Assembly (NCBI GenBank): GCA_050239825.1
Contig: JBFXGO010000035.1
Location: 4,008 to 24,580 of the forward strand
From: a bacterium
GTDB taxonomy: Bacteria > Hydrothermota > 32-111
Reading direction: 5' to 3'
DNA: 20,573 nucleotides
The notes under the pieces are model-generated. The model was given only the letters and a program-made list of their open reading frames with translations, was not told the DNA's origin and searched no databases. A program made the translations under genes and the position numbers. This document shows positions 1 to 20,573 of the stretch, piece by piece. Numbering within the stretch: position 1 is the first letter of the stretch; every line of letters begins with the position of its first letter.

Positions 1-35
1 AGCTCACCAGCCAACCGGCTTACCATTTTACCATC
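1..35 (+). repeat. Tail of a degenerate 8-bp tandem repeat (YYACCAGC family), probably cut by the window edge
   Basis: AGC|TCACCAGC|CAACCGGC|TTACCATT|TTACCATC; same octamer type as in the 81-bp repeat at 20108-20452. Confidence 0.6.
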
Positions 36-51
36 GTTTATCCTTTATTTA

Positions 52-80
52 TTGACATTTACGCATTTTTCTGATAATAT
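52..80 (+). promoter_or_regulatory. sigma70/sigmaA-type promoter for the operon
   Basis: Perfect TTGACA (52-57), 17-nt spacer, TAATAT (75-80) with extended -10 TG at 72-73; AGGAGGT Shine-Dalgarno at 107-113. Confidence 0.8.
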
Positions 81-113
81 ATATTTTTTAATTTTCTTAT
101 CTTATTAGGAGGT

Positions 114-1430
114 ATGATGACTTATAAAATAGATGCAAGAGCAGTTCATTCTGAACTCTCAAAGTTTATGCTTGCCGACGGTTTTGATATTGTATTTGAC
201 AATGAGAAATCGCACGGCTCCTATTTCTATGATGCAAAGAATCAAAGAGAGATTCTTGATTTCTTCACATTCTTCGCCTCTTCGCCGATAGGATTTAACC
301 ATCAAAAAATGCGCACTCGGGAATTCATTGAGAAGATAGGCAAAATAGCGCTTCATAAGCCTTCCAATTCGGATATTTACACTGTGGAGATGGCTGAATT
401 TGTTTCTACATTTGCAAGAGTTGCAAAACCTGAATGGATGAAATACCTTTTCTTTGTTTCAGGAGGAGCGCTTGCGGTTGAAAATGCCTTGAAGACCGCA
501 TTCGACTGGAAAATAAGAATGAACCTATCCAAGGGAAAGGGAGAGAAAGGTAAAAAAGTTCTTCATTTCAAGCATGCTTTCCACGGAAGAAGCGGATACA
601 CACTCTCTCTTACAAACACATTTGACCCGAGAAAGACAAAATACTTTCCCAAATTTGAATGGCCCAGAGTCGAGAGTCCGGCTCTTCGTTTTCCTATAGA
701 TGAAAAAGAGATCGCAAGAGTCGCCAAAGAAGAAGAAAAGATATTGAATGAAATTAAGCAGATAATCAAAGCCGACCATGATGACATAGCCGCTCTGATA
801 ATTGAACCCATACAGGCGGAGGGCGGGGACAGACACTTCAGAGAGGAGTTCTTCAAAGAATTGAGAAGAATAACTCTCGAGAATGACATACTCTTCATTG
901 TTGACGAAGTGCAGACAGGAATGGGGCTGACGGGAAAATTCTGGTGCATTGAGCATTACAATGTAATGCCTGACATCATTGCATTCGGAAAGAAAGCGCA
1001 GATATGCGGTATAATAGTGTCGGAGAGAGTGGATGAAGTTGAAGACCATGTCTTTATCGAATCTTCAAGGATAAATTCAACATGGGGAGGAAATCTCGTT
1101 GACATGGTAAGGTCCGATTATATACTCAGAATAATGGAAGAGGAAAAGCTTGTTGAAAATGCGGATAAAATCGGTTCTCATCTTCTCTCAAAGATGGTAG
1201 GACTGAAGTCAGACAAGATTTCAAATGTCCGAGGAAAAGGGCTTCTGATTGCTTTTGACCTCTCTGATTCAGCAAAACGCGACAGAATGTTCGACAAACT
1301 CTTTGAAAACGGGCTCTTTGCAATCAAATGCGGTGAAAAATCTATCCGTTTCCGTCCGCCTTTGAACCTTTCAAAGGAGGAAGCCGACAGAGGAGTCGAA
1401 ATTCTTGAAAAATCTCTTAAAGAAATATAG
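114..1430 (+). CDS. lat: L-lysine 6-transaminase (class III PLP aminotransferase)
   Basis: KPSNSDIY, AFHGRSGYTLSLTNT, EPIQAEGGD, DEVQTG, PLP-lysine region FGKKAQICG, SSRINSTWGGNLVDM; start may be ATG at 117. Confidence 0.88.
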   Translation: MMTYKIDARAVHSELSKFMLADGFDIVFDNEKSHGSYFYDAKNQREILDFFTFFASSPIGFNHQKMRTREFIEKIGKIALHKPSNSDIYTVEMAEFVSTFARVAKPEWMKYLFFVSGGALAVENALKTAFDWKIRMNLSKGKGEKGKKVLHFKHAFHGRSGYTLSLTNTFDPRKTKYFPKFEWPRVESPALRFPIDEKEIARVAKEEEKILNEIKQIIKADHDDIAALIIEPIQAEGGDRHFREEFFKELRRITLENDILFIVDEVQTGMGLTGKFWCIEHYNVMPDIIAFGKKAQICGIIVSERVDEVEDHVFIESSRINSTWGGNLVDMVRSDYILRIMEEEKLVENADKIGSHLLSKMVGLKSDKISNVRGKGLLIAFDLSDSAKRDRMFDKLFENGLFAIKCGEKSIRFRPPLNLSKEEADRGVEILEKSLKEI

Positions 1431-1447
1431 AGGCAAAGTAAAAAAAT

Positions 1448-3157
1448 ATGCGATTATCAAAGATTTTATTTGCGACTCTCAAAGAAGCGCCGAAGGACGC
1501 TGAAGTAATTTCTCACAAGCTGATGATGAGGGCAGGATATATCCGTCAGACTGCGAGCGGAGTTTACTCTTATCTTCCGTTCGGTTTGAAACTCATCAAT
1601 AATGTGAGAAAAATAATCAAAGAGGAGATGGACAAAATCGGCGGGCAGGAGCTTCTTCTCCCAATGCTAACTCCAAAGGAAATTTGGGAAGAGACCGGAA
1701 GATGGAAGGATTTCGGAGATGGAATGTTCAGAGTGAAAGACAGAAAAAACAGAGAGTTCGCTCTTTCTCCCACGCATGAAGAGATTATCACAGACCTTGC
1801 AAGGAGAGAAATAAAATCCTACAAAGAGCTTCCGCAGATATGGTATCAGATTCAGACTAAATTCAGGGATGAACCTAGGCCGAGAAGCGGACTTCTGAGA
1901 GTGCGCCAGTTCGAGATGAAGGATTCTTACTCTCTTGATGTTGATTTTGAAAAGCTCAACACTTCTTATGAGATGCACAGAGAAGCTTACAACAGGATAT
2001 TTAAAAGATGCGGGCTTGATTTTGCAGTTGTAAAGGCATCTTCCGGAGTAATGGGAGGAAAAAAATCCGAAGAGTTTATGGCATTTTCACAGAATGGAGA
2101 AGATGATATAATAATATGCTCTTCATGCAAAGCCGCATTCAATTCCGAAGTTGCCAGATGCAGACTTGACTATTCGGACGGCAAGAGCGGGGAATTGAAG
2201 GAAATTCACACTCCGGTGGATGGCACTGTTGACAGTGTGAGCAGTTTTCTCAAAACTGAAAAGTCATCTCTTATGAAATCAATACTCTTCATCGTTGAAT
2301 CAATTCCAATATTTGCCATTATACCGGGTGACAGAGAAATTGATGAAAACAAACTTTCCATAATTTGGGGAGAAAAATTCAGATACGCTTCGCCGGAAGA
2401 GATAGAGAAATTCGTTTCAGCTCCTAAAGGATTCATCTCTCCGATCGGGAAGGACATAAAAGCATTTGCCGACATCTCGCTTAAAGGCAGAGTCAACTTA
2501 GTTTCAGGCGCAAATAAAAAAGATTATCACTATACAGGCATTGATATGGCAAGAGATGTAAAGAATGCCGAGTTCGCAGATTTGATAAAAGTGAATAACG
2601 GCGATAAATGCCCGGACTGCGGAGGAGAACTTAAAATCATCAAGACAATTGAAATAGGTCATATATTTCAATTGGGCACGAAATATTCGGAGCCGATGCA
2701 GGCAGTTTATTTGGATGCAGAGGGAAATAGAAAACCGATAGTCATGGGTTCGTATGGAATAGGTGTCGGAAGAGTCGCTTCCACAATAGCCGAGCAATAC
2801 AATGATAAAGACGGACTCAAGTGGCCGATGCCTATTGCTCCATTCAAGGTTTCAGTGATTCCTCTTGCTGTAAATGAAGAGAATCAGATGAATTCGGCGA
2901 AAGAACTATATGACAGACTCTCGGATATTGATGTTCTTCTTGATGACAGAGACATAAGCCCCGGTGTAAAATTCAAGGACGCGGATCTTATAGGTGTGCC
3001 GATAAAGGTTATTTTCGGCAGAACCTTCTCCGCCGAAAATAAGGTAGAAATAGCATTAAGATTTGATAATTCAAAGCACATTCTGCCTCTTTGCGAGGCT
3101 GAAGAGTATATAAGAAAAATCATAAAAGAGGAGATGGAAAAGTACAATGCAGTATGA
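1448..3157 (+). CDS. proS: Proline--tRNA ligase (bacterial type with INS editing domain)
   Basis: SHKLMMRAGYI, LSPTHEE, KFRDEPRPRSGLLRVRQFEMKDSYS, EIGHIFQLGTKYS, MGSYGIG, KFKDADLIG. Confidence 0.98.
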   Translation: MRLSKILFATLKEAPKDAEVISHKLMMRAGYIRQTASGVYSYLPFGLKLINNVRKIIKEEMDKIGGQELLLPMLTPKEIWEETGRWKDFGDGMFRVKDRKNREFALSPTHEEIITDLARREIKSYKELPQIWYQIQTKFRDEPRPRSGLLRVRQFEMKDSYSLDVDFEKLNTSYEMHREAYNRIFKRCGLDFAVVKASSGVMGGKKSEEFMAFSQNGEDDIIICSSCKAAFNSEVARCRLDYSDGKSGELKEIHTPVDGTVDSVSSFLKTEKSSLMKSILFIVESIPIFAIIPGDREIDENKLSIIWGEKFRYASPEEIEKFVSAPKGFISPIGKDIKAFADISLKGRVNLVSGANKKDYHYTGIDMARDVKNAEFADLIKVNNGDKCPDCGGELKIIKTIEIGHIFQLGTKYSEPMQAVYLDAEGNRKPIVMGSYGIGVGRVASTIAEQYNDKDGLKWPMPIAPFKVSVIPLAVNEENQMNSAKELYDRLSDIDVLLDDRDISPGVKFKDADLIGVPIKVIFGRTFSAENKVEIALRFDNSKHILPLCEAEEYIRKIIKEEMEKYNAV

Positions 3158-3422
3158 CCAATTGAAAGAGAAAATCGTCGGCATTGCAGAGAATCTCATA
3201 TCACGGGATGACATTGAGAAGAGGACATTGAAGCTGAGAGAGGTCTTCGTTTCCCATTCGTCGCATCCGATTGTGAGAATCTACATTGACAAAGAGGGTG
3301 GAGTTAACATTTCAGACATTGAATATTTTCACAGACAGCTTGAAATGTTGCTCGATGCTGAAGACCTTATTAAATCAAGATACACTCTGGAGGTTTCCTC
3401 TCCCGGTGTTGATAAAAAGTGA
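3147..3422 (+). CDS. rimP: Ribosome maturation factor RimP, N-terminal domain only (91 aa)
   Basis: VRIYIDKEGGVNISDI and YTLEVSSPG motifs; directly upstream of nusA. Confidence 0.85.
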   Translation: MQYDQLKEKIVGIAENLISRDDIEKRTLKLREVFVSHSSHPIVRIYIDKEGGVNISDIEYFHRQLEMLLDAEDLIKSRYTLEVSSPGVDKK

Positions 3423-3438
3423 TAACAGGAGGTACCGT

Positions 3439-4704
3439 GTGGATACAAGGGAAATAATTGACGCTATGAAGGAGATCGGGGCTGTCAAAAACATAGACAA
3501 AAGTTGCGTAAAACTCATCATAGAGGATGCAATCAAGAAAGCCGCCGCCAAGCAGTTCGGCGAAGGAGCAGAGTACAGGGTAGATGTCAACGAGGCGACC
3601 GGAGTAATTGACATTAAGCGCGTTCTGAAAATAGTAGAGGAAGTCGAAGAGCCTGATTTTGAAATTTCTCTGACTGAAGCGCGTGAATTTGACGAATCTG
3701 TGGAGCTCGGCGATGACTTTATTGAAGAGCTTTCAATAAGCGACTTCGGCAGAAAAGCAATAATAACTATGAAACAGTACATCACCTCAAATGTTCTGAA
3801 GGAGGAGAGAGTATCTCTTTTCAATGATTTCTCAACCAAGATAGACAATCTTGTGAATGGAAATATCAAGAAAATAGACAAAAAATATGTATATGTTAAT
3901 CTTCACAGAATTGAAGCAAAAATGCCTCTCGACGAAGGAATCCCCGGAGAAAGATACAGACTCGGCGGACTCATCAAGGCAGTGGTGCGTGAGGTAAAGG
4001 AGACCAAGGGCGACCCCGAGATAGTATTATCGAGAAAATCGGAAAAGTTCCTTCAAAAGCTTCTTGAGTTTGAAGTTCCTGAAATTGAAGAGGGAACGGT
4101 CGTTATAAAAGGCATAGCAAGAATTCCCGGAAAGAAATCCAAAATAGCGGTTATGTCTGTTGATGACAAGATAGACCCTGTGGGAGCCTGCGTCGGAGTC
4201 AAGGGCTCAAGGATTCACACAATCATACGAGAGCTTAACAATGAGCATATAGATATAATTCAGTGGTCTAATGACCCAATTATATACACTCAGAGAGTGA
4301 TATCTCCCGGAGTTGTGATAAGAGCCTTCAAGAATGAAGACACGAAGGTAATGAAGCTTGTAGTGAAGGACGACACGCTTCCAAAAGCCGTCGGCAAGGA
4401 AGGAATCAATGTTGACCTTGCAAGCAAACTGACAAATTGGAAGATTCAGGTCATTGGAGAGAGTGAATTCATGGAAGCTTCAAAGGAGAGCGACAATATA
4501 AATCCGATTTACAGGCTTGAAAACCTTACAGAGAACCAGAAAGAAAAATTGATTGAATACGGATTTAAGAAGGTCGAGGAAATAATAGAGAAAGGAGAGG
4601 ACGAATTGGTAAAGATAGAAGGAATAGGGAAAAAGCTCGCGAAAAAGGTCGTTGAAGCCGCAGAAGAATTTTTAAAACCAGCAGAGAAAAATGAAAATGA
4701 GTGA
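3439..4704 (+). CDS. nusA: Transcription termination/antitermination factor NusA
   Basis: S1/KH motifs (IVLSR, EVPEI, ARIPG, DPVGACVGVKGSRI, GKEGINVDLASKLT) and C-terminal HhH (IEGIGKK). Start re-assigned to GTG 3439 after AGGAGGT (3427-3433); the track start at 3286 overlaps rimP. Confidence 0.96.
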   Translation: MDTREIIDAMKEIGAVKNIDKSCVKLIIEDAIKKAAAKQFGEGAEYRVDVNEATGVIDIKRVLKIVEEVEEPDFEISLTEAREFDESVELGDDFIEELSISDFGRKAIITMKQYITSNVLKEERVSLFNDFSTKIDNLVNGNIKKIDKKYVYVNLHRIEAKMPLDEGIPGERYRLGGLIKAVVREVKETKGDPEIVLSRKSEKFLQKLLEFEVPEIEEGTVVIKGIARIPGKKSKIAVMSVDDKIDPVGACVGVKGSRIHTIIRELNNEHIDIIQWSNDPIIYTQRVISPGVVIRAFKNEDTKVMKLVVKDDTLPKAVGKEGINVDLASKLTNWKIQVIGESEFMEASKESDNINPIYRLENLTENQKEKLIEYGFKKVEEIIEKGEDELVKIEGIGKKLAKKVVEAAEEFLKPAEKNENE

Positions 4705-7339
4705 AATGCAGTTTAATACTCTGGCCAAGGAACTCGGCTTAAAATCCACCGACCTTATTAAGGCTGTAAAAAAGAAGTTCAAGGAAGCAGACATCAAAGA
4801 GAAGGCATACACTGCAAAAATGAAACCCGAATGGGTTGATTACTGCAGAATGCGTTTTTCAAAGCCTGATAAGATTGAAAAAGACAAGAAAAGTCAATCA
4901 GAGGCAGATTTTCAGGAACACGCGCAGACGCAGACAAAATCAGGAAGAAAATTCGTAAAAATTGAAAAACACATCAAGGAAGAACCTAAGCCCACAGAAG
5001 AGGAATTGAAAAAGATCGAGGATGAAAGAATCACCGCTATTAAGCTCGCCGAAGAAGAGAAGGCGCTTCTTGAGAAGAGAGAAAAAGAAGAGAGAGATGC
5101 AAAAGCGGCTATGGAGCTTGAAGAGAAGAAAAAAAGAGAGCAGGCCGAGAAAAAGGGCATGGTTGAAGTCAAAATTCATGAAGAAAAGAAGGATGAAGTC
5201 AAGACAACAGATAAAAAAGATGGTGAGCGTCCAAGACATGAATATAAACCTCAGCCCAAACCCGGTTCAATTCATCCGTCTCAACACAATGGACCGCAGC
5301 AGCCTTACAAGAAATTTGAAAAACAGCACAGCTTCTCTCAACAGCCGGCGCATAAACCGTCTTTTGAAGAAGTAAAGCCTGTCACAGAGAATGAAGGCAA
5401 AACTGTCACCTCAGAAGACATCTATTCAAAAAAGAAAAAGAAGAAGAGAAAAAAGAACATAGTTGATAAGGCAAAGATAGCCGAGTCAGTCGAAAAAACT
5501 CTTAAGGTTATAAGAGTAGGCAATATAACAGCCAAAAAGAAGCACAAAGAAAAATCCAAAGATGATTCGACTGATGAAGATACAAAGAAAATCTCAATAA
5601 CCGACTACATTGTCCTGTCAGACCTCGCGGACAAGATGCTGATTGATGCTGTCGAACTCATCGAGAAGGCTATTGAGATGGGAATCATGGTTACTATAAA
5701 TCAGAGAATCGATTTTGAAAATGCGTCGCTTTTGGCTATGGAGTTCGGATTTGAAGTTCAAAGAATAAAAGAAGAGGCGGCTGAACAGAAAGAGCTTGAT
5801 GAACAGGCGACTGAAGATGAATCATTTGAAAAGGTGCATCGTCCTCCTGTTGTCACCATCATGGGGCATGTCGACCATGGAAAGACGACTTTGATAGATT
5901 TTTTAAGAAAATCACGGATAGTCGACACAGAGCATGGAAGAATAACGCAGGATATAGGAGCATACACAATAAAAACGGAACACGGAACAATCACTGTCAT
6001 TGATACTCCCGGACACGAGGCATTCACAGCGATGAGGGCGAGGGGAGCGAAGATTACTGATATGTCAATAATTGTCATTGCAGGAAATGACGGTGTGATG
6101 CCACAGACAATTGAGGCAATCAATCACTGTAAAATCGCCGGCGTTCCATTCATTATTGCCATAAACAAAATTGATCTTCCAGATTCCGATATAGATAAAA
6201 TCAAAAGACAGCTTCTTTCCAACAATGTAATTTTATCCGAATTCGGCGGAAGTGTTCCTTCTGTAAACATATCGGCAAAGACGGGAAAGGGTGTCGACAA
6301 CCTTGTTGAATCAATTCTGATACAAGCTGAACTTATGGATTTGAAAGCTGTCGTACAGGGAACCGTAAGGGGCACTGTTATTGAGGTAAAGCAGGATAAG
6401 GGGCTCGGCTCGGTTATAAACTGCGTGATACAGAGAGGCATTCTCAAGAAAGAAGACATATTCGTCGTGGGAATGGTCTATGGAAAAGTCAGAAAGATGC
6501 TGAACGAGTTTAAGGACGAGATCAAAGAGGCGACTCCTTCGATGCCTGTTATGATTGTCGGAGCAAGCGCTCTTCCTGAAGTCGGAGACAATTTCATGAC
6601 AGTAGCCGACGAAAAAACCGCGAGGGAGATTGCGCGGAAACGTTATTTTGCCTATAAAGAACAGCTTGTAAAGAAGAGAGAGATTACATCACTCGACGGT
6701 TTTGAAAAACAGCTGGAGCTTTTGAAGAAGAAAGAGATAAAACTGATACTCAAAGGAAAGGTATACGGAGCCATTGAGGCTCTTGCGGATTCATTGCAGG
6801 TTATGACAAATGATGAGGTCCTCATTACCGTTATATACAAAGAGGTCGGCATAGTGACTGAGAATGATGTCAATGCTGCAATAGCATCAAAAGCAATGAT
6901 TGTGGCATTCAGCACATCCATCGACAACAATGCAAGAGTGCTTGCTAAGAGGGAAGGCGTCATAATTAAACAGTATAATATTATCTATGATGTGCTTGAC
7001 GATGTTACGACTGCAATAAAATCCATGAATGAGCCTGTATTTGAAAATATTATCACAGGAACGGCTGAGGTCAGACAGGTATTCAAAATATCTAAACTGG
7101 GCTCTGTAGCCGGACTCTATGTGACCGAAGGATTCATAAGCAGAAACGGAATGATCAATGTCCTCAGAAGCGGCAATGATCTCGGGACTTTCCCGGTAAA
7201 GACCCTCAAAAGATTCAAGGACGACGCAAAACAGGTTGAAGCGGGTTTTGAATGCGCAATTCTTCTTGACGGTTTCAACGATTTTGAGGAAGGAGACATT
7301 TTGAAGTCCATAAGCAAAGTGAAGAAGGAGACACAGTAA
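4691..7339 (+). CDS. infB: Translation initiation factor IF-2
   Basis: RPPVVTIMGHVDHGKTT, DTPGHEAFTAMRARGA, NKID, SAKTG, LKRFKDD; charged N-terminal region; start may be 4697. Confidence 0.98.
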   Translation: MKMSEMQFNTLAKELGLKSTDLIKAVKKKFKEADIKEKAYTAKMKPEWVDYCRMRFSKPDKIEKDKKSQSEADFQEHAQTQTKSGRKFVKIEKHIKEEPKPTEEELKKIEDERITAIKLAEEEKALLEKREKEERDAKAAMELEEKKKREQAEKKGMVEVKIHEEKKDEVKTTDKKDGERPRHEYKPQPKPGSIHPSQHNGPQQPYKKFEKQHSFSQQPAHKPSFEEVKPVTENEGKTVTSEDIYSKKKKKKRKKNIVDKAKIAESVEKTLKVIRVGNITAKKKHKEKSKDDSTDEDTKKISITDYIVLSDLADKMLIDAVELIEKAIEMGIMVTINQRIDFENASLLAMEFGFEVQRIKEEAAEQKELDEQATEDESFEKVHRPPVVTIMGHVDHGKTTLIDFLRKSRIVDTEHGRITQDIGAYTIKTEHGTITVIDTPGHEAFTAMRARGAKITDMSIIVIAGNDGVMPQTIEAINHCKIAGVPFIIAINKIDLPDSDIDKIKRQLLSNNVILSEFGGSVPSVNISAKTGKGVDNLVESILIQAELMDLKAVVQGTVRGTVIEVKQDKGLGSVINCVIQRGILKKEDIFVVGMVYGKVRKMLNEFKDEIKEATPSMPVMIVGASALPEVGDNFMTVADEKTAREIARKRYFAYKEQLVKKREITSLDGFEKQLELLKKKEIKLILKGKVYGAIEALADSLQVMTNDEVLITVIYKEVGIVTENDVNAAIASKAMIVAFSTSIDNNARVLAKREGVIIKQYNIIYDVLDDVTTAIKSMNEPVFENIITGTAEVRQVFKISKLGSVAGLYVTEGFISRNGMINVLRSGNDLGTFPVKTLKRFKDDAKQVEAGFECAILLDGFNDFEEGDILKSISKVKKETQ

Positions 7340-7696
7340 ATGGTGAGTGAAAGAAGACAGAAGCGGATTGAGGGCGAAATTCAAAAGGTTATTGCATCAG
7401 GCCTTGAGCTTCTCACAGACCCGCATCTTCGTCTTGTCACTGTCACGCGAGTAGAGGTCTCCGATGACATGAAGACTGCCGTTGTTTTCTATGTTTCGCA
7501 TAAAAAAAACGATCAAATTCAACAGCATCTGAATAAAATAAGAGGAATGATGAGAGCAAAACTGGGAAAGGAGATAAATCTCCGATATACTCCTGAGGTG
7601 TTTTTTGAATTAGACAAGGGACTGGACTACCAAATGTCAATGGATAATTTGTTCAAGCAGATAACAAATGAAGAGAGCGGCAAAGAAGATTCTTGA
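7340..7696 (+). CDS. rbfA: 30S ribosome-binding factor RbfA
   Basis: DPHL..VTVTRVEVSDD, LRYTPEVFFELD; abuts the infB stop. Confidence 0.93.
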   Translation: MVSERRQKRIEGEIQKVIASGLELLTDPHLRLVTVTRVEVSDDMKTAVVFYVSHKKNDQIQQHLNKIRGMMRAKLGKEINLRYTPEVFFELDKGLDYQMSMDNLFKQITNEESGKEDS

Positions 7697-8618
7697 TTCT
7701 CATTCGATTCTCGTAGTTTCGCACAAGAGGCCTGACGGCGATTCTATAGGGTCTCAACTCGGACTGATATCAGGATTGAAAAAAATGGAAAAGAAAGTTC
7801 TTTGCCTGAACGAAGACCCTGTTCCTGAAATGTTCTCATTTTTAAGGAACAGCAGGTCCATAAAAAACACTTCGGTTATCAAATTTTCACCTGACCTTAT
7901 AATATGCCTTGATATTTCAAATCTTGAAAGAACCGGCGAAAGAATCTTTTCATTTTTGAAAGATTCACACTCATTCAAATTGAATATTGACCATCATGTA
8001 TCCAACGAATATTTCGGAGATATGAATATTGTCGATACGAATGCTTCATCCACAAGCGAGCTTGTTTATGATCTTCTTGTTAATCTCGACGTTGATATAA
8101 GCAGAGATATTGCCGAACCTCTGCTTGCCGGAATAGTTACTGATACAGGAAGTTTCAGATTTTCAAATGTAACCGCAAAGACTCTTAGATGCGCGGCATA
8201 TCTTCTTGAAAAGAAAGCAGACATCAGCCGCATATCAACTGAAGTGTATATGTCAAAACCTCTGTCAAAAGTCAGACTCTCATCCAAAGTGTTGGAGAGA
8301 ATGGAGATAATCGCCGACAAATCATTTTCATATCTTCTCTCTGATGACTTTAAATCATACAACGCCAAAATGGAGTATACGGAAGGTTTGGTAAATGAAA
8401 TCCTGAACATTCAAGGAATTAATTTTGCTGTTTTGCTCACAGAAGAAAGCAAAAACTTCTGCAGACTCTCATTCAGAAGCAAAGACAAAAAATATGATGC
8501 AAACAAATTTGCCGAAAAATTCGATGGCGGAGGCCACAAGTTCGCGGCGGGTGGAAGATTAAAAGAGAAAGCCGAGATTGCGCTGAAAAAACTTAAGAGG
8601 GAGCTTATAAATTTATGA
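7668..8618 (+). CDS. nrnA: DHH/DHHA1 phosphoesterase (NrnA-like nanoRNase/pAp phosphatase)
   Basis: HKRPDGDSIGS, IDHH, GIVTDTGSFRF, SFRS, GGGHKFAAG; usual position after rbfA. Confidence 0.88.
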   Translation: MKRAAKKILDSHSILVVSHKRPDGDSIGSQLGLISGLKKMEKKVLCLNEDPVPEMFSFLRNSRSIKNTSVIKFSPDLIICLDISNLERTGERIFSFLKDSHSFKLNIDHHVSNEYFGDMNIVDTNASSTSELVYDLLVNLDVDISRDIAEPLLAGIVTDTGSFRFSNVTAKTLRCAAYLLEKKADISRISTEVYMSKPLSKVRLSSKVLERMEIIADKSFSYLLSDDFKSYNAKMEYTEGLVNEILNIQGINFAVLLTEESKNFCRLSFRSKDKKYDANKFAEKFDGGGHKFAAGGRLKEKAEIALKKLKRELINL

Positions 8619-9670
8619 AGAGGATAGTCACGGTAATAGGCGCAAGGCCTCAGTTTATAAAGCATGCTCCGGTGCAGAGAGAGCTAAAAAAGCATTTCAG
8701 TGAAATAACCATTCATACCGGACAGCATTACGATGATAATATGTCTGATATATTTTTTAGGGAGATGAATATTAAAAAACCGGAATTTAATCTTGAAGTC
8801 GGTTCGTCTTCCCATGCAATTCAAACAGGAATGATGATGGAGCGGCTGGAGCCGTTATTCAGAGAGACAAAACCGGATATGGTTGTAATTTACGGAGACA
8901 CTAATTCCACGGTAGCCGCATCTTTGACAGCTGCAAAGATGCATATTCCGGTATCCCATATAGAGGCAGGTCTCAGAAGCTTCAACATGAGAATGCCTGA
9001 AGAAATAAACAGGATAGTCGCCGACAGGCTTTCAAACATGCTGTTCGCTCCCACTGCGGAAGCGATGAAGAATCTTAAAAGAGAGAATCTGAAAGGCATA
9101 CTGACAGGCGATGTAATGCTCGATGCATTTATGCATTTCAGTAAAAAAGCAGACAACATGGATATATCGGACATGCTTTGGGGACTGAAAATGAATGAGT
9201 ATATTTACATGACAATTCACAGAGAAGACAACACGATTCCGGAGAATCTTAAAGTATTATTGAATAATATTTTCAGAATAAATCTGCCGATTGTATTCCC
9301 CGTGCATCCACGCACTTTGAAAATACTCAATAAATTGTATAAAATCAAACACGGGAGAATGAAAAATATATATTTCATTGAACCTCAGGGCTATATTAAA
9401 AACATCGCTCTGCTGAAAGGTGCAAAGGTGGTTATCACAGATTCGGGCGGTCTTCAGAAAGAGGCATACTTTGCTAAAAAAAATACGATTACTCTGCGAG
9501 AAGAGACGGAATGGACTGAAACAGTCGATTCCGGATACAACATTCTTTGTCCTTGCGCAGAGAACATAGATAAATTGATTTACGGGAAGAGAAAGACGGT
9601 TTATAAAAATTATTATGGAAAAGGAAATGCTTCGCGGATAATAACAGATAAAATCAAGGAGATTCTATGA
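8615..9670 (+). CDS. wecB: Non-hydrolysing UDP-N-acetylglucosamine 2-epimerase family protein (WecB/WbpI-like)
   Basis: GARPQFIK, HTGQHYD, YGDTNST, HIEAGLRS, MPEEINR, TDSGGLQKEA, TLREETEW. Confidence 0.9.
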   Translation: MKRIVTVIGARPQFIKHAPVQRELKKHFSEITIHTGQHYDDNMSDIFFREMNIKKPEFNLEVGSSSHAIQTGMMMERLEPLFRETKPDMVVIYGDTNSTVAASLTAAKMHIPVSHIEAGLRSFNMRMPEEINRIVADRLSNMLFAPTAEAMKNLKRENLKGILTGDVMLDAFMHFSKKADNMDISDMLWGLKMNEYIYMTIHREDNTIPENLKVLLNNIFRINLPIVFPVHPRTLKILNKLYKIKHGRMKNIYFIEPQGYIKNIALLKGAKVVITDSGGLQKEAYFAKKNTITLREETEWTETVDSGYNILCPCAENIDKLIYGKRKTVYKNYYGKGNASRIITDKIKEIL

Positions 9671-11214
9671 AAATAAGGACTGTTCTTCTGTCGCTTTACA
9701 ATAAGGATAATATTGAAATCCTTCTTGAACCTCTCAAAAAAAACTCAGCGATTCTCTATGCAACCACTTCGACTGCCGAACATATCAGAAAAATCGGGTA
9801 CGAAGTGCACACGACAGAAGAGATAACAGGCATTTCAAGCATGCTTGACGGTAGAGTGAAGACGCTCAATACAAAATTATTTGCAGGAATACTGGCGAGA
9901 AAGAATTCTGACTCTCTCGAAGGGATAGATGTGCTTTTTGATATGGTTGTCGTTGACCTTTATCCTTTCGAAGAAGCCTTCAAATCAATGAAAGACGCCT
10001 ATGCTGAAGAAGACAAGATGATTGAAAAGATAGATATCGGAGGAATATCGCTCATAAGGGCTGGAGCAAAAAATTATGCAGAAGTGTCGGTAATAAGCGA
10101 CATGGAAGATTATAAGAGGGTGGCTGCAGAATTGACAGAGAATGACTGTGAAATGAGTTTGGAGACGAACAGATACCTTGCTTATAAAGCGTTTAATAAA
10201 ACCGTGTCATACGACTCAGCGATAAGCAGGTATTTTTCGATGATAACAGGACAGACCGAGATGCCAAAGCAGATAAACATCATCCTCAAGAGAGAATCCG
10301 AACTAAGATACGGCGAGAATCCTCATCAGAGAGGTTCTCTATACTCCATTCATCCCGAGTCATTAAGAAGAACCGGACTTCATGATTTGAAAGTTTTTAA
10401 CGGAAAAGAGATGTCTTTTAATAATTATCTCGACCTTGAAGCCGCATTGAACATAGTCGGAATATTCAAAGATCCGACTGCGGCGATAATCAAACATAAT
10501 AATCCCTGCGGAGTTGGAACATCTGATGTGATATCAGAGGCATACGAATATGCATACCTCTCTGATCCAAAATCCGCATACGGAGGCATAGTCGCTCTGA
10601 ACAGGACCTGCGACGGGGAGACAGCCGCAATGATGAAAAATCTCTTTTTGGAAGTCATATACGCCCCCGACTTCACAGATGAAGCGAAAGAGACCCTGAT
10701 GAAAAAGAAAAAACTCAGGCTTGTCGCCGGGAACTATTCAACACACAGAGAACTTGATTTTAGAAATCTCAGCTGTTCTATGCTTGCACAGGATAAAGAC
10801 AGTCTGTTTGACGGAGAGAATCTATTTCAACTTGTGACGGAAAAAGAGCCCACTGAAAAAGAGAGGAAAGCTATGCTTTTCTCATGGAATGTTGCGAGAA
10901 ATGTCAAATCAAACGGAATAGTCATTGCGACCCCCAACAGAACATTCGGAATAGGCGGAGGCCAGACATCAAGGGTTGATGCTGTTGACATAGCAATTAA
11001 AAAGGCAGGCGGTATGTCCGCATACACCGGGGGAAGCGCAGTAGCTTCTGACGGATTCTTTCCTTTCCGCGATTCTATTGATGCAATTTACAAGGCAGGT
11101 ATATATGCAGTCATTCAGCCGGGCGGTTCGGTGAATGACAAAGAGGTTATTGAAGCATGCAATGAGTATCAGATCGCAATGGTCTTCACAAACAAAAGGC
11201 ATTTTAAGCACTGA
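9667..11214 (+). CDS. purH: Bifunctional AICAR transformylase/IMP cyclohydrolase
   Basis: GRVKTL, IDIGG, LRYGENPHQ, SFNNYLD, KHNNPCG, VKSN, SDGFFPFRD, QPGGSV, RHFKH. Confidence 0.97.
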   Translation: MKIRTVLLSLYNKDNIEILLEPLKKNSAILYATTSTAEHIRKIGYEVHTTEEITGISSMLDGRVKTLNTKLFAGILARKNSDSLEGIDVLFDMVVVDLYPFEEAFKSMKDAYAEEDKMIEKIDIGGISLIRAGAKNYAEVSVISDMEDYKRVAAELTENDCEMSLETNRYLAYKAFNKTVSYDSAISRYFSMITGQTEMPKQINIILKRESELRYGENPHQRGSLYSIHPESLRRTGLHDLKVFNGKEMSFNNYLDLEAALNIVGIFKDPTAAIIKHNNPCGVGTSDVISEAYEYAYLSDPKSAYGGIVALNRTCDGETAAMMKNLFLEVIYAPDFTDEAKETLMKKKKLRLVAGNYSTHRELDFRNLSCSMLAQDKDSLFDGENLFQLVTEKEPTEKERKAMLFSWNVARNVKSNGIVIATPNRTFGIGGGQTSRVDAVDIAIKKAGGMSAYTGGSAVASDGFFPFRDSIDAIYKAGIYAVIQPGGSVNDKEVIEACNEYQIAMVFTNKRHFKH

Positions 11215-11216
11215 CT

Positions 11217-12182
11217 ATGGAATTATTTAAAAACAAAAACAAGAAGATAGGGCTTGTGCTTGGAAGCGGATCTGCAAAGGGACTCTCTCACATAGGAGTT
11301 TTCAAAGTGCTGGATGAGTTGGGAATCAAGCCTGCTTTTATAACAGGCGCATCGATGGGGGCACTCCTCGGCGCATTGTATGCGGGCGGCATGAAAGGAA
11401 GGGAGATTCAGGACCTTGTTTCGAAAATTGACAGAAAAGAGCTCCGAAAGCTTTTCAGAGTGACTTTCGACGGACCCGGCTTTATCAACGGGCAATTCAT
11501 TGACGAATATCTTGATGAAATACTGCCGGTTAAAAACATACAGGATTTGTCTGTTCCATTCGGATGCTGCGCATGCAACATACTCGACGGAAGAGAAATT
11601 TCATTTACAAAGGGGTCCCTCACCGATGCCATAAGAGCATCCATATCAATACCGGGAATACTGACACCGCATAAACTCGACGGATATACTCTGGTTGACG
11701 GCGGATTGGCAGACCCTGTGCCCGTATCTCTATGCAGAGTTCTCGGCGCGGACTTTGTGATAGCCGTTAATGTACTCAATACCCCGTGCCTTAAAAATAA
11801 AGTCTACGACTTCCCGGATAAAATAAAAGAGTTAAAGGAGAAGAATGCCGATAAACAGGCCGAGAAGTTTAATGAAAAGTTAAAGCTTTTCATTGTTAAG
11901 GAAATCGAAAATATAGAACTTACGGCTAAGAGAATAGGTTCGATTCTAAATTTGAATGATGAAATTAACATAGTCAATATCATTTCACAGACATATCTGA
12001 TAGCGGAATCCAATCTTGCCAAATTCACGCTGGTAAAGGACAAACCCGATATTCTTGTCGAGCCAGACATGCGTTCCATCAGGCATTTCGATTTTGAAAA
12101 AATGAATGAAGCAATTCTGATAGGCGAAAAAGAGATGTGGAAAGTAGCGGCTCAAAATAAAGACCTTAGTTTTTTAAAATGA
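11217..12182 (+). CDS. Patatin-like phospholipase (RssA/NTE family)
   Basis: LGSGSAKGLSHIG glycine-rich loop, GASMG nucleophile elbow, RASISIPG, LVDGG. Confidence 0.92.
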   Translation: MELFKNKNKKIGLVLGSGSAKGLSHIGVFKVLDELGIKPAFITGASMGALLGALYAGGMKGREIQDLVSKIDRKELRKLFRVTFDGPGFINGQFIDEYLDEILPVKNIQDLSVPFGCCACNILDGREISFTKGSLTDAIRASISIPGILTPHKLDGYTLVDGGLADPVPVSLCRVLGADFVIAVNVLNTPCLKNKVYDFPDKIKELKEKNADKQAEKFNEKLKLFIVKEIENIELTAKRIGSILNLNDEINIVNIISQTYLIAESNLAKFTLVKDKPDILVEPDMRSIRHFDFEKMNEAILIGEKEMWKVAAQNKDLSFLK

Positions 12183-13063
12183 CTTTAAATAATCCTCTTT
12201 TAAAATTTTATGAAAATGGGTGCTCTCTCTGTGGTAGCAGATGTTATGCCGACAGAAGAGTGAAAATCGGTCTCTGCAATGCAAGAGACTCTCTTAGAAT
12301 AGCATCTGCAGCTCTTCATTTCGGCGAAGAGCCGCCAATATCGGGAACAAGAGGCTCAGGGACAATTTTTATGTCCCACTGTTCGATGCACTGCACATAC
12401 TGCCAGAATTACCCAATATCTCAGATGGGTGTCGGCAACATAACCGATTCTTCTGCTTTGTCAGCTAAAATGATTGAGCTTCAGAATAAAAATGCGCAAA
12501 ATATAAATTTTGTGACCCCGACTCACTATTCTTTTCACATCTTTAATGCTGTAAATAATGCAAGAGACAAGGGATTAAGCTTGCCTATAGTGTGGAATAC
12601 ATCATCCTATGAAAATCCCGAAACAGTGGAATATATAAACGAAATTGCAGACATATATCTTGCTGACATCAGATACTCCAATGACAGAGACGCTCTTGAG
12701 TATTCAGGTGTGAACAGTTACACCGAAATTGTTTTCAGGAATATAAAACAGTTTTTCAAATCAAAATCGCACCTTAAGATTGACGAGAACGGATGTGCTG
12801 TCAGAGGATTGCTCATAAGGGTGCTTCTTCTTCCGGGAAAGGTAAATGAATGCAAAGCAATACTTGACTTCATCTCTTCGGAGATAGGCAATAAAACTTA
12901 TGTGTCCCTGATGTCCCAGTATGTGCCTTACTATAAGGCGCATGAACATCCCGAACTTAAAAGAAGAGTGACAAAAGAGGAATATGAACGGGTAATTGAA
13001 CATGCTGAAAAACTAAATCTTGAAAATGCATTCATACAAGAGATTGCATACACGGAGGAGTGA
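12179..13063 (+). CDS. Radical SAM protein, PflX-like family
   Basis: HFGEEPPISGTRGSGTIF, CxxxCxxC (CSMHCTYC)QN, NINFVTPTH, SLMSQY. Confidence 0.88.
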   Translation: MTLNNPLLKFYENGCSLCGSRCYADRRVKIGLCNARDSLRIASAALHFGEEPPISGTRGSGTIFMSHCSMHCTYCQNYPISQMGVGNITDSSALSAKMIELQNKNAQNINFVTPTHYSFHIFNAVNNARDKGLSLPIVWNTSSYENPETVEYINEIADIYLADIRYSNDRDALEYSGVNSYTEIVFRNIKQFFKSKSHLKIDENGCAVRGLLIRVLLLPGKVNECKAILDFISSEIGNKTYVSLMSQYVPYYKAHEHPELKRRVTKEEYERVIEHAEKLNLENAFIQEIAYTEE

Positions 13064-15819
13064 TGTTAAAAGTTGAAGTTCTTGCAAAGTCGCTTGAATT
13101 TGATTCAATGGGCATCAATATGGCAAGGGAGATGAAATCAACAGGTTATAAAATCAACAAAGTGCGCACTTCGACAGTTTATATTTTTGAAAATGAAATA
13201 AACAAAAAATTCATTGAAGAGATTCTGAAGGATGAGATTACGGATGAAATCATCTTTGATTCTAAGAGCGCTTTGAATGGTACGCAATTTATTGATATAT
13301 TTGCGAAGAGAGGAGTGATGGACCCTGTAGCTGAAACTCTCGCTTCATATCTCAAAAAGAGCGGAGTTGACAGCGGACTTATCAGGACTATCAGAAGATT
13401 TTATTTTTATGCCTCAAAGCCCCTGAATGAGAATGAACTGATTTCATTCCTTAAGAACAGGTATTTCAATCCGCTGATAGAAGAACACGGAACAATAACT
13501 TTTCACAAATCCAAAGCGGACAGAAGCTTCAAGGTCAATGAAATTTCCCTGGAATGCGACCTGAATGAACTTTCAAAGAAGATGACTCTATCTCTTACTC
13601 AAAATGAAATGGAGAGAATAAAGGATTATTTTTATAATACAAAAAAGAGAAAACCCACCGACATTGAGCTTGAAACAATAGCCCAGACATGGTCGGAGCA
13701 CTGCGTTCATAAGACAATGAAATCTCCGTATCTTTATAAGAACCTTAAAATCAAAAATCTATTTAAAGAGACTATTGTCAGAGCGACAGAAGAGATAAAA
13801 CATAAAGATGCCGTTTCTGTGTTTTCTGACAATGCGGGAATATTCAAATTTGATGAATTCACAAATGTCTGTTTTAAGGTGGAGACCCACAACCATCCGT
13901 CAGCCCTTGAGCCTTACGGAGGCGCCGGCACCGGTGCTGGGGGAGTCATAAGGGACATTATAGGAACTGGTCTCTCTGCAAAACCTATTGCCAACACAGA
14001 TGTATTCTGCGTGGGCGAATTTAAAAGCAGGGTAGAGGGTGTGATTGAACCGGAAGAAATATTAAATGGAGTAGTATCCGGAGTCAGGGATTACGGAAAT
14101 AGAATGGGCATACCCACTGTTAACGGCGCAGTCTGCTTCCATCCGGATTATCTGGGCAATCCTCTTGTTTTTTGCGGTTCAATAGGAATAATGCCGGCAA
14201 GAAACTCTTTCAAGAGAGTCATGAATAACGACATGATTGTAGTTATAGGAGGAAAGACCGGACGCGACGGAATACACGGAGCTACATTTTCGTCCGTCTC
14301 TCTTACCGACGACTCACAAGAGCTCTCATCAGGAGCAGTGCAGATAGGCAATCCGATTGAAGAGAAGAAGATGCTTGATGCTATACTTGAGGCGGACGGA
14401 CTCTTTACGGCGATAACAGACTGCGGAGCCGGAGGTTTATCATCTGCGGTGGGGGAGATGGGAGAAGACACCGGCGCTGAAGTGTATCTCGACAAAGTGC
14501 CTCTTAAATATGAAGGACTCACTTATGATGAAATATGGATTTCAGAATCGCAGGAGAGAATGGTTTTAAGCGTCAATGAAAGAAATTATGATGAACTGAG
14601 AAAAATTGTTGAGAAGCATAACACAAATATAGCTCATATAGGATACTTCAGAGGTAATGACCTTAAAATATATTTTAAGGAGAAGCTTGTTCTTGATATT
14701 GAAATGTCATTTCTCCATAAGGGAATTCCTCTTTCTGTGAAAAGAGCCAAACCATACAGGAATGCAAAGGAAACAAAAAGTAAAATCAAGATAAATGTCG
14801 AAGAAGCCGCATTCAAAGTAATCGGGCATCCGGATGTAAAATCAAAAGAATGGATAATAAGACAGTATGACCATGAGGTGCAGTCTCAGACATTGGTCAA
14901 GCCTCTTGGAGGAGATACACAGGCAGGGGCTAATGATGCAGCTGTCATTTCGCCCATTGACAAGTCGGAAAAATGTCTTGTAGTGGGGTGCGGAATAAAC
15001 CCGCGGTACGGCGAGCTGAACCCTTTTAAAATGACATATTCCGTCATCGACGAAGCATTGAGGAATGTGCTTTGTCAGGGAGGCGATATTGACCACTCAT
15101 TCATGCTTGACAATTTCTCTTGGGGTAACACCAATAAAGATACGACTCTCGGAGCTCTTGTTGAATCCTGCATGGCATGCAGAGATTACGCTGTTTTACT
15201 CGGCATTCCTTTCATATCGGGAAAGGATTCATTGAATAATTTCTTCATGATGAAGGGAAGGGAGATAGAGATACCTCCGACTCTATTAATTTCAGTTATA
15301 TCAGTAACTGATAAAAATAGAATAAGGTCATCATATTTCAATGATTCGGATTCCTTGATATATCTGTTTGGAGAAAAAACTAAAAATGAACTTCTTGGCT
15401 CGGTTCTCTGTAATTCTTACGGCATAAAAAACGGGATAATGCCTTCAATAAATCCGAAAGAGTCGGTTAAAACGCACAGACTATTAAGCAATCTGAATAA
15501 AACAGCCCTAATAGAAACATGTCACGATATATCAGACGGGGGTCTGCTGACTTCGCTATTTGAGATGTCTCTCGGAAACAAAATAGGGTGCAGTATAAGT
15601 GTTGACACAAAACTTGCATTGGCAGAATTTCTTTTTTCCGAATCTCAGTCGAGGTATCTCATGACAGTACGGAAAGAAAACAGAGAGCTTTTTGACAAGA
15701 TGTCATCCGGAAAAGCAATGCTCATCGGAAGTACAAACTCCACTGAAACAATCTCGATAAAGGGAAAGAAAACTTCAATCAAGTTTGATATTAAAGAGCT
15801 TGAAAAGGTTTACAGGTAA
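13063..15819 (+). CDS. purL: Phosphoribosylformylglycinamidine synthase subunit PurL with N-terminal PurS-like extension
   Basis: QTWSEHC, KVETHNHPSALEPYGGA, GRDGIHGATFSS, DCGAGG, SESQERM, QYDHEV, SGKDS, HDISDGG; ATG 13063 in a TGATG overlap after GGAGG (track start is GTG 13060). Confidence 0.96.
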   Translation: MLKVEVLAKSLEFDSMGINMAREMKSTGYKINKVRTSTVYIFENEINKKFIEEILKDEITDEIIFDSKSALNGTQFIDIFAKRGVMDPVAETLASYLKKSGVDSGLIRTIRRFYFYASKPLNENELISFLKNRYFNPLIEEHGTITFHKSKADRSFKVNEISLECDLNELSKKMTLSLTQNEMERIKDYFYNTKKRKPTDIELETIAQTWSEHCVHKTMKSPYLYKNLKIKNLFKETIVRATEEIKHKDAVSVFSDNAGIFKFDEFTNVCFKVETHNHPSALEPYGGAGTGAGGVIRDIIGTGLSAKPIANTDVFCVGEFKSRVEGVIEPEEILNGVVSGVRDYGNRMGIPTVNGAVCFHPDYLGNPLVFCGSIGIMPARNSFKRVMNNDMIVVIGGKTGRDGIHGATFSSVSLTDDSQELSSGAVQIGNPIEEKKMLDAILEADGLFTAITDCGAGGLSSAVGEMGEDTGAEVYLDKVPLKYEGLTYDEIWISESQERMVLSVNERNYDELRKIVEKHNTNIAHIGYFRGNDLKIYFKEKLVLDIEMSFLHKGIPLSVKRAKPYRNAKETKSKIKINVEEAAFKVIGHPDVKSKEWIIRQYDHEVQSQTLVKPLGGDTQAGANDAAVISPIDKSEKCLVVGCGINPRYGELNPFKMTYSVIDEALRNVLCQGGDIDHSFMLDNFSWGNTNKDTTLGALVESCMACRDYAVLLGIPFISGKDSLNNFFMMKGREIEIPPTLLISVISVTDKNRIRSSYFNDSDSLIYLFGEKTKNELLGSVLCNSYGIKNGIMPSINPKESVKTHRLLSNLNKTALIETCHDISDGGLLTSLFEMSLGNKIGCSISVDTKLALAEFLFSESQSRYLMTVRKENRELFDKMSSGKAMLIGSTNSTETISIKGKKTSIKFDIKELEKVYR

Positions 15820-15822
15820 AAT

Positions 15823-16590
15823 ATGAACAAGTTCAAATCACTAGTCGTGAAAGCCGACGGGTCAAACTGTGAAATAGAGACAGACTTCATTTTAAGAAAA
15901 GTAGGCTTCAAATCTAAAATAATGCACCTTAACACTCTAATGCATGAACCGAAGAGTCTGCTTGACTATTCTTTCATAGTATTTCCCGGAGGATTTTCCT
16001 ATGGGGATTATACGGGAAGCGGAAGAATAGCGGCATCAATCATAAAACACCATCTTCTTGAAAAACTTGAGATATTCATCTCACAGGGCAAACTAATCTT
16101 GGGGATCTGCAACGGATTCCAGATACTCGTAAAATCGGGGATTCTTCCAAACTCATCTCACAACTTCAAGCAGGAGGTTTCTTTGATATTCAATGATTCG
16201 CATAAATATGAAGACAGGTGGGTTAAACTGCAGGTGTCTGACAAAAGCGTATTCACAAAGAACTTTGATAAAACGATTTACCTTCCCGTAGCCCACGGAG
16301 AGGGTAAATTTATCTACGGCGCTGAATGCAAAAACATAAGCGAGCTCACAGTGCTTAGGTACATAGATGAGAAGAACAAACCTACTATGAAGTATCCGCA
16401 GAATCCGAACGGTTCAACAGACGCAATAGCGGCAATAGCGGATAAAAGCGGAAGAGTAATGGGATTAATGCCTCATCCTGAGAGGTTCATCAGGAAAGAG
16501 CAATTCCACACAAATAAATTTGAAACCAGTGAACCACACGGAATAAGATTTTTTGAAAATGCTTTTACATACATAAAGGAGGAGTTGTGA
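15823..16590 (+). CDS. purQ: FGAM synthase glutaminase subunit PurQ
   Basis: GSNCE, PGGFSYGD, LGICNGFQIL (catalytic Cys), AHGEG, NPNGS, MPHPER. Confidence 0.96.
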   Translation: MNKFKSLVVKADGSNCEIETDFILRKVGFKSKIMHLNTLMHEPKSLLDYSFIVFPGGFSYGDYTGSGRIAASIIKHHLLEKLEIFISQGKLILGICNGFQILVKSGILPNSSHNFKQEVSLIFNDSHKYEDRWVKLQVSDKSVFTKNFDKTIYLPVAHGEGKFIYGAECKNISELTVLRYIDEKNKPTMKYPQNPNGSTDAIAAIADKSGRVMGLMPHPERFIRKEQFHTNKFETSEPHGIRFFENAFTYIKEEL

Positions 16591-17954
16591 AACAGTCGAT
16601 TTTCAGGATGTATGATGTGAGAGGAATCGCAGAGACCGAATTGAATGATAATGATGTATACCTCATCGGAAAGGCGTTTGGAACCTACATAAAGAGAAGG
16701 GGAGGGAAGAGCGTTGCATCCGGAATGGATGTGAGGCTGTCAAGCAGTAGAATAAAAACCGCATTCAACAGAGGAGTAATTGAGACAGGAGTCAATATTA
16801 TTGATGTGGGTGTCGTGACTACTCCAATGCTATATTACTCTGAGCATTTTTTCAAATGCGACGGAGGAATAATGGTCACGGGTTCCCATAATCCCATAGA
16901 GTACAATGGTTTGAAGATGGTTGACCCTGAAATAACAATATACGGAGACACAATCACTTCATTTTATGAAATGATAATGAAAAATGATTTTGAGAAGGGA
17001 CAGGGCGCTTTGAAGAATGTTTCAATAGACGAAGAGTATATAATGATGTGCGCTGAAAAGATTAAAATATCATCAAAACTTAGAGTTCTCGTCGACCCGG
17101 GAAACGGCACTGCGGGCCCTGTTGCTGAAAAGATCTTTAAAAAACTTGGAGTTTATGCTGACTTCATCAATAAGGAGAGGGACGGGAGGTTTCCCAACCA
17201 TCTTCCGGACCCGACAGTAATGGAATTCACAGAAGAACTCAGAAGCAAAACAAAGAGCGGAAAATATGACTGCGGAATTGGCTATGACGGAGATTGCGAC
17301 AGAATAGGGCTGATTGACGAAAACGGAGATATGGTCTTTGGCGACCAGATCCTCGGAATTCTCGCCAAAGATATGCTTTCAAGGAATAAGGGAGAGAAGG
17401 TTGTATTTGATGTCAAATGCTCTCAAGGCCTTGAAGAACTCATTTTAAAAGAGGGTGGCAAACCGATGATGCATAAGACAGGGCACTCCCTTTTGAAGAG
17501 AAAGATGAAGGAAGAAAAGGCGCTTCTTGCCGGAGAGATGAGCGGACACATGTTTTTCAATGAAAACTTCTTCGGATTTGATGACGGGTTATTTGCCTCA
17601 CTTCTTGTCCTGCGGATACTCTCCGAGAGAAAAATCAAACTGTCGGAACTTAAAAAGGAGATGCCTTATTATATTTCAACTCCTGAAATAAGAGTTGACA
17701 CTACAGAAGAAGATAAATTTACAATAGTTGACGAGATTGTGAAACACTATAAAAAGGAAGGATACAGAGTGATTGACATTGACGGTGCAAGAGTCTATTT
17801 TGACGGCGGCTGGGCTCTTGTAAGGGCTTCCAACACTCAGCCGATACTTGTGGTCAGATTTGAGGCAAAGACAAAAGAACAGATGGAGACAATAAGACAG
17901 AATGTCAGAGATGTACTCTCAAAATACAAATCGGTGGATTTAAGAAATGTATAA
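16587..17954 (+). CDS. Phosphomannomutase/phosphoglucomutase (alpha-D-phosphohexomutase)
   Basis: YDVRG, TGSHNP phosphoserine loop, DGDCDR metal loop, GEMSGH, RASNTQP; GTG start after AAGGAGGAG. Confidence 0.95.
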   Translation: MKQSIFRMYDVRGIAETELNDNDVYLIGKAFGTYIKRRGGKSVASGMDVRLSSSRIKTAFNRGVIETGVNIIDVGVVTTPMLYYSEHFFKCDGGIMVTGSHNPIEYNGLKMVDPEITIYGDTITSFYEMIMKNDFEKGQGALKNVSIDEEYIMMCAEKIKISSKLRVLVDPGNGTAGPVAEKIFKKLGVYADFINKERDGRFPNHLPDPTVMEFTEELRSKTKSGKYDCGIGYDGDCDRIGLIDENGDMVFGDQILGILAKDMLSRNKGEKVVFDVKCSQGLEELILKEGGKPMMHKTGHSLLKRKMKEEKALLAGEMSGHMFFNENFFGFDDGLFASLLVLRILSERKIKLSELKKEMPYYISTPEIRVDTTEEDKFTIVDEIVKHYKKEGYRVIDIDGARVYFDGGWALVRASNTQPILVVRFEAKTKEQMETIRQNVRDVLSKYKSVDLRNV

Positions 17955-18045
17955 ACTGATAGGCATAATACATGTTTCTAAAACAAATCCTGAAACCGCC
18001 GACAGCATGGAAAAGATAATGGATTTTATCAATAAATATTTATGA
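17947..18045 (+). CDS. Unannotated 32-aa small ORF or gene remnant (MYKLIGIIHVSKTNPETADSMEKIMDFINKYL)
   Basis: Fills the only sizeable gap in the operon; 8-nt overlap with the PMM stop (ATGTATAA) and ATGA overlap with the acylphosphatase start. Confidence 0.5.
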   Translation: MYKLIGIIHVSKTNPETADSMEKIMDFINKYL

Positions 18046-18311
18046 AGAGCAAAAAGATTATAGTAAAAGGCCGCGTTCAGGGAATAGGGTACAGATACTT
18101 TGTTAGAGATGAAGCCGGTAAAATCGGCATAAAGGGTTGGGTTAAAAACCTTTCCAATGGGAATGTCCTTATTCTCGCTCAGGGAGAGAAAACGGATGTT
18201 GATGATTTTATTGAAAGGGTAAAAGTCGGAAATGTCTATGCAAGAATTGATGAGATCGAAATCAGAGATGCAGGTGAAGAGGATTTAATTGATTTTCAAA
18301 TCAAATACTAA
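18042..18311 (+). CDS. acyP: Acylphosphatase
   Basis: GRVQGIGYR, GWVKNLSNGNV, 89 aa. Confidence 0.94.
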   Translation: MKSKKIIVKGRVQGIGYRYFVRDEAGKIGIKGWVKNLSNGNVLILAQGEKTDVDDFIERVKVGNVYARIDEIEIRDAGEEDLIDFQIKY

Positions 18312-18321
18312 TGGAGGAAAA

Positions 18322-18834
18322 ATGGATATTTCAAAAATTGTGCGCGATGTTCCGGATTTCCCGATAAAGGGAATAGTGTTCAAGGACATAACTCCTGTGC
18401 TTCAGGATGAAAAGGCTTTCAGCGAAGCTATAAGAATGATGGATGAAAAAATTGATTTTTCCAAGGTTGACAAGATTGCGGGAATAGAATCAAGAGGATT
18501 CATATTCGGCAGTATTCTTGCATATAAACACAATAAAGGTTTCGTGCCTATAAGAAAGAAAGGCAAGCTTCCTTATGCAACAATTGAAGAGACATACGCT
18601 CTTGAATACGGCGAGGCAACGATAGAGATGCACACTGACGCTGTTGCAAAAGGCGAAAGAGTATTGATAGTGGATGACCTTCTTGCAACCGGAGGAACCA
18701 CAAAGGCGACAGCCACTTTGATAGAGCGCTCCGGCGGAACCATAGAGGGAATGCTTTTTCTGATTGAGCTTGATTCCCTGGAAGGAAGAAAAAAGGTTGA
18801 AAAATATAGAATTTCAAGTATAATACACTATTAA
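18322..18834 (+). CDS. apt: Adenine phosphoribosyltransferase
   Basis: DFPIKGIVFKDITP, ESRGF, RKKGKLP, YALEYG, VDDLLATGGT; start moved to ATG 18322 after GGAGG. Confidence 0.97.
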   Translation: MDISKIVRDVPDFPIKGIVFKDITPVLQDEKAFSEAIRMMDEKIDFSKVDKIAGIESRGFIFGSILAYKHNKGFVPIRKKGKLPYATIEETYALEYGEATIEMHTDAVAKGERVLIVDDLLATGGTTKATATLIERSGGTIEGMLFLIELDSLEGRKKVEKYRISSIIHY

Positions 18835-18842
18835 ATAAAAAC

Positions 18843-18915
18843 GCCCCTGTAGCTCAGTGGATAGAGCATTTGTTTCCTAAACAAAGGGCCACAAGTTCGA
18901 TTCTTGTCAGGGGCA
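18843..18915 (+). tRNA. tRNA-Arg(CCT), 3' CCA not encoded
   Basis: Cloverleaf: GCCCCTG/CAGGGGC acceptor, GCTC/GAGC D stem with A20, TTTGT/ACAAA anticodon stem with loop TTCCTAA (CCT at 18876-18878), ACAAG-TTCGATT-CTTGT T arm. Confidence 0.96.
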
Positions 18916-18932
18916 GATAAAAAGGAGTTGAA

Positions 18933-19664
18933 ATGCCAGTTAAAAGAGTCAAAATCAAAAAATCTGAGATCAAGAGAGACAAGTTTGTTGATCGGATGTC
19001 ATTGGTGGCGCAGGATGTAAAGACAAACTGGAGAAAGTATTTCATAATACTCTCTGTTGTTGTGCTTGTCATAATGGGCGCAGTAATGCTGATAAACTCA
19101 AACAAGAAGCGCGGCGTTGAGGGTTTAGCTTCTCTTTCAGAAGCTACAGATGTTCTCTTTTCGGGAAATTACACAGAAGCAATAGAACTTTTAAATAATG
19201 TCAAATCAAACTACTTTGGAACGACAGCGGCAAAGAAAGCTGTCTATTTTATTGGTGTAGCTCAGTTAAATACAGGTAAGTTTGACGAAGCCGTAGTTAG
19301 CTTCAATCAGTTCATAAAGTCGAATACAGGCATAGAGGATATTAAAGCTGCCGCTTACATTGGTATAGGCAGAGCTTACGAAGGCAAGCAGAATATAGAC
19401 TCATCAATAATCGCTTATGACCTTGTGACTACAAAGTACCCGAAATCTGTTTACGCTCCAGAGGCGTATCTTTCATTAGGAAGAATGTATGAGTCAAAGT
19501 ATGAAGTGAATAAGGCGGTCGATTCCTATGAAAAGGTCATCTATCTGTATCCTGAATCTGATTATGCCGCACAGGCAGAATTTTATAAAAATATGCTTGA
19601 AGGAGCAATAGATCCATTGACGCAGATGCAGCAGGGAAAGATGCAGAGCGGAGAAGTCAAGTAA
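18933..19664 (+). CDS. Membrane-anchored tetratricopeptide repeat protein (YfgM-like architecture)
   Basis: Basic N-terminus, one TM helix (YFIILSVVVLVIMGAVMLI), TPR-like helices with YPKS/YPES turns; AAGGAG at 18922-18927. Confidence 0.82.
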   Translation: MPVKRVKIKKSEIKRDKFVDRMSLVAQDVKTNWRKYFIILSVVVLVIMGAVMLINSNKKRGVEGLASLSEATDVLFSGNYTEAIELLNNVKSNYFGTTAAKKAVYFIGVAQLNTGKFDEAVVSFNQFIKSNTGIEDIKAAAYIGIGRAYEGKQNIDSSIIAYDLVTTKYPKSVYAPEAYLSLGRMYESKYEVNKAVDSYEKVIYLYPESDYAAQAEFYKNMLEGAIDPLTQMQQGKMQSGEVK

Positions 19665-19671
19665 GGCCGGT

Positions 19672-19679
19672 GGGCAGGG
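19672..19679 (+). other. KOPS-like octamer GGGCAGGG oriented towards the dif-like site
   Basis: Exact match to GGGNAGGG, 14 nt before the dif-like site, in non-coding DNA. Confidence 0.4.
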
Positions 19680-19693
19680 TTAGTATATATTCA

Positions 19694-19721
19694 CCACCCG
19701 ATAAGGTATATTATGTAAAGA
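19694..19721 (+). other. dif-like XerC/XerD recombination site
   Basis: CCACCCGATAA-GGTATA-TTATGTAAAGA has the 11-6-11 layout with inner ATAA/TTAT dyad; compare E. coli GGTGCGCATAA-TGTATA-TTATGTTAAAT and the B. subtilis right arm TTATGTAAACT. Confidence 0.75.
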
Positions 19722-19725
19722 TGGA

Positions 19726-20091
19726 AGACCATCATTTACATAATATACTGACCCAAACAAGGGTAAATACAAAAGACCATCATTTACATAATATACTGAC
19801 AAACAAAATAGCAAAATCAAAAGACCATCATTTACATAATATACATACAATATCAAATTCAGAAACAATACATAATACACTGACAAACAAAGGGTTAAAT
19901 ACAAAAGACCATCATTTACATAATATACTCACCCAAACAAGGGTAAAATCAAAAAACAATCCTGAACATAATATACTCACCCAAACAAGGGTAAAATCAA
20001 AAAACCATCATTTACATAATATACATACAATATCAAATTCAGAAACAATACATAATATACTGACAAACAAAATAGCAAAATCAAAAAACCA
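19726..20091 (-). repeat. Array of 8 units (48/36 bp, 180-bp higher-order period), each with an inverted XerD-arm-like core
   Basis: ACATAATAYAC starts at 19738, 19786, 19834, 19870, 19918, 19966, 20014, 20050; on the minus strand it reads GTATATTATGT(AAATG). Confidence 0.9.
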
Positions 20092-20107
20092 TAAACCCGT
20101 AACTTCT

Positions 20108-20452
20108 TTTTACCAGCCCACCAGCTTACCAGCATACTGTTTTTCTTTCTTCAACTATCAACTATTAACTATAAACTCTCAACTCTTATTTTACCAGCCC
20201 ACCAACTTACCAGCATACTGTTTTTCTTTCTTCAACTATCAACTATTAACTATAAACTCTCAACTCTTATTTTACCAGCCCACTAACTTACCAGCATACT
20301 ATTTTTCTTTCTTCAACTATCAACTATTAACTATAAACTCTCAACTCTTATTTTACCAGCCCACCAGCTTACCAGCATACTGTTTTTCTTTCTTCAACTA
20401 TCAACTATTAACTATAAACTCTCAACTCTTATTTTACCAGCCCACTAACTTA
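20108..20452 (+). repeat. 81-bp tandem repeat, 4 full copies plus a 21-nt partial, with nested 8-mer and 7-mer subrepeats
   Basis: Units start at 20108, 20189, 20270, 20351, 20432; units 1 and 4 are identical, others differ at 1-3 positions. Confidence 0.97.
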
Positions 20453-20573
20453 TGATATCCTTTGCATCTCTTGCCAGCTGCTCCGACGGCAATTCCTATG
20501 TCATCTTTAAGGATCCGAAGGAGCTAATTATCATAGATGCCGGCATTTATTACAGAAAATTCAAAAACAGCCT
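20452..20573 (+). CDS. Metallo-beta-lactamase-fold hydrolase, YycJ/WalJ-like (5' part; runs off the window; absent from the ORF track)
   Basis: MISFASLASCSDGNSYVIFKDPKELIIIDAGIYYRKFKNS matches the LASGSxGN...IDAG N-terminal pattern; HxHxDH lies outside the window. Confidence 0.7.
   Translation, partial: MISFASLASCSDGNSYVIFKDPKELIIIDAGIYYRKFKNS

Follow-up and report, generated by a model that had tools for sequence, protein, structure and literature searches.

The dif site of the chromosome analysed here is accompanied, on its XerD side, by a tandem array of eight inverted XerD half-sites, each without a XerC arm, and the locus is the largest example seen of a recurrent architecture in which dif is paired with inverted half-sites. 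It resides in a 20,573-bp stretch of DNA (the window; G000:C60:4008-24580), the right edge of which is the end of the contig. The array exists, and its copy number of eight is a short-read assembly figure, with no contig bridging it. A palindromic duplication of the XerD arm may have seeded a minisatellite that now forms a XerD-only platform, similar to the XDS sites of B. subtilis, touching dif; this explanation is preferred tentatively, with a probability that we place a little below even.

The dif site and its array of XerD half-sites

The 28-mer at the centre of the locus has an 11-6-11 architecture, with a left arm that ends in the XerC-type GATAA and a XerD-type right arm (TTATGTAAA); its left arm is like the (A)CGTC[CT]GATAA and CCCGATAA arms found in relatives and in other phyla.

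19694-19721, plus strand: dif, with XerC arm CCACCCGATAA (19694-19704), centre GGTATA (19705-19710), and XerD arm TTATGTAAAGA (19711-19721)

A 19-base dif core, searched with up to two mismatches, has a single match in the 2.1-Mb source genome (G000), and among the six exact matches to a looser 12-base core only the site at 19694-19721 has a TATA-type centre. With the same tolerance, the 19-base core was found in 27 of the 41 genomes searched, including 12 of the 13 other genomes of the family. In G006, G010, and G013, family members for which long contigs are available, the cumulative GC-skew maximum falls 35, -100, and -18 bp, respectively, from the homologous site, and the skew peak of two more distant genomes lies -2.1 kb and +12 kb from it. 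The large genes of the window are all on the plus strand, with positive GC skew, and the cumulative G-C maximum of the window is at 19727, 6 bp past dif, with only 850 bp of repeats to its right, and the skew flip is not traceable in G000. As the sole full site in G000, kept in all but one of the other family genomes sampled and positioned at the skew peak in relatives, the 28-mer is, as far as can be read from sequence, the real dif of the chromosome at the replication terminus. An earlier sequence-only reading had called a 28-bp dif-like site of 11-6-11 layout at this position, and the unique core match, the family conservation, and the skew peak bear this out; the genome-wide search that it had proposed returned no better dif elsewhere, and the GC-skew comparison, likewise proposed there, agrees with the position of the site in the window and in the relatives. 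The dif arm is invariant within the family and hence offers no co-variation signal.

The machinery expected to act on such a site, the presence of which the sequence-only reading had left to be checked, is encoded in G000. XerD scores 340 bits, above the TIGR02225 cut-off, and a XerC-like paralogue next to trmFO reaches 296 bits, short of the 335 required by TIGR02224; FtsK has its gamma domain, and SMC, ScpA, and ScpB are all encoded. According to the pertinent passage of a review, the right half-site of dif is its conserved half and is bound by XerD/RipX (PMC5357621).

It is this half that is repeated next to dif, in the following units.

19725-20092, minus strand: array of inverted XerD half-site units, with a 48-bp period, 36-bp partial units, and a 180-bp higher-order repeat (from TRF and a table of the units)
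19735-19748, minus strand: half-site core 1, exact
19783-19796, minus strand: half-site core 2, exact
19831-19844, minus strand: half-site core 3, exact
19867-19880, minus strand: half-site core 4, degenerate, three mismatches, AATACATAATACAC
19915-19928, minus strand: half-site core 5, exact
19963-19976, minus strand: half-site core 6, degenerate, two mismatches
20011-20024, minus strand: half-site core 7, exact
20047-20060, minus strand: half-site core 8, degenerate, two mismatches
19706-19748, no strand assigned: palindrome in which the dif centre and XerD arm pair with inverted copy 1, with a 19-bp stem, one bulge, and a 4-nt loop (AAGA)

TRF places the 48-bp period across 19725-20024 and finds 1.9 copies of the 180-bp higher-order repeat, with 89% matches. 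The core of each unit is the 14-mer TTTACATAATATAC, the reverse complement of 5 nt of the dif centre and 9 nt of its right arm. With up to three mismatches allowed, the 14-mer has 10 matches in the window as compared with 2.40 ± 1.63 expected, a number reached in 0 of 100 shuffles; these comprise dif itself (minus strand, 19706-19719), five exact copies, three degenerate copies, and one unrelated match at 17403 with three mismatches. The exact copies read on the plus strand, and all eight copies lie on the XerD side of dif, in inverted orientation and without a XerC arm, the first core starting 13 nt past dif. Because unrelated, A/C-rich sequence (for example, GACCCAAACAA and GACAAACAAAA) occupies the position where a XerC arm would be, the copies are half-sites. 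The sequence-only reading had recognized both the eight inverted copies, five exact and three degenerate, and their lack of a XerC arm, and the mismatch search against shuffles and the unrelated sequence at the XerC position uphold the two claims; its core coordinates were 3 too high (the exact cores start at 19735, 19783, 19831, 19915, and 20011), and the gap that it gave between dif and the first core as 11 nt is corrected here to 13 nt.

The 14-mer is specific to the locus. A scan of the whole 2.1-Mb genome, another check proposed by that reading, found six exact copies, all of them at the dif locus, and the four one-mismatch matches elsewhere equal the four obtained with a reversed control, which is the chance level. 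No match outside the dif locus was found by blastn of the array unit against G000. The shorter 10-mer ATTATGTAAA has 17 further occurrences in G000 as compared with four for its control, on contigs that are not placeable on the chromosome. The palindrome formed by dif and copy 1 folds, as DNA, with -17.1 kcal/mol (z = -7.77), a value equalled in 0 of 200 shuffles, and the spacer between dif and copy 1 is palindromic itself.

The array is flanked by two genes, one on either side.

18933-19664, plus strand: YbgF/CpoB-like TPR lipoprotein gene, with Pfam TPR and YfiO matches; the last left-replichore gene before dif
20455-20573, plus strand: 5' end of an MBL-fold hydrolase gene, located by tblastn with the proteins of relatives and truncated by the contig end

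The YbgF-like gene scores 83 bits against TIGR02795, under the cut-off, and likewise precedes dif in two metagenome contigs of the same genus (L123 and L106). The MBL-fold gene follows dif in relatives and is complete in L123, L106, and a further locus, L153. In G000 it is split, with the first 39 codons at the end of C60 and the 3' part on the minus strand of another contig (C24:322 to about 830); beyond this part C24 continues into unrelated DNA, and C24 is probably chimeric near a dispersed element at C24:997.

Other repeats are present around the locus. A second tandem array (20108-20452; 81 bp × 4.3, 96% matches) lies directly upstream of the ATG of the MBL-fold gene, and pieces of its 81-bp unit occur at at least 15 other intergenic places in G000 (for example, the end of C37, and C30, C55, C63, C49, C28, and C8), forming a genome-wide repeat family. 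The 27-nt word GGGAGTATAATAAAAGTTGTGTAAAA, which contains a perfect TATAAT, has considerably more than a dozen occurrences in G000 (such as those at C24:997, C30:39608, C50:29387, and C55:937) and, judging by its sequence, looks like a dispersed promoter-like element. Eleven weak sigma-70-like promoters were called as compared with 5.1 ± 2.3 expected, all on the minus strand and inside repeats, and were rejected as a product of AT-rich composition. An Rfam scan gave two sub-threshold chance matches only.

Half-site arrays in relatives and in other phyla

The layout of dif followed by inverted half-site units, which the sequence-only reading had suggested looking for in related genomes, is present in all five sampled genomes of genera g1 (G000, G001, and G002) and g3 (G004 and G007) and in the metagenome contigs L106 and L123. 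Six sampled genomes of genera g4 and g5 possess dif and have no inverted half-site within 500 bp of it; putative remnants in g5, inverted arms with one or two mismatches downstream of dif, turned out to be AT-rich stretches inside a gene and were discarded. Throughout the phylum, the exact dif/inverted pair was found in 4 of 272 genomes, with no control matches, a search that missed G004 owing to a one-base variant. The gene order of the locus is the same as in the array-free relatives G005 and G009, in which dif is immediately upstream of the same MBL-fold gene.

The core caTTTACATAATATACt is common to the units of both genera, and the remainder of the unit has diverged; as the units were selected by their core, the unit-conservation profile is biased and uninformative on selection. 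The number, spacing, and sequence of the units vary between all strains seen. In G001, a forward XerD arm accompanies each of three exact cores, and at least six further units have a XerD arm mutated at three positions; these mutated units are themselves duplicated. G002 and L106 each carry one extra forward XerD arm without its centre.

Simpler versions of the architecture are found far outside this phylum. One genome per species was scanned, in 185,579 species genomes, for a 12-mer made up of the centre and XerD arm, followed after 4-34 nt by its reverse complement, which yielded 69 loci, 68 of them distinct. A XerC-type arm is present on exactly one side in 47 of these, on both sides in none, and on neither side in 21; the 47 species hence have a dif with its XerD arm repeated in inverted orientation 6-33 nt away. 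They include Desulfobacterota-type 'Deltaproteobacteria', Nitrospirae, Gemmatimonadota, Binatia, Zixibacteria, Calditrichaeota, Alphaproteobacteria, and a cultured member of the Bacillales. The palindrome extends into the XerC arm in 0 of the 47 (extension ≤3 nt), and in many of these loci the spacer is palindromic itself.

Further XerD-arm 9-mers occur in the flanks (about 1.5 kb) of 17 of the 47 loci, amounting to 28 sites as compared with two for a reversed control word, and almost all of them are on the XerD side and inverted relative to dif. Tandem sets were seen in Desulfobacterales, Binatia, Nitrospirae, Calditrichaeota, and an alphaproteobacterium: 3 × 23 bp in L054, 2 × 25 bp in L041, 2 × 89 bp in L063, 2 × 93 bp in L090, 2 × 63 bp in L102, and 2 × 161 bp in L049. 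The copied block in the tandem cases ends, as judged by eye, 3-5 nt into the centre, and these 3-5 nt are assumed to correspond to about the expected extent of XerD contact.

The single inverted arm is not stably kept in every lineage. Of the 96 genomes in the order to which one carrier belongs, 6 have the exact pair. From the single-match genomes of this order 40 sites were examined, of which 34 are dif-like, and in five of the 34 the same GC-rich hairpin precedes an inverted arm, which carries 1, 2, 2, 3, and 3 mismatches, respectively, a pattern that looks like neutral decay with the hairpin kept. The spacer of a Syntrophobacterales-like clade forms a GC-rich stem-loop in which compensatory changes are seen and which is bordered by GTAAA and TTTAC.

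Among cultured bacteria, Rummeliibacillus suwonensis (L057, G272) carries one inverted half-site, at a distance of 8 nt from dif. Of the six TTATTATGTAAA sites in this genome, five (C1:1389690-1516633) are no more than about 105 kb away from dif (1494710); they occur on both sides of it, and invariably on the opposite strand. From their sequence and placement, they look like an XDS-type cluster with uniform polarity.

Several XerD-arm-like arrangements of other kinds were also observed. L169, L171, and L172, from the order around G273, contain an inverted XerD-arm-like 11-mer with one or two mismatches upstream of dif, on the XerC side. Another palindromic pair of XerD arms is located at L068:2210-2300, 730 bp from dif, where CCGATAA followed by 8 nt precedes it to give a pseudo-dif with an over-long centre. 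In uncultured Bacilli, a perfect palindrome of 50 bp recurs several times per contig in L064/L065, L078, and L091, and its ends are the XerD-arm 12-mer; the palindromes of L064/L065 and L078 are not flanked by a XerC arm, and in L091 the ATAA test flagged one side. These palindromes may be a dispersed family of XerD-arm palindromes.

Origin of the array and competing explanations

The XerD-loading platform that the sequence-only reading had put forward remains the preferred, though hypothetical, explanation, and comparison of the carriers suggests a two-step origin for it. The XerD arm would first have been duplicated in inverted orientation across a short hairpin beside dif, as has occurred at dif in many phyla, and the distal arm of this palindrome would next have been multiplied in tandem, giving rise to a fast-evolving minisatellite. 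Each unit comprises an inverted XerD arm and the XerD-proximal 5 nt of the centre without a XerC arm, and each exact unit would be expected to bind a XerD monomer without XerC; because the XerC arm is missing from the units, no recombination core could form, and the eight sites would jointly hold XerD directly beside dif. By analogy with the XDS of B. subtilis, the platform would unload or stop SMC-ScpAB complexes that reach the terminus; alternatively, it may raise the local supply of XerD for dif or hinder FtsK arriving from the right chromosome arm. The platform reading has against it the sporadic occurrence of the architecture, the exact pair being present in 4 of 272 genomes in the phylum and 6 of 96 in an unrelated order, and the decay of the inverted arm in that order, which looks neutral; the amplification of mutated-arm units in G001 speaks against strict constraint.

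A wider proposal, possible but doubtful in our judgement, is that polar sets of XerD-only half-sites, inverted and on the XerD side, are a widespread and undescribed accessory element of dif, which would form a one-sided barrier of XerD where SMC-ScpAB, FtsK, or the last replication fork is unloaded or stalled precisely at dif. If this were true, the element would range from one copy, as in the 47 species, to eight, and the terminus would be a defined point rather than a region.

A third of the possible weight, at most, goes to the strongest alternative, namely that the array is a neutral by-product: a hairpin beside dif would have been extended into the XerD arm by intrastrand template switching and then amplified by slippage or unequal exchange, and XerD may bind the copies while nothing depends on it. 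Because in the 96-genome order the hairpin is kept while the arm decays, the simplest origin is one in which a pre-existing hairpin was extended into the XerD arm and the distal arm then multiplied in tandem; such an origin requires no function. The neutral reading is also favoured by the palindromic spacer here and in many of the 47 loci, the abundance of tandem and dispersed intergenic repeats in G000, the different unit number, spacing, and sequence in every strain seen, the amplified mutated units of G001, and the sporadic distribution. However, the same side, polarity, and similar copy boundary recur in several unrelated phyla, with the XerC arm entered in 0 of 47 loci, and exact cores persist over two genera despite the divergence of the unit flanks. 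Full neutrality is also hard to square with the B. subtilis precedent, and a sequence identical to the XerD arm is assumed to be occupied in vivo.

Transcription insulation is an improbable alternative to the XerD platform. According to this explanation, the hairpins would be (bidirectional) terminators shielding dif from convergent transcription, with no more than the A/U-rich tail supplied by the copied XerD arm. The GC-rich stem-loop of the Syntrophobacterales-like clade, with its compensatory changes, would fit such a role, as would, weakly, two terminator-like sites on the minus strand inside the units (19995-19976 and 19947-19928). In the window, however, only three terminator-like sites were called as compared with 0.9 ± 1.1 in shuffles, with no plus-strand call within the array, and the dif/copy-1 hairpin is AU-rich, has no U-tract following it, and was not called as a terminator. 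A terminator would also have no need to match the XerD arm exactly over 12-17 nt, or to be present in eight tandem copies.

The suggestion of the sequence-only reading that the copies are scars of repeated Xer-mediated events does not hold up well, and it is very improbable that mobile elements exploiting Xer (IMEX) repeatedly integrated at dif and were then lost. Integration by Xer at dif, as in the CTX and TLC models, leaves direct repeats that keep a XerC-type arm around foreign DNA. All eight copies, in contrast, are inverted and devoid of a XerC arm, the interval from dif to the MBL-fold gene is free of foreign genes, and the MBL-fold gene also follows dif in the array-free G005 and G009. 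In favour of such scars, dif is a known hot spot for the integration of these elements, and G002 and L106 have the extra forward XerD arm without its centre.

An assembly artefact of a short-read metagenome bin can be set aside almost entirely: the contig ends 120 bp past the repeats, the contigs of all five array-bearing genomes break in or shortly after the array, and no read-derived contig bridges it, but the locus is spanned by two independent metagenome contigs, L106 (3025 bp) and L123 (4187 bp), on each of which the TPR gene, dif, three units, other repeats, and a complete MBL-fold gene follow one another (with a convergent gene next in L123). In addition, G001:C100 covers the right-hand side of the locus, and among the Logan contigs of run X1 no piece of the array is missing, at a depth of 10-18 as compared with 18.5 for the flank. 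L106 and L123 came from a metagenome scan with a 20-mer from the unit, in which 2 of 22 loci represent the locus and the other 20 are unrelated genes. What runs X2-X4 contain is fragmentary and derives for the most part from the adjacent 81-bp repeat family, and none of the four runs has a bridging contig.

Relation to known XerD sites and implications

The closest known counterparts of the array are the XDS, XerD-specific binding sites that were reportedly described by Karaboja et al. in 2021 in the terminus region of B. subtilis and S. aureus. To our knowledge, XDS function has been demonstrated only in Firmicutes. The XDS resemble the array in being dif-like sites at the terminus that keep the XerD arm and have no XerC arm, in a genome with XerD and Smc-ScpAB. 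They are, however, single sites scattered over the terminus region, like the five TTATTATGTAAA sites that extend over about 210 kb in Rummeliibacillus suwonensis, which served as a Bacillales control, whereas the units described here are in tandem, abut dif (13 nt), and are inverted on its XerD side, with the first unit forming a palindrome with dif; and XerD binding and SMC unloading are known for the XDS, whereas the array is known from its sequence, in a lineage far from the Firmicutes. In B. subtilis, as excerpts of two reports state, XerD unloads Smc-ScpAB at XDS, and an engineered XDS array, which is reported to stop Smc-ScpAB, forms a boundary (PMC11840125, PMC11894783).

The dif sites of E. 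coli and of B. subtilis (Bsdif) share with the site described here the 11-6-11 layout, the conserved right (XerD) arm, the single full copy, and the position at the skew switch. In the portion of the review that deals with it, dif is a 28-bp core without flanking half-site repeats (PMC5357621), whereas here a half-site array is attached. The forked attP hairpin of CTXφ-type phages and IMEX sites likewise place inverted, dif-like, hairpin-capable sequence next to dif; the CTXφ-type hairpin, however, has both arms and is followed by phage genes, whereas no copy in the array has a XerC arm and no foreign genes are present. The accessory DNA of the plasmid sites cer and psi binds PepA, ArgR, or ArcA, not Xer proteins, and sits beside the XerC arm; the array units, unlike these accessory sequences, are XerD-arm copies on the XerD side. 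What the array has in common with cer and psi, as outlined in part of the same review, is the presence, adjacent to a XerCD core, of DNA outside the core with a possible influence on recombination (PMC5357621).

A possible functional analogue is the matS/MatP system of enterobacteria, in which, as noted in part of one report, terminus-specific sites displace the SMC complex (PMC11894783); its protein and motif are unrelated, and matS is dispersed over the Ter macrodomain. The inverted repeats at the Lactobacillus terminus, given as 38-76 kb in the corresponding excerpt (PMC5345009), are of another scale and a different thing.

A search of the literature, mostly outside subscription journals, found no description of natural inverted XerD half-sites on a chromosomal dif, whether single or tandem. 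The array resembles known XerD-only sites, and its tandem form at dif is apparently undescribed. The sequence-only reading had known of no described array of this kind, which agrees with the literature searched; the layout itself is not unique, as it is found with one copy in 47 species and with two or three copies in several lineages.

Two Firmicutes, in both of which the sites are scattered, are known to use XerD for the removal of SMC at the terminus. A tandem array at dif in a distant phylum, together with the simpler versions elsewhere, would, if functional, suggest that XerD-only sites belong in general to the organisation of the terminus and are evolvable. If the arrays are neutral, they would record a recurrent mutational process, palindrome extension followed by arm amplification, at a highly conserved site of the chromosome. 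In either case the arrays are compact natural test objects, and Rummeliibacillus suwonensis offers a cultured carrier of the one-copy form.
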